Shown here piece by piece: positions 1-55,626 of a DNA stretch of 55,626 nucleotides. The stretch's first letter is position 1. Every line of letters begins with the position of its first letter. This DNA is from Planctomycetota bacterium (lineage in GTDB: Bacteria > Planctomycetota > Planctomycetia > Planctomycetales > Planctomycetaceae): NCBI GenBank assembly GCA_043778825.1, contig JAYWFM010000230.1, forward strand, positions 1 to 55,626. The letters run 5' to 3'. The notes beneath the pieces are model-generated. The model was not told the DNA's origin. It worked only from the letters and a program-made list of their open reading frames with translations, and did no database searches. The position numbers were made by a program, and so were the translations under genes.

Positions 1-222
1 GACGATCGCGCTCGCGATCGTCATGGCGTCCGATCTTGATGTCGTCGTAGTCGTAGTCGTCGCGCCATCCCATCGTGCATCTCCTGTTGCGGTTTATTAT
101 GGAACCAACTTCGCATCGGTGCAAGCGGGGCGGCGCGGAAAAGTCGTGGGAACTTTGCCGATGTTGTTTCGCTCAAGTAGTCTAAAGGCATACGGTCCCG
201 CGAACCTGGCGAGGGAGATGAG

Positions 223-3200
223 ATGCCATTTGAGAAAGTCGAAACGTCGGTCGATTTCCCCGCTGAGGAGCGCACAATCTTGCAGCTTTGGGACGAATTG
301 CAAGCCTTCGAGAAGCTGCGGGCGAAGAACCAGGGGAAGCCGAAATGGTCGTTTCTCGATGGCCCGATCACCGCGAATAATCCGATGGGCGTGCATCACG
401 CCTGGGGCCGCACTTATAAGGATGCGTATCAGCGCTACTTCGCGATGACCGGGCATGAATTGCGTTATCAGAACGGTTTCGATTGCCAGGGGCTGTGGGT
501 CGAGGTCGAGGTCGAGAAGCAGCTGAACCTCGGGACGAAGACCGCGATCGCCGAGTACGGGATCGACAAATTCGTGTGGGAGTGCAAGAAGCGCGTGCTG
601 AAGTTCGCCGCCCGCCAGACCGAGCAATCGATCCGGCTCGGCTACTGGATGGAGTGGGACGACCCGGCTCAACTGCGCGGACTGGCTTCAGCGATTGGAA
701 CAGAGCAGCAGATCACGCTGACGACCCCCAAGGGCGTCGTCGCCACCGGCACAGCGGAGCAACTCGTCGAGCAACTCGGCAACCCGGTGTGGGGCGGCAG
801 CTACTTCACGTTCAGCACCGAGAACAACGAGACGATCTGGTCGTTCCTGAAGAAGTGCCACCAGCGCGGCAAGATCTACCGAGGCCACGACGTGATGCCC
901 TGGAGCGGCCGCGCGGGGAGTGCGTACTCGCAGATGGAGATCGCGGATGGACGGAAGCTGACCACGCACCGTAGTTGCTTTGTGCGTTTCCCACTGCTGC
1001 GGGATAGTAGCGTGGGCTTTAGCCCACGCGTTGGGGAAGACAACGACTCGGCGTGGGCTAAAGCCCACGCTACGAACGAGTATCTCCTCGTCTGGACGAC
1101 CACGCCGTGGACCCTCACTTCTAACGTCGCCGCTGCGATCAACCCCGACCTCGACTACGTGAAGCTGAAAGCGAAAAAAGACGGCGCGGTCTACTACTTC
1201 GCGAAAGACAACCTCGAATTCAAACGCTTGGAGAAGGAGTTCAAGGAAGGGTTCGGTCGACCCGAGTGGGCCTGGCCGAAGGACTGCCCCAAGCTGAAGA
1301 CGATCGCCCAGATCTTCAAGGAGAGCGGCGGGTACGAGGTCGTGGGGGAGCCGATCAAGGGAGCCGAGATGGTCGGCTGGCGGTATGCCGGGCCGTTTGA
1401 TGACTTTGCGGCTCAGACAGAGAAACATCCATCGCATCACAACCCTGCAAAGGCAGTTTTCGATATCGATGCAATCGTGTCGAATCTGAAAATCAAGGGG
1501 AACACTTTTGCTGAACTTGCAGGTGAATCATGCCAGGAACGAATGGAATTTATGACGCTAGTCGTGTTGCTGCGATCCGCGTCTGCAGATGTCTTAAACT
1601 CTCAGTTGGCTCAAGATCAAAGAGCAGCCCTCTTGAATTTGGGGCAGTTTGATGAGGCTCGACTGGTCGGAAACCTCGCTGAGGCAGAAGGTTTGTTTCA
1701 GCATGAAAGCTCTACAACGATTACTGATCCGATCGTTGTTGCACAACTGCATGGTCTCCTGAACTTCAATCAACCGAAGCAGTCTGTCGACGCTGGAGAT
1801 CTGAGATATGCGATTCGTAAGACTCTGATTGAACTTCACACGTGCCTGAAATTGTTTTTGCAATCATCTCAGTCGAGTGTCGAGTGCCATCGCGTGGTGG
1901 ACGGCGGTCGCGACTTCAAAGGCACGCCGATGGTCACAGCCGGTGACGGCACCGGGATTGTGCATATTGCTCCGGGTTGCGGTGATGTGGACCATACGCT
2001 TGGCAAGAATCTGGGGCTGGCGATCATTGCCCCATTGGGCGAGGACGCGAACTTTGGCGAAGGCTTCGGCCCTTTCACAGGTCGAAATGCCACGGACCCG
2101 AAGACCGCCGACCTCGTGTTCGAGCTGATGAAGGCCAACGGTTTCTTGGTCTACGTCGAGACCTACCCCCACATCTACCCGCACTGCTGGCGGACGGGGG
2201 ATGAGCTGATCTTTCGGCTGGTGGATGAGTGGTTCATCAACATGGATTGGCGGGAGGAGATCAAGGAGGTCACGCGGGCGATTACGTGGCTGCCGGACTC
2301 GATCCAGGGGCAGGAGCGCGAGGTCGAGTGGCTGAGCCTGATGCGGGACTGGATGATCTCGAAGAAGCGGTTCTGGGGTCTGGCCCTGCCGATCTGGGTG
2401 AACCCCGCAGACCCGACCGACTTCGATGTGATGGGATCGCTGGCTGAGCTGAAGGAGCGCGCGGTCGAGGGGTGGGACGAGTTCGAGGGTCACACGCCGC
2501 ACCGTCCGTGGATCGACAAGGTGAAGATCCAGAGCCTGAAAACCGGCGCGATCCTGACCCGTGTCGAAGATGTCGGCAACCCGTGGCTCGATGCCGGGAT
2601 CGTGCCGTTCTCGACGCTGAACTACAACGGGCGCTACCCCGAATCGGCTCTCAAGTGGGAGGACTGGTTCCCGGCGGAACTTGTCACCGAATGCTTCCCC
2701 GGCCAGTTCCGCAACTGGTTTTACTCGCTGCTGAGTCTGGCCACGATGATGGGGTGGGAAGAGGGGGAGGGAGGCCTAGAGCCTATGGCCCAGGGCCTAG
2801 GGCCAGACGCCGTGGAGCAGACATTCCTGTCTGCATCTTCCGTCGATCAACCATCAACCATCAACCATCAACCCTCTTCTCCGGCCCTAGGCTCTAGGCC
2901 CTCGCCCCTAGGCCTCTCCAAACGCCCCTTCAAAACTCTCCTCGGCCATCGCCTCGTCATGAACGAGGACGGCAAGCCGATGCACAAGTCGGACGGGACC
3001 GCGATCTGGTTCGAAGAGGCTGCGGAACAACTCGGTGTCGATACGCTGCGGTGGTTGTATCTGGCTCAGAATCCGGCGCAGGATCTGCGGTTCGGGACAA
3101 GGCATGGGAAGGAGCCGGTCACGTTGCAAACCGTGGACGGCCCGATTTCGCAGACGCTTGAGGGACTCGCGACTTGCAAGGTCACGAGTACCCCTGCCGA

Positions 3201-4485
3201 CGAAGTCCGCCGTCAAGTCCTGATCCCGCTGTGGAACAGCTACTCGTTCTTCGTGAACTACGCGATCCTCGACGGGTTCGATCCGACGCTGGATGCAGTG
3301 CCGGTCAGCGAACGTCCGGAGATCGATCGCTGGATTCTGTCGAACCTCAACGTACTCATCGGCACCTGCCGCACCGAGTTCGAGAACTTCAACAGCCCCG
3401 GCGTGACGCAAGCGGCAGCGGCGTTCGTGGATGACTTGTCGAACTGGTACATCCGCCGGAATCGGAAAAGGTTCTGGAAGGCGAGGGAAGAGCGAGCCCC
3501 CGACGTAAGTCGGGGGAGTGGCTGGGACGTGGACAAGTTGGCGGCGTACCAAACGCTGTACGAGGTGTTGGTCACGCTGACAAAACTCCTGGCACCGTGC
3601 ATCCCGTTCGTCACCGAGCGGATGTTCCAGAATCTCGTCGTGGGCCACGAAAGCCCAGGGGTTGCAACCCCTGGGCTTGCGCGATCAGTGCATCTGGAGT
3701 CGTATCCCACCGTCGACGATTCTCTCATCGACGCCTCCCTCAACCACCGCATGGCTCTCGCCCAACGGATCGTCAAGATGGGGCATCGGCTCCGCGAAGA
3801 GGCCAACCAGCGCGTCCGGCAGCCGCTGGCCGAACTCAAGTACGCCTGTGCCAATCCGCAGGAGTCCGCCGAGATCGCCGCCCTCGCCGAGGTCATCGCC
3901 GACGAACTCAACGTCAAGTCGATCACCCCCGCCGACAACCTCGATGCCCTCGTCCACTACAGCTACAAACCGAACCTGAAGACCCTCGGGAAGAAGCTCG
4001 GCAAGCTGTTGGGGGCGGTCAAGGAGGCACTGACGACGGTCGACGCTGCCACTCTCGCGCCGCTGCGAAAGGGTGAGTCCGTAACCCTGACCATCGCTGG
4101 TGAGCCGGTGACTCTGGCCCCGGAAGACGTACTCATCAGCACCGAGCAAGCCAGCGACTGGGCCTGTGCCGATGACTCCGGCATCCAGATCGCCCTCTCC
4201 ACCACGCTCACCCCGCCCCTCGTCCGCGAAGGCATGGCCCGCGACATGATTCGCCAAGTGCAACAACTGCGCAAGGAGCATGACCTGAAAGAGAACGACC
4301 GGATCGCCATCCGCTGGTCGGCTGCGGCTGGCGTGGCGGAGTTCGAGACGATGGTCGCCGAATGGCAGGAGTCGATCCTGACGGAGACGCGAGCCGACCG
4401 CATCGAACAACGAGCGGTGGCCGACGGCAAACCCGTCCAAATCGGCGAGGTGGAGGTGCAGTTGAGCATTAAGAAGCTGGGATGA
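223..4485 (+). CDS. ileS: Isoleucine--tRNA ligase (type-2 IleRS), 1420 aa, lengthened by several in-frame insertions
   Basis: The ORF is uninterrupted. It has the N-terminal [20 protein letters not shown] (HIGH region), the editing-domain motifs [11 protein letters not shown] and [12 protein letters not shown], the KMSKS-like GKPMHKSDG, and RRNRKRFW in the anticodon-binding part. Confidence 0.93.
1007..1072. repeat. Class A REP-like double hairpin (GTAG-CGTGGGC-TTTA-GCCCACGC ... GCGTGGGC-TAAA-GCCCACG-CTAC), copy 1, 66 bp, in frame inside ileS
   Basis: Near-identical arms recur at 10147-10213 and 43553-43618. Each arm is itself a hairpin, and the two arms are inverted relative to each other. 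In ileS the element translates as [22 protein letters not shown]. Confidence 0.9.
1411..1885 (+). other. AT-rich in-frame insertion in the ileS editing-domain region (about 150 extra codons); boundaries approximate
   Basis: GC drops visibly by eye (about 45% against about 60% in the flanks). The block separates ...RYAGPFDDF from ...HRVVDGG...[12 protein letters not shown], which are adjacent segments in canonical IleRS. There is no stop codon despite the AT richness. Confidence 0.65.
2755..2925 (+). repeat. Palindrome-rich in-frame insertion in ileS: CCTAGG-cored short inverted repeats plus a (CAACCAT)x3 heptamer
   Basis: GGCCTAGAGCC at 2773 pairs with GGCTCTAGGCC at 2890. GGGCCTAGGGCC at 2793 pairs with GGCCCTAGGC at 2882. 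AAGAGGG at 2759 pairs with CCCTCTT at 2872. There is a central hairpin GCAGACATTCCTGTCTGC. The block translates as [17 protein letters not shown]...[29 protein letters not shown], between the conserved [12 protein letters not shown] and [15 protein letters not shown]. Confidence 0.75.
3497..3516. repeat. Perfect 8-bp stem hairpin with a GTAA loop (CCCCCGAC-GTAA-GTCGGGGG) inside ileS
   Basis: Read directly from the sequence. It encodes the extra residues APDVSRG after the conserved RRNRKRFW. Confidence 0.6.
3651..3678. repeat. Perfect 28-bp palindrome AAGCCCAGGGGTTG/CAACCCCTGGGCTT inside ileS
   Basis: The sequence equals its own reverse complement. It encodes SPGVATPGL just before the conserved SVHLESYP. 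Confidence 0.8.
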
Positions 4486-4544
4486 GACATCGCCCTTGTT
4501 GTGCAGTTCTCTCGCGTTCTGGCGAACGCAGCCACACGATCGGA

Positions 4545-5822
4545 ATGATACTTTACAGCCTGTCCAGTATCATTCCATCCGAGCGACTGCTACTCTCGTA
4601 TCATTCGCCGAACCCACGCGGGGAGTGTCACTTGCGCCCAAAAGACTTCGGAAAGTCGGCCAGCGGACAACTGGTGCGGTCCAAACTGGGGCACTGGACG
4701 TTTGTTCCGAACCCGCTCCCGCCCGCACTCGAATATGCCCCCCCGCTGGTCAACCGCATCGTCTCGGCGGAGCGGGCGCTCGGGGAGTTGGCCGGGGTCG
4801 GTCAGCTGCTGTCGAATGCCTACTTGTTGATCGGCCCGTTTCTGCGGCGTGAGGCCGTGTTGTCGAGCAAGATCGAGGGGACGGTGACTCGGCTCGACGA
4901 GTTGATGCTGTTCGAAGTCCAGCCCGATCATCCGGTGGCGGACACGGAAGACCGCCGCGAAGTGCTGAACTATGTGCAGGCCCTCGACCACGGGCTGCGG
5001 CGGTTGAAGGAGTTACCGCTCTGTTTGCGACTGCTGCGCGAGGTGCATGAGAAGCTGATGACTGGCGTGCGGGGCAGTGAGAAACGGCCGGGCCGGTTCC
5101 GCGATTGCCCGGTGGTGATCGGTCGCGAGGGGCAGAGTTATGACGAGGCCCGGTTCGTCCCGCCCGCAGCGGAACACCTGACCGAGCTCCTGAATGACTA
5201 TGAAAAATTCCTCAACAAGCCGGGTGAGCTGCCGGTCGTGGTGCAGTTGGCCCTGGCCCACTATCAGTTCGAGGCGATCCACCCCTTCATGGACGGGAAC
5301 GGTCGCATCGGGCGGCTGCTGATCACATTGATGCTGTGCGAGCGAAAATGCCTGCCCCAGCCGCTGCTGTACCTGAGTGCGTACCTGGAACGGCATGACG
5401 ACGAATACAAGGATCACCTGCTGCGGGTCAGCCAGAACGGCACGTGGACCGAGTGGATCGACTTCTTCGCCCGTGGGATCGAAGAGCAATCGCGAGACGC
5501 CGCCAACCGGGCTCGGCGGCTGCTGAACCTGCAACAGGCGTATCGCGAGCGGCTTCAGAAAGTGTCGGTGTCCTCGAACGTGCTGCTGATCGCGGATCAC
5601 TTGCTCCAGTCGCCGTATGTGACGATTCCGCTCATGCAAAAGCTGCTGGGAGTGACCCACCGGGCAGCGTCGATGAACGTGGCCAAGCTGTTGGAACAGG
5701 GGATCCTGCAAGAGACCGACCCCACGCGAAAGTCGAGCCGGGTGTTTCACGCTCCCGAGGTTTTGGCGCTGCTGAACGCCGATAAAGTCGACCCGCCCGA
5801 AGTGTCGAGCGAGTCTCCGTGA
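4545..5822 (+). CDS. Fic family protein (AMPylase-type Fido domain) with an N-terminal Fic/DOC_N-like region and a C-terminal wHTH-like tail
   Basis: It has the Fic motif HPFMDGNGRIGRLL and the inhibitory-helix-like motif SSKIEG ([ST]xxxE[GN]). The N-terminus KDFGKSASGQLVRSKLGHWTFVPNPLPP is typical of this family. The start is uncertain: ATG 4545, or TTG 4632 preceded by GGGGAG. Confidence 0.85.
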   Translation: MILYSLSSIIPSERLLLSYHSPNPRGECHLRPKDFGKSASGQLVRSKLGHWTFVPNPLPPALEYAPPLVNRIVSAERALGELAGVGQLLSNAYLLIGPFLRREAVLSSKIEGTVTRLDELMLFEVQPDHPVADTEDRREVLNYVQALDHGLRRLKELPLCLRLLREVHEKLMTGVRGSEKRPGRFRDCPVVIGREGQSYDEARFVPPAAEHLTELLNDYEKFLNKPGELPVVVQLALAHYQFEAIHPFMDGNGRIGRLLITLMLCERKCLPQPLLYLSAYLERHDDEYKDHLLRVSQNGTWTEWIDFFARGIEEQSRDAANRARRLLNLQQAYRERLQKVSVSSNVLLIADHLLQSPYVTIPLMQKLLGVTHRAASMNVAKLLEQGILQETDPTRKSSRVFHAPEVLALLNADKVDPPEVSSESP

Positions 5823-6859
5823 TGACCACCGAACCCGTGAAGTCTGTCCGAAAACCCCGTCGCTGGGTTCGCTGGGTCGGTGGCCTGCTGATTGTGATCA
5901 TACTGTGCGGGGGGATGCTGTTCCGCGTTCACTGGGTCAACCAGCGGTCGGACGCGGCGGTCGTTCGACTGCGAGAAGTTGCCGGTGTTGCGGATGTCAT
6001 GTCGACGCCGTTTCCCTGGGCCCGATTTGTTCCGGCCCGGTTTCAATCGCTGGTGCCGCAACGTCGAGTCCCTCATCAGGTGATCTTCCATTCGGGAACC
6101 CAGAACCCTGGAAAGTACCTGCGAGACATCCCTGCACAAGGACTGGGCTATGTCACTTTCGTCCAGTCCGATCTCATACCGGAAGACTTGGATGTCCTCA
6201 CTCAGTTCCCCAATCTTTTCGTACTCAGGATGAGCGAATGCCAGCTCGCCGAGGGGACGCTGCGCGGCCTCCAGAATCTGCCAACGTTGAGTGAACTGAC
6301 CGTCTGGAAGTGTACGCTGTCGTCGACGGAGTCCATCGACTATGCGAGATTGTCCAATCTGCATTTCCTGCATTTGACCGGGTCCAACGCCAGCGACAGT
6401 CTCCTGCGAGGCATGGCCGACCACCCGCGACTGACCTGGCTGTATCTGGACGGGACAGCGGTCACCGACGAGGGATTGCGGGAAATCCGTCGCCTGCCCC
6501 GTCTCAATCGACTCCATCTCGGAAAGACGCGAGTGACCGGGATCGGGCTGGCGGAACTGGACTCCCCGGTCACTCAACTCAATCTGGTGGGAACACGAGC
6601 AGACGATCGGGCGATGACAGCCATCGCCCAGTTGTCGTCGCTCGAAACGCTCGATCTGGCGCGGACCAAGGTCACGGTGGTGGGCGTGCGTCACCTCCAG
6701 CAGATGCCAGCACTCGGAGATCTGGTTCTGGACCGCTGCAATGTGGGCGATGAGGTGCTGGAACCCCTGTCAGCCTTCCCCCGACCCATTCGCTGGTCGG
6801 CGATTGGAACCCGCCTGACACGGCAACAAACGATCGATGCACCACAAAGGCCGCTGTAA
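5822..6859 (+). CDS. Membrane-anchored leucine-rich repeat (RNI-like LRR) protein
   Basis: An N-terminal TM helix (WVGGLLIVIILCGGMLF) is followed by repeated LxxLxLxxTxVTDxGL units. Its start overlaps the Fic stop (gTGATG). Confidence 0.8.
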   Translation: MTTEPVKSVRKPRRWVRWVGGLLIVIILCGGMLFRVHWVNQRSDAAVVRLREVAGVADVMSTPFPWARFVPARFQSLVPQRRVPHQVIFHSGTQNPGKYLRDIPAQGLGYVTFVQSDLIPEDLDVLTQFPNLFVLRMSECQLAEGTLRGLQNLPTLSELTVWKCTLSSTESIDYARLSNLHFLHLTGSNASDSLLRGMADHPRLTWLYLDGTAVTDEGLREIRRLPRLNRLHLGKTRVTGIGLAELDSPVTQLNLVGTRADDRAMTAIAQLSSLETLDLARTKVTVVGVRHLQQMPALGDLVLDRCNVGDEVLEPLSAFPRPIRWSAIGTRLTRQQTIDAPQRPL

Positions 6860-6876
6860 GTCTCTTCACTCAACTC

Positions 6877-8004
6877 TCAACCCACTCCAAGATCCTCATA
6901 CAACGCCGTCAGCATCTCCCGGAACCGTCGGTTGTGCGGCACCTCGCCGGGGTAGCCATTCGCCACAGCGGCCACGGCCAGTCGGTGTTCCGGGTCGGCG
7001 AACCCGATACAGGACTGCGAGCCCCCGTGACCGAATGACTCTGCGGAAGCCCGCCGACCGAAACCATACGGGATCGTATTCGCCCCGTACTGATTCGAGT
7101 TGATGATCAGACCGAGCCCGAAGTCGACCGTGTGCTGAAAGGTCTGGTCGAACTGCGCCATCCGGTGCCGCGTCGTCATCTGACGCACCGACTCCGCGCT
7201 CAAGAGCGTTCGTCCCTCCCATGTCCCCTCACACAGCAGCAGCTCGTAGAACCTCGCCAGCTCCCGAATCGGCCCGCGACAACTGCTACCGGGGGCGGGA
7301 GAAGTCACCGTCTCGCGCAGGTGGCTGTGGTTCATCTTCAGCTCACCGGCCTGGGCCACATGAATGCGTCCGAGCCGCGACTCGTACTCCTCATACCGCG
7401 AATCCGGGATCGCCAGCCAGGCGTCACGCATCCCCAGCGGCTCGAAGAGGTCACTCCGCAATACCTCCGCGACCGACCGGCCTCGCAGCCGCTGAACGAT
7501 CTCGCCGAGGATGAACCAGCTGCGCTGCGGGTCATAGGCCGGGGTGTCGCCCGCGACCGCCCCGGCCTTCAAGGGAGCCGCACAGATGCGGGCGATGATC
7601 TCGTCCCAGGAGGTACTCGGCCATCCGAGCGCGACCGCCTCAATCCCGGCCGTGTGGGTGAGCAGATGTCGCGTCGTCACGCGTTCCTTGCCCTGCTGGC
7701 CAAACTCGGGGATCAACTCCCGGACCGGTCGGTCGAGTTCAAGCCGCCCCTCCTCGACCAGTTGCATCGTCGCCAGTGCGGTCATCGGCTTCCCCGCGCT
7801 GAGCCACGGCAGAATGTGATCGATCGTCAGGGCCTCGCCCCGCTGATTCTCCCCAATGGCCAGATCCACCACCGGTCGCAGTTCGCGAGACACATACAGC
7901 TGCACCCCCAGATGCAGCCCGCGCGTGATCCCGCTTTGGATGACCGCGAGGGTCTGCGGGAGCCGGCTCTGGGCCGCGTCGAGGGTCGTGATGGGTGGGT
8001 TCAT
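6877..8004 (-). CDS. Serine hydrolase, beta-lactamase/PBP (class C-like) family
   Basis: It has the SxxK motif SAGKPMTALATMQLVEEGRLELDRPV, LLTHTAGI, and the C-terminal HGGSQSCIGFADPE. I chose ATG 8004; the ORF extends to a TTG at 8073. Confidence 0.85.
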   Translation of the reverse strand: MNPPITTLDAAQSRLPQTLAVIQSGITRGLHLGVQLYVSRELRPVVDLAIGENQRGEALTIDHILPWLSAGKPMTALATMQLVEEGRLELDRPVRELIPEFGQQGKERVTTRHLLTHTAGIEAVALGWPSTSWDEIIARICAAPLKAGAVAGDTPAYDPQRSWFILGEIVQRLRGRSVAEVLRSDLFEPLGMRDAWLAIPDSRYEEYESRLGRIHVAQAGELKMNHSHLRETVTSPAPGSSCRGPIRELARFYELLLCEGTWEGRTLLSAESVRQMTTRHRMAQFDQTFQHTVDFGLGLIINSNQYGANTIPYGFGRRASAESFGHGGSQSCIGFADPEHRLAVAAVANGYPGEVPHNRRFREMLTALYEDLGVG

Positions 8005-8131
8005 CCGAGGGATTGTCTCGGCGGAGGACCGGTTTCTCAACCGCTCGCCAGAGTCGTCAGGCCGATGCCGCAAGCCAGCCGGACGGCGTCAGCCCCGTGG
8101 CACTTATTTCATGGGCACTGGCACTGGCATT

Positions 8132-8180
8132 GTCGCCTTTTTCTCCGAAAAAGGACGTTCTTTTTCGGAGAAAAAGACGA
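8132..8180. repeat. Class B palindromic element (GTCGCC-TTTTTCTCCGAAAAAGG...CTTTTTCGGAGAAAAAG-ACGAC), copy 1
   Basis: It has the same architecture as the copies at 18697, 20038, 47418, 48977 and 55581. Confidence 0.85.
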
Positions 8181-8240
8181 CCGTCGATGACTACTGACCG
8201 GGCAATTCGTGCCACGGAGGAGTCAGCCGCAACGCTCACC

Positions 8241-10031
8241 TCACGGAGCAGGGGTCGAACGAACCATCACCTCCGGATGGGCAATCCACCCCAGGAAGTA
8301 CGGCTCCGAGGCATCCTTCTCGCGCAGGGCGATGAAGAACGGTTGATCGAAGACGAACCGCCGGGGTTTGATGGGGTCGAAGGGCGGCGGTTCAGCATCC
8401 CCAAAATCGCCGACGACTCCGAACTCGGCTACGGCAATGACTTCAGCCCCCTTCTCATCGAGACGAAACATGATGGACTCGGTCGCATCTTCGATGTCTC
8501 CCACAAATGGCAATCCCGCGACCGACAGTCCGAGGAGTTCGTGAAACGTCTTCTTCAATCCGAACTCCAGGATCGGGACTTCCAAACGCTCACCGCTATG
8601 GACGCTGGAATGGACCCGGTGACGGTGAGGCGACTTCAACCGTCCCGCCACATCATTCCACATCGTTCGCAATGAAGTGCCCACCTGGGTATGGGCCAGT
8701 ATCACCTGATCGTGCTGAGGGCTGTTCGTGTTGAGGATCAGGATGAAGTCCTCATCACTGATGTAGTCTCCCACAAACAGTTGTTGGATCAGGACCGCGT
8801 CACCCAGCGTTCCCTGGACAGCGGGCTGAAGTCCAAACGACACCACCTCTGCGGTCTGTTTGTCGTGCTTGAACTTCAATGGAGTTGTGAACCGCTCCAG
8901 TTCATCCTCAAACGGCATCGACTTCATGAGACAGGCAAACAAGCGCAGTCGGGGAAGCCCATCATCCGTCGGGGTCTGCAGGGGCACGACCGTCTGGGGG
9001 AACTTTTGCTGAAGTTGGACTTGGAGAGCTTGCGTTTCGGCAGGCGTCCCGTCCGTCGAGACTGCCAGATAAGTCTCGGGGGACAATGCCCCGCGATCAA
9101 ATGGCTCCGCATTCAGCTGACCCACAATTGGCATTACCGGCTTCGTTTGGACCGCACCACCGACTTTGTTGCGGAGCTCGTCCCAGGCGATCTGTGAGGT
9201 CGCACACCAGATCTGGTTCTTCGCAGGATCGAGTGGGACAGAAGCCGCAGCCAAAACATCCGTGCTGGCCATCTCTCCGACATCCTGAGTCTTCCAGGAT
9301 TCGGGTGGTTGAGCGGTTTTGTTCAACTCATCAGGCCAGTCAGAACTGGAGTAAATCGGCTTCCCAGGACTCGGAGTGAGCAAAGACATCAGCGTCCTGT
9401 TCTCGATCTTCGTCGTGAGAAGACGGACTGACCCGTCCATCAAGGCCACGTATAAACCGGTGCGGCCGGGTGATCGGAAGGCTTCGTTCCATTCAGGAAA
9501 GCTGAGGTCGCGAGGTTTCAGCCACGTGACGAGCGGCGGTCCTTCGACCACATGAATCGTGTTCGTTGTCCCATCAGTCGCATCGCGGAAATTGATCGGA
9601 TGCTGAGCGGGCCAGGCCGTTCCAGGTCCAATCACCCCATAGAAGTTCGTCTTTCCCGGCTCGGTCCCCCAGTGCGGAGATTGGAACACCTCGGGGCACT
9701 TCGCGGCCAACTCCCGGTTGTGCGGGCCATCCCACGGCTCATCGAAGCGATACTTCGCTGCCAGTTCCTTCTCTCCCAGATACGGCAGCAGCAGCGTTCG
9801 CCAGCTGTGCCACATCCGGCCATCGGGGCCTTGCACGAACGCCGGGGGAAAGGTCCGGTACTCTTCGTGATACTGGTGCAGGGCCAGTTCGATCTGCTTC
9901 AGATGGTCCTTGGTCGTCTGCTGGGCCACTGTTTGGCGATGCTGCCGAATCCCTTGAAAGAGCAGTGCCCCCACAGGTAACGCCACGACAGCGATCATCA
10001 ACAGCCGCCAAAGTTTCGCTGATCGAGTCAT
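8241..10031 (-). CDS. DUF1559 (H-X9-DG) domain protein with a TM anchor, fused to a divergent serpin-like C-terminal domain
   Basis: The N-terminal part has KDHLKQIELALHQYHEEYRTFPP ... DGTTNTIHVVE ... ALMDGSVRLL, which marks DUF1559. The C-terminal approx. 340 aa shows a serpin-like pattern: LRLFACLMKSMPFEDELERFTTPLKF, a hinge-like DEKGAEVIAVAEFG, and the terminal FVFDQPFFIALREKDASEPYFLGWIAHPE. ATG 10031 has a GGAGAG RBS. Confidence 0.7.
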   Translation of the reverse strand: MTRSAKLWRLLMIAVVALPVGALLFQGIRQHRQTVAQQTTKDHLKQIELALHQYHEEYRTFPPAFVQGPDGRMWHSWRTLLLPYLGEKELAAKYRFDEPWDGPHNRELAAKCPEVFQSPHWGTEPGKTNFYGVIGPGTAWPAQHPINFRDATDGTTNTIHVVEGPPLVTWLKPRDLSFPEWNEAFRSPGRTGLYVALMDGSVRLLTTKIENRTLMSLLTPSPGKPIYSSSDWPDELNKTAQPPESWKTQDVGEMASTDVLAAASVPLDPAKNQIWCATSQIAWDELRNKVGGAVQTKPVMPIVGQLNAEPFDRGALSPETYLAVSTDGTPAETQALQVQLQQKFPQTVVPLQTPTDDGLPRLRLFACLMKSMPFEDELERFTTPLKFKHDKQTAEVVSFGLQPAVQGTLGDAVLIQQLFVGDYISDEDFILILNTNSPQHDQVILAHTQVGTSLRTMWNDVAGRLKSPHRHRVHSSVHSGERLEVPILEFGLKKTFHELLGLSVAGLPFVGDIEDATESIMFRLDEKGAEVIAVAEFGVVGDFGDAEPPPFDPIKPRRFVFDQPFFIALREKDASEPYFLGWIAHPEVMVRSTPAP

Positions 10032-10146
10032 GGTCTCTCCACCTGTGTCGCAGTGAGCCGGGTCTGCGATCCGGGTCATGAGAGTGGATACGCCGTTCCT
10101 TCAGCGAGTGTTGGAACCGAGAATGACGTTTTCCAGAGAAGACGAA

Positions 10147-10213
10147 GTAGCGTGGGCTTTAGCCCACGCATCCTGGAAGATAACGCTCCCGCGTGGGCTA
10201 AAGCCCACGCTAC
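10147..10213. repeat. Class A REP-like double hairpin, copy 2 (intergenic, 67 bp)
   Basis: GTAGCGTGGGCTTTAGCCCACGC...GCGTGGGCTAAAGCCCACGCTAC. Confidence 0.9.
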
Positions 10214-10255
10214 AGGGACTATTGTTGGACACCTCATGATTCAATTTGGCGAGTC

Positions 10256-11734
10256 TCACGCCAACACCCCCTGGATCAACTCCCCATGCACGTTCGTCAG
10301 CCGGCGTTGAATCCCGTTGTGGTAGAAGGTCAGCTTGGTGTGATCGATCCCCAGCAGGTGCAGGACCGTGGCGTGGAAGTCGTGCCAGTGCACGCGGTTC
10401 TCGGCGGCCTTCCAGCCGATGTCATCGGTCGAGCCGTAGGCCAGGCCGTGCTTCAGCCCGGCACCGGCCAGCCACGTCGAGAAGCCGTACTGGTTGTGGT
10501 CGCGACCGATGCCCAGCACATCGGAACCCGACTGCGTGAACGGGGTGCGACCGAACTCGCTGGTGAAGAGGAGTAGTGTGTCTTCGAGCATCCCGCGCTG
10601 ACGCAGGTCGCGGATCAGCCCGGCCAGCGGCTTGTCGATGCGAAGAGCCTCCTGGCCGTGGTTCTTCTTCATGTCCTCGTGGCCGTCCCAGTTGATGCGC
10701 GGCGAGCCGAACGCTCCGCCGGAGTAGAGCTGGACGAACCGCACGCCCTTCTCCAAGAGCCGCCGCGCCAGCAAACACGAACGCCCGAAATCGCGAGTCT
10801 CGTCCTGGTCGAGGCCGTACTGCTGGTGGATCGCCTCCGTCTCGCCCGCGAGGTCAGTCACCTCCGGCACAGCCAGTTGCATCCGCGCCGCGAGTTCATA
10901 ACTCCGAATGCGGGCCGAGAAGGCGTCCTCCGCTCCGTGCCGCTCCAGGTGCTGGCGGTTCATCCGGTCGAGCAACTCGCGCGAGGCGACATCGGTCCCC
11001 GCTGCGATGGGCCGCGCGGGGACGAGGTCGTCGACGGCCTTTCCCTGGCTGCGGAGGATGACCCCCTGATGACGAGCGGGGAGGAACCCGTTGGTCCAGT
11101 TGATCGACCCACCCGCGGGCAGTCCGCGCGGGTCGGGGATCACGACATACGCCGGCAGGTCTTCGGTCTCGGCCCCCATCCCATACGAGAGCCACGCCCC
11201 CGCCGTCGGGAACCCGTTGAGCCGGAACCCGCTGTTCTCCTGGAACGTCGCCGGGGTGTGGTTCGAGGTCTCCGCGAACATCGAGCGGATCACCGTCAAC
11301 TCGTCCGCCACCCCGCCCAGATGCGGGAACAGCTCCGACACCCACAGCCCCGACTGACCGCGCTGCTTGAACTCCCAATCGCTTTGCCGCAACAGTCCGA
11401 TCTGACCGAAGAAGACATCCGCCGACTCGATGCCGCCGAACTTCTTGCCGTGATACTGGGCCAGTTCCGGCTTGTAGTCGAAGCTGTCGACCTGGCTCAG
11501 GCCGCCGAACAGGTTGATGTGGATGGCCCGCTTGGCCTTTGCCGGATGATGCGGCCAGGGGACAGAGGCTTCCGGAGGAGTCCCCCCTGCTCTCGCAACA
11601 TCGGGACAGATCAGCGCCGCGAGCGCTGCCCCGCCGATCCCGTGGCCGACCCAATCCATGAACTCGCGACGCCCCAAGAGCGGCTGGCGTAAGCCTGCCG
11701 AGGCGTTCGATGCAGTCTCGGTGCGGTGGCTCAA
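10256..11734 (-). CDS. DUF1501 domain protein (sulfatase-like fold) with a Tat-type signal
   Basis: It has the twin-arginine leader GRREFMDWVGHGIGGAALAAL and the conserved DUF1501 blocks LFGGLSQVDSFDYKP, FTSEFGRTP and GRDHN. A TTG start at 11734 is needed to retain the RR motif. Confidence 0.88.
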   Translation of the reverse strand: MSHRTETASNASAGLRQPLLGRREFMDWVGHGIGGAALAALICPDVARAGGTPPEASVPWPHHPAKAKRAIHINLFGGLSQVDSFDYKPELAQYHGKKFGGIESADVFFGQIGLLRQSDWEFKQRGQSGLWVSELFPHLGGVADELTVIRSMFAETSNHTPATFQENSGFRLNGFPTAGAWLSYGMGAETEDLPAYVVIPDPRGLPAGGSINWTNGFLPARHQGVILRSQGKAVDDLVPARPIAAGTDVASRELLDRMNRQHLERHGAEDAFSARIRSYELAARMQLAVPEVTDLAGETEAIHQQYGLDQDETRDFGRSCLLARRLLEKGVRFVQLYSGGAFGSPRINWDGHEDMKKNHGQEALRIDKPLAGLIRDLRQRGMLEDTLLLFTSEFGRTPFTQSGSDVLGIGRDHNQYGFSTWLAGAGLKHGLAYGSTDDIGWKAAENRVHWHDFHATVLHLLGIDHTKLTFYHNGIQRRLTNVHGELIQGVLA

Positions 11735-11867
11735 AACGGACTCTCCCCACGAGCGGACGACCCAGCGCCGACCTGGGGGGCATCATATCAACGGCAGCGA
11801 GTCCGTGGCAGCGGAGGGGTAACTGCTGCCCGTGGGTTCGCACTATCACTCGGTCAAGGCTTGATTT

Positions 11868-11929
11868 GGGGGTTGGAGTCCAGCCTTTAGGCTGCTCCGG
11901 AGCAGGCTAAAGCCTGAACTCCAACCCCC
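11868..11929. repeat. Class D palindromic element (GGTTGGAGTCCAGCCTTTAGGCTGCTCCGGAGCAGGCTAAAGCCTGAACTCCAACC), copy 1
   Basis: Copies lie at 29253 (half element), 44571 and 54926. Confidence 0.88.
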
Positions 11930-11950
11930 ATTCTGAGTCCTGACAAGGCA

Positions 11951-12982
11951 TTACGGAGCCGGAACGGGGTCCGGGGCCACTGGTGTCGGAGCGGCTTCCG
12001 TCGGCAGCAATGCCGGAGCGGGAGCCACCCTGACCGGTGCGGATGTCGGTGCGGCGGCGGCAGGGGCCACAGATGGCCTCTGGGCCTGGCTCGCGTCCCA
12101 ACCCGCATCGATCGACAACAGCTTGAGTGCCGATTGCACACTGCTCAGATGGCTCGTCGCCGAAGCCGATCCCCCACCGGTCGGCTTCCAGCTTTCAATG
12201 ATGGGGGCTGCCTGGGCCACGATCGCATTCATGTCCGAGAGCGCGGACAGCAACGCCGCCGAGTCAGCAGCACCATCCGGGTGGGCGAGCTGCTGTGCGC
12301 GGCCGATGACCGAATAGGTATCGCGGTACACTTCGTTGAATTGCGGGTTGTCCCGATAGGAATCCGACAGTGCGATGCACAACTGATTCGTACGCTCGGC
12401 GACCGCGCCAGCCAACTCGGGGATGTGAGCCCGCCCCCCCAAGCTGACGCCGGGGAGGTTGGTCCGCTGTCCATTGTCTTGTGGCGCAATCGAGATGCGG
12501 TTTGTCGACTGGACACTTGGGGATTGATAGATGATTGAGGAGGATGAGTACACCGGGGAGGATGTCACATAGCGCGGGGTCACGTACACCGGTGTGACCA
12601 CTTGAGGGGTCACGTACCGGGGCGTGACGTAGACACTGGTTCCGCCGTAGCCATAGCCCGACCCGTAGTTCGAATAGCCGTACGAGGGGTACGAATTGTA
12701 GTAGCTGTTCCCATACAGGGAGTTCCCGTAGCCATTTCCGTAGCCGCCGTAGCCATTTCCATAGCCACCGTAGCCACCATAGCCACCGTAGCCACCGCTG
12801 CCGAAGCTCAATCGGAACCCACCGCCGCCAAAGGAGCCCCCGCCCCCGCCGTGGTGATGATGATGGGAGGAGCCGCCGGAGCCGCCGCCATGATGATGCT
12901 GGGCGAACAGAGGTTGGACCGCACCACCCACCAACACCAGAACCAACGCGAGGCCACCGGATTTGAGGAACCGAGTCAACAT
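11951..12982 (-). CDS. Secreted low-complexity protein: His-rich, Gly/Tyr-rich and YVTP-repeat N-half, with an unknown structured C-half and a Pro/Ala tail
   Basis: A signal peptide (MLTRFLKSGGLALVLVLVGGAVQPLFA) is followed by HHHGGGSGGSSHHHHHGGGGG, (GYG)n/NGYG runs and VYVTPRYVTPQVVTPVYVTPRYVT. The start is placed at the ATG giving the signal peptide. Confidence 0.7.
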   Translation of the reverse strand: MLTRFLKSGGLALVLVLVGGAVQPLFAQHHHGGGSGGSSHHHHHGGGGGSFGGGGFRLSFGSGGYGGYGGYGGYGNGYGGYGNGYGNSLYGNSYYNSYPSYGYSNYGSGYGYGGTSVYVTPRYVTPQVVTPVYVTPRYVTSSPVYSSSSIIYQSPSVQSTNRISIAPQDNGQRTNLPGVSLGGRAHIPELAGAVAERTNQLCIALSDSYRDNPQFNEVYRDTYSVIGRAQQLAHPDGAADSAALLSALSDMNAIVAQAAPIIESWKPTGGGSASATSHLSSVQSALKLLSIDAGWDASQAQRPSVAPAAAAPTSAPVRVAPAPALLPTEAAPTPVAPDPVPAP

Positions 12983-13142
12983 GAGAAACTCCCGAAAGGC
13001 CCACTGTGCCCAGGCGAAGAATGCCGCACTGACCACACCGACTTGACCGGGACATTCTACCCCTGCCGGTCAGGGACAGCGAGAGGAGATCGGTTTTCCG
13101 AAATGCTAGAACGCCCGCTTGAGCGAGCGTCCCTCGTTCTGG

Positions 13143-13168
13143 CGTAGAACGGAATTCATTCCGTTCTC
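13143..13168. repeat. Class E REP-like hairpin (GTAG-AACGGAAT-TC-ATTCCGTT-C), monomer
   Basis: Related dimers lie at 36775-36836 and 38111-38169. Confidence 0.8.
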
Positions 13169-13211
13169 TTCACGCCCCAGCGGTCGGTCGGTCCCGGATC
13201 AGTCGGGAGCC

Positions 13212-16200
13212 TCACTCCTCGTTCGTCATCTCCCGTCCGCGAATCTCGCGGAACTGCGGGCTGCGGACGATGGCTTCGAGGGCGAGGCCGACGCGGTGGT
13301 CGTTCTGGCTGAGTTGCTTTTGCATCTCGGCCAGCAGCGGCTCGTCCGACAAGAGCACCGCGCGGCCCAGCGAATACCCGAGCAGCTTCTTGGTGAACTG
13401 CCGGACGAAGGCCTCGCGGCGGGTCGTGCCGAGGTAGTGCTTCAATTCATCTAACCCGGCAATCGGGGTCCCATCGAACAGGACCGTCTTCGTATCGATC
13501 GGCAAACCCGCAGCATCCTGTATCCGCAGCCGCCCGATGGCATCGAACCCTTCCAGGGCGTACCCGAACGGGTCGATGCGCAGATGGCACTTCGCACACG
13601 CCGGATCGCTGCTGTGGCGGTGGGTCATCTGGCGTTCGGTCAGCCCCTCGGTGACGGTTTCGCCCAGGACCGGGACGTTCTTCGGTGGCTTGGGGAGCTT
13701 CTCACCCAGCATCACCTCGCTGAGCCATGTCCCGCGCAGGATCGGGCTCGTCCGCGAGGCACCCGACTGCTTCGACATTGTCGTGGCCAGCGACAGGATG
13801 CTGCCGCGGGCGTGCTGGCGGACCCCCTCCACACGCCGCCACTGCGGGCCAGTCACGCCGGGGATGTTGTAGTGCTGGGCCAAGTCCTCATTGAGGAACG
13901 TCGCGTCCCCATCGACCAGTGACAGCAGCGACCGATCATTCTGAAACAGATCAGTCAGCACCAGCAGCGACTCCTCATACATCGCCCCGCGCAAGGCATT
14001 GAACGTCGGGAAGTGCCGCTCACTCTTCTCGTTGTGATTCTCGAAATCATGGATGTGCAGCCAGTGCGCCCCGAACTCCGTCGCCAACCGGCGGGCCTTC
14101 GCATCCTCCCGCATGCGCTTCGCCTGAGCCGCCAGCGTGTCGGGATCGCGCAGCTTCCCGGCTGCGGCCAGGGACAGCAGTTCCGCATCCGGCCCCGTCG
14201 ACCAGAGAAAGTAACTGAGCCGGCTGGCGAGTTCGGAGTCGCTGACCGGAGCGGCCTGGGTGCCGGGGCCGGGGGTCTCGATGTGGTACAGGAAGGCTGG
14301 CGAGATCAGCACCTTCGCGAGGGTGAGATGCAGCGCCTCGTCGTGGCTGAGTTCCTCCGACCGCAAGACGGCATAGAGCGACCGCAGCTCGCTGGCCTCA
14401 TCGCCGAGGAGCGGTCGACGATACGCCTTCGCGGCGAAGTCGATGACGGCCTCGAGTTGCTGCGGCTCGTTGTCGATGAGTCGCTGGCGGAAGGCATCGG
14501 CGTTGTCCTTCACCGGCTTCCGCAGCGGGTCGAACTTCGGCAGCATGTCGGGCCGGTCCTGGGTCGCGAACTGATACAGTTGGGTGAAGGCAGTGACCAT
14601 CTCCAGAGGTTCTTGAGCGACGTAGAAGTGCTCGTCCCACATCGTGTCGAGTGCGGCGGACTGCTCATCCGTCAGCATCAGCCGCCGCAGTTGGTCGTCC
14701 TCGCGGTAGTACAGCAGCAGCGTCACCACCTCGTCAACGGGGACGATTTGCGTATAGCAGAGTGTCGGCGGGAAGAGGTTGCGGAAGTCATTGAAGGCGG
14801 CTTCGATCCGCTGGCGAGCGGGGCTGCCGTCGTTCGTAATGAACGGCGTGGCGGTGGGGAAAGCGGTCGAGGCGGGACCGGTTTGGACGGCCAGTCGCAC
14901 GGAGCCGTCGCGTCCGGTCTCGGGGTGCAGGAAGCCCGACACCACGAACTCCGACCCGGCCACGAGTTCCGCCGGGAGTCGCATCTCGATCACGTCGGGA
15001 GCATGCACGCACAAGCTCGCCGGTTCGGTCGCGCGGCCATCGGGGCACTGGCCGAACCGAGCTTGAGGCAGGCCCCACTTCGACTCGTGGGCTGTGTGGG
15101 AGTCAGCGGATTTGTTTGCCACCGCACTGAACACCGCGGCCATGAACGGGCCGCTGATCGACCGGAGTTGCTGTGAGAGAACCGCCTCGGGGGAGTCCTT
15201 GGCGAGTGAGGCCGGGTCGCCTTGCAGGACGCGCTGGACCTCACCGGCGAGGCGTTGCTTCTCGGCGGGATCGCTGGCGGCCTGCCACTTGGCCAGGACT
15301 GACCCTTCGGGGATCACGTGCCCTGCCCCGCTGCCATTCGCGGGTTCGGAGAAAAAGTGCCATACCTCTTTGTTCCCCTGCGAGTCGGCGTGCGGGTTCC
15401 CGGCCAGGATGTCCGGCGAGACATCCTTCCACAGGTTCCACTCCGTCGTTCCATCGCTCAGCGTCAGGTCGATCGAGGTCAGGTCGCACGAGTGGTTGTT
15501 CTCCTTGGGGCTGATGATGAGGGCAATCACATCGCCGGGCCGCACCGCGACGGTCTCCAAAGGAACCACATGCACCGGGGTGGCTCTCTGGCTCTCCCCG
15601 GAATCTAGCCGTTGCTTCGTGTTCCCGCGTCGCAACTCCAGTGAGTACGCGACACCGTTCCCACATTCCGGGTGAGCATGCTGCACCAAGGCGCTGATCC
15701 TCAGCGCCGCTGCCACCGGACTCCGCCAGCCAACGGCCACCGAGATCGTCGGGGCCGGGTGAACCACGACACTGTGCGGCTTGACGTTGCCGGGAACGCG
15801 GACGTGCTGGTCGGACGAATTCGCAACCACGCTGAGGGCGTCATCGCCGACCCAGCCCTTGATGAAGTCATACGCTTCGGCCTTCTCTTGCTTGCGGGTG
15901 ATCGGCGTTCCAATCGTCGCCGGTCCGCCGGTGCCGATGCCCAGGTACTCCAACCATGCGGCCAGTGAATCGGCGTCGACGCCATGCTTCTTGGCCAAAG
16001 GTTCGAGTTCAATCGTCGCTGTCGACTGCCCCGCTTCGGCAGCAGCGGCGAGGCACTGGGCCGCTTGAGCGAAGTGGCGCTCGCGGCTCTGGGCGAGTTC
16101 ATCGGCGACCCGACCCACATCCTTGAGCAGCAAGTCCGGCCGCCCTTGGGCCACAAACCTCGGTCGCTCCCACAGCACGTCATCGCCCGTATTCCCGTCC

Positions 16201-17375
16201 CCGGCATCATCCGACTTCAACGAGAGGACCACCTCACCGGTCGCATTGGCGGGAAGCTTCACACGAAACTCCTGCCGCGCGATCAGCGGACTGACCGGGA
16301 CCAGCCACGCCTTGATCTCCGGTTGCAGGCCGATCTGGCCGACCGAGTTGAACTTGAACAGCGCCGCCTGCCACGGGGTGATGAGTTCCAACAGCTGCGG
16401 CAGATCGTTCGGCTGGGCAGTCTTCCACTTCGCCCGCAATGGATCAAGCAGCAGGCTCGGCTCCCCTCTCCCCCCGGGAGAGGGGCTGGGGGTGAGGGCG
16501 AGCATGTCCCACACTGTCCGCAAATACTTCGGACTCAACCCCCGAGCCTCCGCCACCGCTTCCATCGTCTTGCCGCCCGACGCGAGCGCCTCGCGTTCCT
16601 CAATCGTCGCCAACAGATACCGCTCCACCGGCAACCGACCTCCGCGATTGGTATTGAACTGCACCCCTTGCAGATTCACCGCCGCCCCACCGCCATCGCC
16701 ACTGTAGCGACTATACAACCCACGAATCTTGGCCAGCGATTCGTTGGTCCAATCCCGCCGGGAGTTGTACGGCGAGAACCGCATCCCGTCCGGCAGGAGT
16801 ACCGCATGCGACGCGACCTCCTTGGCCGCGTCGAGGTACTTCGTCAGCAAGGCCGGTGACATCACCAGCGAGTTCCCCACATTCGTGAACCCTTCCCCCG
16901 AAGCACTATCCACCGGGAACTCCTTGGCCGGGTCAAGCGTCGCGATCCCGGTCAAATCCCGCAGCGTATACGTGTACTCGGCATTACTCAGCCGCCGGAG
17001 TACCACCGGACCCGGATCGCCCGCATGGGCAGCCGCCTCGATGGTGAGGTGCCGCTTGACCCATGCTTGCAGCGTGGCCCGCTCGGCTGCGGTCGGTTGC
17101 TTCGAGTCTGGCGGGGGCATCTGCTCACTGCTGAGCATCTCGCCAATCTTCTGCCAGACCTTGGTGTGTTTGCGGACCTGGGTGAGGTCGGTGAACGCCG
17201 CGAGGTCGATTTCCGCTTCGAGCGTGTCGCCGGAGTGACACTCGTAGCAGTACTGCTTGAGGAGCGGTTGCACGTCGGACTTGTACGAGTCGTTGAGCTG
17301 TGCCGAGTCCTCGGCCCGCGTGAGCGAGGTGAAGAGCAGTAGCAACAGGCACGCGAGTACGTGGGACGGGCACAT
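13212..17375 (-). CDS. Giant planctomycete cytochrome-c-motif protein (PSCyt / DUF1587-DUF1592-DUF1595-DUF1588-DUF1585 architecture)
   Basis: A signal peptide (MCPSHVLACLLLLLFTSLTRA) is followed by the CxxCH motif YCYECHSG, SPAFLYHIE (DUF1592-like), RTSPILRGTWLSEVMLG and CAKCHLRIDPFGYALEGFDAIGR (DUF1588/1585-like). The ORF extends to 17627, but only through repeat DNA. Confidence 0.85.
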   Translation of the reverse strand: MCPSHVLACLLLLLFTSLTRAEDSAQLNDSYKSDVQPLLKQYCYECHSGDTLEAEIDLAAFTDLTQVRKHTKVWQKIGEMLSSEQMPPPDSKQPTAAERATLQAWVKRHLTIEAAAHAGDPGPVVLRRLSNAEYTYTLRDLTGIATLDPAKEFPVDSASGEGFTNVGNSLVMSPALLTKYLDAAKEVASHAVLLPDGMRFSPYNSRRDWTNESLAKIRGLYSRYSGDGGGAAVNLQGVQFNTNRGGRLPVERYLLATIEEREALASGGKTMEAVAEARGLSPKYLRTVWDMLALTPSPSPGGRGEPSLLLDPLRAKWKTAQPNDLPQLLELITPWQAALFKFNSVGQIGLQPEIKAWLVPVSPLIARQEFRVKLPANATGEVVLSLKSDDAGDGNTGDDVLWERPRFVAQGRPDLLLKDVGRVADELAQSRERHFAQAAQCLAAAAEAGQSTATIELEPLAKKHGVDADSLAAWLEYLGIGTGGPATIGTPITRKQEKAEAYDFIKGWVGDDALSVVANSSDQHVRVPGNVKPHSVVVHPAPTISVAVGWRSPVAAALRISALVQHAHPECGNGVAYSLELRRGNTKQRLDSGESQRATPVHVVPLETVAVRPGDVIALIISPKENNHSCDLTSIDLTLSDGTTEWNLWKDVSPDILAGNPHADSQGNKEVWHFFSEPANGSGAGHVIPEGSVLAKWQAASDPAEKQRLAGEVQRVLQGDPASLAKDSPEAVLSQQLRSISGPFMAAVFSAVANKSADSHTAHESKWGLPQARFGQCPDGRATEPASLCVHAPDVIEMRLPAELVAGSEFVVSGFLHPETGRDGSVRLAVQTGPASTAFPTATPFITNDGSPARQRIEAAFNDFRNLFPPTLCYTQIVPVDEVVTLLLYYREDDQLRRLMLTDEQSAALDTMWDEHFYVAQEPLEMVTAFTQLYQFATQDRPDMLPKFDPLRKPVKDNADAFRQRLIDNEPQQLEAVIDFAAKAYRRPLLGDEASELRSLYAVLRSEELSHDEALHLTLAKVLISPAFLYHIETPGPGTQAAPVSDSELASRLSYFLWSTGPDAELLSLAAAGKLRDPDTLAAQAKRMREDAKARRLATEFGAHWLHIHDFENHNEKSERHFPTFNALRGAMYEESLLVLTDLFQNDRSLLSLVDGDATFLNEDLAQHYNIPGVTGPQWRRVEGVRQHARGSILSLATTMSKQSGASRTSPILRGTWLSEVMLGEKLPKPPKNVPVLGETVTEGLTERQMTHRHSSDPACAKCHLRIDPFGYALEGFDAIGRLRIQDAAGLPIDTKTVLFDGTPIAGLDELKHYLGTTRREAFVRQFTKKLLGYSLGRAVLLSDEPLLAEMQKQLSQNDHRVGLALEAIVRSPQFREIRGREMTNEE

Positions 17376-17628
17376 TTGCCCGTCCGTCTTGCGCAACGAG
17401 GGGTAATTCACCACGGAGGCACGGAGGCACGGAGAGGAGGAAGTCAACGCAAAGCCGCAAGGGCGCAAAGACGCCAAGGGAAGAGACATATCGTTCAGTC
17501 CTTTGCGCCTTTGCGCCTTCGCGTCTTGGCGTTGAATTCTTGTGTTCGTGTCGGACATGTCGATCTCCACTCGGGGACGGGCAGGATTGCCCATCCTACG
17601 ACGGACGGGCAAATGTGCCCGTCCCACG
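17361..17628. repeat. Repeat-dense spacer bounded by a perfect 28-bp inverted pair of class F REP-like hairpins (GTGG-GACGGGCA-CATT-TGCCCGTC-C)
   Basis: 17361-17388 is the exact reverse complement of 17601-17628. A degenerate third copy lies at about 17573-17596. Internally there are GCGCAAAG/CGCCAAG-type imperfect inverted repeats at 17440-17535. Confidence 0.85.
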
Positions 17629-18600
17629 TCACGTCACAGCCGCCCGCGACAGCACCTCGCCACGTTCGCGGATGGCATCATCAATCTCGGCCAAGTCCTG
17701 CTCGGTGAGGACCAGATCCATCGCACCCGCCGACTCCTGAATCTGGTCGGGGCGCTTGGCTCCGCACAGAGCCACAGTAACTCCCGGCCTTTGGATCGTC
17801 CATGCGGTCACGAGTTGGGCCAGCGGGCAACCGTGCCGGGCGGCAATCGGACTCAACTTGTCCAGGAAGTCGTGGGTCTGGTCCCACTGGTCGCCCTGGA
17901 ACACCGGGTACTTCTGGCGACCATCCTTCGGATCCCACACATGGTCACGGGCCAGCTTCCCAGCCAGGAACCCTTTCATCAGCGGCCAGTAGACAGCCAC
18001 CGAGACCCCGTGCTGCTGGCACCACGGCAGCCGCTCGGACTCGATCTCGCGTTGCAACATGTTGAAGTGCGGCTGGTCGGCAGAGATGGGGCAGACGGCG
18101 TGAAACGCTTCGTACTGGCTGATCTGCGAAAAGTTCGAGACGCCAACGGCCCGCACCTTGCCCGCTTCGAGCAGTTCCTTCAGCGCCCCTGCCGACTCAG
18201 CGATCGGAACACTCGGGTCCGGGGCATGCAGGTAATAGAGGTCGATCACCTCCATGCCCAGCCGCTGCAGGCTCTCGTCGCACTGCCGACGAATCGTCTC
18301 GGGCCGGGCGTCCTTGACCTGCTTCTGATCCCGCCCCCAGTGGATGCCGCACTTGGTGGCGATCACGACCTCTTTGCGATGAGGCCGCAGCACCCGCCCG
18401 ACCAGCTTCTCGCTCTCGCCGTCGTAGCCGTAGCAATACGCCGTGTCGAAGAAGTTGATCCCGGCCTCGAGTGCCGCCGCAATCGTGGCCAGGCTGTCGG
18501 CCTCCGTGACCCCAACACTCGTGATCCCGGCGATCGGCCAGCAGCCCAGCGCGACCGGCGAGACCCACAGATCGGTTTGGCCAATACGACGACGTGTCAT
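17629..18600 (-). CDS. Aldo/keto reductase family oxidoreductase
   Basis: MTRRRIGQTDLWVSPVALGCW..., FFDTAYCYG, DLYYLHAPD and GVSNFS are typical AKR blocks. Confidence 0.9.
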   Translation of the reverse strand: MTRRRIGQTDLWVSPVALGCWPIAGITSVGVTEADSLATIAAALEAGINFFDTAYCYGYDGESEKLVGRVLRPHRKEVVIATKCGIHWGRDQKQVKDARPETIRRQCDESLQRLGMEVIDLYYLHAPDPSVPIAESAGALKELLEAGKVRAVGVSNFSQISQYEAFHAVCPISADQPHFNMLQREIESERLPWCQQHGVSVAVYWPLMKGFLAGKLARDHVWDPKDGRQKYPVFQGDQWDQTHDFLDKLSPIAARHGCPLAQLVTAWTIQRPGVTVALCGAKRPDQIQESAGAMDLVLTEQDLAEIDDAIRERGEVLSRAAVT

Positions 18601-18696
18601 GAGGAATCCAGTCAGATTGGCGAGCCCCCGGTGTGAGCCGGGGTGTCCGAGGAATCAGGTGACAAGCAATGGCTTAGCATCGTTCGAGAAACAAGA

Positions 18697-18746
18697 GTCG
18701 TCTTTCGCTCCGCGAAAGACCGGCCTTTCGCGGAGCGAAAGGCGAC
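18697..18746. repeat. Class B palindromic element, copy 2
   Basis: GTCGTCTTTCGCTCCGCGAAAGACCGGCCTTTCGCGGAGCGAAAGGCGAC. Confidence 0.88.
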
Positions 18747-18823
18747 AATCAGTCAGTTATTCCTCGAACGATCCTTACACTCTCTGGCGGGAACACCCCG
18801 GCTGACGCCGGGGGCTCGCTGGA

Positions 18824-19924
18824 TCACCCCAACTGATGATTCACATCGACCCACGTCTTCTTCTCCGCCGATTCGAGCACCGCATCGGCCACACCTTGGG
18901 CCAATGCCCCGTGGTCGAACCCCGGCACAGCGGGCCGGTCTTCGACGATGGCCGAGGTCAACTCGTACACGAGGTCATACCGGAAGACGGTACTCGGCAC
19001 GCCTTCGTCCGGGTTGCGGGGGCTGCCTTCGATGACGAGGAACTCGCGCGGGACCGGGACCGTTTCCATCGTCCCGCCGTGCTTGCCCATCAGGATCGTG
19101 TTCGGCTCGGTCAGTCGGTACACAGCTGAGCCTTGCGACCCGTTGATCTCGGCCCACTCCCAGCCGAAGCCGTTGTTGTGGTGCCCCTTGGCGAGCGTGG
19201 TTCCTTCCCACACGCCGACGGCTCCGTTCTTGAAGCGGCCAATCAGAGCGGACCAGTCGTCGACATTGGACGGCTCGCACGCCTTGCCGTCGGCTGTGGT
19301 CGTGCGCGGGGCGAAGGTCGCGACCGCTCCGGTGATCGACTCGATCGGTCCGCACAGGTCCATCGCAAAATCGATGCGGTGGATCGTCATGTCGAACAGA
19401 TCGCCCGCTCCAGCCAGGTGCTTGTACTGCCGCCAGCCCCAGCTCGTCTCGGGCCAGTCGAGGAACCGCTGGCTGCGGAAGTGCCGAATCTCGCCGAGGG
19501 CTCCGGTCTGGACGAGGTGCCGCAAGTATCGCATCGACGGAGCGAAGCGGTAGGTGAACGCCGTCATGTGCTTGAGGTGGTTGTCCCGTGCGGCCCGGAA
19601 CATCTCGGCCGACTGTTCGAAGTTCAGCCCCAGCGGCTTCTCGCACATCATGTGCTTGCCGCCCTGGGCACAAGCCAGGACGATCTCGTGATGCGTGAAG
19701 TTCGGCGTGGCGATGATCACCGCGTCGATGTCGGGATCGTTGGCGATGTCCTGGTACTTCGTGGTGATCTTCGAGATGCCCCAGTCCTTGACCCGTTGCT
19801 GGAGCAGCGTCTCATTGGGGTCACAGATGGCCACGAGTTCGGACCGCTGGTCGAGGCGGATGCCGGGGACGTGGTGGTAATCGGAGACGGCACCGGCTCC
19901 GATGATGGCGTAGCGGACTGGCAT
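18824..19924 (-). CDS. Gfo/Idh/MocA family oxidoreductase
   Basis: It has the Rossmann N-terminus MPVRYAIIGAGAVSDYH, plus EKPL and related family blocks. The upstream part of the ORF (to 20089) runs through a class B repeat and was discarded. Confidence 0.88.
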   Translation of the reverse strand: MPVRYAIIGAGAVSDYHHVPGIRLDQRSELVAICDPNETLLQQRVKDWGISKITTKYQDIANDPDIDAVIIATPNFTHHEIVLACAQGGKHMMCEKPLGLNFEQSAEMFRAARDNHLKHMTAFTYRFAPSMRYLRHLVQTGALGEIRHFRSQRFLDWPETSWGWRQYKHLAGAGDLFDMTIHRIDFAMDLCGPIESITGAVATFAPRTTTADGKACEPSNVDDWSALIGRFKNGAVGVWEGTTLAKGHHNNGFGWEWAEINGSQGSAVYRLTEPNTILMGKHGGTMETVPVPREFLVIEGSPRNPDEGVPSTVFRYDLVYELTSAIVEDRPAVPGFDHGALAQGVADAVLESAEKKTWVDVNHQLG

Positions 19925-20037
19925 GGTGGGGAGGGGGCGAAGGGAGGAGGGGGGAGGGGAGGAGGGGAGGAGGGACAGAGGCTTATGATGGCGGGCGAGA
20001 GGCGGGGTGACAATCGAAGGGGTGGGCCGCTCACTGT

Positions 20038-20087
20038 GTCGCCTTTTGCTCCGCAAAAGAGCGTCCTTTTTCGGAGAAAAAGGCGAC
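20038..20087. repeat. Class B palindromic element, copy 3
   Basis: GTCGCCTTTTGCTCCGCAAAAGAGCGTCCTTTTTCGGAGAAAAAGGCGAC. It is nearly identical to the copy at 48977. Confidence 0.88.
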
Positions 20088-20101
20088 AAACCCCGAGCCG
20101 C

Positions 20102-21064
20102 TCACTCGGTGGGGTCGAACCGGCTGCCAACGATGGCGGGGTAACCGCGGAGGAATTCGGCGATGGCCATCGGGCGTTTGCCGACGGGTTGGAGGCGTTC
20201 GATTGGCAGGCTGCCATCGGCACATTTCACGCGGAGGGATTTGCCGTCGTTGTGGACCACGGTGCCGGGGGCGTGGTCGCTGGTGTCCGGGTATGGATCT
20301 GGCGTGACTTCGAGGATCAGGACTCGCAGCGGAGGGCGGCCCTCGATTTTGAGGAAGGCGTACGGCATCGGCCACGGCTGCATCGCGCGGACTTGGCAGT
20401 CGATCTGCTGGCCCGTTTGGGACCAGTCGATGGCTCCGAATTCTTTCTTGAGCTTGGGGGCCTTGGTGACGAGAGACTGGTCCTGCAGCGTGCCGGTGAG
20501 TGGGCCGCGTTCGAGATCATCCAGGAACTGGAGCGTGACCGGGGCGACGAGATCGGCCATGCGAATTTCGAGTTCCCCGGCGGTCTCGCGCGGGCCAATG
20601 GGAGTCTTGACGGTCGCCAGGATCGGCCCGGCATCGAGCCTGGGTTCGATCTTGAAGATCGAGACGCCGGTTTCCGTCTCTCCCTTCCAGACGGCGTACT
20701 GAATCGGGGCCGCTCCACGGTACTTGGGGAGCAGTGAGGCATGCAGGTTGTAGCACCCCTGCGGAGGAACGCCGATCACTTCCGCCGAGAGAATCTGCCC
20801 GTAGGCAGCCACCATGAACAGGTCGGCGTGGAGCGCTCGCAGTGGGGCCAGACTCTCTTCGGTGTTGATGTTCGTGGGCTGCAGGACCGGGATACCGCGC
20901 GCGATCGCAAACTCCTTCATGACGTTGGCGTGGACGCGACCTCGGGCATCGAACCGGTCGGGCTGGGTGACCAGTCCGACGACGCTGTGGTGAGAGTCAG
21001 CCAGAGCTTGGAAGCTCGGCAGGGCGAACTCGCCGGTGCCGAGCATGGCGATGCGGTAGGGCAT
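20102..21064 (-). CDS. fmt: Methionyl-tRNA formyltransferase
   Basis: MPYRIAMLGTGEFALPSFQAL...VVGLVTQPDR, HASLLPKYRGAAPIQYA, and the C-terminal Fmt domain. Confidence 0.92.
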   Translation of the reverse strand: MPYRIAMLGTGEFALPSFQALADSHHSVVGLVTQPDRFDARGRVHANVMKEFAIARGIPVLQPTNINTEESLAPLRALHADLFMVAAYGQILSAEVIGVPPQGCYNLHASLLPKYRGAAPIQYAVWKGETETGVSIFKIEPRLDAGPILATVKTPIGPRETAGELEIRMADLVAPVTLQFLDDLERGPLTGTLQDQSLVTKAPKLKKEFGAIDWSQTGQQIDCQVRAMQPWPMPYAFLKIEGRPPLRVLILEVTPDPYPDTSDHAPGTVVHNDGKSLRVKCADGSLPIERLQPVGKRPMAIAEFLRGYPAIVGSRFDPTE

Positions 21065-21105
21065 GGGGGGGGGGATCGTTGAGGGTTGAGGGTTGAGGGT
21101 TGAGG
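21065..21105. repeat. Homopolymer G10 (C10 on the fmt strand) abutting the fmt start codon, followed by a (GTTGAGG)x4 heptamer tandem repeat
   Basis: Read directly from the sequence. A related module (G9 + CGTTGAGGGTTGAGGG) lies at 23530-23556. Confidence 0.85.
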
Positions 21106-21134
21106 GGCAGTAGGAGGACAGTTCGCGACTCCAC

Positions 21135-21225
21135 CTATCCCGAAGGGATTCCAGCGAATAGCCGGTGGTCAGCGCAGCGCCACCACCGGAGAAAGGACGT
21201 GAGTCGGTCCCTATCCCGAAGGGAT
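21135..21225. repeat. Class G element (ATCCC-GAA-GGGAT hairpin + GAATAGCC + GGTGGT...ACCACC hairpin)
   Basis: CTATCCCGAAGGGAT occurs twice here. The motif AGCCGGTGGT(C/T)(A/G)AGCGCAGCG(C/A)CACCACCGG is shared with 51300-51330 and 51464-51494. Confidence 0.75.
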
Positions 21226-21310
21226 TGAAGCCGTCTTTCGTATCAATTCCGATTCTCAGTAGCGACCTTCGCCAGAACGTGGGCGACTGATCTTGGCGTC
21301 ATCGGTGGTC

Positions 21311-21350
21311 GACAGACTTCCGAGGTCTCGGAAGACTTCGGAAGTCTTCC
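21311..21350. repeat. Class K palindrome (GACTTCCGA(A/G)GTCTC(C/G)GAAGACTTCGGAAGTC), copy 1
   Basis: Copies lie at 32401-32438 and 46452-46486. Confidence 0.8.
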
Positions 21351-21409
21351 CTTCTGTTCCGACGCGGGTTCCGGTTGCCCACGTTCTGGCGAACGTGGCT
21401 ACGGGGAGA

Positions 21410-22930
21410 TTACACGCCGAACAACGGAGCAAACCTTGACCGCAGGTGCGTCAACAGTGGCTCGGCGGAGAGGGGGCGGCCGGTGACTTGCTCCACGAGG
21501 ACGGATGCGCGGTGGTGCATGCCGTGGCGGTGGATCTTCTGGTTCAGCCACTCCTTGAGCGGCTGGAACTCGCCCCGCGCGAACATCGTCGACAGGTCGC
21601 CGAGTTCGGTCTTGGCCTGCTCGAAGAACTGCGAGGCGTACATGTTGCCGAGGGCATACGTCGGGAAGTATCCCAGCAGTCCGGCGCTCCAGTGGACATC
21701 TTGCAGGCAACCCAGCGCATCGTCTGGCGGAGTCATGCCGAAGTATTCGCGGAACCGTTCGTTCCAGGCGGTTGGCACATCGGCGGGTTGCAGGTCGCCG
21801 TTGATGAGGGCCTGTTCCAGATCGAACCGCAGCATGATGTGCAGGTTGTACGTGACCTCATCGGCCTCCACGCGAATCCAGGAGGGCTGGACATTGTTGA
21901 TGGCGAAGTGAAAGTCGTCGAGCGAGGTGCTGCCGAGGGCTTCGGGAAACGACGCTTGGGCGTGAGGATAAAAGAATTCCCAGAAGGCGCGGCTGCGACC
22001 GACGAGGTTCTCCCACATGCGGGATTGGGATTCGTGAATGCCGAGCGAGGCCGCGTCTCCGCAGGCGAGGCCGAACTGGGCGGGGTCGAGACCCTGCTCG
22101 TAGATACCGTGCCCGGCTTCGTGCAGAACGCCGAAAAACGCCCCCGGAAAGTGATGCTCGTTATAGCGTGTTGTCAGACGGCAATCGCCGGGGCCGATCC
22201 CGCTGCAGAATGGGTGGGCCGAGGTATCGAGACGACCTCGCTCGAAGTCAAAGCCAATGGCGGCTGCGGCGCGTGCGGCAAAGCTGGCCTGGGTGGCGAT
22301 GGGGTAGGAGCGGGTGAGGATCGAGGTGTCGGGGCGTCGACTGGAGTCGCGAATGGTGGCCACCAGCGGGACCAGCTCCCGACGCAGAGACGTGAAGACG
22401 CGCTGGATGTCCGAGGTCAGCGCACCGGGTTCGTAGTCGTCGAGCAGCGCATCGTACAACACGCCCGACTCCGCTCCGACGGCTTGTGCCTCCTGCCGCT
22501 TGAGGCCGATCGTCTTCTCCAGCCAGGGGAGGAACTGTTTGAAATCCTTCGCCTTCTTCGAGGCGACCCAGGCTTGTTGAGCGAGCGTGGCACAGCGGGA
22601 CAACTCTTCGACCAGCGATTGATCGAGCTTGCGGGCGCGGTCGTACTTGCGACGGGCCTCGCGGACGTTGGCGGCCACCATCGAATCGGGACCGCCGAGA
22701 GCTGACTCGTCTTGCAGTTGATCGAAGTAGTCACCGATCTCGGGGCGGGTGCCGCGTTCATGGGCCAGTCCGGCGATCTGGGCCGACTGATTCGCGCGGT
22801 GCTCCGCTCCCCCGGGGGGCATGAGCGTCTGCTCGTCCCAGCCGAGCAATCCCAGTGTGGATTTCAGCAGCGCGACCTGGCGGAGTTCGCTGAACAAACG
22901 ACTGGCGACATCGAGAGGGGAAGAGGGCAC
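21410..22930 (-). CDS. Carboxypeptidase M32 (Taq-type metallocarboxypeptidase)
   Basis: It has the HEXXH motif in GVLHEAGHGIYEQG, plus HESQSRMWEN and IRVEADEVTYNLH blocks. The GTG start is preceded by AAGGAG. Confidence 0.9.
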   Translation of the reverse strand: MPSSPLDVASRLFSELRQVALLKSTLGLLGWDEQTLMPPGGAEHRANQSAQIAGLAHERGTRPEIGDYFDQLQDESALGGPDSMVAANVREARRKYDRARKLDQSLVEELSRCATLAQQAWVASKKAKDFKQFLPWLEKTIGLKRQEAQAVGAESGVLYDALLDDYEPGALTSDIQRVFTSLRRELVPLVATIRDSSRRPDTSILTRSYPIATQASFAARAAAAIGFDFERGRLDTSAHPFCSGIGPGDCRLTTRYNEHHFPGAFFGVLHEAGHGIYEQGLDPAQFGLACGDAASLGIHESQSRMWENLVGRSRAFWEFFYPHAQASFPEALGSTSLDDFHFAINNVQPSWIRVEADEVTYNLHIMLRFDLEQALINGDLQPADVPTAWNERFREYFGMTPPDDALGCLQDVHWSAGLLGYFPTYALGNMYASQFFEQAKTELGDLSTMFARGEFQPLKEWLNQKIHRHGMHHRASVLVEQVTGRPLSAEPLLTHLRSRFAPLFGV

Positions 22931-23284
22931 GGGGGCTCCTTGAGGCGGGCGAACTGACGGTGGATGAATGCACTGTAGCGAATTCCCAGTGTTTTCAACG
23001 ACCTCAGCTGTTGACCGATTGCAGCAATCGTGACTTCTTGGAAATCTGGGAAATATTTACCGCACGCTCGGAAACAAGACATAGGTTTGTGTGTTCCGAG
23101 AGTGACGGCCTGATGAAACAGATGGCCAGCACGAACGGAACCTTGTTCACTCGGCAACGGGTGAACTCGACTCCATGGGAAATCGGATTGTGGGTCGGCG
23201 GGGGATGTACCTCGTCGAGAACACGGTCCAAGTGGGTTGCGGTGCGTGAGAGACACCACAGCCGTCATTCGAGAGGATAGAGAC

Positions 23285-23449
23285 ATGTTGGCATCCGTTG
23301 TGAAGTTCCTGAAGAGCGAAGATGGCCCGACCGCTGTTGAGTACGCGGTCATGCTGGCTCTGATCGTCATCGTCTGCCTGACCGCCATCAAGGCTGTCGG
23401 CACCAATGCGAACGCCCGGTTCAACCAGGTTTCGAATCAGTTGACGTGA
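23285..23449 (+). CDS. flp: Flp family type IVb pilin (54 aa)
   Basis: MLASVVKFLKSEDG/PTAVEYAVMLALIVIV carries the G-x4-EY Flp processing motif followed by a hydrophobic helix. Confidence 0.88.
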   Translation: MLASVVKFLKSEDGPTAVEYAVMLALIVIVCLTAIKAVGTNANARFNQVSNQLT

Positions 23450-23484
23450 TCACTGGCCGGAAACGGCCTGACCGACACACTGAC

Positions 23485-23520
23485 AACCGTTCTGCGGGGC
23501 TTCGGCCCGGCAGGACGGTT
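23485..23520 (+). terminator. GC-rich hairpin downstream of flp (AACCGTTCTGCGGGGC-TTCG-GCCCGGCAGGACGGTT)
   Basis: The stem-loop begins 36 nt after the flp stop. There is no clear U-tract, so an intrinsic-terminator role is inferred only from position. Confidence 0.5.
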
Positions 23521-23529
23521 GTTCGCATT

Positions 23530-23610
23530 GGGGGGGGGAACGTTGAGGGTTGAGGGAATGAGAAACTCGATTCGCTCTCCCCTCTGTCGCTCAACGCTCC
23601 CCCCTCAACC
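23530..23610. repeat. G9 + GTTGAGG heptamer module and its inverted partner (CTCAACGCTCCCCCCTCAACC)
   Basis: Same module type as 21065-21105. Confidence 0.7.
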
Positions 23611-23741
23611 GATTCTCCAGAATCTCAAAAAGTTCTTTTTGACCTCTCTCCCGTGCGACCTAGGCTTGATGACTCCGTGAGCGCGGGTCGGACCTCATCG
23701 GTCCCGACCGCTCCCGGAACACCGATTCAATTGGAGCACTC

Positions 23742-23846
23742 ATGATTCCCTTCTGGCTGCCTTTTGAACTCACTCCCCTTCTTGGTGCGGCCTCCATGGC
23801 CGCTGGGAGCCTGCTGTGGTTCCTGGCGGGTGGTGTTCGTTCCTGA
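23742..23846 (+). CDS. Candidate 34-aa hydrophobic micro-protein between flp and cpaA (MIPFWLPFELTPLLGAASMAAGSLLWFLAGGVRS)
   Basis: The ATG is preceded by GGAG at -10. The ORF is on the same strand as the tad genes and has a single predicted TM-like segment. It is too short for confident calling. Confidence 0.3.
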   Translation: MIPFWLPFELTPLLGAASMAAGSLLWFLAGGVRS

Positions 23847-23958
23847 TCCCCTCTGGAGATGCCCGAGCGGCATCCGGACTCCATCACGATCGATTCGCGG
23901 GCCGGAGGCTTCGCAAGCGTGATGGAGAGATTCCCCCTCATCTGAAAGGTCGACACAC

Positions 23959-24510
23959 ATGGATTGGCACAGCATTCTCGTGGACAACTGGCACGTCAAA
24001 CTCGTTGCGGTGGTCATGATCTGGGCGGCCTGGATCGATGGCAAAGAGCTGCGTGTGCCGAACTGGCTGACCTTTCCAATGGTCCTGACGGGCCTGATCT
24101 ACGGCACGTGTGTCGGGGGGTGGGAAGGTCTGGGAGCCGCTCTGCTCGGGATGACGGTCGGGCTGATTACGATGCTGCCGATCTATGCGGTGGGCGGCAT
24201 GGGAGCGGGCGATGTGAAGCTGATGGCGGGGCTGGGAGCCTGGCTGGGGTGGAACGTCGCGTTCAACGCCTTCATCTGGACGGTGTTTACCGGAGCCGCG
24301 ATGGCCCTGGTGATGGTGGCCTACTCGGGCCAATGGACGAAGCACTACGGTCAGTTCCTGATCATCTGGCACGAGTGGACCACGATTCGTGATCCGAAGA
24401 AGCTCTCGGAGATCGCCGCCGAACGGAAGCCCCGGATGTACCTGCTGCCGTACGGGATTCCGATGACGGTGGCGTCCATCGCCTACTTCTTCTACGCCGG
24501 AATGATGTAG
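23959..24510 (+). CDS. cpaA: Prepilin peptidase CpaA/TadV (A24 family aspartic peptidase)
   Basis: It is multi-TM, with the conserved aspartates in AAWIDGKELRVPN and GMGAGDVKLMAGLGAWLG. Confidence 0.88.
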   Translation: MDWHSILVDNWHVKLVAVVMIWAAWIDGKELRVPNWLTFPMVLTGLIYGTCVGGWEGLGAALLGMTVGLITMLPIYAVGGMGAGDVKLMAGLGAWLGWNVAFNAFIWTVFTGAAMALVMVAYSGQWTKHYGQFLIIWHEWTTIRDPKKLSEIAAERKPRMYLLPYGIPMTVASIAYFFYAGMM

Positions 24511-24763
24511 TCGCCACCTCGCGGGAGCGACTGCTCCGGCAGAAACCGCCGATGCCCCGTGTGATGGACACATGACGCGGGGTGTCACGGCTTGACGACC
24601 GGAAAGTCGAGCCAGCGGGACAAGTCGTTCCGACCATTCGAATCGTCACAACCCGCATAATGTGAAGTGCTGGTCCTGTCGCAGCCGATGTTGTTCACGG
24701 GTCGAAATGTTTTCGGCTCCGGGAACGACTTGGACACAGGTCCCCCTCCCGGAGTGAAGCCAC

Positions 24764-25825
24764 ATGAAACCCAAGGCACTGATGTTGTTGGCCGTCGCCA
24801 TTGGCTGTGGTCTGGTCGCGATGCTGGGAGTCCAGCAGGCGATGCAGGGCAGCCAGAAGGAAGTGGTCATCGAGACCCGCAAGGTCTTGCTGGCCGTCAA
24901 GGACATCAAAACGGGCGAACGTCTCTCAGAAGAGAACGTGGCCCTGACGGAAGTCCCCGTGACGACCCTGGAGGGTCTCAAAGGCGACGTGGTTCTGAAG
25001 GTGGAGGATTACGAAGAGCGTTCTCTGACGATGTCCGTGTTGGCCGGTGACCCGATTCGCAAGTCCAAGATGAGCGAAAAGGGGATGTACGGGGCCTCGC
25101 AGGCGATTCCGAAAGGGATGCGGATCTTCACCATGGTGGCCAACGACACACAAACACACAGCGGAATGCTGCGTCCCAGCGACAAGGTCGATGTCACAGT
25201 CACCTTCACCGCGCGGAACGGCGGCACGGTCAACAAGGTGCTGTTGGAGTGCATCGAAGTCTTTGCCTGCGAGAACAAGACGGTCAACAGTGAAGATGGG
25301 AAGAACGAACAGCGGGCCCGCAATGTCTCGCTGCTCGTGACCCCGGAACAGGATGGATTCGTCAAGATCGCGCAGTCCAAGGGTCAACTGGCCTTGTCGC
25401 TTCGGAACCCGGACGATGACGAGGTCGTCAATGCCAACGGAGTCAACTCCCAGGCACTGGATGACCTGCAGCATTCGATCGGCAACGACGATGTGCCGGG
25501 ATACGCGCGGGGTCGGTACCAGGATCTGGATGACGAAGGGAAAGCTCCCGATGCGAAAGCAGAGGCTGCGACTCCCGTCGAACCGGTTCCGGCACCAGTA
25601 GACTCCACCCCCGCAGCCCCGGGCAATGTGCAGGGTTTCCTGAATCAGGGGGCGGTGGCCTCCGTCGATCCGCAGAAAACCAATCGCTGGACCATGAAGA
25701 TCTACAATGGCAATGAAGCCGTGCGTGTCGACGTGGAAGATGTCCCACCGGAAACGACAGCCGCTCCCACGAGTGGTGGCGTTCCCGGAATGTTGAAGAG
25801 CCTGTGGTCGTCCGGTCAGAAATGA
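24764..25825 (+). CDS. cpaB: Flp pilus assembly protein CpaB/RcpC, with an acidic/Pro-rich C-terminal extension
   Basis: It has an N-terminal anchor (MKPKALMLLAVAIGCGLVAMLG), a SAF-like segment (VLLAVKDIKTGERL), and RcpC-type beta domains. Confidence 0.85.
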   Translation: MKPKALMLLAVAIGCGLVAMLGVQQAMQGSQKEVVIETRKVLLAVKDIKTGERLSEENVALTEVPVTTLEGLKGDVVLKVEDYEERSLTMSVLAGDPIRKSKMSEKGMYGASQAIPKGMRIFTMVANDTQTHSGMLRPSDKVDVTVTFTARNGGTVNKVLLECIEVFACENKTVNSEDGKNEQRARNVSLLVTPEQDGFVKIAQSKGQLALSLRNPDDDEVVNANGVNSQALDDLQHSIGNDDVPGYARGRYQDLDDEGKAPDAKAEAATPVEPVPAPVDSTPAAPGNVQGFLNQGAVASVDPQKTNRWTMKIYNGNEAVRVDVEDVPPETTAAPTSGGVPGMLKSLWSSGQK

Positions 25826-25970
25826 CAGCGGCCACTTCCCGCAATCGGGGATCGATTGCGTCACGAGTTCCAAGAGATGTGCATGACGCCAGTGTCTGAA
25901 GGCAGGGTTTCACGGAGACGTGGAACCCTGCCTGATGTCCGTCGCATGCGGTTCTTTTCGAGGTGCAAGG

Positions 25971-27851
25971 ATGTCAACCTCCAAGCAACGAGGCTGGAGT
26001 TTCGGAATTCGCTCGATCGGCTGCTGGGCGACCCTGCTGGTCGCCGGTGCGGTGCCGCTGGCCGCACAAACATCCGCGCCCGCCAGTCCGGCTCCCGCAG
26101 AGGAAGTCCGCGATTCGGAACCGGTGTTTCACGTCATGGCTCCGGAGAGCAAAATCTCCGTCATTCATTTACAGTCGCGGACCCTGGAGTTCTCCAAGCG
26201 GATCAAAGAGGTCGACGGCTTTAATCCCGAGATTTTGAATGTCACTCCCGTCTCGCCCACCAAAATCCGGCTCCGGGCCGAGACCACGGGGGTGACCTCC
26301 ATGACCGTCGTGGATGAGACGGGCGCAATCTACACCGTGGAAGTTTTGGTCGAAGGGGACGTGCGCGAGCTCAAGGCGTACTTGCAGCGGCTGTTCCCCA
26401 GTTCCGTCATCGACGTGGTGTCATTACGGGACAGTGTCGTGCTGCGGGGCTGGGTCACGGATCCCCAATCGATCCCCCAGATCATGGCCATCGCCCGGCA
26501 AATGTACCCGACGGTGCATAACCAGATGCAGGTCGGCGGGGTGAATGTGGTCCAACTGCACGTCAAGATTCTGGAAGTCCAGCGGTCCAAGGTCAAGCAG
26601 TTGGGGTTCAACTTTGTCGCTTCGGGCCAGAAATACGCGCTGGCCAGTACCGTCGGGGGATTGGTCCCCCTGTCAGGCATGACGGCTCCCTTTGGGGGAC
26701 CGCCCGTACCGTCTGTCGGCGCGGCTCTCAATTCGCCATTGCAATTTGCGATCACGGGGAACTCGGACCGCTTTCAAGGCTTCGTCGACGCCCTGACCAA
26801 CGAAGCCCTGGCCAAGGTGCTGGCCGAACCGACGCTCGTCACCACCAGTGGTCGTCCTGCGTCGTTGCTGTCCGGGGGTGAGTTTCCGATTCTGGTGCCG
26901 GGCGGGGTCGGGACCGTTTCGATCCAGTTCCGAGAGTTCGGGGTGCGGATGGAAGCCATTCCGACGGTTCTCGGAAATGGACGATTGAGACTCGATGTGG
27001 CTCCCGAATTCAGCGAACGCGACTTCAGCAGTTCGGTCACCGTCGGGGGATTGGTTGTCCCGGGGATCAATACCCGCCGGGTGAATACCCAGGTGGAAAT
27101 GAACTTTGGGGAAACGATCATGATCGGCGGGCTGATCTCCCAAAAACGCATTACGACATCCACCAAGATCCCGATCCTCGGGGAACTCCCCATCATCGGA
27201 GCCGCCTTCAGCCGCAAGACGCACGAAATGGGAGAAACGGAACTCCTGATCATGGTCACCCCCGAGATGGCCGGGGCCATGCGACCCGACCAGGTGCCGC
27301 ACAATGCTCCCGGCTGGTTGCAGGATGAACCGACCTCCAAGGAACTCTTCCTGGATGGCATGCTCGAAGTCCCCAGCTACGGACCCGACTGCGAAGGGTG
27401 CCAGAACTGCCAGCCCGGTGGGATGAACTATGGCAACGGCATGCCCGGCATGATTCACGAGGGAGCGACCAATTGTGCGCCACTTGAAAATCGGGATCCG
27501 ATCGACTCGCCCCCTCTGGATCCGGACCAGAATCCGCTGCTCCTTCCGACCGATCCTCTCGCCGGAGAGATCCAGACGATGAGCGGACGGACCGGAGATC
27601 GACGAGTGATTCAGGCGGGCGGTGACCCCTTCCGGGTTCCCACCCGCCGCGAGATCCCCGCATCCCACTCTCCCCCCTCCCAGTCCGGTCGAGCCGAGAT
27701 GTCCGAAGATTCAAAACCGGCCACGAGTCACACTCCGAGTCGGTCTCTGCCGGGCCTGATCGGCCCCCTGCGTCCCAATTCCGCCCGCCCCACAGGCTCA
27801 TCACCCACCAAGGCTCCCGCTTCGAAAAGCGTACGCGGCTTGACCCCCTGA
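25971..27851 (+). CDS. cpaC: Tad secretin CpaC/RcpA (type II/III secretion system secretin family) with a long Pro-rich C-terminal tail
   Basis: It has a pilus-formation N-domain (ISVIHLQSRTLEF...VTSMTVVDETGAIYTVEVLV) and the secretin core VLAEPTLVTTSGRPASLLSGGEFPI ... IPILGELPIIGAAFSRK...ETELLIMVTPE. I chose ATG 25971 over 25920. Confidence 0.88.
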   Translation: MSTSKQRGWSFGIRSIGCWATLLVAGAVPLAAQTSAPASPAPAEEVRDSEPVFHVMAPESKISVIHLQSRTLEFSKRIKEVDGFNPEILNVTPVSPTKIRLRAETTGVTSMTVVDETGAIYTVEVLVEGDVRELKAYLQRLFPSSVIDVVSLRDSVVLRGWVTDPQSIPQIMAIARQMYPTVHNQMQVGGVNVVQLHVKILEVQRSKVKQLGFNFVASGQKYALASTVGGLVPLSGMTAPFGGPPVPSVGAALNSPLQFAITGNSDRFQGFVDALTNEALAKVLAEPTLVTTSGRPASLLSGGEFPILVPGGVGTVSIQFREFGVRMEAIPTVLGNGRLRLDVAPEFSERDFSSSVTVGGLVVPGINTRRVNTQVEMNFGETIMIGGLISQKRITTSTKIPILGELPIIGAAFSRKTHEMGETELLIMVTPEMAGAMRPDQVPHNAPGWLQDEPTSKELFLDGMLEVPSYGPDCEGCQNCQPGGMNYGNGMPGMIHEGATNCAPLENRDPIDSPPLDPDQNPLLLPTDPLAGEIQTMSGRTGDRRVIQAGGDPFRVPTRREIPASHSPPSQSGRAEMSEDSKPATSHTPSRSLPGLIGPLRPNSARPTGSSPTKAPASKSVRGLTP

Positions 27852-27992
27852 TTCCCGTCCCACTGTCCCCCGGAGTGAGTGTCCCCGGACGGCTCGCACC
27901 GACTGGGAGAAGTCTCACCTCCTCCTGATTCTCCAACCGTTGATCGAGGGTGCCCCCCGCGTCGCGGACCGTGTCTTTCCAAGGATTTCCTC

Positions 27993-29222
27993 ATGAGCAG
28001 CGTTGTTCGACTGGCGATTGTCGACCCCAACGACGGCTCGCGCGGATCGGTGAAAAACCTTCTGCTGGGCGTCGACAGCGTGTGGCTGGAAGCCGAATGT
28101 TCTCGCTACGAATTCTTTGCGGACCTGGTCTCGCAAACCAAGCCCGACATTGCTTTGGTCAGTCTCGACGCCGACCAGTCCAAAGCTCTGGCTCTCATCG
28201 CCCAGGTCAGTCAGCTCATTCCGAGTTGTCACGTCCTGGTTCTCAGCAAGTCGACGGAAGGCAGCCTGATCTTGCAGGCCATGCGCAATGGGGCGCGTGA
28301 ATTTCTCAATGCCCCGCTCCGCCTCGACGACTTCATGGCCGCGCTCGATCGCTTGCAACTGACGGGGGGAGGTCGCAAGGGGGGAAAATCGGGCGGAAGC
28401 AAGGTCGTGACGATCGTCGGGGCGAGCGGCGGCGTGGGCTGCACCTCGCTGGCCATCAACCTGGCCTGTATCGAGGCCCGCAACAAGGACAACAGCGTCG
28501 GCATCATCGACCTGGACATGGGTCTGGGCGACGCGGATGTGTGGCTCGACATCATCCCCGACTACACCATCCAGGATGTCGCCGACAACATTACGCGGCT
28601 CGACTACTCGCTGCTCAAGCGGTCGTTGACCCAGCACTCCAGCGGAGCGTTCCTGCTCCCGCGTCCGATCCAGATGGATGACCATCCGCCCATCTCACCC
28701 GATCAGTTGCAGCGTGTGGTCGCCCTGCTGAAGGCGACGTTCACGCACCTGATTATCGACGTGAGCAAGAGCTTTTGCCCGCTCGATGTCGCGGCCATGC
28801 AAGTCTCCGACATCGTGCTGTTGGTGACCCAGCTGGACCTGCCCTGCCTGCGAAACGTCGTGCGGATCATGCAGTTCCTGGAGGAGCGCGAACTGGCCGG
28901 CAAGGTCAAGGTGCTGGTTAACCGCATCGGACTGGAAGACAGCCAGATCAGCCTCAACAAGGCCCTCGACACGATCGGGCGCGAGATCTACTGGCAGATT
29001 CCCAACGACTACGCCGCGATGATCGAGTCGCGGAACAACGGCGTGCCCCTCATCGAGCAGGCCCCGAAATCCAAGGCCACCAAAGCCATCGAACTCCTCG
29101 CTCAGCAGATCGATTCCGGGGAGCAGTTCGCCCCCGGTTCCGCAGAAGCCCTGGCTTCCGCGGCAGCCAGTGCCACTGCCGAGAAACCCAAGCGACGGCT
29201 GTTCAGCTTCCTCGGGAAGTAG
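27993..29222 (+). CDS. cpaE: CpaE/TadZ-like pilus assembly protein (receiver-like N-domain + MinD/ParA-type ATPase)
   Basis: The receiver-like N-terminus is VRLAIVDPNDGS...DIALVSLDAD. The deviant Walker A is IVGASGGVGCTSLAINLA. Confidence 0.85.
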   Translation: MSSVVRLAIVDPNDGSRGSVKNLLLGVDSVWLEAECSRYEFFADLVSQTKPDIALVSLDADQSKALALIAQVSQLIPSCHVLVLSKSTEGSLILQAMRNGAREFLNAPLRLDDFMAALDRLQLTGGGRKGGKSGGSKVVTIVGASGGVGCTSLAINLACIEARNKDNSVGIIDLDMGLGDADVWLDIIPDYTIQDVADNITRLDYSLLKRSLTQHSSGAFLLPRPIQMDDHPPISPDQLQRVVALLKATFTHLIIDVSKSFCPLDVAAMQVSDIVLLVTQLDLPCLRNVVRIMQFLEERELAGKVKVLVNRIGLEDSQISLNKALDTIGREIYWQIPNDYAAMIESRNNGVPLIEQAPKSKATKAIELLAQQIDSGEQFAPGSAEALASAAASATAEKPKRRLFSFLGK

Positions 29223-29252
29223 TCGCTCGACATCTCCGGACGGCTCCCCACC

Positions 29253-29281
29253 GTTGGAGTCCAGCCTTTAGGCTGCTCCGG
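29253..29281. repeat. Class D element, half copy
   Basis: GTTGGAGTCCAGCCTTTAGGCTGCTCCGG. The right arm is missing. Confidence 0.75.
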
Positions 29282-29339
29282 TGCTCGGCAACGCACTGTG
29301 TCAAGTGGGGCAACTCTTCCCTGACTGATGACTGAAAAC

Positions 29340-29364
29340 CAACGCACTGGGAATCAGTGCGTTG
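29340..29364 (+). promoter_or_regulatory. Perfect 10-bp stem hairpin (CAACGCACTG-GGAAT-CAGTGCGTTG) between cpaE and the hybrid kinase
   Basis: Read directly from the sequence, 85 nt upstream of the kinase ATG. Its role (terminator, attenuator or operator) is unknown. Confidence 0.35.
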
Positions 29365-29448
29365 CCGTGCCCTCCGATGTCAGTCCCTTGCGAAGTGTCG
29401 GGATACCACAGACAATCTCCTGTCGGGACTGACACAGGAGAATGTTCC

Positions 29449-32340
29449 ATGCTGGAATCTGGGACGCCGCGAGAACTGACTTCACTGCTCGACGAGAATC
29501 GACAGCTGCGGGCTCGTTTCGAAGCCGCCGAGCAGCAGTTGGAGGAGTTGAAAGCCGAGCAGGCCCTGCTCGAAGCGCTGATGGAGACGATACCGGACGA
29601 TATTTATTTCAAGAACCGCGCAGGTCAGTTTCTGCGGATCAACCGCGCGAAGGCGCTCCGCTCGGGGTTGACCGACCCCCGTCAGGCGATCGGGAAGTCC
29701 GACGCGAGTTTCTTTCAGAGCGAGCACGCGGATGCGTCTCTGGCTCAAGAGCAGGAGATCATGCAGAGCGAGACTCCGCTGGTCGATCAAGTCGAGCGAC
29801 TGGTCTGGCCGGATGGTCACATCTCGTGGGTCTCCGCCACCAAGGTTCCGCTCCGCGACCATACCGGGCAGATCATCGGCACGGTCGGCATCTCGCGGGA
29901 CATCACGAAACATCACGACACCGAAGAGGCCCTGCATGTCGAACGCGACCGCCTGCGAACCCTGATCGACAACCTGCCCGATCACATCTTTATCAAGGAC
30001 CGCGACGGTCGGTTTATGACCGTCAATTCCACGCTGGTGTTCTCGCTCGGGAAACAGTCGGAATCCGAACTCTTGGGGCTCTCTGATCGCGATATCTTCG
30101 AACTGGAGATGGCGAAGAGATTCGAGATCGACGATCAGCGGGTGATCAAGACCGGGGTGATGCTCTTCAATCGCGAAGAGGAACTGGCCACGACCGATGG
30201 ATTTCGCCGCACGATCCTGACGACGAAGGTGCCGCTCCGCTCCAAGACAGGCGACATCATCGGACTCGTCGGCATCTGCCGCGATATCACCGAACGCAAG
30301 CTGGCGGAAGAAGAGCTGCAACGGGCCAAGGAGGCGGCCGAAGTCGCCAATCGCGCCAAGAGCGACTTCCTGGCCAACATGAGCCACGAAATCCGCACCC
30401 CCATGAACGCCGTCATCGGCATGACCGAATTGCTATTGGGTTCCGAGATCCAAGCGGAGCAGCGCGACTACCTGGAAACCATTCGAGACGCCGCCGACTC
30501 CCTGATGGGCGTCATCAACGACATCCTCGACTTCTCGAAGATCGAATCCGGCAAGTTTGAACTCGATAACTACCCGATCGAAGTCCGCGAGTGGCTCGGA
30601 GATACCGTCCGCACGTTGGGAGTCCGCGCCCACGCCAAACACATCGAACTGGCCTTCGACATCGACGATGCGGTGCCCCAATTCGTCCTCGGCGATGGTC
30701 TGCGCTTGCGGCAGATCATCCTCAACCTGGTCGGTAACGCGATCAAGTTCACCGAGCAGGGCGAGGTCTTTGTCTCCGTGAAAGCGGCCCAGCTGACCGA
30801 AGACCACGTCCAACTGCACTTCTCGGTCTCCGACACCGGGATCGGCATGACCCCCGAACAACAGTCCCGCGTGTTCCAGGCGTTCGAGCAGGCCGACACC
30901 TCCATGACCCGCCGTTACGGCGGCACGGGCCTCGGACTCTCCATCTCGTCCCGACTCGTCTCACTCATGGGGGGCCGCCTCAATGTCCACAGTCAGCCGG
31001 GACAGGGCAGCACCTTTGAATTCCTGGTCAACTTCGCGAAACCTGCCGTGTCCGCGCCGGACAAGCCGCGGTCTCTCGATCTGGAGTTGCTCACGGGCCT
31101 GCGCGTCCTCATCGTCGACGACAACGACACCAACCGCCGGATCTTGTTGCGCATGTGCCAGAACTGGCGCATGACCCCCATCGCCGTCGCCGACGCCACT
31201 GCCGCCCTGGACCAGCTGCGGAAGGCCAGCGAGACCGGTCCGCCGTTCGACTTGGTCCTGACCGATGCCAGCATGCCCGACATCGACGGCTTCACGCTCG
31301 CCTCGCACATCCAGCAGGACCGCAAGATCGGCAGCGTGGTGGTGATGATGCTCACCTCGCTGGATCAAACACACGGGGCCAAAGACCTCGAACGACTCGG
31401 AATCAAATCGTTCCTCGTCAAGCCGGTCAAGCAGTCCGATCTGCTCGATGCCATCATGCTCGCCATGGATGGCCGGCGCAGCGACAGCCCCGCCCCCGTC
31501 GAGATCCAGCAGACCGCCGCCCAACTGCCTCCGCTCCAGGTGCTGCTGGCCGAGGACAGCCTCGCCAACCAGAAGCTGGCCATCGGACTCCTCAAGCGCT
31601 GGGGCCATACCGTCACCGTTGCCAACAATGGTCGCGAGGCAGTCGCCCTCGCGTCGCAGCGGAAGTTCGATCTGATCCTGATGGATGTGCAGATGCCGGA
31701 GATGGACGGCATGGAGGCGACCGCCCTGATTCAACAACGGCAGGCCCAGACCGGCCAGCGCGTCCCGATCATCGCCATGACAGCCCATGCCATGAAGGGG
31801 GACAAGGAACGCTGTCTGGAAGCGGGCATGGATGCCTATGTCTCCAAACCCGTCCGACCGAATGATCTGCTGGCGGCGATGCTGCCGTTCTTTACACCGG
31901 GCGCAGAGGCCCCCGCCCGGCTCCTTCCCGTGGCCCCGTCTCAACGCACCCGGCCAGTCTCCACTCCGTCTGTCGCGCACGAGGTGCCCCCGGATGCCCG
32001 CGTGGACTGGGCCGCCGCCCGCGTGATTGTTCTGCAAGATGAGGATCTGCTGCGCGAGATTGTCGACGCTTTCTTATCGGAGGCCGAATCGCTCGCAGTC
32101 GAATTATCCAAGGCTCTCACCTCGGCGAATGCGCGCGAGGTCGCCCGCTTGGCCCACACGCTCAAGAGCAACCTGCGGACCTTCGGCGTGCCCTGTGCTG
32201 ACGACATGCAGACCATCGAACTCTCCGCCAAGTCCGGTCACCTCGACCCCGTAAAAACCCTCTGGCCCGAAGTCCGCCCGCTCATCACGCAAGTCGTGGA
32301 GCAGATGCAGGCGTACCTGGCTGGCCCCCGCTCCCATTGA
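29449..32340 (+). CDS. Hybrid sensor histidine kinase/response regulator (coiled coil, 2 PAS, HisKA, HATPase_c, 2 REC, Hpt)
   Basis: It has the H-box [11 protein letters not shown] and the G-boxes GTGLGLSIS. There are two receiver domains ([12 protein letters not shown]...[11 protein letters not shown] and [12 protein letters not shown]...[11 protein letters not shown]) and an Hpt domain ([11 protein letters not shown]). ATG 29449 is preceded by AGGAG. Confidence 0.9.
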
Positions 32341-32400
32341 TCGCTCGACAGGGCCGCGGAGATCGAACACACTCGGGCACCCTGTTCGTCACCCGCCCCT

Positions 32401-32438
32401 CAGACTTCCGAAGTCTCCGAAGACTTCGGAAGTCTTTC
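32401..32438. repeat. Class K palindrome, copy 2
   Basis: CAGACTTCCGAAGTCTCCGAAGACTTCGGAAGTCTTTC. Confidence 0.8.
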
Positions 32439-32459
32439 CGTCGCGCCCGCTGACTGCCC

Positions 32460-33363
<904 letters not shown>

Positions 33364-33371
<8 letters not shown>

Positions 33372-34010
33372 TCCGAAATCGTCGAGTGCGAGACACACTT
33401 TGTGATTGTCGCCAGCCTCCCACGCCAGGTTCGTCAAGATGATCCTCCTTCGCGGGCCAGCCTGAGAGGTCCGACGGACTTCCGAGTCCGTCGCTCTCCG
33501 AGGTGTTTCGCACGGACGGACGAGGACATCCGTCCCACGAAATGCCGATCATCCCCCGCTCCCCTCTTCATGATTTTGTTCCCATGATTTTGTGAACCTC
33601 ATCCCTCCCCCCGGTCGCGGAAACGTGCCTTGGATCAGGAATCACAAAATCATGAACCACAAAATCATGGGCAGCCTTGAGGTTCCGACGCTGCCTCATG
33701 CCGCACTTCGGACACCCGAGACCGTTCATGACCCCGGTCTGCAACGTGCGTCTCGCACTCGAAATCGTCGAGTGTGCGACGCACTTTGTGATTGTCACTG
33801 GCCCCCCCATTCACAGTCTCCCCATGATTTTGTACTTCATGATTTTGTGAATCTCTTCCTGTCGACTCCGGAAAGTCAGAGGGGAACAAAATCATGAGGA
33901 ACAAAATCATGAAGAGGCTCCTCACGTCCGCTGTCCCACGGAGTCGGACGCATTGTTATTCTCTCGATTCGCCAAGTCAGCAAAGTGCGTCTCGCACTCG
34001 AAATCGTCTC
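33364..34010. repeat. Complex nested repeat region: 3 copies of the hairpin TCGCACTCGAAATCGTCGAGTG(C/T)GA(+CACTTTGTGATTGTC) and 8 copies of the 11-mer CATGATTTTGT in four tandem pairs forming two long convergent (hairpin) sets
   Basis: The 11-mer lies at 33569, 33583 (+), 33644, 33659 (-), 33823, 33837 (+), 33886 and 33901 (-). The hairpin module lies at 33364-33402, 33742-33798 and 33981-34010. Confidence 0.85.
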
Positions 34011-34194
34011 ACCGGCCAAACTCCTCTTTTCCCGTTTTGCAAGAACTGCTAAGAACCCGTCCGTCGTGCGGCAATTCTTGCCGATGAGGACGATTCCCTT
34101 CCCGGATGGAGGGGGCTGGTCACGACAAATGCGATGCGGACTGTGGCAGCCAGACGGGTGAACTCCCGCCCAGGCTGCCAGGGAAAGGACTCCC

Positions 34195-36774
34195 ATGCCG
34201 ACTCTACTCCTGAAACTCCTGGCTCTCTCCGGCGTCATCTCCGCAGGCTGTTTTGCCGTGTGGAAGGCCAACTCCGAACTCCAGCCGACCGTGGCTGCGG
34301 TTCCTTCGCAATTCACGGCGCTCGAAGGCGAGCCCGCCGAGGGAGTGGGTCTGGGCGGGCAACCGATCCCGAAATCGGCCTCGTCACTGCCGGTGACTGA
34401 AGAGCCGGAACCGGTGGCGGACAATCTCCTGGCACTGGCAGATCCCGCCTTTTCCGGAGGGGCATTCGAGGCCGAAGAACCCACTCCGCGCGGCATGCCC
34501 GCGTCGTTCCCACCCGAGCAGGACGAGCCCTCGCTCGCCGAGACCCCCGAGCCGACCGCAGCCGAACCGGGCGTCTCTTCGCTCGAGGTTCTCGAAGCCT
34601 CCGAGGTCTCCGCTCCCGAACCTCGCGGACGAACGCCAGGAGGGGCCGCGGCGAAGTTTCCCCTCCCAAAATCCGGCGCTCTGCGTCAGTTCCCTAAAGA
34701 CATCGGACCGCCCGTGCTGATGACGATCCCCAAGTCCGTTCCGCCCCAGAGCGCCGCCTCCATGGCGTTGCCTCGCAGCCGGACTCCCAGTCGCATCGTC
34801 CCGGCGAATGACGAAGTACTGGTCGAGTCCGAACTGGAACTGGTCCCCGATGCGGGCGAAGTGCCCGCGCCTCCCGGCGAGCTGTCCGAGTTGCCGGAGA
34901 ACTCCCACATCATCCCAGCGTCCGATGAGCTGGGTGCCGCACAGCCCGGGGTTCCGAGCCCCCTGTCGAGTGGACGATCTCGCGGCCCCGTCGTCCGTCA
35001 ACCCGAGACCGTGGCTGTTCCCGACCCGGACACAGAGACCTTCGATGTCTCGAACCCCAGTCCGATCCCTGAGCCTGCTGCGGTCGAAGAACCAGAGCCC
35101 GTGGACACTGCCCCGGAACTCAGCCCCTTCGCTCCCCGCAATCGGTCCTCAGTCCCGACTCCCGTCAAGGAGGTGCCCCCCGTCGAAGAAGTGACTCCCG
35201 TCGAGATCGAGTCCGAACCGGCTCCGCTGAATCTGGCACCGAACCGACGGCCCGCGCGCACTCCCACGCATACCCACGCCATCGGGGAGGATCTCGACAC
35301 CACCCCCCCGGTCCGGTCTTCCATCCCGTCCACCGCGACTCCCTCGCGACCGATCACGCCCGAGATGCTGATCGGCGACGCCACGGTCGAAGACCCGCTG
35401 CTGACCCCCACGCAACAGCCTCAACTGCGCATCGAGAAGAAAGCCCAGGCCGAAGCCGAGGTCGGTGAGAAGTTCGTCTACGAGATCATCGTGCAGAACG
35501 TCGGTTCCGTCCCCGCCCAGTACGTTGTGGTCGAAGAGCGGATTCCCAAGGGCACCCGCATGGAGATGTCCCAGCCCCAGGCCCACATCGGTCGCGACCG
35601 CATCCTCCGCTGGGAATTGCAGACGATGCAGCCCAACACTCAGAAGATCATCAAGGTCCAAGTCACCCCGCTGGAGGCCGGTCCGATCGGCAGCGTGGCG
35701 ACCGTCCGCTTCGCCGCCCAGGTCGCGACCAAGACCATGGTGACAGCCCCGACGTTGTCCTTGTCGATCAAGCATCCGCCCGAAGTCGCAGTCGGCGAGC
35801 TGGTGCCCGTCAAGTTTGTGATTACGAACTCCGGCACAGGCACGGCCCGCAAGGCCTCGCTGCGAGCCGTGTTGCAGGAGGGTCTGCACCATCCGGCGGG
35901 CCTCGATCTCGACCAGGATCTGGGCACGCTGGCACCGGGCCAGTCGAAGGAGATTGATCTGACCGTGACCGCGTCCGAGCAGGGGCGGTACACGCCGCAT
36001 GTCATCATCACCGCCAACGGGATCGAGCAGGAAAACCGCACGCTCGATCTGAGCGTGATCGAGTCGCGTCTGACGCTCAGCCGGGAAGGCCATGTCCGCC
36101 GGTTCGTCAACCGACCCGCCGAGTTTGTGACCAGGGTCACCAACCACTCTGTCGAGACAATGAAGGATGTCATCATCACGGAGCAACTCCCGGAAGGCGT
36201 GACCCCCGTGGGCGAGATGGGGAAGTTCCACTGGACTCCCAAGGACCGCACCGTCACCTGGAAGGTGTCGGAACTCGGGCCCGGCCAGCACTCCGATCTG
36301 AAGCTCTCGGTCGTCTCGGCCCGCGCGGGATCGCTGACCGGCAAGGTGCAAGCGGTGACTGCCTCGGGCCATCGGGCCGAGTTGCCGACGGAACTCGAAG
36401 TCCAGGGGTTCTCCTCGCTGACGCTCGATTTCCAGGGGGATGGCAAGGCGGTGGCCGTCGGGGACCAGGTCTCGATGCGCGTCACCGTGGGCAACCGCGG
36501 CAGCGCCCCCGCCAAGCAGGTCCAGGCTCTGTTCGAACTCCCCCCCCAAATGACCTTTGTGGCCGCCAAGGGATCGGACAACGTCAAAGCCACCCGCGAA
36601 GGGAACCTCGTGACCTTCGACGTGTTGGAGGAACTCGCTCCGAACTCGAACCAGACGTACGACATCGTGCTGATCGCAGCCCAGGAAGGCACTCCGCTGG
36701 TGGGGGTCGAACTCCTCAGCACCGACCTGCCCAAGTCGATCCACCAGGAAGAAGCGGTGACGATTACGCCGTAA
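34195..36774 (+). CDS. Large surface protein: N-terminal anchor, approx. 400-aa Pro/Glu-rich disordered region, then DUF11 (conserved repeat domain) Ig-like repeats
   Basis: The repeated pattern is VGEKFVYEIIVQNVGSVPAQYVVVEERIPKG, VGELVPVKFVITNSGTGTARKASLRAVLQEGL, FVTRVTNHSVETMKDVIITEQLPEGV and VGDQVSMRVTVGNRGSAPAKQVQALFELPPQM. Confidence 0.85.
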   Translation: MPTLLLKLLALSGVISAGCFAVWKANSELQPTVAAVPSQFTALEGEPAEGVGLGGQPIPKSASSLPVTEEPEPVADNLLALADPAFSGGAFEAEEPTPRGMPASFPPEQDEPSLAETPEPTAAEPGVSSLEVLEASEVSAPEPRGRTPGGAAAKFPLPKSGALRQFPKDIGPPVLMTIPKSVPPQSAASMALPRSRTPSRIVPANDEVLVESELELVPDAGEVPAPPGELSELPENSHIIPASDELGAAQPGVPSPLSSGRSRGPVVRQPETVAVPDPDTETFDVSNPSPIPEPAAVEEPEPVDTAPELSPFAPRNRSSVPTPVKEVPPVEEVTPVEIESEPAPLNLAPNRRPARTPTHTHAIGEDLDTTPPVRSSIPSTATPSRPITPEMLIGDATVEDPLLTPTQQPQLRIEKKAQAEAEVGEKFVYEIIVQNVGSVPAQYVVVEERIPKGTRMEMSQPQAHIGRDRILRWELQTMQPNTQKIIKVQVTPLEAGPIGSVATVRFAAQVATKTMVTAPTLSLSIKHPPEVAVGELVPVKFVITNSGTGTARKASLRAVLQEGLHHPAGLDLDQDLGTLAPGQSKEIDLTVTASEQGRYTPHVIITANGIEQENRTLDLSVIESRLTLSREGHVRRFVNRPAEFVTRVTNHSVETMKDVIITEQLPEGVTPVGEMGKFHWTPKDRTVTWKVSELGPGQHSDLKLSVVSARAGSLTGKVQAVTASGHRAELPTELEVQGFSSLTLDFQGDGKAVAVGDQVSMRVTVGNRGSAPAKQVQALFELPPQMTFVAAKGSDNVKATREGNLVTFDVLEELAPNSNQTYDIVLIAAQEGTPLVGVELLSTDLPKSIHQEEAVTITP

Positions 36775-36836
36775 CGTAAAACGGAATTCATTCCGTTCCC
36801 GACGAACGTAGAACGGAACTTATTCCGTTTTACACG
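36775..36836. repeat. Class E REP-like dimer (CGTAAAACGGAATTCATTCCGTTCC...CGTAGAACGGAACTTATTCCGTTTTACACG)
   Basis: It starts immediately after the DUF11 gene stop. Confidence 0.85.
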
Positions 36837-37017
36837 CCCCCGATCATTGGTCGGGGGCGTGTGTGATGATTTCGTGAAGACACACATCTCCGACGTTATT
36901 CATCGATTTTCTACGCAGGCTTCTCCGTGTCCTCACATCGGTCGCGAACATACGTCCTTCGAGGGCCGTTGTGTTGTTCAGCGGCTGAACCGTGTGAGGA
37001 AAACCGGAGGAAGACCG

Positions 37018-38022
37018 ATGCCCATCGTGCGCAAGTCGCGTGGATTTACGTTGATTGAATTGTTGGTCGTGATCGCCATTATTGCGGTCCTGATCGCCCT
37101 GCTCCTGCCCGCTGTGCAGCAGGCTCGCGAGGCGGCCCGCCGCTCGTCCTGCAAGAACAACCTCAAGCAGATGGGCCTGGCTCTCCACAATTACGAGGAG
37201 ACGTTCAAGATGTTCCCGGCTAGCCGGATCAACCTCACCGGTCCGAATTTCCAGAGAACCTGGATCACTTCCTGCCTTCCGTACCTGGATCAGGCTCCGA
37301 TGTACAATCTGTATGACTCCAGCCTGAACTGGTACGACGTGGCGAATGACCCGGTCACGACAACATCTCTCAGTGTCATGGCGTGCCCCTCATCACCCGG
37401 TCGCGTGTCGTCACCGACATCGGCCCTCTACAGCCAACTCACCAGCACTGTCCGGACTGACACCCCCGCTTGGGGGCTGAGCGATTACGGCTCGATCAAC
37501 GCGGTCCGCAACGGAATGAATGTGGCCAGCGGTGGGACTTCGTGGGGAGTCAAGGAGTTTGACGGTGGACTGGGTCGCGGTCCCAACGGCGTCGCACTCG
37601 GCAAGATTCCGGACGGTCTCTCGAATACCATGCTGGTGGGCGAAGTGGCCGGGCGTCCGATGCTCTACAACTTTCACAAACCAGCCATGAACCCCAAGAC
37701 GGGACTCGCCGCCACCGGCACGGAATGGGTCGGCGACGGCTGGAGCTGGGCCGACATCAACAATGGCTTCAGCATAGATGGCGTCGGTACGAACGGCATC
37801 GCCAACAACACCTCGGGGAGCGGAACCGTCACGCTGGCCCCCGGTGGCGGAACCTGCTTCATCAACTGCACCAATGACTCGGAGTTCTACTCCTTCCACA
37901 CGGGCGGTGTGCATACGCTGATGGGCGACGGAGCGGTCCGGTTCCTCAGCGAGAACATCTCCGGCCAGACTCTGGTGGCCCTCGGCACCCGGAACCGTGG
38001 CGATATCGTCGGCGAGTTCTAA
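37018..38022 (+). CDS. DUF1559 domain protein with a prepilin-type N-terminal cleavage/methylation motif
   Basis: It has [53 protein letters not shown] and the C-terminal [21 protein letters not shown] (H-X9-DG). ATG 37018 is preceded by GGAGG. Confidence 0.9.
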
Positions 38023-38110
38023 CGAACGACTCGCGATCGCCGGAGATGGACAACATCACCCCGTTGGAGTCTTGAAACTCCAGCGGGGTGTTTGCCATTC
38101 GGCTGCCACT

Positions 38111-38169
38111 CGTAGAACGGAATGTATTCCGTTCCCCACTCACAGGAACGGAATGAATTCCGTTCTACG
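38111..38169. repeat. Class E REP-like dimer, heads outward (CGTAGAACGGAATGTATTCCGTTCC...GGAACGGAATGAATTCCGTTCTACG)
   Basis: It lies between convergent genes. Its right head provides the TAG stop of the regulator gene. Confidence 0.88.
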
Positions 38170-39553
38170 AATCGCCGGGCTTCCACAGTCCGTGAGCCTC
38201 CAGCCGCCGGTAGAGCTTGGCCCTCGGTATCCCCAGCAGGTCTGCTGCCAGTTGTTTGCTGCCGCCCGCCCGAGCGAGAGCGGCTTCAATCTGCTCCCTC
38301 TCCACACGCAGCAACAGCTCCTCCAGGGGCAGCTGCTGCGACACTGGCGGCGGGCTGATCGACTGGGCGTCCTGGCCCGTGCGAAAGCGGAACGGCAGGT
38401 CGCGGACGCTCACCAGCGGTCCGGCACTGGCGGCATGGGCCTCGTGGACCACGGCGAACAGCTCATCGAGTTGGCCTGGCCAGTTGTAGGCCCGAAACTG
38501 CTCCCACACATCGGGGCTGAATCCGCTGATCTGCTTTGGGCTCCCCGCGTTGCTCTCTTCCAGGGCGTGCTGGGCCAGGAGCGGCAAGTCCTCGGGGCGA
38601 TCGCGCAATGCGGGGAGCGTCACTTCCAACACGCCGAACCGATCTCGGAAAGCGGGAAGCAGTTGTTCCCCCTCCACCAGCTCATCGAACACGCATGACG
38701 AGGACAGCATCCACCGCACCGCATGCGGACCCGGCGCGAGATCGACCTGCTCGGTGAGCTTCAATTGCCACTCGCGCGGCAGGCTCTCGACCTGCTGCAA
38801 CAGCACGGCTCCCACCCGCAACACGGGGATCGGCAACTCCTCGTGATCGGGATGCAACAACCGTCCGAGAGTCTCGTGGAGCTGCTTCGTGGGGAGCCGA
38901 CAATCGACCGGCACGAACGCCCGAATCCGAGTCTCCCCCGCGTAATGCACGGCCCGGGCCAGATGCTCCTTGCCCGTCCCCGCAGCCCCGCTGAAGGCCA
39001 GCGTCGTGTGCCCCACCACCGCGAGTTGCAGTTGGGCCAGGACTCGCCGCATCGCGGAACTGCGGGCCACGACCTGTGACAGGGAATACCGCTGGCGCAG
39101 GTCGGACTTCAGCGCCGACAATTCCGCATGCAGCTCCGACTCTTTGGAAATCGGCGAGACGGTGAGCGGCGACTGCGGCAGTCCGATGACTCCCAGCCAG
39201 CGGAGCGGCTCCGGCTTCTCGGGGTCCGCATCGAGCGGCGGAAGCGGCAAGAAATGGGCGACGCGGTCGAGGCTCACCCCCTCGCGAGTCAGCAGATGCA
39301 CCCGCTGCGAAGTCGGTTCGGCTCTCGACGGCGGACAGAGCGATGAGAGCAGCGTCGTGACCTGCCCCGGCACGCCATCCGAGTGGACCTCGCACACCTT
39401 CCCAATCAGGTCGCCCGCAGTCCATCCGGTCAACCGCTCAAACCCGCGATTGAAGAACAGCACCACCCGCCGCGAATCGACCACGAAGACCGGCTGCTCC
39501 GTCAGGCTCAGCCACTCGGGCAGCCCGCCACGTGTTCGGGATCGCCGGGGCAT
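38165..39553 (-). CDS. NtrC/Fis-family EBP-like transcriptional regulator (PAS sensor, AAA+ domain, C-terminal HTH_8) with degenerate sigma-54-contact and Walker B motifs
   Basis: It has a PAS-like VVLFFNRGFERLTGW, Walker A GAAGTGKEHLARAVH, and the HTH GGSKQLAADLLGIPRAKLYRRL. There is no GAFTGA motif. VLLQQVESL occupies the position where hhhhDE is expected. The ORF upstream of ATG 39553 is REP DNA. Confidence 0.8.
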   Translation of the reverse strand: MPRRSRTRGGLPEWLSLTEQPVFVVDSRRVVLFFNRGFERLTGWTAGDLIGKVCEVHSDGVPGQVTTLLSSLCPPSRAEPTSQRVHLLTREGVSLDRVAHFLPLPPLDADPEKPEPLRWLGVIGLPQSPLTVSPISKESELHAELSALKSDLRQRYSLSQVVARSSAMRRVLAQLQLAVVGHTTLAFSGAAGTGKEHLARAVHYAGETRIRAFVPVDCRLPTKQLHETLGRLLHPDHEELPIPVLRVGAVLLQQVESLPREWQLKLTEQVDLAPGPHAVRWMLSSSCVFDELVEGEQLLPAFRDRFGVLEVTLPALRDRPEDLPLLAQHALEESNAGSPKQISGFSPDVWEQFRAYNWPGQLDELFAVVHEAHAASAGPLVSVRDLPFRFRTGQDAQSISPPPVSQQLPLEELLLRVEREQIEAALARAGGSKQLAADLLGIPRAKLYRRLEAHGLWKPGDS

Positions 39554-39592
39554 GAGTGGGGGGCCTCTGGAATGACGTGCTGGGGCGATAAT

Positions 39593-39871
39593 ACCGTAGG
39601 CGATGTCGCTCCGCGACTCGCATTTCGCACACGGGAAGACTCCTTTCCCCATGGCTCCCCTCGTCATACGTGCGGTGTTCGACGGAAGGAGTCTCAGTCG
39701 CGGAGCGACATGAGCTACGTAGGCGATGTCGCTCCGCGACTCGCATTCGTTGGGCCAACAGACTCCGCGAGTGTCGTTCACCACTGGGGGCGGTGAGTTT
39801 TCGGCAGCAAGAATCTCGGTCGCGGAGCGACCGAGCTACGTAGGCGAGTCGCTCCGCGACTCGCATTCGAG
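39593..39871. repeat. Class C REP cluster (one monomer plus two head-to-head dimers) on the 3' side of the RAYT gene
   Basis: The REP unit is GTAG-GCGATGTCGCTCCGCGACTCGCATTC, with the variant GTAG-CTCAGTCGCTCCGCGACTGAGATTC. The monomer is at 39593-39627 and the dimers at 39689-39749 and 39811-39871. Confidence 0.9.
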
Positions 39872-39878
39872 CGACTCT

Positions 39879-40613
39879 CTAATTGGCATTCGAGCCGATC
39901 TCCTCAGTCGGCCTCCTGTAGTACCGGAAACTCCCCAATTTCAGGTGTGCCTTTTCCGGATTCTCTGCAATGTATCGACGGTACTTGTCGTACTCTTCGA
40001 TACTTCGCACGAGATGGTCGAACTGTTCGACTTGCCAGAAAGAACCGGAAGCCTCTCCCTCATTTGCTGCGAGATTCTCTCGCAACCACTTGTTGATCTT
40101 TGTGGCGGTGAAATGCTTCCAGGAAGTGCATTGAGTCATCAATGAGTCTTCCTCTCGAAACGCGACGAGAAGATGTACGTGATTCGGCATCACCACGGCA
40201 TCGGTCAGAACATACCGGTCGCTATCAAAATGCAGCAAGCTGTCCATGACGATTTCCGACAGCGCTGGCTCGCGAAGGACACACGCCCCTGCGGCGGCGT
40301 CCAACTGTTCATCCCAAGCCGTGAAGAGCAACCATTGGAGGTTGCCACGCTCCACAGGCGGCAGCTGGGAGAGTGAGTGTTTCCAGTCGCCTTCGGGATC
40401 AATTTGATGTTGTTTGAGAATCTGATGCCGCTGTCGACTGAGCCGAACAAGGGCCTCTCTGGGGAGCGAATCTGCTGTCCGCCAAGTAATGAAGGCGACT
40501 GTTCCCGCTTGTGCCCAGTGGGGCAACCGCTTCCACGCGATCGTATAGTCCTGCTTCGAATCGAAGAACTGCAATCCGGTCGGAATCCTATCGAAAGAGT
40601 CTTGACCAGACAT
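39879..40613 (-). CDS. REP-associated tyrosine transposase (RAYT; IS200/IS605 Y1 HUH transposase family)
   Basis: It has the HUH motif in VVMPNHVHLLVAF and the C-terminal SFWQVEQFDHLVRSIEEYDKYRRYIAENPEKAHL, matching the RAYT pattern FWQxRFWEHxIR..DY..H..YI..NP. It is flanked on both sides by REPs. ATG 40613 was chosen because the upstream ORF is REP DNA. Confidence 0.85.
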   Translation of the reverse strand: MSGQDSFDRIPTGLQFFDSKQDYTIAWKRLPHWAQAGTVAFITWRTADSLPREALVRLSRQRHQILKQHQIDPEGDWKHSLSQLPPVERGNLQWLLFTAWDEQLDAAAGACVLREPALSEIVMDSLLHFDSDRYVLTDAVVMPNHVHLLVAFREEDSLMTQCTSWKHFTATKINKWLRENLAANEGEASGSFWQVEQFDHLVRSIEEYDKYRRYIAENPEKAHLKLGSFRYYRRPTEEIGSNAN

Positions 40614-40647
40614 GCCGACACTCCGAGTCGGGAGTATTGGGACGGGC

Positions 40648-40800
40648 GGAATGCGAGTCGCGGAGCGACATCGCCTACGTAGCTCAGTCGCTCCGCGACT
40701 GAGATTCCTTCCGTAAGTCATCTGTCGAATCCAGAAGGAAGCCTCTGTGAATCCGCCTTCCCACGCACGGAATGCGAGTCGCGGAGCGACATCGCCTACG
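40648..40800. repeat. Class C REP cluster (one dimer 40648-40708 plus one monomer 40769-40800) on the 5' side of the RAYT gene
   Basis: GGAATGCGAGTCGCGGAGCGACATCGCCTACGTAGCTCAGTCGCTCCGCGACTGAGATTCC. The monomer overlaps the gltA stop codon. Confidence 0.9.
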
Positions 40801-42082
40801 AACGGTTGCTGATCGGCACGAAGTCGCGGGCTCCGTGGCCGGTGTAGATCTGGCGCGGACGGGCGATCTTTTGTTCGCTGTCTTCCAGCAACTCCGCCCA
40901 CTGGGCCAGCCAGCCGACCGTGCGGGGGATCGCGAACAGAACCGGGAACATCGTCTCCGGCAGGCCCATTGCCTGGTAGATCAGGCCCGAGTAGAAGTCG
41001 ACGTTCGGGTAGAGCTTGCGCTTGATGAAGTACTCGTCGTTGAGGGCGATCTTCTCCAACTCCAGGGCAATCTCGAGCAGCGGATTGCGGCCCGTCACAG
41101 CGAACACCTCATCGGCGGTCCGCTTGATGATCTTGGCCCGTGGGTCGTAATTCTTGTAAACCCGGTGGCCGAACCCCATCAGCCGGCACTTGCCAGTCTT
41201 GACCTGCTCGATGAAGGCCGGCACGTTCTTCACGTGGCCAATCTCGGCCAGCATCTTGAGGACCGCCTCGTTCGCCCCGCCATGCAACGGGCCATACAGT
41301 GCCGCCGCCGCTCCCGCCAGAGCACTATACGGATCGGCCTCGGAAGACCCGATCGCCCGCATGGCATTGGTCGAGCAGTTCTGCTCGTGGTCGGCATGCA
41401 GGATGAACAGAATGTCGAGGGCCTTGGCCAGCACCGGGTGCGGCTCGTGCGTCGCGTCCATCATCTTGAACATCATCGACAGAAAGTTGCCGGTGTAGCT
41501 CAGCTTGTTGTTCGGGTAGTTGTAGGGATACCCCTGGCAATGCCGGTACGAGAACGCCGCAATCGTCGGAGCCTTGGCAATCAGGCGGCAAATCTGCTTG
41601 TTCCGCGAGGCCGGGTCGCGGACGTTCTTGGCCTCGGGGTAGAAGGTCGACAACCCCGCCACCGTGCTGATGAACATCCCCATCGGATGGGCGTCGTAAC
41701 GAAACCCCTCCATCAGATGCTTGACGTTCTCATGCACGACCGTGTGTCGCTGGATCGACTGCTCCCAGTCCTGCAACTGGTCGCAATTCGGCAACTCCCC
41801 GTTCAGCAGCAGGTAGGCCGTCTCCAGAAACGTGCTGTGCTCGGCGAGCTGCTCGATCGGGTAGCCCCGGTAGCGAAGGATGCCGACATCGCCGTCGATT
41901 TCGGTGATACTGCTGCGAGTCGAGGCGGTGTTGAGGAACCCCGGGTCGTAGCTCATCATCCCGAATTCGGCGTCGGTCACTTTGATCTGCCGCAGATCCG
42001 CGGCGCGGATGGTCCCGTCCGTAATCGGGAGGGTGTAGGTTTTCCCGGTTCGGTTGTCGGTGACTGTCAGAGTGTCCGCCAT
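40796..42082 (-). CDS. gltA: Citrate synthase (type II)
   Basis: It has GFGHRVYKNYDPRA, LHADHEQNCSTN and GPLHGGANE. ATG 42082 is preceded by AGGAAAGG; an in-frame GTG lies at 42106. Confidence 0.92.
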   Translation of the reverse strand: MADTLTVTDNRTGKTYTLPITDGTIRAADLRQIKVTDAEFGMMSYDPGFLNTASTRSSITEIDGDVGILRYRGYPIEQLAEHSTFLETAYLLLNGELPNCDQLQDWEQSIQRHTVVHENVKHLMEGFRYDAHPMGMFISTVAGLSTFYPEAKNVRDPASRNKQICRLIAKAPTIAAFSYRHCQGYPYNYPNNKLSYTGNFLSMMFKMMDATHEPHPVLAKALDILFILHADHEQNCSTNAMRAIGSSEADPYSALAGAAAALYGPLHGGANEAVLKMLAEIGHVKNVPAFIEQVKTGKCRLMGFGHRVYKNYDPRAKIIKRTADEVFAVTGRNPLLEIALELEKIALNDEYFIKRKLYPNVDFYSGLIYQAMGLPETMFPVLFAIPRTVGWLAQWAELLEDSEQKIARPRQIYTGHGARDFVPISNRS

Positions 42083-42318
42083 CACTTGCCTTTCCTGCGT
42101 CTGCACGATGCGAGACTGTTCGATTCGCGGAACAGCCTGCCTTTTTCGAAGTGATGAGATTATGCGATCCCCGCCAGTGTTGCCACTTCGGGCACGGAAT
42201 CTTGATCGTCGGATTTGAGACTCGGGCGTCTCGCTGTCAGAATGCAGTTTCGACCCAGTGACCTCCCGTGATCTGTCGATCGCGGGAACCCGGCTGGGAT
42301 GGGGAGCAGAGGACGCCG

Positions 42319-43527
42319 ATGGCCCGTATTGTCTCCCTGTCGATCCTGTCGACGCTGATCGTCATTCTGGGGCTGACGTTCTTTCGCGTCCTGGCCCCGT
42401 TTGTGATGCCGCTGTTTCTGGCCGGGGTGACGACGCTGCTGGTCCAGCCGTGGTTTCAGAAGCTGATCGTGCGGCTCAAGGGGCGGGTGAATCTCGCCGC
42501 CGGACTGTTATCGGTGGGCATCCTGCTGGCGATTCTGGTCCCCCTGACAGTGGGGATTCTGCTCGCCTCGCTGGAACTGTACACGATCGCCCACACGGTG
42601 ACGGATGAGGCGTTCCTGAAGCAGGCGGGGACGACGGTCAGCGTCCAGTCGGAAGAGTTACTCGACCGATCGGTGAAGTTCGCCAACGGATACCTGCCCT
42701 CCGATCAACAGGCCAGCAAGGAAGCCGTCCGGACGCAGATCCGCGAGAAACTCCGTGACTCGCTCACCGAAATCGGCGATCGCTCGCTCGGGCCGACCGT
42801 CTCCACCTCGTTCAGCATCGCGGGGCGACTGCTCTCCACCACCGCCATGCTGTTGATCGGTCTGACGATCTACCTCATCGCGCTGTACTACTTTTTGGCC
42901 GATGGCCCCGCGCTGCTGGCCGCCGCCGAGCAGTTGATCCCGGTGCATGTCGACTACCAGCGGGAACTGCTCAGCGAGTTTGCCAAGGCGGTCCGCAGCG
43001 TGGTCCTGGCCACGTTCATGGCGGCGATTGCACAGGGGATCGCGACGACGGTAGCCCTAGAGATGTTCGGGTTCGGTCATCTGTTCGCGATCCTCATCCT
43101 ATCGACGATCTTCTCGCTGATCCCACTGGCGGGGGCGTGGCTCGTGTGGGCTCCATTTGCAATCGGTCTGTTCGCCAATGGACACTGGATCCAAGGGTTG
43201 GTACTGACCAGCTACGGCATCGTGGTGGTCGGCTTGCTCGACAACGTGGTGCGGGCGTATGTCCTCAATACGGATACCAAGCTGCATCCCTTGCTGGCGC
43301 TGGTGAGCGTGTTGGGCGGGATTCAGACGCTGGGGTTGTGGGGCGTGTTCATCGGGCCGATCGTGGCGTCGTGTCTGTATGCCCTGGTCCGCATTTTCAA
43401 CACCGAGCTGTTCGCGTTGTCGCGGGAGCGGTTGGGGGTGGGAGACGGCACGATCCTGGGGCCGGGGGTTCCCGTTCCGGGCGCAGCGACCTCACCGAGT
43501 ACACCCTCTACGGGAAGTCAGACATGA
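42319..43527 (+). CDS. AI-2E family transporter (PerM/YhhT-like permease)
   Basis: It is a multi-TM protein with the typical N-terminus LTFFRVLAPFVMPLFLAGVTTLL and the motif PLLALVSVLGGIQTLGLWGVFIGP. Confidence 0.85.
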   Translation: MARIVSLSILSTLIVILGLTFFRVLAPFVMPLFLAGVTTLLVQPWFQKLIVRLKGRVNLAAGLLSVGILLAILVPLTVGILLASLELYTIAHTVTDEAFLKQAGTTVSVQSEELLDRSVKFANGYLPSDQQASKEAVRTQIREKLRDSLTEIGDRSLGPTVSTSFSIAGRLLSTTAMLLIGLTIYLIALYYFLADGPALLAAAEQLIPVHVDYQRELLSEFAKAVRSVVLATFMAAIAQGIATTVALEMFGFGHLFAILILSTIFSLIPLAGAWLVWAPFAIGLFANGHWIQGLVLTSYGIVVVGLLDNVVRAYVLNTDTKLHPLLALVSVLGGIQTLGLWGVFIGPIVASCLYALVRIFNTELFALSRERLGVGDGTILGPGVPVPGAATSPSTPSTGSQT

Positions 43528-44471
43528 TCGACGTGACAGACGAATCTCTCCGTAGCGTGGGCTTTAGCCCACGCAAGAGTGTTCTCGTCCACAACTCGTG
43601 GGCTAAAGCCCACGCTACGCGCACGTGGAATCGTTCGTCCCGACTGGCACTGTTGCTCCTGCTCCTGTTCGCAGCTTCCCACACGGCGTTCGCTCAAGAC
43701 CCGCCAGCCGAGGACACCGCTCCTACGGAGGCCCCCGCCGACCCCGTGGTCAACATCACCGACAAGTGGACAATCCTCGTCCATCCGGGCCGACCCCGAC
43801 CCGGCATCGTCGAGTTCACCGACAAGTCACCCATCCAGAATGTCACCGAGTTCAAACTCCTTGGGCCGTCCGTGGGGCATCCCTTCTGCCTCGGGGAGTT
43901 CATCGTCAATGGCCGCTGGGCCACCGCGCAAGGGGTGGTCCAGGTCGTCGAGGGCACCAACACACTCCTCTCCCTGGCCACAGCCGACCAGTTCGAACTG
44001 GAGGGGATCATCCACCAGGAAGGTTCGGGAGGCTGGCTGATGCTGCTGGGTTGGAACCAGGGTCACGGCTATTCGTTGTCGAACGTCTCTCTCATCAAAA
44101 GCGGGTCTCCGTGGTTCGTGTGCGAGTACCGAGCCGCCGAGGCGATCGCCCTCACCAATAACGAGGTCAAGCAGTTTGACTGGAAGGGCGATCAACCGTT
44201 TCGCATGATCGTCAAAGACAAGCTGTTGTCGGTGACAGTCGGCCAGACCGCGATCGTCGAGGAGTACCCGCTGGACAACTACACTGCCGGTCAGATTTTT
44301 CTGGGGACGTACGACACGCGGCTGAGTGCCCGTCCGGTGAAGGTGAAATCCCTGCGCATCCGAGCCCTGGTGGACAAACCGGGAAAGGCCGAGAAGCCCA
44401 AGCAGGCGGCCCCCCCCGCTAAACAGGGAGAGGCGAAACCCAAACCCAAACCCAAACCCGCAGTACCGTAA
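43524..44471 (+). CDS. Secreted hypothetical protein, possibly a concanavalin-A-like/DUF1080-like jelly roll, with a Lys/Pro-rich tail
   Basis: The ATG overlaps the transporter stop (ATGA). It has a signal peptide (RLALLLLLLFAASHTAFA). The FELEG...GGWLMLLGW...GQIFLGTY...VKVKSLRI pattern resembles DUF1080-type domains only weakly. The true start may lie downstream of the repeat. Confidence 0.7.
   Translation: MIDVTDESLRSVGFSPRKSVLVHNSWAKAHATRTWNRSSRLALLLLLLFAASHTAFAQDPPAEDTAPTEAPADPVVNITDKWTILVHPGRPRPGIVEFTDKSPIQNVTEFKLLGPSVGHPFCLGEFIVNGRWATAQGVVQVVEGTNTLLSLATADQFELEGIIHQEGSGGWLMLLGWNQGHGYSLSNVSLIKSGSPWFVCEYRAAEAIALTNNEVKQFDWKGDQPFRMIVKDKLLSVTVGQTAIVEEYPLDNYTAGQIFLGTYDTRLSARPVKVKSLRIRALVDKPGKAEKPKQAAPPAKQGEAKPKPKPKPAVP
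43553..43618. repeat. Class A REP-like double hairpin, copy 3 (66 bp), inside the 5' end of the next ORF
   Basis: GTAGCGTGGGCTTTAGCCCACGC...GTGGGCTAAAGCCCACGCTAC. Confidence 0.9.
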
Positions 44472-44570
44472 GCCTTCCCACAACCGCGTTTCTCTCGGTC
44501 CCAAGCTCCGCTTGGGAACGCCTATCCCCGAAGCTCCGCTTCGCCTCGCGGGCCCAACACTACCTAACCG

Positions 44571-44632
44571 TGGGAGTCCAGCCTTGAGGCTGCTGCTGCG
44601 GGCGGGAGCAGGCTCAAGCCTGAACTCCAACG
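44571..44632. repeat. Class D palindromic element, copy 3 (divergent)
   Basis: TGGGAGTCCAGCCTTGAGGCTGCTGCTGCGGGCGGGAGCAGGCTCAAGCCTGAACTCCAACG. Confidence 0.8.
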
Positions 44633-44812
44633 CTTCCACGGGAGAGAACTCGCCGGGCGTACGGCGTGTCGCTTAGAATAGGTCTTGCGTTCTGGCCACT
44701 CACTCCGGCACCCGTCTCATGTCCACTGCGGAGTTCGAAGCCGATGTCAAACGCGGCTGAGGTCGAGAGACGCCGTGGGCAGGACTTCAGTGGCTCGTCA
44801 GGGGACAATTCC

Positions 44813-45049
44813 ATGCAGCTTCAAGGTCATGTCAAGAATGGCGTGGTGGTGCCCGATGGCGATTTCTCGTTGCCCGAGGATTCGCTCGTGTGGCTGATCC
44901 CTTGCCCCGAGCCGCAGAGCCACCCGGCCTCCGCCCATCATGCAGAACTTCTGGCCGAGACGCGGCGCATCGCCGCGCTGCCGCTCGCAGTCAACCCGGA
45001 CGGGTTTTCGGGATGCGATCACGATGCGGTTCTGTACGGAGCGCCGTGA
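44813..45049 (+). CDS. Antitoxin of a VapBC-type pair (AF2212/DUF104-like N-terminus)
   Basis: It has MQLQGHVKNGVVVPDGDFSLPEDSLVWLIP. Its stop overlaps the PIN gene start (TGATG). Confidence 0.65.
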   Translation: MQLQGHVKNGVVVPDGDFSLPEDSLVWLIPCPEPQSHPASAHHAELLAETRRIAALPLAVNPDGFSGCDHDAVLYGAP

Positions 45050-45447
45050 TGGTCTTTGTCGACACCGGAGCCTGGTTCTCGCTGTACGTGCCCACCGATC
45101 CGAACCACGTCCGCGCCGTGGAGTGGATGCAGGAGAACGATCAGCCGCTCGTCACCTCGGATTACGTCGTCGATGAAACGCTGACCTTGCTCTGCGTCCG
45201 ACGCGAACCACGGCGTGCCATGGAGGTCGGACGGCTGCTCCTCGAAAGCGGCTTAATCCAGGTGCATCACATTGCCCCTGACGAATTCCACCGGGCTTGG
45301 ATACTCTTCCAGCGGATGCATGCCGCCGGTTGGTCGTTCACAGATTGCACCAGCAAAATCATTCTCGATGGACTCGCCGTCCGCACAGCGTTTGCATTCG
45401 ACGATCACTTTCGGCAGTTTGGCACGGTGGAGGTTGTGCCTCGGTAA
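45049..45447 (+). CDS. vapC: PIN-domain ribonuclease toxin VapC
   Basis: It has MVFVDTGAWFSL (first acidic residue), DYVVDETLTLL and SFTDCTSKIILD, which match the conserved PIN acidic positions. Confidence 0.85.
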   Translation: MVFVDTGAWFSLYVPTDPNHVRAVEWMQENDQPLVTSDYVVDETLTLLCVRREPRRAMEVGRLLLESGLIQVHHIAPDEFHRAWILFQRMHAAGWSFTDCTSKIILDGLAVRTAFAFDDHFRQFGTVEVVPR

Positions 45448-45575
45448 AATGACATCATTCCCGCACTGGAGATCCTCTATGACGAGTCAATCTGGCATTC
45501 AATCGATCTCGTTCCCCAGCCGGAGCGCGAGGCACGAGGTGAAACCTCGACCTCGCATTACCGATCCAACAAAAA

Positions 45576-45648
45576 AGCGGGCGAAGGGATTCGAACCCTC
45601 GACATACAGCTTGGGAAGCTGTCACTCTACCAACTGAGTTACGCCCGC
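45576..45648 (-). tRNA. tRNA-Gly (anticodon CCC)
   Basis: The reverse complement GCGGGCGTAACTCAGTTGGTAGAGTGACAGCTTCCCAAGCTGTATGTCGAGGGTTCGAATCCCTTCGCCCGCT folds as a cloverleaf. The acceptor stem is GCGGGCG/CGCCCGC, the anticodon loop is TTCCCAA, and the T-loop is TTCGAAT. No CCA is encoded. Confidence 0.93.
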
Positions 45649-45738
45649 GAGTCGTAAAGCGTATTATGTCTCCTCCAGGCTTGATGTTGCAAGCCCGCCG
45701 GACTCATCTCCGGCACGTGTTTTCAGGAGTTCCGCTGC

Positions 45739-46437
45739 ATGGCGTCCCCCGTCGATCTGTCCGCTCTGCACCGCCACCATCTTGCCCTCAAGGAGGTTCA
45801 GGACGAGTTGGCCCGTGGACCTCGGCAGGTCCGTGCCCGAGACAATCAGTTGGCCCAGCTCGATGTGGACCGCAAGGCCAAGGAGGACGAACTCAAGCAA
45901 ACGCGTGCCGCCACCGACCGCAAGAACCTCGATCTGAAGTCGAGCGAGGCCAAGCTCAAGGATCTCGACCGCAAGCAGAATGAGGCCGCCTCGAACCGCG
46001 AGTTTGACATTCTCAAGGGACAGATCGCCGCCGACAATGCGTCCAACGCCGTCCTGCAAGACGAGATTCTGGAGTTCCTGGACAAGATCGATCGCATTCA
46101 AGCGGAGATCGCCGGGGTTGGCGAACGCCGCACCAAGCTGGAAGCCGAACGCCACCAGTTTGCCGCTCAGTTCGAACAGCGTTCCGTGGTACTCCGCAAG
46201 CGGGAGATTGAACTCCAGGCCCAGGTGACGACATCGGAGTCCATGATCCCGGAGTCGATCAAGGCCCACTACCGCCGACTGGTCGATGCCTACGGAGCCG
46301 ACGGAATGGCCTCGATCGACAACGGGATGTGTACCCATTGCTACGTGAGCCTGACCCCGCAGATCGCGGTGCAGATCGACACGGGCACGCCGACGTTCTG
46401 CTCGTCGTGCGACCGGTTGTTGTACTCGGTGAAGTAG
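45739..46437 (+). CDS. Coiled-coil protein with a C-terminal C4 zinc ribbon (COG1579/DUF164-like)
   Basis: A long heptad-rich region is followed by CTHCYVSL...FCSSCDRLLY. Confidence 0.85.
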   Translation: MASPVDLSALHRHHLALKEVQDELARGPRQVRARDNQLAQLDVDRKAKEDELKQTRAATDRKNLDLKSSEAKLKDLDRKQNEAASNREFDILKGQIAADNASNAVLQDEILEFLDKIDRIQAEIAGVGERRTKLEAERHQFAAQFEQRSVVLRKREIELQAQVTTSESMIPESIKAHYRRLVDAYGADGMASIDNGMCTHCYVSLTPQIAVQIDTGTPTFCSSCDRLLYSVK

Positions 46438-46451
46438 GGGGCCGCTCCCCA

Positions 46452-46486
46452 AAACTGCCGAAGTCTTCGGAGACTTCGGCAGTTTG
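46452..46486. repeat. Class K palindrome, copy 3 (variant AAACTGCCGAAGTCTTCGGAGACTTCGGCAGTTT)
   Basis: It begins 15 nt after the zinc-ribbon gene stop. Confidence 0.75.
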
Positions 46487-46531
46487 CAACGGGTCTCGGA
46501 GGGTGCATTCGCTCCTTGGCGGTACCCCCGA

Positions 46532-46592
46532 GGAATCTCAGTCGCGGAGCGACTGAGCTACGTAGGCGATGTCGCTCCGCGACTCGCATTCC
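46532..46592. repeat. Class C REP head-to-head dimer
   Basis: GGAATCTCAGTCGCGGAGCGACTGAGCTACGTAGGCGATGTCGCTCCGCGACTCGCATTCC. Confidence 0.9.
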
Positions 46593-46695
46593 GTGTGATA
46601 TCGCCAAATGGCGAATGCACCCGTTCTCGGATAGGTTCCAAGGCATCCGTCCTGCACTCCGGCAATTGTTGATACAATCCGTTGGAGGACTTCCA

Positions 46696-47415
46696 ATGCC
46701 CCTGACCACCGCACGATTACTGGATCTCGAAGAAGCCGGGTTGTGGCCCGACTTTCATTCGAAGTTTATCAACTATTGGCAAGAATCCCTCGCTGAATCG
46801 CTCCCTCGTGAGTACGAGGCTCGGGTGGGAGAGCAGGTCAACTTGTACGAGTACGAGGAGCCGATCCGAAGGTTCGGACCGGATGTCGCCGTACTCGTCA
46901 GACCGGGGGAGTCACCTTTCCGACGCGCTGCGTCCACAACTCATGACTCCGGCGGCGTGGCCCTCCTCGAACCAGTCACAGTCCCTTTAGCGGAGATTCA
47001 CGAAGAGGTCCGCCAACCGTTTCTGGAGATCATTCATCGGCCCGATCGGTCGTTGGTGACTGTACTCGAGTTGCTCTCCCCGTCCCACAAAGCGGAGCCG
47101 GGTCGGGCGCGGTATCTGGCCAAGCGGCGGTCGCTGCTGGAGTCCCCGGTGCATCTCGTGGAACTCGATCTGCTGCAAGGAGGCAGGCGTCTGCCGTTCG
47201 GGGCTCCACTGCCCGTGGGGGACTTCTATTGCATGATCTCGCGGTTGGAATTGCGGTATGACTGCTTGGTCTATGCCGGGCGATACGGCGAGGCATTCCC
47301 CCACTGGCCGGTCCCGTTGCGGGCTCCCGATCCCGATGTGAGCCTCGACTACCAAGCCTTATTTGAGTTGACGTTCACCCGTGGGCGCTACGAGCGCAGC
47401 CTGGAACGGGGCTGA
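46696..47415 (+). CDS. DUF4058 family protein
   Basis: WPDFHSKFINYWQESLAESLPREYEARVGEQV, FLEIIHRPDRSLVTVLELLSPSHK and VHLVELDLLQGGRRLP match the DUF4058 pattern. The ATG is preceded by GGAGGA. Confidence 0.85.
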   Translation: MPLTTARLLDLEEAGLWPDFHSKFINYWQESLAESLPREYEARVGEQVNLYEYEEPIRRFGPDVAVLVRPGESPFRRAASTTHDSGGVALLEPVTVPLAEIHEEVRQPFLEIIHRPDRSLVTVLELLSPSHKAEPGRARYLAKRRSLLESPVHLVELDLLQGGRRLPFGAPLPVGDFYCMISRLELRYDCLVYAGRYGEAFPHWPVPLRAPDPDVSLDYQALFELTFTRGRYERSLERG

Positions 47416-47417
47416 GT

Positions 47418-47466
47418 GCGTCTTTCGCTCCGCGAAAGAACGTCCTTTCGCGGAGCGAATGGCGAC
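47418..47466. repeat. Class B palindromic element, copy 4 (between convergent genes)
   Basis: GCGTCTTTCGCTCCGCGAAAGAACGTCCTTTCGCGGAGCGAATGGCGAC. Confidence 0.88.
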
Positions 47467-47479
47467 ACTCGGAGCCCCC

Positions 47480-48745
47480 TTACCGCAACACGCGCCGCCG
47501 CTTGAATTCCGACCTCGGCAGGCTGTCGCTCGGCACGGGGATCAGTTCTGGCGAGAACGCCAGGCGGTCGGTGATCTTGCGGGTCAGGCGGGCCATCAGT
47601 TGATCGAGAGCCTCACGGCTTTCGGAGATGGCGGGGGTGGCCTCGAACTCGATTTGCAGTTGCAACATCTCTTGCCGCGTCACCACGGCCAGGCGGAACT
47701 CGGCGACTTCGGGGAACTCACGGAGGACCGCTTCGACGCTGCTGGGGAAGACGTTGTTGCCGCGAATGACGAGCATGTCGTCGGAGCGCCCCAGGACGCC
47801 ACCCTCTAATTGAAGCAAGCCCGATTCAAGAGAGAGCGTGGCCTTCACGAGGTCTCCCGTGCGGTAGCGCAGCACCGGTTGCCCCCAGCGACCGAGGTTC
47901 GTCATCACCAGTTCGCCGATCTCGCCGGGTGCGGCGGGCGCACCAGTGGCGGGGTCGATGATCTCGGCGATCGACTCGGTCTCCAGGACCAGCAAGCTGC
48001 CGGGGTTGTTCTCCGGCTCGATGCCGAGTGAGCCGAGGTCAGTCATCCCCCAGTGGTCAAACACCCGCGCCCCCCACTCGGCCTCGATCCGCAACCGCGT
48101 CCCCGGCACAGCTCCCCCCGGCTCTCCCGCGACAATCAGCGCCCGCACCGCTGAACTCGCCAGATCAATCCCCTCGGTCTTGGCCACCTCCGCCAGTCGC
48201 AAGGCGTATGTCGGAGTGCAACACACGACCGTACACGCATGCTCGACGATCTGCCGCAAGCGAGTCTCGCTGCTCAGCCCGCCCATTGCCAGACAGAGGT
48301 TCCCCTGCCGCACCGCCCCTTCGAACGCCGCCCAAAACCCGATGAACGGCCCGAACGAAAACGGAAACGCGACGATGTCCTCCGGTCGCAACCCGATGTG
48401 CTGGTAGATCTGCCCCCAGCACTCCATGAACCAGTTCCAACTCTCCTGGGTGTCGAGCCAGTACATCGGTCGACCCGTCGTGCCGGAGGTCTGATGCAGC
48501 CGCGTATACCGCGTCACCGGGTAGGTGAGGTTCGAGCCATAGCGAGGATGAGCGGTCTGGTCCGCCACGAGATCGGCCTTCGTGAGCAGCGGCAGCGTCT
48601 GCCACTGAGCCAGCGATTCGACCGCCCCTTTCCCCAGCCCCGCTGCGGTGAGACGGGTCGTCCAGAACGGGTTCCGGCCCCGCAATTCTTCGAGCATCTC
48701 GTGGAGACGCCGAACTTGGTTCGGGAGCAGTTCGGATCGATACAC
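47480..48745 (-). CDS. Phenylacetate--CoA ligase family (PaaK/F390-synthetase-like adenylate-forming enzyme)
   Basis: It has the AMP-binding motif TSGTTGRPMYW, plus YRTGD and the C-terminal PaaK-like domain. The start was set at GTG 48745 (AGGAG upstream) because the upstream ORF is REP DNA. The start is uncertain. Confidence 0.8.
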   Translation of the reverse strand: MYRSELLPNQVRRLHEMLEELRGRNPFWTTRLTAAGLGKGAVESLAQWQTLPLLTKADLVADQTAHPRYGSNLTYPVTRYTRLHQTSGTTGRPMYWLDTQESWNWFMECWGQIYQHIGLRPEDIVAFPFSFGPFIGFWAAFEGAVRQGNLCLAMGGLSSETRLRQIVEHACTVVCCTPTYALRLAEVAKTEGIDLASSAVRALIVAGEPGGAVPGTRLRIEAEWGARVFDHWGMTDLGSLGIEPENNPGSLLVLETESIAEIIDPATGAPAAPGEIGELVMTNLGRWGQPVLRYRTGDLVKATLSLESGLLQLEGGVLGRSDDMLVIRGNNVFPSSVEAVLREFPEVAEFRLAVVTRQEMLQLQIEFEATPAISESREALDQLMARLTRKITDRLAFSPELIPVPSDSLPRSEFKRRRVLR

Positions 48746-48811
48746 ACACGTCTCCTGGCTGGTGGAATGTCTGCGGGGATTATTCCAGAACGGGTATGCG
48801 TGGGCAATTCG

Positions 48812-48903
48812 CCTGTAGCTCACGTCGCTCCGCGACTGAGATTCCAGGAGTGGCGTCGGGGGAGACTGGCGGAATGCGAGTCGCGGAGCGACATCGCCTA
48901 CGT
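48812..48903. repeat. Two class C REP monomers, tails facing, separated by about 25 nt
   Basis: CCTGTAGCTCACGTCGCTCCGCGACTGAGATTCC ... GGAATGCGAGTCGCGGAGCGACATCGCCTACGT. Confidence 0.88.
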
Positions 48904-48976
48904 GGTTGCTGTCGACCACGGTACCTATGATGCCCTCTACTGGTCGCGGGATCGCTCGTCTCATGGCACTCACATT

Positions 48977-49026
48977 GTCGCCTTTTGCTCCGCAAAAGAG
49001 CGTCCTTTTTCGGAGAAAAAGGCGAC
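48977..49026. repeat. Class B palindromic element, copy 5 (between divergent genes)
   Basis: It is nearly identical to the copy at 20038-20087. Confidence 0.88.
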
Positions 49027-49068
49027 AATCGCCGACTGCACTACACCCCTCCGAAAGACTCCCCGCTC

Positions 49069-50295
49069 ATGTCCGTTTCGCCCATCCATCTGGCGGAAAT
49101 CATTGCCGTGGGGGCGGAGTTGACCTCGGGGGCCAAGCTCAATACCAACTCGCAGTGGCTCAGCGCCCAGCTCTCCGATCTGGGGATCGTGACGGGCTGG
49201 CATACGACGATTACGGATGATCTGGCGATCAATGTGTCGGCTCTGAGGTTGGCCGTCGAGCGGGCCGATCTGGTGGTGATTACCGGCGGGCTGGGGCCGA
49301 CGCTGGATGACCTGACGCGGGAGGCACTGGCCCAACTGGTCGGGGAGGAGCTGATCCTCGACCCGGTGTCGCTCGACTTGATCGAGACCTACTTCCGCAA
49401 ACGACAGCGCCCGATGCCGGAACGGAATCGGATTCAGGCGTACTTTCCTCGCAGCTCGGTGGCCCTCATCAACCCCATCGGCACAGCTCCCGGAGTTTGG
49501 ATGGAGGTGCCTCGCGCGGGCCGAGGGGCTTGCCTCATCGCCGCGATGCCCGGCGTGCCGAGCGAGATGTACAAGATGTTCGTTGAGCAGGTCGTCCCGA
49601 GACTGCCAGGCCAGGACCGCGTGATCCTCAAAGCCCGGATCAATACTTTCGGCTGCGGCGAGTCGCAGGTCGAGGAGATGCTCGGCGACCTGACCGCGCG
49701 GGACCGCGACCCCGAGGTCGGCATCACCGCCCACGACGCGACGATCACGCTGCGAATCATCGCCCACGGAGCGACGGCCGAGGTGTGCCAGGCCAAGATC
49801 GCAGCCACAGCCCTGCTGATCCGCGAGCGATTGGGCGACCTCGTGTACGGGGTCGAGGACGAAGTGCTGGAGGATGTGGTGGCCCGCACACTTGCAGTCA
49901 GCGGGCAGACGCTCACAACGATTGAGACCGGGACAGCGGGACAGTTGACGCAGCGCTGGATTGAAACGGGGTCGGCCTGTTACCTCGGCGGCGAAGTGTG
50001 GCCCGCGTCTCGGTGGGACCACACGCGGTCAATGCGGGAGCAGACACGCGACGTGGCCCTCGCTACCCGCGAGCGAGCCGGTGCCGATTATGCATTGGCG
50101 GTCTCACCATTCCCGCTGCCACCAACAACACTCAACGCCGCACCGGTGGAGGCATGCGTGGCCCTGGCCTCACGCGATGGAGTGGTCGAAGAAACCGTCT
50201 TCCTCTCCGGCAATCCCGCCATTCACCAGAGCCGCACCGCCAAGATCGCCAGCGACCTGTTGCGGCACTTCCTCGCCGGGAGAATGAGCCGATGA
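49069..50295 (+). CDS. cinA: CinA family protein (MoCF-binding domain + nicotinamide-nucleotide amidohydrolase PncC-like domain)
   Basis: It has [40 protein letters not shown], and a C-terminal CinA domain with [10 protein letters not shown]. Confidence 0.85.
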
Positions 50296-51245
50296 CCATG
50301 CCGATCGATCCGGTGTCTCTGATCCGCCCCCGTCGCAAGATTCTCGGGATGTCGGCGGTGCTGTTGCCGCTCTCGTCCAGTGGAGAGGTCGACTGGGTGT
50401 CGTTCCGAAACCTCGTGACACGCACTTCCTCCGCCGGTTTGGTCCCCGCTGTGAACATGGACACCGGGTATGCCAACCTGATCGATGACGCGACGCGGCG
50501 GCAGGTGCTGGCCGTGACGCGCGAAACCCTCGGCAACCGCCCGTTTGTCGCCGGTGCCTTTGTCGGCGACTCGCCCGGCAGCACCTTCCAGCTCGATGCC
50601 TACTCGCGGCAGATGGCCTGGATCATCGAGGCCGGCGGCATGCCGGTCATCTTCCAGTCCTACGGACTGACGGGTCAGGGAGACGAGGAGATCCTCGCCG
50701 CCTACCGCTCCATCGGAGAACGCTGCGACTCGTTCATCGGGTTCGAACTCGGGACGATGTTCGCCCCGTTTGGGCGCATCTACTCACTCGAACTCTATCG
50801 CGAACTGATGGGCATCTCGCAGTGCTGCGGGGCCAAGCACTCCTCTCTGAGCCGCCCACAAGAGTGGGAGCGGCTCATACTCCGCGATCAGGTGCGACCC
50901 AATTTCCGCGTCTTCACCGGCAACGACCTCGCCATCGACATGGTGATGTACGGCAGCGACTATCTGTTGGGGCTGAGTGCCTTCGCCCCCGACCTGTTCG
51001 CTCAGCGGGATGCGTGGTGGGAACAGGGCGACTCGCGGTTCTATGAACTGAATGACCAGTTGCAGTCCCTCGGGTGCCTGGCGTTTCGCGATCCGGTCCC
51101 CGCCTACAAGCACTCAGCTGCGATGTTCTTGAAGCTGAGGGGCTGGATCGAGACCGACCAGACGCACTCGCAGAGTTCGACCCGCCCGGAGAGTGACCGG
51201 GAGATCCTGAAAGGGATCCTGTCACAACTCGGGATCGAAGGTTAG
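50292..51245 (+). CDS. Dihydrodipicolinate synthase family protein (class I aldolase-like TIM barrel); specific function unknown
   Basis: The start overlaps the cinA stop (ATGA). [24 protein letters not shown]...[19 protein letters not shown] resembles the DapA-family N-terminus, and CGAKHSS sits where the Schiff-base Lys block (GIKEAS) is expected. Confidence 0.6.
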
Positions 51246-51275
51246 AGCGTCAGAATGATCTTGGCGCGTGACTCT

Positions 51276-51517
51276 CATCCCGGCAGGGATGACAGAAATT
51301 AGCCGGTGGTTGAGCGCAGCGACACCACCGGTTGAAGGTTTCCGAGATGATCCCATCCCGGAGGGATGGCAGAGATCTCTCGACGATACCGACGCGAGAA
51401 ACCAGACCGCAACCCACACTTCTGGCATCCCTCCGGGATGCGGGAGCGGGCGGGGACCGTGTTCCGGTGGTGTCGCTGCGCTCAACCACCGGCTAATTTC
51501 TATGCCCCCTACGGGGG
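51276..51517. repeat. Class G large palindromic (MITE-like) structure, approx. 240 bp
   Basis: A 39-bp inverted repeat (51292-51330 against 51464-51503: CAGAAATTAGCCGGTGGTTGAGCGCAGCGACACCACCGG) encloses a second inverted pair (CATCCCGGAGGGATG at 51353 and CATCCCTCCGGGATG at 51427). Confidence 0.85.
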
Positions 51518-51677
51518 TCGGTCGAGTCCACATCCAGAACCACCGTCGGATTGGGGAGGCGCGATGCTCAGTCTTAAACGGATTCGCCCCCATGCCAACA
51601 GCGTGGATTCGGGCGAAACGTGGTGACAACTGATAGAATCCGGCGACAGACAACTCTCCCGCGCGGGGAGTCCGAGG

Positions 51678-53690
51678 ATGAAGGGACCACTCGTGAACGA
51701 CCTGATCTCCATGTGCCACCGGCACGGCTTCTCCCGGCGGTCGCTGCTGACCCGGTGGCTGCTGTGCGTCACCTTACTCGGAGGACTGGTCACGCCTCTC
51801 CTCGCCCAGGCCCCCGATGTCGAGGCTCTGGAAGAGGAAGCCTTCAAGGCGGCGACCGCGATCGCCGACCCCTCGATCGTGCAGATCCAGACGATCGGCG
51901 GGCTGGATGTCGTCGGCGAACTCATCGCGGGGACCGGGCCGACGACGGGGGTGGTCGTCTCGGCGGACGGGGAGATCATCACCAGTTCGTTCAACTTCGC
52001 GTCGAAGCCGAGTTCGATCATCGTCACCCTCTCGGACGGGCGAAAGTTCCCGGCGGATGTCGTCGCCTCCGATCTGGTGCGACAGGTGACGCTCATCAAG
52101 ATCAAGCAGACCGGCCTGACCCCGCTGGTCCCCGCTCCTCGCAAGGAGCTGCAGGTCGGGCAATGGACGATCGCGCTGGGGCGAACGTATGACGTGTCGT
52201 TCCCGAATTTGTCGGTCGGAATCCTCAGTGCCCTCAACCGCATCTGGGGCAAGGCGGTCCAGACCGACGCCAAGATTTCGCCCGCCAACTACGGCGGCCC
52301 GCTGATCGATTTGCAGGGGCGGTGCATCGGCATCCTCGTGCCGATGTCCCCACAAGGGGACGACGAAGCAGCCGGGGTCGAATGGTACGACGCCGGGATT
52401 GGGTTCGCGGTGCCGCTCGAAGAGATCCTGCTGCAACTCGACACGCTGCGCAAGGGCGAGACCATCCGCCCCGGTCGCATGGGGGTCATGTTCGCCGACA
52501 AGGGGCCGGTCTCGGGACCCGCTCTGGCCGGCGAGGTGCGACCCAACTCCCCCGCCGAAAAGGCCGGCCTCAAGCCCGGCGACCTCATCACCCAGGCCAA
52601 CGGGAAACCAATCGCCAGCATCCCGCAACTCAAGACGATCCTCGGTCCGCTGGCTGCCGGGAGCGAACTGAAACTGATCGTCAAGCGGGACGACAAGGAG
52701 CTTCCGTTCTCGCTGACTCTGGTCGCGGAACTCGCTCCGCTGGAGTACCCGATGCTGGGGGTGTTGCCATCACGCACGGTCGTGAAAGACGCGAAGGGGG
52801 TGACGCTACGACATGTCTTTCCGGACTCACCCGCAGCCAAGGCCAAGCTCACCGTCGGTGATGCGATTGAGAAGCTCAATGGGCAGGACGTGACCTCGCC
52901 GACCCAGCTCACGTCACTCGTGGAGAAGCTGCGGGTGGGGACTCAGACGAAGGCGACGGTCCGCCGCGCCGGTGGAGCCACCGAAGAACTCTCGCTCGAA
53001 CTGACCGCTCTGTCTTCCGCAGTTCCGCTCGACCTCACCCCCGACCTCGGACCGAGGGCCGAACCCGGCAAGGTGCCCGCGCGGACCGGCCGCCTCGACG
53101 AACAGATCCCCGGCACCGAGGGCCGCAAATACTGGCTCTACGTCCCCGAGACCTCCCAGCCGAAACAGTACGGACTGGTCTTCTGGCTGCACCCCGAAGG
53201 CCGCACCGGCGAGGCGGAGCAATTGAAGCTGTGGCGGAGTGCCTGCGAGGAGCGAGGGTTGATCTTGGCGGGCCTGCTCGCCGATGGCAGCTGGTCCGGC
53301 GCGGATGGCCCGCTGGTGAAGGGGCTGATCGAACAGTTGATGGCCAAGTATCCGATCGATCCCCAGCGGGTCGTCATCCTGGGGGAGCAGGAGGGCGGCG
53401 AGTTCGGTTTGCTGGCGGCGCTCAAGCTGAAGGACATCATCCGGGCCGGGATCGCGATTGATTCCGGTCTGGGCTTGGCTCCGCCGGAGAACGATGTCGG
53501 GAAACGGCAACAGTTCGTGATCCTGCCCCGCGCCGGTTCGTCGCGGCTGCGGGCGACCAAGAACACACTCAAAAACTTCGCCGCGAAAAAGATCCCGACG
53601 CTGGAACTGTCCGCTCCCGAGGGGGATGGACTGGATGAGGCAACGGTGAAGCAACTGGTGCTGTGGATTGATGCGCTGGACCGGATTTGA
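51678..53690 (+). CDS. HtrA/DegP-like trypsin-fold serine protease with two PDZ domains, fused to a C-terminal alpha/beta-hydrolase (esterase-like) domain
   Basis: The Trypsin_2-like part is IVQIQTIGG...TGVVVSADGEIITS...NYGGPLIDLQGRCIGI. The PDZ blocks are PAEKAGLKPGDLITQANGKPI and PAAKAKLTVGDAIEKLNGQDV. The C-terminus YWLYVPE..YGLVFWLHPEG...VILGEQEGGEF resembles esterase/PHB-depolymerase-type folds. Confidence 0.8.
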   Translation: MKGPLVNDLISMCHRHGFSRRSLLTRWLLCVTLLGGLVTPLLAQAPDVEALEEEAFKAATAIADPSIVQIQTIGGLDVVGELIAGTGPTTGVVVSADGEIITSSFNFASKPSSIIVTLSDGRKFPADVVASDLVRQVTLIKIKQTGLTPLVPAPRKELQVGQWTIALGRTYDVSFPNLSVGILSALNRIWGKAVQTDAKISPANYGGPLIDLQGRCIGILVPMSPQGDDEAAGVEWYDAGIGFAVPLEEILLQLDTLRKGETIRPGRMGVMFADKGPVSGPALAGEVRPNSPAEKAGLKPGDLITQANGKPIASIPQLKTILGPLAAGSELKLIVKRDDKELPFSLTLVAELAPLEYPMLGVLPSRTVVKDAKGVTLRHVFPDSPAAKAKLTVGDAIEKLNGQDVTSPTQLTSLVEKLRVGTQTKATVRRAGGATEELSLELTALSSAVPLDLTPDLGPRAEPGKVPARTGRLDEQIPGTEGRKYWLYVPETSQPKQYGLVFWLHPEGRTGEAEQLKLWRSACEERGLILAGLLADGSWSGADGPLVKGLIEQLMAKYPIDPQRVVILGEQEGGEFGLLAALKLKDIIRAGIAIDSGLGLAPPENDVGKRQQFVILPRAGSSRLRATKNTLKNFAAKKIPTLELSAPEGDGLDEATVKQLVLWIDALDRI

Positions 53691-53820
53691 TTTCGGTCTC
53701 ATCGGCACACGCGTTTTACTCTCGTGCGAGACATCCTCATACTGGCGACTCGGACAGGCGTGCGACATCTGGTCGCCGGAACACGATCCAACCTCTTGTG
53801 AAATACTCGAAGGACTCGCG

Positions 53821-54612
53821 ATGGCCCGCCGCGAGGAAGAGGATGACGATTTCGAGGAACGCCCGCGCAAGAAGCTCCGCAAGCAGAGTGACAGCGGGAT
53901 GTCGCGGAAAGGGATCCTGCTATTCGTGGGCGGCGTGCTGTGCGTCTTGGCTGGAATGGGAACGGTCCTGCTCTATCAAGCCGGTCAACGGTCTGGCACA
54001 GCCGCCCTTCGGGAACAGGACAAGAACCATCTGAAGCAGATTGGGCTGGCCCTCCACAACTACCATGAAATGTACAACAGTTTTCCACCCGGTGGGATTG
54101 TCCGGGAGGACGGCACCGAGATGCTGAGCTGGCAGGCGTGCCTGCTCCCGTTCCTGGATCAGGCCCCGCTCGCCAGCCAGATCAAGCCCGACTTCGCCTG
54201 GCACAGCCCCGAAAACCGAGGGGTCTTTTCGCAGCCGGTCGCCACGCTGATGAATCCCGCGATTCCGGTTCAGCCGGGTCTCGCTGTCTCGCACTACGCC
54301 GGGAACTCGCACCTGTTTGAGATCAACAAGTCCACGGACTTCAGGCACATATCGGATGGAACAACCAACACGATCGCGGTCGGTGATGTCTCGACAGGTT
54401 TCAAACCCTGGGGATCTCCGACCAATGTGCGTGACCCCGGCTTGGGAATCGGCCACACCCCCCAGCAGTTCGGCAGCCCATTCCCTGGCGGATGCCACTT
54501 CCTGTTGCTAGATGGATCGGTCAAGTTCATCTCCGAGAACATCGACCGTCAGAAGCTCGTCGATCTGGCGACTCCAGCGGGGTACGTCTGGGGGGAGGAT
54601 GCGTCGTTCTAA
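53821..54612 (+). CDS. DUF1559 (H-X9-DG) domain protein with a charged N-tail and TM anchor instead of a prepilin motif
   Basis: It has KNHLKQIGLALHNYHEMYNSFPPGG, DGTTNTIAVGD and GGCHFLLLDGSVKFISENI. Confidence 0.85.
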   Translation: MARREEEDDDFEERPRKKLRKQSDSGMSRKGILLFVGGVLCVLAGMGTVLLYQAGQRSGTAALREQDKNHLKQIGLALHNYHEMYNSFPPGGIVREDGTEMLSWQACLLPFLDQAPLASQIKPDFAWHSPENRGVFSQPVATLMNPAIPVQPGLAVSHYAGNSHLFEINKSTDFRHISDGTTNTIAVGDVSTGFKPWGSPTNVRDPGLGIGHTPQQFGSPFPGGCHFLLLDGSVKFISENIDRQKLVDLATPAGYVWGEDASF

Positions 54613-54784
54613 CCGCTGCCATGTCGACCCGCAGGACTGGTGGTGCGGGATTCATCTCATCTGAGAACGAGGAACCGCCAGAGCGTGCCGTCTCTGGCAC
54701 CCCGAAGGGCCAGGGCCTCCAAGGTGCGATACTCAGTGAATATCCACTCGCAAACGGCATTCCCCTCAGTTGCCAGTTCCTCTT

Positions 54785-55044
54785 TGTCCCGTCAGGGACA
54801 CCCGATAATAGCCCACCGATTCATCGGTGGGTCCACGGAACTCCTCACGGCCCCAGCCCCGGCAGGGGCGACAGAAAACGCCGCACACGCCCCAAGCCAC
54901 TGCCTTGTCAACGCTCGGTTTTGGGTGTTGGAGTCCAGCCTTTAGGCTGCTCCGGAGCAGGCTAAAGCCTGAACTCCAACCCCGCTTCTGAGTTGCGTCC
55001 CACCGTTGAAACGGTGGGCTATTATCGGGTGTCCCTGGCGGGAC
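54785..55044. repeat. Composite palindromic structure: class H element (54785-54833), class D element (54926-54984), inverted class H element (54997-55044)
   Basis: H is GTCCC-GTCA-GGGAC + ACCCGATAATAGC + CCACCGAT-TCA-TCGGTGG. The right copy is its inverted counterpart GTCCCACCGTTGAAACGGTGGGCTATTATCGGGTGTCCCTGGCGGGAC. Confidence 0.85.
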
Positions 55045-55045
55045 A

Positions 55046-55215
55046 AAAGCCTGAATTTCCCTTCGGTATCGACCACCTTGGAAGCCGTGCCCTGTCGGGG
55101 TTCAGAGATCTCCAGTCCATCGTAGATGTGTGCAGCGATCGCACTTTCCGATGTGAGTCGGGCTGGCCGGTTGGACGAGACGCAACAGGATATTCGCGTC
55201 GACAAGTGCCCTCAT
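55046..55215 (-). pseudogene. Decayed PIN-domain (VapC-like) toxin remnant
   Basis: An ATG overlaps the antitoxin stop (ATGA). The reading MRALVDANILLRLVQPASPTH has a PIN-type N-terminus, but it hits a stop after 37 codons. It continues plausibly in another frame (SAIAAHIYDGLEI) and is then cut off by the class H repeat. Confidence 0.5.
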
Positions 55216-55472
55216 TCACCACGCCCCTCATAGATCGATTCCCGGCTGTCATCGACCGCGTGATCCAATTTCGGATGACGAGCAATCCAGGCATCGAGCC
55301 ATTCCACAAAATCCCCTCGCTTTTTGGTCTTCTTCCGTCGAGATTCGACCTCGTCGGCCAGGCTCTCGGTGACGAGTTCGCTGATATACGTGTCGACATC
55401 GCGACCCTGAGCTGCGGCCTGTTGCTGCAGGGCCTGCTCGTAGTCTGCGGGTAAATTGAGCTGGATGTTCAT
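55212..55472 (-). CDS. Type II antitoxin-like protein (86 aa), cognate toxin degraded
   Basis: It has MNIQLNLPADYEQALQQQAAAQGRDVDTYISELV..., a small acidic C-half, and an ATGA overlap with the downstream PIN remnant. Confidence 0.6.
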   Translation of the reverse strand: MNIQLNLPADYEQALQQQAAAQGRDVDTYISELVTESLADEVESRRKKTKKRGDFVEWLDAWIARHPKLDHAVDDSRESIYEGRGE

Positions 55473-55580
55473 GCGGGGGCTCCTGAGTTGCCCTGCATTC
55501 TACCACGGGGGAATGGCAAGATCATCCGGTGGCTGAAAATGCTCCGCTTCGAAGACTCCGCGTCGCAGCTCAACGGGAGA

Positions 55581-55626
55581 GTCGCCTTTCGCTCCGCGAA
55601 AGGCCGGTCTTTCGCGGAGCGAAAGA
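55581..55626. repeat. Class B palindromic element, copy 6 (truncated by the window end)
   Basis: GTCGCCTTTCGCTCCGCGAAAGGCCGGTCTTTCGCGGAGCGAAAGA. Confidence 0.85.

What the first reader, a model, noticed from the sequence alone, without database searches (positions are those of the whole stretch)
1007..1072. REP-type double hairpin (class A) inserted in frame in the editing domain of the essential ileS gene
A 66-bp element (GTAG head + CGTGGGC/GCCCACG hairpin, spacer, inverted copy) adds exactly 22 codons ([22 protein letters not shown]) just before the conserved WTTTPWTL editing motif, with no stop or frameshift. The same element occurs at 10147-10213 (intergenic, 67 bp) and at 43553-43618 (66 bp, again within an ORF). 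The closest established precedent is the Rickettsia palindromic elements (RPEs), which insert in frame into protein genes. A GTAG-headed REP doing this in an aminoacyl-tRNA synthetase of a planctomycete is not something I know to be described.
Basis: partly seen in the sequence, partly recalled or inferred. Interest (0 to 1): 0.7.

Follow-up and report, generated by a model that had tools for sequence, protein, structure and literature searches.

The report
Mobile palindrome inside an essential gene
A 67-base mobile palindromic repeat sits in frame inside the isoleucyl-tRNA synthetase gene of a planctomycete and adds a 22-residue surface loop; such insertions are already known in other bacteria, but here the same loop is a recurrent landing site for many repeat families.

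Summary
A GTAG-headed REP doublet (23-nt arm, 21-nt spacer, inverted 23-nt arm) lies at 1007-1073. It is 67 nt, not 66. It sits inside an intact 1420-codon ileS ORF and reads [22 protein letters not shown]. Identical-armed copies are at 10147-10213 and 43552-43618.

Orthologues with a minimal 4-residue turn (29 of the 120 closest) show a net gain of 22 residues. The gain is at the tip of the beta-hairpin before the WTTTPWT editing motif. An independent assembly of a diverged relative carries the identical insert.

The element family occurs in at least 9 Planctomycetota MAGs. About a quarter of 50 doublets lie in frame inside housekeeping genes (murD, murE, uvrA, a UvrD-like helicase three times, cobA-hemD, mnmE).

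The best explanation is a REPIN-like non-autonomous element tolerated in a permissive surface loop. No cognate RAYT was found.

It is not unprecedented. Di Nocera et al. 2013 catalogued intragenic GTAG/CGTC REP dimers, including a 22-residue dimer in Erythrobacter IleRS.

What seems new is the hot spot. 83 of the 120 closest IleRS orthologues carry unrelated inserts, many palindromic, at this same loop. This gene also holds two more in-frame palindromes.

Verdict: new member of a known kind, moderate interest.

The parts
1007..1029 (+). Left REP arm of the class A doublet: GTAG head plus a 9-bp stem (GCGTGGGCT/AGCCCACGC)
   Evidence: Sequence read; exact pattern match, 6 arms against 0 expected
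1030..1050 (+). 21-nt spacer (GTTGGGGAAGACAACGACTCG), encoding VGEDNDS. It matches the family spacer consensus in forward orientation
   Evidence: A 21-nt spacer is found in 32 of 50 doublets, and its columns are moderately conserved
1051..1073 (+). Right REP arm, the exact reverse complement of the left arm
1007..1073 (+). Whole 67-nt REP doublet (REPIN-like), translated in frame as (S)[22 protein letters not shown] within IleRS residues 262-284
   Evidence: The identical 67 nt and junctions occur in an independent ENA assembly (L068)
223..4485 (+). Host gene ileS (isoleucyl-tRNA synthetase, 1420 aa), intact. The insert lies between the strand FVRFPLL and the strand [12 protein letters not shown] of the CP1 editing domain
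   Evidence: Pfam tRNA-synt_1, Anticodon_1 and DUF5915. NCBIfam ileS is the best model. Best PDB hits are IleRS, with a 22-residue gap at the insert. AF2 model
10147..10213 (.). Second class A doublet (67 nt, perfect arms), intergenic, with additional outer inverted flanks (10123-10237)
   Evidence: (I23)
43552..43618 (.). Third class A doublet (67 nt, 1 mismatch). It lies between the stop of ORF 42268-43527 and the signal peptide of the downstream ORF, so it is in a 5' leader or an N-terminal extension

Best explanation
The 67-nt sequence is one copy of a dispersed, non-autonomous REP doublet (REPIN-like): two GTAG-headed 23-nt REPs in inverted orientation around a 21-nt spacer. It became fixed inside ileS, at the tip of a surface beta-hairpin of the CP1 editing domain just upstream of the threonine-rich WTTTPWT motif.

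Shown:
- The ORF stays open and in frame, with a net gain of 22 codons relative to the minimal turn.
- Flanking codons are under purifying selection.
- The same filled allele exists in a diverged relative.
- The family has many copies in related genomes, about a quarter of them in frame inside housekeeping genes.
- Two of the three reading frames of the element are stop-free in either orientation. The closed frame carries TAG in the GTAG head and TAA in the right-arm loop.

Inferred:
- The element was mobilised in trans as a single-stranded hairpin by a RAYT-type Y1 transposase, or it was imported with flanking DNA by homologous recombination from a relative.
- Insertions elsewhere in ileS, or in the stop-containing phase, were purged by selection.
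- The 22 residues are translated as a flexible, functionally neutral loop.
- The loop is a structurally permissive site, which explains why many different repeats have accumulated there in other lineages.
For: Element and repeat family:
- 6 arms against 0 expected.
- 50 doublets: 32 of 67 nt and 10 of 69 nt.

In-frame copies in other genes, confirmed by Pfam and by GC at each codon position:
- MurD, MurE, UvrA, a UvrD/PD-(D/E)XK helicase (3 copies), CobA-HemD, MnmE and a spermidine-synthase-like membrane protein (2 copies).

Clean indel:
- P0006 and 28 other orthologues have a 4-residue turn (DHPN, DRES or DRDN) where the window has 26 residues.
- The HMMER alignment to solved IleRS2 8c9d places a 22-residue gap opposite the insert.

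Loop location (AF2 model):
- Strand 247-258, then the insert with pLDDT below 50 at residues 264-274, then strand 286-292.

Retention and selection:
- L068 (P0002, 88% identical overall) has the identical 67 nt and junctions, while nearby synonymous sites differ.
- Amino-acid differences are far fewer than third-position differences along the gene.

Transposase:
- A RAYT-like gene exists in the window (PF01797 at 23.6 bits; NF047646 at 56.6 bits), so this genome has that machinery.

Hot spot:
- 83 of 120 orthologues have at least 8 extra residues at this loop.
- Several of these inserts are palindromic at the DNA level, with z from -5.5 to -7.7, or match other dispersed repeats.
Against: - No RAYT flanked by class A REPs was found. 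The window's RAYT-like gene is flanked by a different REP class, and tblastn and motif scans of the 67 class A loci found none.
- The modal element length (67 nt) is not a multiple of three, so a simple cut-and-paste of 67 nt would shift the frame. The exact junction event could not be reconstructed. Net gains at three other filled-versus-empty comparisons were +21 and +27 residues and one unclear.
- Translation of the insert is not demonstrated (no proteomics).
- Uniqueness of this ileS in the source genome is untested.
- The AF2 model is only moderate (mean pLDDT 69).
Confidence: 0.8

Rival explanations
1. The filled allele did not arise by transposition in this genome. It was acquired by homologous recombination of an ileS segment from a related population that already carried the element.
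For: ileS is strongly mosaic among relatives. Third-position divergence in 50-codon windows ranges from 0% to about 70% against P0002. Identity breakpoints fall next to the insert: 6-11% divergence upstream against 24-41% just downstream, in comparisons with P0002, P0003 and P0005. The 67 nt and its junctions are 100% identical in L068. The first ~40 residues of the window's IleRS differ from all close relatives.
Against: This explains how the allele spread, not how it originated. An original insertion is still required. Class A copies are present elsewhere in this window, so the family is resident in this genome.
Confidence: 0.3
2. The insert has been domesticated. Either the 22-residue loop modulates editing or tRNA handling, or the -52 kcal/mol mRNA hairpin controls ileS translation or mRNA decay.
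For: The insert lies 4 residues from the editing motif. The arms are perfectly conserved in two diverged alleles. The hairpin is very stable. In-frame copies use the [15 protein letters not shown] frame far more often than the other open frame, about 12 to 1.
Against: The closest orthologues lack the insert or carry unrelated sequences at the same loop. The same peptide occurs in unrelated enzymes. The AF2 model gives it low confidence. Older copies in the helicase decay by mutation and deletion. There is no Rfam match.
Confidence: 0.08
3. This ileS copy is a decaying or non-essential paralogue that tolerates junk insertions, and a second ileS does the work.
For: The gene carries at least five lineage-specific inserts. 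It scores below NCBIfam's ileS cut-off, 571.5 against 621.4 bits.
Against: The ORF is intact over 1420 codons. The HxGH-type motif (MGVHHAWGR), KMSKS-type motif (KPMHKSDG) and editing motif ([19 protein letters not shown]) are invariant or nearly invariant across the ten aligned orthologues. Amino-acid divergence is far below synonymous-site divergence. All 120 closest homologues have the same architecture, and many carry inserts.
Confidence: 0.05
4. The insert is an assembly artefact: a repeat-induced chimera in a metagenome assembly.
For: Relatives come from metagenome assemblies, where repeats cause misjoins. The gene is mosaic.
Against: The same in-frame junctions are found in at least two other assemblies: P0001 (98% identical) and P0002/L068 from ERZ27314285. 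A misjoin would rarely preserve the frame and the orthologous flanks on both sides.
Confidence: 0.02

Closest known systems
Intragenic GTAG/CGTC-tagged REPs (Di Nocera, De Gregorio & Rocco 2013, BMC Genomics 14:522, PMC3733652), in particular the CGTC-1 dimer in Erythrobacter litoralis isoleucyl-tRNA synthetase ELI_13550 (residues 467-488, 22 aa)
   Same: A tagged REP dimer inserted in frame in a housekeeping gene and encoding about 22 residues. The host-gene spectrum is the same (uvrA, UvrD-type helicases, tRNA synthetases). GTAG REPs are reported in the PVC superphylum, including Planctomycetes.
   Different: The REP sequence family is different (GTAG head, GCGTGGGCT stem). The phylum and the position in IleRS differ: the CP1 beta-hairpin at about residue 260, against residues 467-488. 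In that paper the planctomycete (R. baltica) intragenic cases shown in the supplement passages read here are in hypothetical proteins. The recurrent occupation of one loop by many repeat families is not described there.
REPINs mobilised by RAYTs (Bertels & Rainey 2011, PMC3116915; PMC3337134)
   Same: Two REPs in inverted orientation around a short spacer, forming a long hairpin. The copies are dispersed and multi-copy. There is a GTAG head. A RAYT-like gene is present in the same window.
   Different: No cognate RAYT flanked by class A REPs was found. REPINs are described as essentially extragenic, whereas about a quarter of these copies are intragenic and translated in frame. Some intergenic copies carry extra outer inverted flanks.
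Rickettsia palindromic elements (RPE; Ogata et al. 2000, as cited in PMC3733652)
   Same: Palindromic repeats inserted in frame into genes for functional proteins. They add short peptide segments at permissive sites and also occur intergenically.
   Different: The sequence is unrelated. The host is a free-living planctomycete with a large genome, not an obligate intracellular alphaproteobacterium. RPE-1 elements are longer (about 100-150 bp). This is an analogy of behaviour, not family membership.
Intragenic bacterial MITEs (enterobacterial RU elements, Delihas 2007, PMC2759123; Coxiella MITEs, PMC5896051)
   Same: Small non-autonomous repeats with open frames, found inside genes and contributing peptide segments.
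   Different: Those are TIR-type MITEs of 100-170 bp or more. This is a 67-nt REP doublet with a GTAG tag.

Membership tests
GTAG-tagged REP / REPIN | Terminal GTAG tetranucleotide next to a short G+C-rich stem-loop of 20-40 nt | tested here: met
   GTAG plus GCGTGGGCT-TT-AGCCCACGC, 23 nt, in all 6 arms
GTAG-tagged REP / REPIN | [quoted passage not shown] | tested here: met
   23 + 21 + 23 nt. 50 doublets, of which 32 are 67 nt. The MFE structure is a single hairpin with z = -10.1
GTAG-tagged REP / REPIN | Many dispersed copies per genome, mostly extragenic | tested here: inconclusive
   There are 3 copies in this 55.6-kb window. At least 67 loci occur in at least 9 related MAGs, with the scan truncated. 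About three quarters of doublets are extragenic. The copy number in the source genome itself is unknown.
GTAG-tagged REP / REPIN | A cognate RAYT (Y1/HUH transposase) gene flanked by the same REPs | tested here: inconclusive
   A RAYT-like gene lies at 39879-40613 (-) (PF01797 at 23.6 bits; NF047646 at 56.6 bits, below its cut-off of 80). It is flanked by a different GTAG REP class. None was found in the 67 class A loci. The whole genome was not available.
Rickettsia palindromic elements (RPE) | Sequence membership in the RPE-1 to RPE-n families of Rickettsia | not tested
   No RPE sequences were compared. The host is a planctomycete and the element is GTAG-tagged. It is treated as an analogue only.
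Rickettsia palindromic elements (RPE) | In-frame insertion in genes of functional proteins, at surface-exposed sites | tested here: met
   In-frame copies in IleRS, MurD, MurE, UvrA, a helicase, CobA-HemD and MnmE. The IleRS insert is at a beta-hairpin tip.
Isoleucyl-tRNA synthetase (host gene) | Class I aaRS catalytic domain with CP1 editing domain (WTTTPWT motif), anticodon-binding domain, and IleRS as best match | tested here: met
   Pfam PF00133, PF08264 and PF19302. TIGR00392 ileS is by far the best NCBIfam model (571.5 bits; valS 258.9), although it falls below the curated cut-off of 621.4 because inserts split the match. Best PDB hits are IleRS 8c8w and 1ile. Homologues are annotated isoleucyl-tRNA synthetase.

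The most novel reading that the evidence does not exclude
In Planctomycetaceae, several dispersed repeat families (REP doublets, longer palindromes, TIR-type elements and microsatellites) may repeatedly land in, flip within, decay in and vanish from the same few surface loops of essential enzymes. Under this reading the CP1 beta-hairpin of IleRS is a recurrent landing pad. It is occupied in about 70% of the 120 closest lineages by at least six unrelated insert types, and its state changes among alleles whose flanks are 97% identical. Repeat-derived peptides, and the recombination breakpoints next to them, would then be a major and ongoing source of protein-length variation in this phylum. That would go beyond the scattered intragenic REPs catalogued so far.
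Probability: 0.35. Interest if true: 0.6.

Novelty: new member of a known kind. Interest (0 to 1): 0.4.

Why it matters
- It shows that an essential translation enzyme tolerates a selfish palindrome four residues from its proofreading motif.
- It extends the RPE and intragenic-REP phenomenon to free-living Planctomycetota from cold freshwater metagenomes.
- It points to a natural map of permissive loops in IleRS, and in MurD, MurE, UvrA and other enzymes. Such a map could guide protein engineering.
- It matters for annotation. These inserts split profile matches: NCBI names these proteins only 'class I tRNA ligase family protein', and the ileS model falls below its cut-off.
- If the hot-spot turnover is real, it offers a tractable system for three questions: how REP-type elements choose or survive in targets, whether they excise precisely, and whether they seed recombination breakpoints.

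Tried and rejected
1. Census of proteins carrying the REP-encoded peptide in the 5.8-billion-protein database. A duplicated 48-column profile returned only 7 short ORFs at E <= 1 from 557 candidates, so nothing was learned about host proteins.
2. Search for the cognate RAYT. A HUH/Y-motif regex and a tblastn with the window's RAYT-like protein against all fetched loci found only the window's own gene.
3. Metagenome scan for ileS loci. Most of the 80 loci were distant IleRS with the minimal loop. Only L072, L077 and L120 added inserts.
4. Exact size of the insertion event (66 against 67 nt). No empty allele with identical flanks was found. Helicase orthologues gave net gains of +21 and +27 residues and decayed half-elements, so no constant value emerged.
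5. Rfam search at gathering thresholds found only a tRNA, and nothing on the element.
6. I considered whether the 22 residues could be an ancestral loop from which the repeat derived. I rejected this because the closest orthologues lack them and the repeat is mostly intergenic in several genomes.
Full report
**1. Observation**

Window 1007-1073 reads GTAGCGTGGGCTTTAGCCCACGC / GTTGGGGAAGACAACGACTCG / GCGTGGGCTAAAGCCCACGCTAC. The two 23-nt arms are exact reverse complements. Each arm is a GTAG-headed stem-loop with a 9-bp stem.

The arm occurs six times in the window, as three doublets at 1007-1073, 10147-10213 and 43552-43618. None is expected in 100 dinucleotide shuffles. The 67-mer folds as one long hairpin: -51.9 kcal/mol as RNA (z = -10.1) and -32.2 kcal/mol as DNA (z = -9.4).

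**2. Host gene**

ORF 223-4485 (+) encodes 1420 residues without interruption.
- Pfam finds tRNA-synt_1, Anticodon_1 and DUF5915.
- The best NCBIfam model is ileS (571.5 bits against 258.9 for valS). It falls below the curated cut-off because the match is split into five stretches.
- The best solved relatives are IleRS 8c8w, 8c9d and 1ile.
- The 120 closest database proteins are Planctomycetaceae IleRS of 1180-1620 residues.

The element is read as [22 protein letters not shown], four residues before [10 protein letters not shown].

**3. Is it an insertion?**

Twenty-nine of the 120 closest orthologues have a four-residue turn (DHPN, DRES, DRDN and similar) between FVRFPL[LI] and [12 protein letters not shown]. 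The window has 26 residues there, a net gain of 22. HMMER's alignment to the solved IleRS2 8c9d ([21 protein letters not shown]) opens a 22-residue gap opposite the insert.

At the DNA level, the 84%-identical empty allele L069 reads ATC GAT CAC CCC AAC. The window reads CGG GAT A[67 nt]G AAC. This implies an ancestral CGG GAT ANG AAC with one base shared or lost at a junction. That reconstruction is an inference, because no empty allele with identical flanks was found.

An AlphaFold2 model of residues 150-700 (mean pLDDT 69) gives the following:
- a confident strand at 247-258;
- low confidence across the insert (pLDDT below 50 at 264-274, with a short helix at 277-281);
- a confident strand at 286-292.

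The insert is therefore a loop at the tip of a beta-hairpin of CP1.

**4. Is the filled gene real and functional?**

The same protein segment is present in P0001 (98% identical) and P0002 (88% over the whole alignment). In the P0002 locus (L068, ENA ERZ27314285) the 67 nt and both junctions are identical, while synonymous sites a few codons downstream differ.

Along the gene, amino-acid differences are far fewer than third-position differences. The catalytic and editing motifs are invariant or nearly invariant across the ten aligned orthologues. An assembly artefact or a pseudogene is therefore unlikely. Whether the source genome has a second ileS could not be tested.

**5. The repeat family**

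All came from Planctomycetota MAGs: GFS_12672, GFS_1605, GFS_12863, GLR80, VAR_78, D1_Bin_10, two Schlesneria MAGs and one Pirellulales MAG.

Allowing three mismatches, these loci and the window hold 50 doublets: 32 of 67 nt (21-nt spacer), 10 of 69 nt (23-nt spacer) and a few other lengths. The 21-nt spacer has a recognisable consensus (about GTCCTGGAAGATAACGCTCCC) and occurs in both orientations. Many intergenic copies carry extra outer inverted flanks (ACAAAAGTCCC...GGGACTTTTGT), which the ileS copy lacks.

I used GC content at each codon position and Pfam to separate real coding context from spurious ORFs. About a quarter of the doublets lie in frame inside real genes:
- MurD (L017), MurE (L020) and UvrA (L023);
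- a UvrD/PD-(D/E)XK helicase-nuclease with three copies (L032);
- CobA-HemD (L041) and MnmE (L059);
- a spermidine-synthase-like membrane protein with two copies (L025, with orthologues in L009 and L061).

All but MnmE use the SVGFSPR...AWAKAHAT frame. The element has stops in only one of its three frames: TAG in the head and TAA in the right-arm loop. This holds in either orientation because the arms are palindromic.

Most remaining copies sit just upstream of gene starts. Window copy 3 is of this kind. The frame that runs through it is not coding-like upstream. Its only ATG (43524) overlaps the preceding stop and belongs to the element's outer arm.

**6. Mechanism**

The anatomy is that of a REPIN: a GTAG head, a REP doublet and a long hairpin. 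The window encodes a RAYT-like protein at 39879-40613 (-) (PF01797 at 23.6 bits; NF047646 REP-associated tyrosine transposase at 56.6 bits, below its cut-off). That gene is flanked on both sides by a different GTAG-headed REP class (families D4, D6 and D9). No RAYT was found in the class A loci. Mobilisation by a RAYT is therefore inferred, not shown.

Because 67 is not a multiple of three, the original event cannot be a plain 67-nt paste. Filled-versus-empty comparisons in the helicase gave +21 and +27 residues, plus decayed half-elements in more distant orthologues. Junctions are evidently remodelled afterwards.

ileS is also strongly mosaic among relatives. Third-position divergence ranges from 0 to 70% in 50-codon windows, and identity breaks fall beside the insert. 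The filled allele may therefore have spread by homologous recombination.

**7. A hot spot**

Of the 120 closest IleRS, 83 carry at least 8 extra residues at this same loop, up to +59.

Within the closest clade the upstream 225 nt are about 97% identical among four alleles, yet the loop differs in each:
- class A in the window, P0001 and P0002;
- a 150-nt composite palindrome inserted right after the same CGG GAT in L070;
- a GGCGGAC hairpin plus a TTEARRRG segment in L071.

In L069, a more diverged allele of the same clade, the loop is empty.

DNA was available for nine distinct inserts.
- Four are strongly palindromic: z = -8.6 (class A), -7.7 (L070), -7.6 (L120) and -5.5 (L155).
- Three contain weaker inverted repeats: z from -1.8 to -2.6 (L152, L153, L154).
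- Two are not palindromic, and one of them (L072) is a CAATCCG microsatellite.

The DNA motifs behind the recurrent peptides TEARRHG (16 orthologues) and QPSTIN (5 orthologues) are themselves dispersed repeats in the fetched loci. The former occurs in inverted pairs about 200 nt apart.

The window's ileS also carries two further in-frame palindromes. One is at 2770-2916 (-101.7 kcal/mol for the 225-nt stretch folded around it). The same family sits at site A of L070 and in uvrA of L023. The other is at 3652-3677. There is also a lineage-specific insert of about 160 residues.

**8. Comparison with what is known**

Di Nocera et al. 2013 (PMC3733652) sorted REPs into GTAG and CGTC superfamilies and found them in eight phyla, including Planctomycetes. 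They reported intragenic REPs whose dimers encode 20-30 residues in uvrA, UvrD/REP helicases, recBCD and tRNA synthetases. Their Additional file 3 lists a 22-residue CGTC-1 dimer in Erythrobacter litoralis IleRS.

REPINs and RAYTs (PMC3116915) and Rickettsia RPEs are the other close analogues.

The finding is therefore a new member of a known kind: a new REP family, a new phylum for housekeeping-gene inserts, and a new site in IleRS. I found no description of the recurrent occupation of one loop by many repeat families in the searched literature. That search covers open-access papers only.

**9. Verdict**

The best explanation is a tolerated in-frame REPIN-like insertion in a permissive CP1 loop (confidence about 0.8). 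Interest is moderate (0.4) and comes mainly from the hot-spot pattern.

Noticed in passing
window 39879-40613 (-), with flanking repeats at 39578-39748 and 40641-40801: A RAYT-like gene (PF01797 Y1_Tnp at 23.6 bits; NF047646 REP-associated tyrosine transposase at 56.6 bits, below its cut-off). It is flanked on both sides by GTAG-headed REPs of another class (CGTAGGCGATGTCGCTCCGCGAC). This is a REPtron-type arrangement.
   Followed up: partly
window 2770-2916 (inside ileS, residues ~850-898): A second in-frame palindromic element: GGCCTAGAGCC...GGCCCAGGGCCTAGGGCC arms, an inner hairpin and CATCAACC x4. The 225-nt stretch folded around it gives -101.7 kcal/mol. It encodes [11 protein letters not shown]...[13 protein letters not shown]...[11 protein letters not shown]. 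The same family sits at the CP1 hot spot of a related ileS (L070) and inside uvrA (L023).
   Followed up: partly
window 3652-3677 (inside ileS, residues ~1144-1152): A perfect 26-nt palindrome, AGCCCAGGGGTTGCAACCCCTGGGCT, read in frame as SPGVATPGL, at another loop that varies among orthologues. There is no second copy in the window.
   Followed up: partly
window ~1405-1890 (ileS residues ~395-555): An insert of about 160 residues, present only in the window and P0001. Other close relatives have unrelated inserts of 30-80 residues at the same place. AF2 predicts low-confidence helices. Origin unknown.
   Followed up: no
L009 338-404 versus L025 1975-2041 (orthologous membrane-protein genes of two MAGs): The class A element is at the same codon position in both, but its 21-nt spacer is inverted (16/21 identical when flipped, 8/21 direct). 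This changes 7 residues (VLEDHDY against GIAIIQD). Either the spacer flipped in situ between the perfect arms, or the element was lost and reinserted in the other orientation.
   Followed up: partly
window 223-4485 compared with L068, L070 and L071: ileS is a mosaic. Third-position divergence against close relatives swings between 0% and about 70% in 50-codon windows, and several breaks lie next to repeat inserts. The first ~40 residues of the window's protein differ from all close relatives, including the 98%-identical P0001.
   Followed up: partly
window 43524-43527: An ATGA start/stop overlap between ORF 42268-43527 and the downstream signal-peptide ORF. The ATG lies in the outer arm of the extended class A element. 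Similar ATG-bearing arms precede genes in L035 and L029, so the element may donate start codons or N-terminal extensions.
   Followed up: partly
window 8124-8190, 18689-18755, 20030-20096, 47409-47475, 48969-49035, 55578-55625; 11865-11938, 29250-29288, 44567-44631, 54920-54993; 13143-13171, 36775-36835, 38111-38139: At least three further families of palindromic dispersed repeats (for example GTCGCCTTTCGCTCCGCGAAAG doublets, GGAGTCCAGCCTTTAGGCTGCTCC doublets and CGTAGAACGGAATTCATTCCGTTC). The window is unusually repeat-rich.
   Followed up: no
window 17413 and loci L024, L032, L056, L059: ACGGAGGCACGGAGGCACGGAG, which reads TEARRHG in frame, is a dispersed repeat. It often occurs as inverted pairs about 200 nt apart, like the ends of a MITE. 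The same motif is translated at the IleRS hot spot of 16 orthologues.
   Followed up: partly
window 45576-45648 (-): A tRNA gene (Rfam RF00005, 71.1 bits).
   Followed up: no

Follow-up and report, generated by a model that had tools for sequence, protein, structure and literature searches.

The GC-poor segment inside the gene for isoleucyl-tRNA synthetase (IleRS) in the window, the whole stretch of 55,626 nt analyzed here, is probably one allele of a swappable, translated helical cassette that occupies an intragenic hot spot in a CP1 loop and is exchanged there by homologous recombination. A preliminary description, made from the sequence alone, had noted an AT-rich, in-frame block of about 470 nt that by eye estimate had about 45% GC against about 60% elsewhere. 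It had read the contrast as horizontally acquired DNA fixed inside an essential enzyme, which could be a new accessory domain, a domesticated mobile insertion, or a segment removed at the RNA or protein level. Our analysis confirms that non-orthologous DNA has been inserted into the part of ileS that encodes the CP1 editing domain, that its composition deviates significantly, and that the segment is not conserved with normal composition across the order. The features of the region are listed in Table 1.

Table 1 Features of the ileS region, with positions counted from the first nucleotide of the window.
Feature	Position	Strand	Remarks
ileS, type-2 (eukaryote-like) isoleucyl-tRNA synthetase	223..4485	+	Single ORF, 1420 aa
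Double-hairpin dispersed repeat of 68 nt, in frame, in another variable CP1 loop	about 1006..1074	+	ileS codons 262-284
WTTTPWT, threonine-rich peptide taken to be the CP1 editing site, upstream of the cassette	1093..1113	+	Aligned to TTTPW of 1ILE
Conserved left arm, where nucleotide homology to relatives stops	1375..1413	+	blastn against eight relatives
Cassette, orphan in-frame insert, GC 0.47, GC3 0.46	1414..1875	+	ileS codons 398-551, 462 nt / 154 aa
Antisense 89-codon ORF	1594..1863	-	Judged a chance ORF
LLNLG, possible remnant of a helix-LGL-helix motif, not significant alone	1630..1644	+	Motif HMM, empirical p = 0.32
Last predicted cassette helix, aa 524-547	1792..1863	+	AF2 pLDDT 74-79 (model residues 345-368)
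Conserved right arm, where nucleotide homology restarts	1876..1947	+	blastn against eight relatives
GTGIVH, conserved motif of the CP1 editing domain, 24 codons beyond the 3' end of the cassette	1948..1965	+	Aligned to DGTGIVHQAP, 1ILE residues 313-322

The ileS product has the composition of a type-2 IleRS, with a class I core followed by CP1 editing, anticodon-binding, and DUF5915 C-terminal domains, and it contains several lineage-specific segments. The Pfam matches were tRNA-synt_1 (PF00133), Anticodon_1 (PF08264), and DUF5915 (PF19302). The best NCBIfam model was TIGR00392 (ileS), whose score of 571 bits lay below the 621-bit cut-off, probably because insertions split the match into five stretches, and this would account for names such as “class I tRNA ligase family protein” in the source records. 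The MupA and MupB models of NCBIfam also matched the protein. The closest solved structures were T. thermophilus IleRS (1ILE) and the IleRS chains 8C8U-8C9D. Within the CP1 editing domain, the cassette lies downstream of the TTTPWT motif and upstream of GTGIVH, the former of which we take to be the editing motif from established knowledge of IleRS.

The boundaries of the insert were defined by comparison with eight relatives using blastn. The alignments on the left ended at 1403-1416 and those on the right started at 1879-1888, with nucleotide identities of 85-92% in the left flank and about 70-86% in the right flank; these breakpoints agree with the block coordinates (1411-1885) and the flanking peptides (RYAGPFDDF and HRVVDGG) given in the preliminary description. 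The left-arm motif was present in most of the 120 homologues examined, and part of the right arm (14 residues) was common to three relatives without an insert (P0004, P0006, and P0007).

The block had a GC content of 0.469 against a window mean of 0.621 (sd 0.032, 475-nt windows), which bears out the earlier estimate by eye. Of all 475-nt windows in the 55.6 kb, the one with the lowest GC fell within it, and the 0.04% of such windows that were as GC-poor all overlapped it. The deviation was almost wholly synonymous (GC3 0.46 vs. 0.80), with a GC1 of 0.58 and a GC2 of 0.36 that represent a normal coding pattern. Read in the ileS frame, GC3 per 25-codon segment was 0.40-0.48 in the block and mostly 0.72-1.0 outside it, where a few variable segments dropped to 0.56-0.68. 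For comparison, 30 ORFs provided 1096 windows of 150 codons with a mean GC3 of 0.794 ± 0.067; the block fell short of this mean by 5 sd and contained all of the 12 lowest windows. The non-coding DNA of the window, at about 0.59 GC, was also richer than the block. The ileS frame is the sole open frame across the block and stays open for 154 codons, close to the roughly 150 counted previously, with a chance of about 2e-4 in DNA of such composition. Since the host gene is presumably essential and only open insertions survive, this openness by itself carries little information, although it had been regarded as unexpected. The antisense ORF pointed out at the same time exists, but it is not unusual: an open stretch of that length was reached in 24% of sense-preserving codon shuffles (p = 0.24). 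No promoter or terminator was detected inside the block in a scan of positions 1200-2100.

The cassette is an orphan in the collections searched. An exhaustive phmmer search against 1.84e9 representative proteins yielded 0 matches, and Pfam, PHROGs, PADLOC, and NCBIfam contained no family for it, in keeping with the earlier remark that the peptide held no recognizable motif. A distant-mode search of phage and plasmid collections with the block gave no match, nor did a search of JGI metagenomes and IMG/VR with the cassette peptide. Using blastn and tblastx against the window and 84 loci, we found no copy beyond the block itself and a contig of the same strain (L081), whose cassette had zero differences from that of the window and therefore provided no dN/dS information. 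Word-indexed protein searches with the cassette alone and with a cassette-family alignment (family A, described below) also returned no match; they missed the known carriers P0001 and P0029 and are therefore uninformative rather than negative. Nothing relevant on insertions in planctomycete IleRS was found in the literature.

The same loop was highly polymorphic among the Planctomycetaceae. Inserts of at least 100 aa (107-260 aa) occurred at exactly this CP1 loop in approximately 40 of 175 IleRS sequences from the family, and all of these long variants were stop-free and had lengths that are multiples of three. Within a core p-distance of 0.15 from the window sequence there were at least six loop states. 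The close relatives P0004, P0006, and P0007 had no cassette. Some inserts were homologous to each other, whereas others could not be aligned, even where the cores of the two hosts were 92-95% identical. Acidity was nearly constant (37 of 39 cassettes), and mid-sized loops at this site in other lineages were built from dispersed repeats. The ileS genes of two loci (L017 and L060) were frameshifted and were considered as a possible sign of untranslated inserts; the breaks lay near short loops, not within a long insert, and were taken as assembly errors. Cultured carriers of a cassette include Planctopirus hydrillae JC280, Planctomycetaceae bacterium SH248, and Planctomicrobium sp. SH664, so experiments are feasible.

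Between the conserved arms, near relatives carried unrelated contents: this was observed for the window against L001, L002, and L008, and for L025 against L037. The clade of the window includes MAGs from glacier-fed streams and lakes, among them L001-L009. The window and L001 differed at 10% of core residues (K4 = 0.45), a divergence at which neutral orthologous DNA is still expected to retain about 66% identity, and no similarity was found between their cassettes; the L001 cassette was instead closest to that of P0030, whose core is 27% different. L025 and L037 had unrelated cassettes in 95% identical cores. Two sister comparisons, neither of them involving the window's own allele, revealed recombination tracts that carry the cassette together with flanking ileS. 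Between L002 and L082, 4-fold divergence dropped from 0.31 in the core to 0.02 in the cassette, and the low-divergence tract (aa 321-530) comprised the cassette and 85 codons of the left flank. Between L025 and L037, divergence was raised across the cassette and about 50 codons of the right flank. The ileS gene was mosaic in general.

An AF2 model of residues 180-720 predicted six helices in the window's cassette with low confidence, consistent with the helical appearance of the peptide noted before. The last helix was the only part with fair confidence, the remainder being helical at pLDDT 38-59. A stronger prediction was obtained for family A, in which 16 cassettes were united by one HMM. 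Its model, derived from a 13-sequence alignment with covarying positions, is a six-helix domain (pLDDT 85, pTM 0.76), and a long C-terminal amphipathic helix, comparable to the last one of the window's cassette, closes every cassette of the family. Foldseek found no PDB entry at E <= 1e-3 for this model, only generic helical bundles with a TM of up to about 0.4. Near-invariance in family A was confined to P, L, and W residues, with no conserved polar or catalytic residues seen. A central motif (sFxElxxxLxxLGLxxxxxxW..L), located between helices 4 and 5, recurred in other cassettes (Fisher p = 8e-8), and the Planctopirus cassettes matched family A at 85% in hhalign.

The window's cassette shares with family A its insertion point, its six helices (at low confidence), and a long C-terminal helix leading back into the ...CHRV segment. 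Its best match to the central motif, AALLNLG, is in the expected place with an AF2 helix on either side, at p = 0.32. HMM iteration, the motif HMM, and hhalign gave no significant link to families A, B, C, or D; the values against family A were E = 0.44 in hmmsearch and 0.3% in hhalign, or 4.8% when the cassette was paired with that of L011. The latter has equal length and was colinear with the window's cassette over its full length (z = 6.4), which is suggestive. As no significant sequence link connects it with other cassettes, its description as one allele of a family refers to position and predicted architecture only, and it may belong to the helical family and have diverged extremely, or it may have been captured independently.

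We propose the following course of events. The ancestral loop of the Planctomycetaceae would have been short and conserved, with 46 residues between GWxYxGPF and GTGxVH (DDLPAQQQPGGYP...GVSCHRVIDGGRD), and in many lineages its middle would have been replaced by an acidic, all-helical domain of 107-260 aa or by shorter pieces of dispersed repeats. The ribosome would read through the cassette, which would be retained in the protein and most likely fold as an independent helical bundle projecting from CP1, with the synthetic and editing sites intact; the window's own allele may fold independently as well. The cassette would be dispensable for catalysis. Alleles would be replaced wholesale through homologous recombination, in which the conserved flanking ileS sequences serve as arms, with no descent by point mutation between alleles, so that close relatives would come to carry unrelated cassettes or none.

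The GC deficit was shared by all 22 cassettes for which DNA was available, their GC3 being below that of the host core (0.48 vs. 0.75, paired t = -21.5). The order GC1 > GC3 > GC2 was maintained across cassettes, and amino-acid usage was ordinary. GC3 fell in steps from invariant columns (0.79) through the variable core (0.73) and other lineage-specific segments (0.59) to the cassettes (0.47). As low GC is stable in all cassettes, it is no proof of recent foreign origin, and such segments seem to have low GC3 as a standing property, so that it does not date their arrival. Its cause may be AT-biased mutation in a segment that escapes whatever holds GC3 high in the alignable core. Candidates for that force are selection on codons or accuracy and GC-biased repair of heteroduplexes; as heteroduplexes would be unable to form across non-homologous cassettes, GC-biased repair would be lost there. 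Cassette GC (0.47) lies below the 0.59 of non-coding DNA, which is not what relaxed selection alone would predict.

These data also bear on the alternative that the block is young foreign coding DNA from a low-GC donor, as yet unameliorated, which entered by illegitimate capture or within a recombined ileS fragment. We regard this as unlikely. The GC of 0.47, GC3 of 0.46, and normal GC1 and GC2 do resemble coding DNA of a genome with about 47% GC, the block lies under the intergenic GC of the window, and it is an orphan with sharp homology breakpoints. Cassettes do pass between lineages, as the tracts indicate, and to this extent the horizontal acquisition proposed earlier stands; its use of the GC contrast as a sign of recent foreign DNA does not. 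The same offset occurred in all 22 hosts, even in a family diverged to 13-29% identity, and because that family is still low in GC3 in high-GC3 hosts, amelioration is evidently absent. Moreover, cassette GC3 correlated weakly with host GC3 (r = 0.44, host GC3 0.64-0.82), other lineage-specific ileS segments were depressed as well, and no donor appeared among the 1.84e9 proteins, the phage and plasmid records, IMG/VR, or the JGI metagenomes. A domesticated MITE or IS-derived element that landed in frame in a permissive loop, in the manner of a longer Rickettsia palindromic element, is very unlikely to be the source of the block. Mobile elements are often AT-richer than their hosts, which would suit such an origin. 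The preliminary suggestion of a domesticated mobile insertion does apply to a smaller segment of the same gene, the in-frame repeat at 1006-1073, whose family (D3) has intergenic copies at 10146-10213 (87%) and 43551-43618 (75%); together with the dispersed repeats that form mid-sized loops at the cassette site in other lineages, it supports the idea of permissive loops. Fusions of MITEs to host ORFs in frame have been documented (PMC10969869). The block itself, however, had no second copy in the 55.6 kb, the extra 10 kb of L081, or the 84 loci. No convincing target-site duplication and no flanking direct repeat were found around it, and the best pair of inverted repeats near its ends was 14 nt with 79% identity, located ~35 nt inside each boundary. 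Within the sequence searched, we rejected this origin for the block, whose codon-position periodicity and helical prediction resemble a protein domain; for related long cassettes, in which positions covary, the fold is predicted with confidence.

Removal of the block after transcription or translation, as an intein, a group I or II intron, or by translational bypass, is hardly credible, even though an in-frame position at a conserved site of an essential gene, sporadic occurrence, and deviant composition constitute the classic signature of inteins and introns. cmscan of positions 1200-2100 on both strands against 4227 Rfam families gave no match, including to a ribozyme, at E <= 1, and Pfam gave none at the same threshold for the 161-aa segment, including Hint, intein, and LAGLIDADG families. 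The junctions (...DDFAAQ/TEKH... and ...LQSSQS/SVECH) had no Cys or Ser at +1 and no terminal His-Asn. The prediction is all-alpha rather than a beta-rich Hint fold, and the approximately 40 variants are all in frame and free of stops, a constraint that would not apply to an intron. Inteins and introns were thus discarded, and with them the earlier suggestion of removal at the RNA or protein level. A functional accessory domain under diversifying or balancing selection, which would bind a strain-specific partner or guard IleRS from a toxin, an antibiotic, or a phage factor, is quite improbable. It would fit the extreme allelic diversity among near relatives, the retention of a predicted folded domain in many lineages, the consistent acidity, and the predominance of non-synonymous changes in the one informative allele pair; IleRS is also a known antibiotic target, and the MupA and MupB models match it. 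Against it, the close relatives P0004, P0006, and P0007 manage without a cassette, family A has no conserved polar or catalytic residues, and neither an evident partner gene nor a match to a defense family (PADLOC) was found. In the sole informative allele pair (L002/L082), the changes were mostly non-synonymous (5 amino-acid vs. 1-2 synonymous changes); the resulting dN/dS of about 1, based on only 7 changes, speaks against a strongly selected function and is equally the neutral expectation. An extension of the same idea, which we consider distinctly unlikely, is that the CP1 loop is an intragenic hypervariable locus under diversifying or balancing selection, in which cassettes are strain-specific interaction or decoy surfaces and their exchange is adaptive. 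The cassettes would then act as decoys against an IleRS-targeting toxin, antibiotic, or phage factor, or mediate assembly with variable partners, and their low GC3 would reflect missing GC-biased repair and so give a natural measure of the mutational equilibrium of high-GC bacteria.

Interpreted as a site of cassette exchange, the loop offers a natural experiment on the amount of foreign polypeptide that an editing domain tolerates, and it may shed light on the origin and spread of new protein domains within essential genes. Selection on codons and biased gene conversion are each said to uphold the high GC3 of bacteria, and the shared, purely synonymous GC deficit would make the site a test bed for deciding between them.

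Domain insertions in aminoacyl-tRNA synthetases are known as stable lineage markers. Such insertions (e.g., the IleRS with a GNAT domain, NF040702), and those of bacterial RNA polymerase, resemble the cassette in being in-frame, probably self-folding modules that most homologues lack, placed in a surface loop of an essential enzyme between intact catalytic motifs. They are conserved within lineages and host-like in composition, whereas the IleRS loop has mutually unalignable alleles in near relatives, presence/absence variation, recombination, and uniformly low GC3. Rickettsia palindromic elements and MITEs (PMC10969869) are likewise cases in which the permissive loops of conserved genes tolerate additional in-frame DNA. 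By contrast, the block is single-copy in the available sequence, lacks notable terminal repeats, and has domain-like codons and helices; its length is about three times that of a Rickettsia palindromic element. Inteins share the in-frame position at a conserved site of an essential gene, the sporadic distribution, and the distinct composition; the block differs in having no Hint fold, splice-junction residues, or homing endonuclease, and it would presumably be retained in the mature protein. In the minimal mobile elements of Neisseria, unrelated alternative cassettes occupy a fixed position between conserved flanks and are exchanged by homologous recombination. The IleRS site is similar in its conserved arms with unrelated contents, in the transfer through flank homology that we propose, and in the tracts of sister alleles that include the flanks. 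The Neisseria elements are whole genes located between genes, whereas the IleRS cassette is intragenic and in frame within an essential polypeptide. What would be new is that one loop in the proofreading domain of an essential enzyme acts as a cassette locus for dozens of unrelated or barely related helical modules.

The ileS gene is a single ORF encoding a type-2 IleRS with Pfam matches to tRNA-synt_1, Anticodon_1 and DUF5915; among solved structures it is closest to T. thermophilus IleRS (1ILE) and to the IleRS chains 8C8U-8C9D. The AT-rich block that interrupts it in frame lies within the CP1 editing domain, downstream of the Thr-rich WTTTPWT peptide and 24 codons upstream of the GTGIVH motif. 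The curated ileS model TIGR00392 matched positions 223-4482 in five separate stretches with 571.5 bits, below its cut-off of 621.4, a shortfall probably due to the ileS insertions, and this fragmented, sub-cut-off match probably explains the source name "class I tRNA ligase family protein". The ORF directly 3' of ileS overlaps its stop codon, and its counterpart in L081, a contig of the same strain, encodes a protein with Fic_N/Fic domains; the next gene there encodes a leucine-rich-repeat protein.

Positions of ileS, its inserts and dispersed repeats in the window and in loci of relatives (L numbers)
Feature	Sequence	Position	Strand	Remark
ileS	window	223-4485	+	1420 aa
68-nt repeat in ileS	window	1006-1074	+	codons 262-284 (23 codons)
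WTTTPWT peptide	window	1093-1113		aligns to 1ILE
AT-rich block	window	1411-1885		
Cassette	window	1414-1875		codons 398-551 (154 codons)
GTGIVH motif	window	1948-1965		aligns to 1ILE
Segment at IleRS aa 876-900	window	~2848-2920		
ORF 3' of ileS	window	4482-5822	+	
68-nt repeat, other copies	window	10146-10213, 43551-43618		both intergenic
D1/D2 repeats	window	8124, 18689, 20030, 47409, 48969, 55578		
D4/D5 repeats	window	39578-40801, 46544, 48797-48903		
D6 repeats	window	11865, 54920		
D7 repeats	window	21313, 32401, 46451		
Loop repeat	L041	7204-7323		recurs at L041 6770-6860
Loop repeat	L061	7195-7257		recurs at window 21078-21110 and in L002, L008, L046, L082

The block was confirmed where the preliminary description had placed it. 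Its GC content was 0.469, whereas the window as a whole averaged 0.621 and its non-coding DNA ~0.59, and the sliding GC profile located the lowest-GC 475-nt window of the entire 55.6 kb within it. The deviation is chiefly synonymous, with GC1/GC2/GC3 of 0.58/0.36/0.46 in the block versus 0.62/0.43/0.80 in the remaining ileS. GC3 in the ileS frame was 0.40-0.48 across the block, whereas 25-codon blocks elsewhere in the gene mostly gave 0.72-1.0, with a few variable segments down to 0.56-0.68. Of 1096 150-codon windows taken from 30 ORFs of the 55.6 kb, the 12 with the lowest GC3 all lay in the block, which was 5 sd under the mean. The ileS frame is the block's sole open frame (the two other sense frames reach at most 41 codons). 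At its composition, 154 open codons have a chance of ~2e-4; as the block lies inside a presumably essential gene, its openness mostly reflects survivorship. The antisense 89-codon ORF reported earlier is present but unremarkable, being equalled in 24% of codon shuffles.

The window's cassette matched no family in Pfam, PHROGs, PADLOC or NCBIfam; a search of 1.84 billion representative proteins returned no relative, and it was unmatched in phage records, plasmid records, IMG/VR and JGI metagenomes. L081, which is 99.83% identical from window position 334 on and has no differences in the block, carries the only further copy found in the window and all fetched loci. At the block, neither terminal inverted repeats nor a target duplication could be made out convincingly, and no promoter or terminator was found inside it. 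Assignment as an intein, intron or MITE was rejected on the defining features of each, copy number being judged on the window and fetched loci. The proposed removal from the RNA or the protein is very unlikely, given that neither strand matched an Rfam family at E <= 1, the junctions have no intein residues and the segment is predicted to be all-helical.

The block was compared with the corresponding region of 120 Planctomycetaceae IleRS proteins and 80 genome loci. In its standard state the loop has 46 residues from GWxYxGPF to GTGxVH (DDLPAQQQPGGYP...GVSCHRVIDGGRD). At exactly the same point, about 40 of 175 sequences have an insertion of 100 residues or more, up to ~260 (cassettes), and others have one of 30-90; all of these inserts are in frame and without stops. 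Their distribution on a tree of the IleRS core is very patchy. Among IleRS proteins at a core p-distance within 0.15 of the window's, at least six loop states were found: no insert (P0004, P0006, P0007, P0011), a Gly-rich 47-aa loop (P0002, P0010), the window's cassette (also in P0001), a family-A cassette (L001), a family-B cassette (P0003, P0005, P0013) and another orphan (P0008). Because near relatives are without any insert, the cassette is probably not needed for catalysis. Two MAG contigs (L017 and L060) have an ileS frameshift near a short CP1 loop, which we attribute to faulty assembly and not to biology.

Grouped by sequence, 16 cassettes form one HMM family (family A) and five form family B; a tentative family C consists of those of L014 and L078, whose relationship is clear, and that of L011, which is linked to them only weakly (E = 0.012-0.023). 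A central motif, sFxElxxxLxxLGLxxxxxxW..L, was found again in many non-family-A cassettes (Fisher p = 8e-8), and Planctopirus cassettes matched family A with an hhalign probability of 85%. For family A, AF2 with a 13-sequence alignment gave a confident six-helix domain (pLDDT 85, pTM 0.76), in which only structural P, L and W residues are nearly invariant; Foldseek of this model against the PDB returned no structural relative (best E 0.29, top TM ~0.2-0.4, generic helical bundles). The cassettes are rich in Ser, Leu and Gln and poor in Gly, Pro, Met and Trp, and 37 of 39 are net acidic, which counts against an RNA-binding role. Six helices were also predicted for the window's cassette, at a low pLDDT of 38-59 except in the last helix (74-79). 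Its LLNLG lies between helices 4 and 5, at the motif's expected place (a non-significant match, p = 0.32), and it aligned colinearly over its full length with the equal-length L011 cassette (z = 6.4); profile comparisons with the cassette families gave no significant match. Overall, the window's cassette is an orphan allele whose ancestry is uncertain and whose predicted architecture is compatible with that of other cassettes.

Nucleotide identity between the window and eight relatives was 85-92% in the left flank and about 70-86% in the right; homology ended at 1403-1416 and restarted at 1879-1888. In the core, 10% of residues and 34% of four-fold sites (K4 = 0.45) differ between the window and L001, its closest non-identical relative. 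Neutral orthologous DNA of the two would be expected to retain ~66% identity, and no similarity between their cassettes was detected by blastn or Smith-Waterman. A shared cassette is not fast-evolving: the one common to P0003 and P0005 shows 95% identity between them, against 91% for the core. L025 and L037 (both Planctopirus) carry unrelated cassettes despite 95% identical cores, and the cassette nearest to that of L001 belongs to P0030, though its core is 27% different. Insert relationships conflict with core relationships, and these comparisons indicate that loop alleles arise by replacement, not divergence.

Four-fold divergence between L002 and L082 was 0.02 in the cassette versus 0.31 in the core, and the low-divergence tract (aa 321 to ~530) comprises the cassette and 85 left-flank codons. 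Between L025 and L037, the flanks differ by 3-9% and the cassettes by 52-71%, followed by ~50 codons at 27-43% and a return to 1-9%. Both patterns match the product expected of homologous recombination through conserved ileS arms, and ileS is mosaic elsewhere too, as seen in patchy divergence profiles along the gene and in the comparison with L081 below. At the window's own allele no recombination tract was demonstrable, because the collections searched contain no diverged copy of it. Window 1-333 diverges completely from L081 (9700-10105) and the upstream genes differ, followed by 14 kb at 99.83% identity; the 28 amino-acid differences between the two IleRS proteins all fall in residues 4-78, within the first ~85 codons. 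This looks like a recombination breakpoint at the ileS 5' end.

The preliminary description read the low GC as a mark of foreign DNA, but such a conclusion from GC alone is unsound, since each of the 22 distinct cassettes for which DNA was available, including the highly diverged family A, had a lower GC3 than its host core (means 0.48 vs 0.75, paired t = -21.5). GC1 and GC2 were near normal, and cassette GC3 followed host GC3 only weakly (r = 0.44). Across ileS codon classes, GC3 fell with conservation, from 0.79 in invariant and 0.73 in variable core columns to 0.59 in lineage-specific segments elsewhere in the gene and 0.47 in long CP1 cassettes. In hosts of high GC3, family-A members keep a common GC3 offset even at 13-29% identity, so that low GC3 behaves like an equilibrium property and not a fading donor trace. 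AT-biased mutation may go unopposed in these segments, either through weak accuracy or codon selection, or because GC-biased heteroduplex repair could not act where recombination partners carry non-homologous cassettes. Biased gene conversion in bacteria is reportedly treated as a hypothesis in PMC4450053. Relaxed selection does not by itself fully account for a cassette GC lower than that of intergenic DNA.

Planctomycetaceae IleRS proteins (1182-1623 aa) carry inserts at several sites. In the window, a dispersed 68-nt repeat with a double hairpin (AGTAGCGTGGGCTTTAGCCCACGC...GCGTGGGCTAAAGCCCACGCTAC) is translated in frame within another variable CP1 loop; Rickettsia palindromic elements (PMC10969869) are a parallel. 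Mid-sized loops at the main CP1 site of other lineages consist of short dispersed repeats, translating for example as PSTLNLQPS and APGDSPGA, which recur in the same gene's other variable loop and in unrelated genes. As supporting context, the CP1 loop appears to tolerate insertions other than cassettes. The segment at aa 876-900 of the window's IleRS looks to be of the same dispersed-repeat kind. Foreign domains that pass the Pfam cut-offs sit at further sites in other IleRS proteins of the family: FUR-like winged-helix segments were found around the anticodon-binding region of P0078 (aa 1177-1248, 31.7 bits) and P0114 (aa 1080-1138, 27.1 bits; Pfam cut-off 23.1), and a PP-binding-like segment at aa 276-314 of P0114 (25.5 bits, cut-off 20.8), a position that we read as the first variable CP1 loop. 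Several more families of dispersed palindromic repeats, 40-75 nt long (D1/D2 and D4 to D7), occur across the window, mostly between ORFs or at ORF ends as judged on rough ORF calls, and suggest a genome rich in REP or MITE elements.

On the best reading, the block is an acidic helical cassette that is translated, probably folds on its own, occupies a CP1 insertion hot spot and is one of many alleles swapped among Planctomycetaceae via homologous recombination. Lineage-specific insertion modules are a known kind in aminoacyl-tRNA synthetases, and the planctomycete IleRS cassettes are likewise of this kind; unlike the usual modules, they are polymorphic and have a uniform synonymous GC deficit, which are unusual features.
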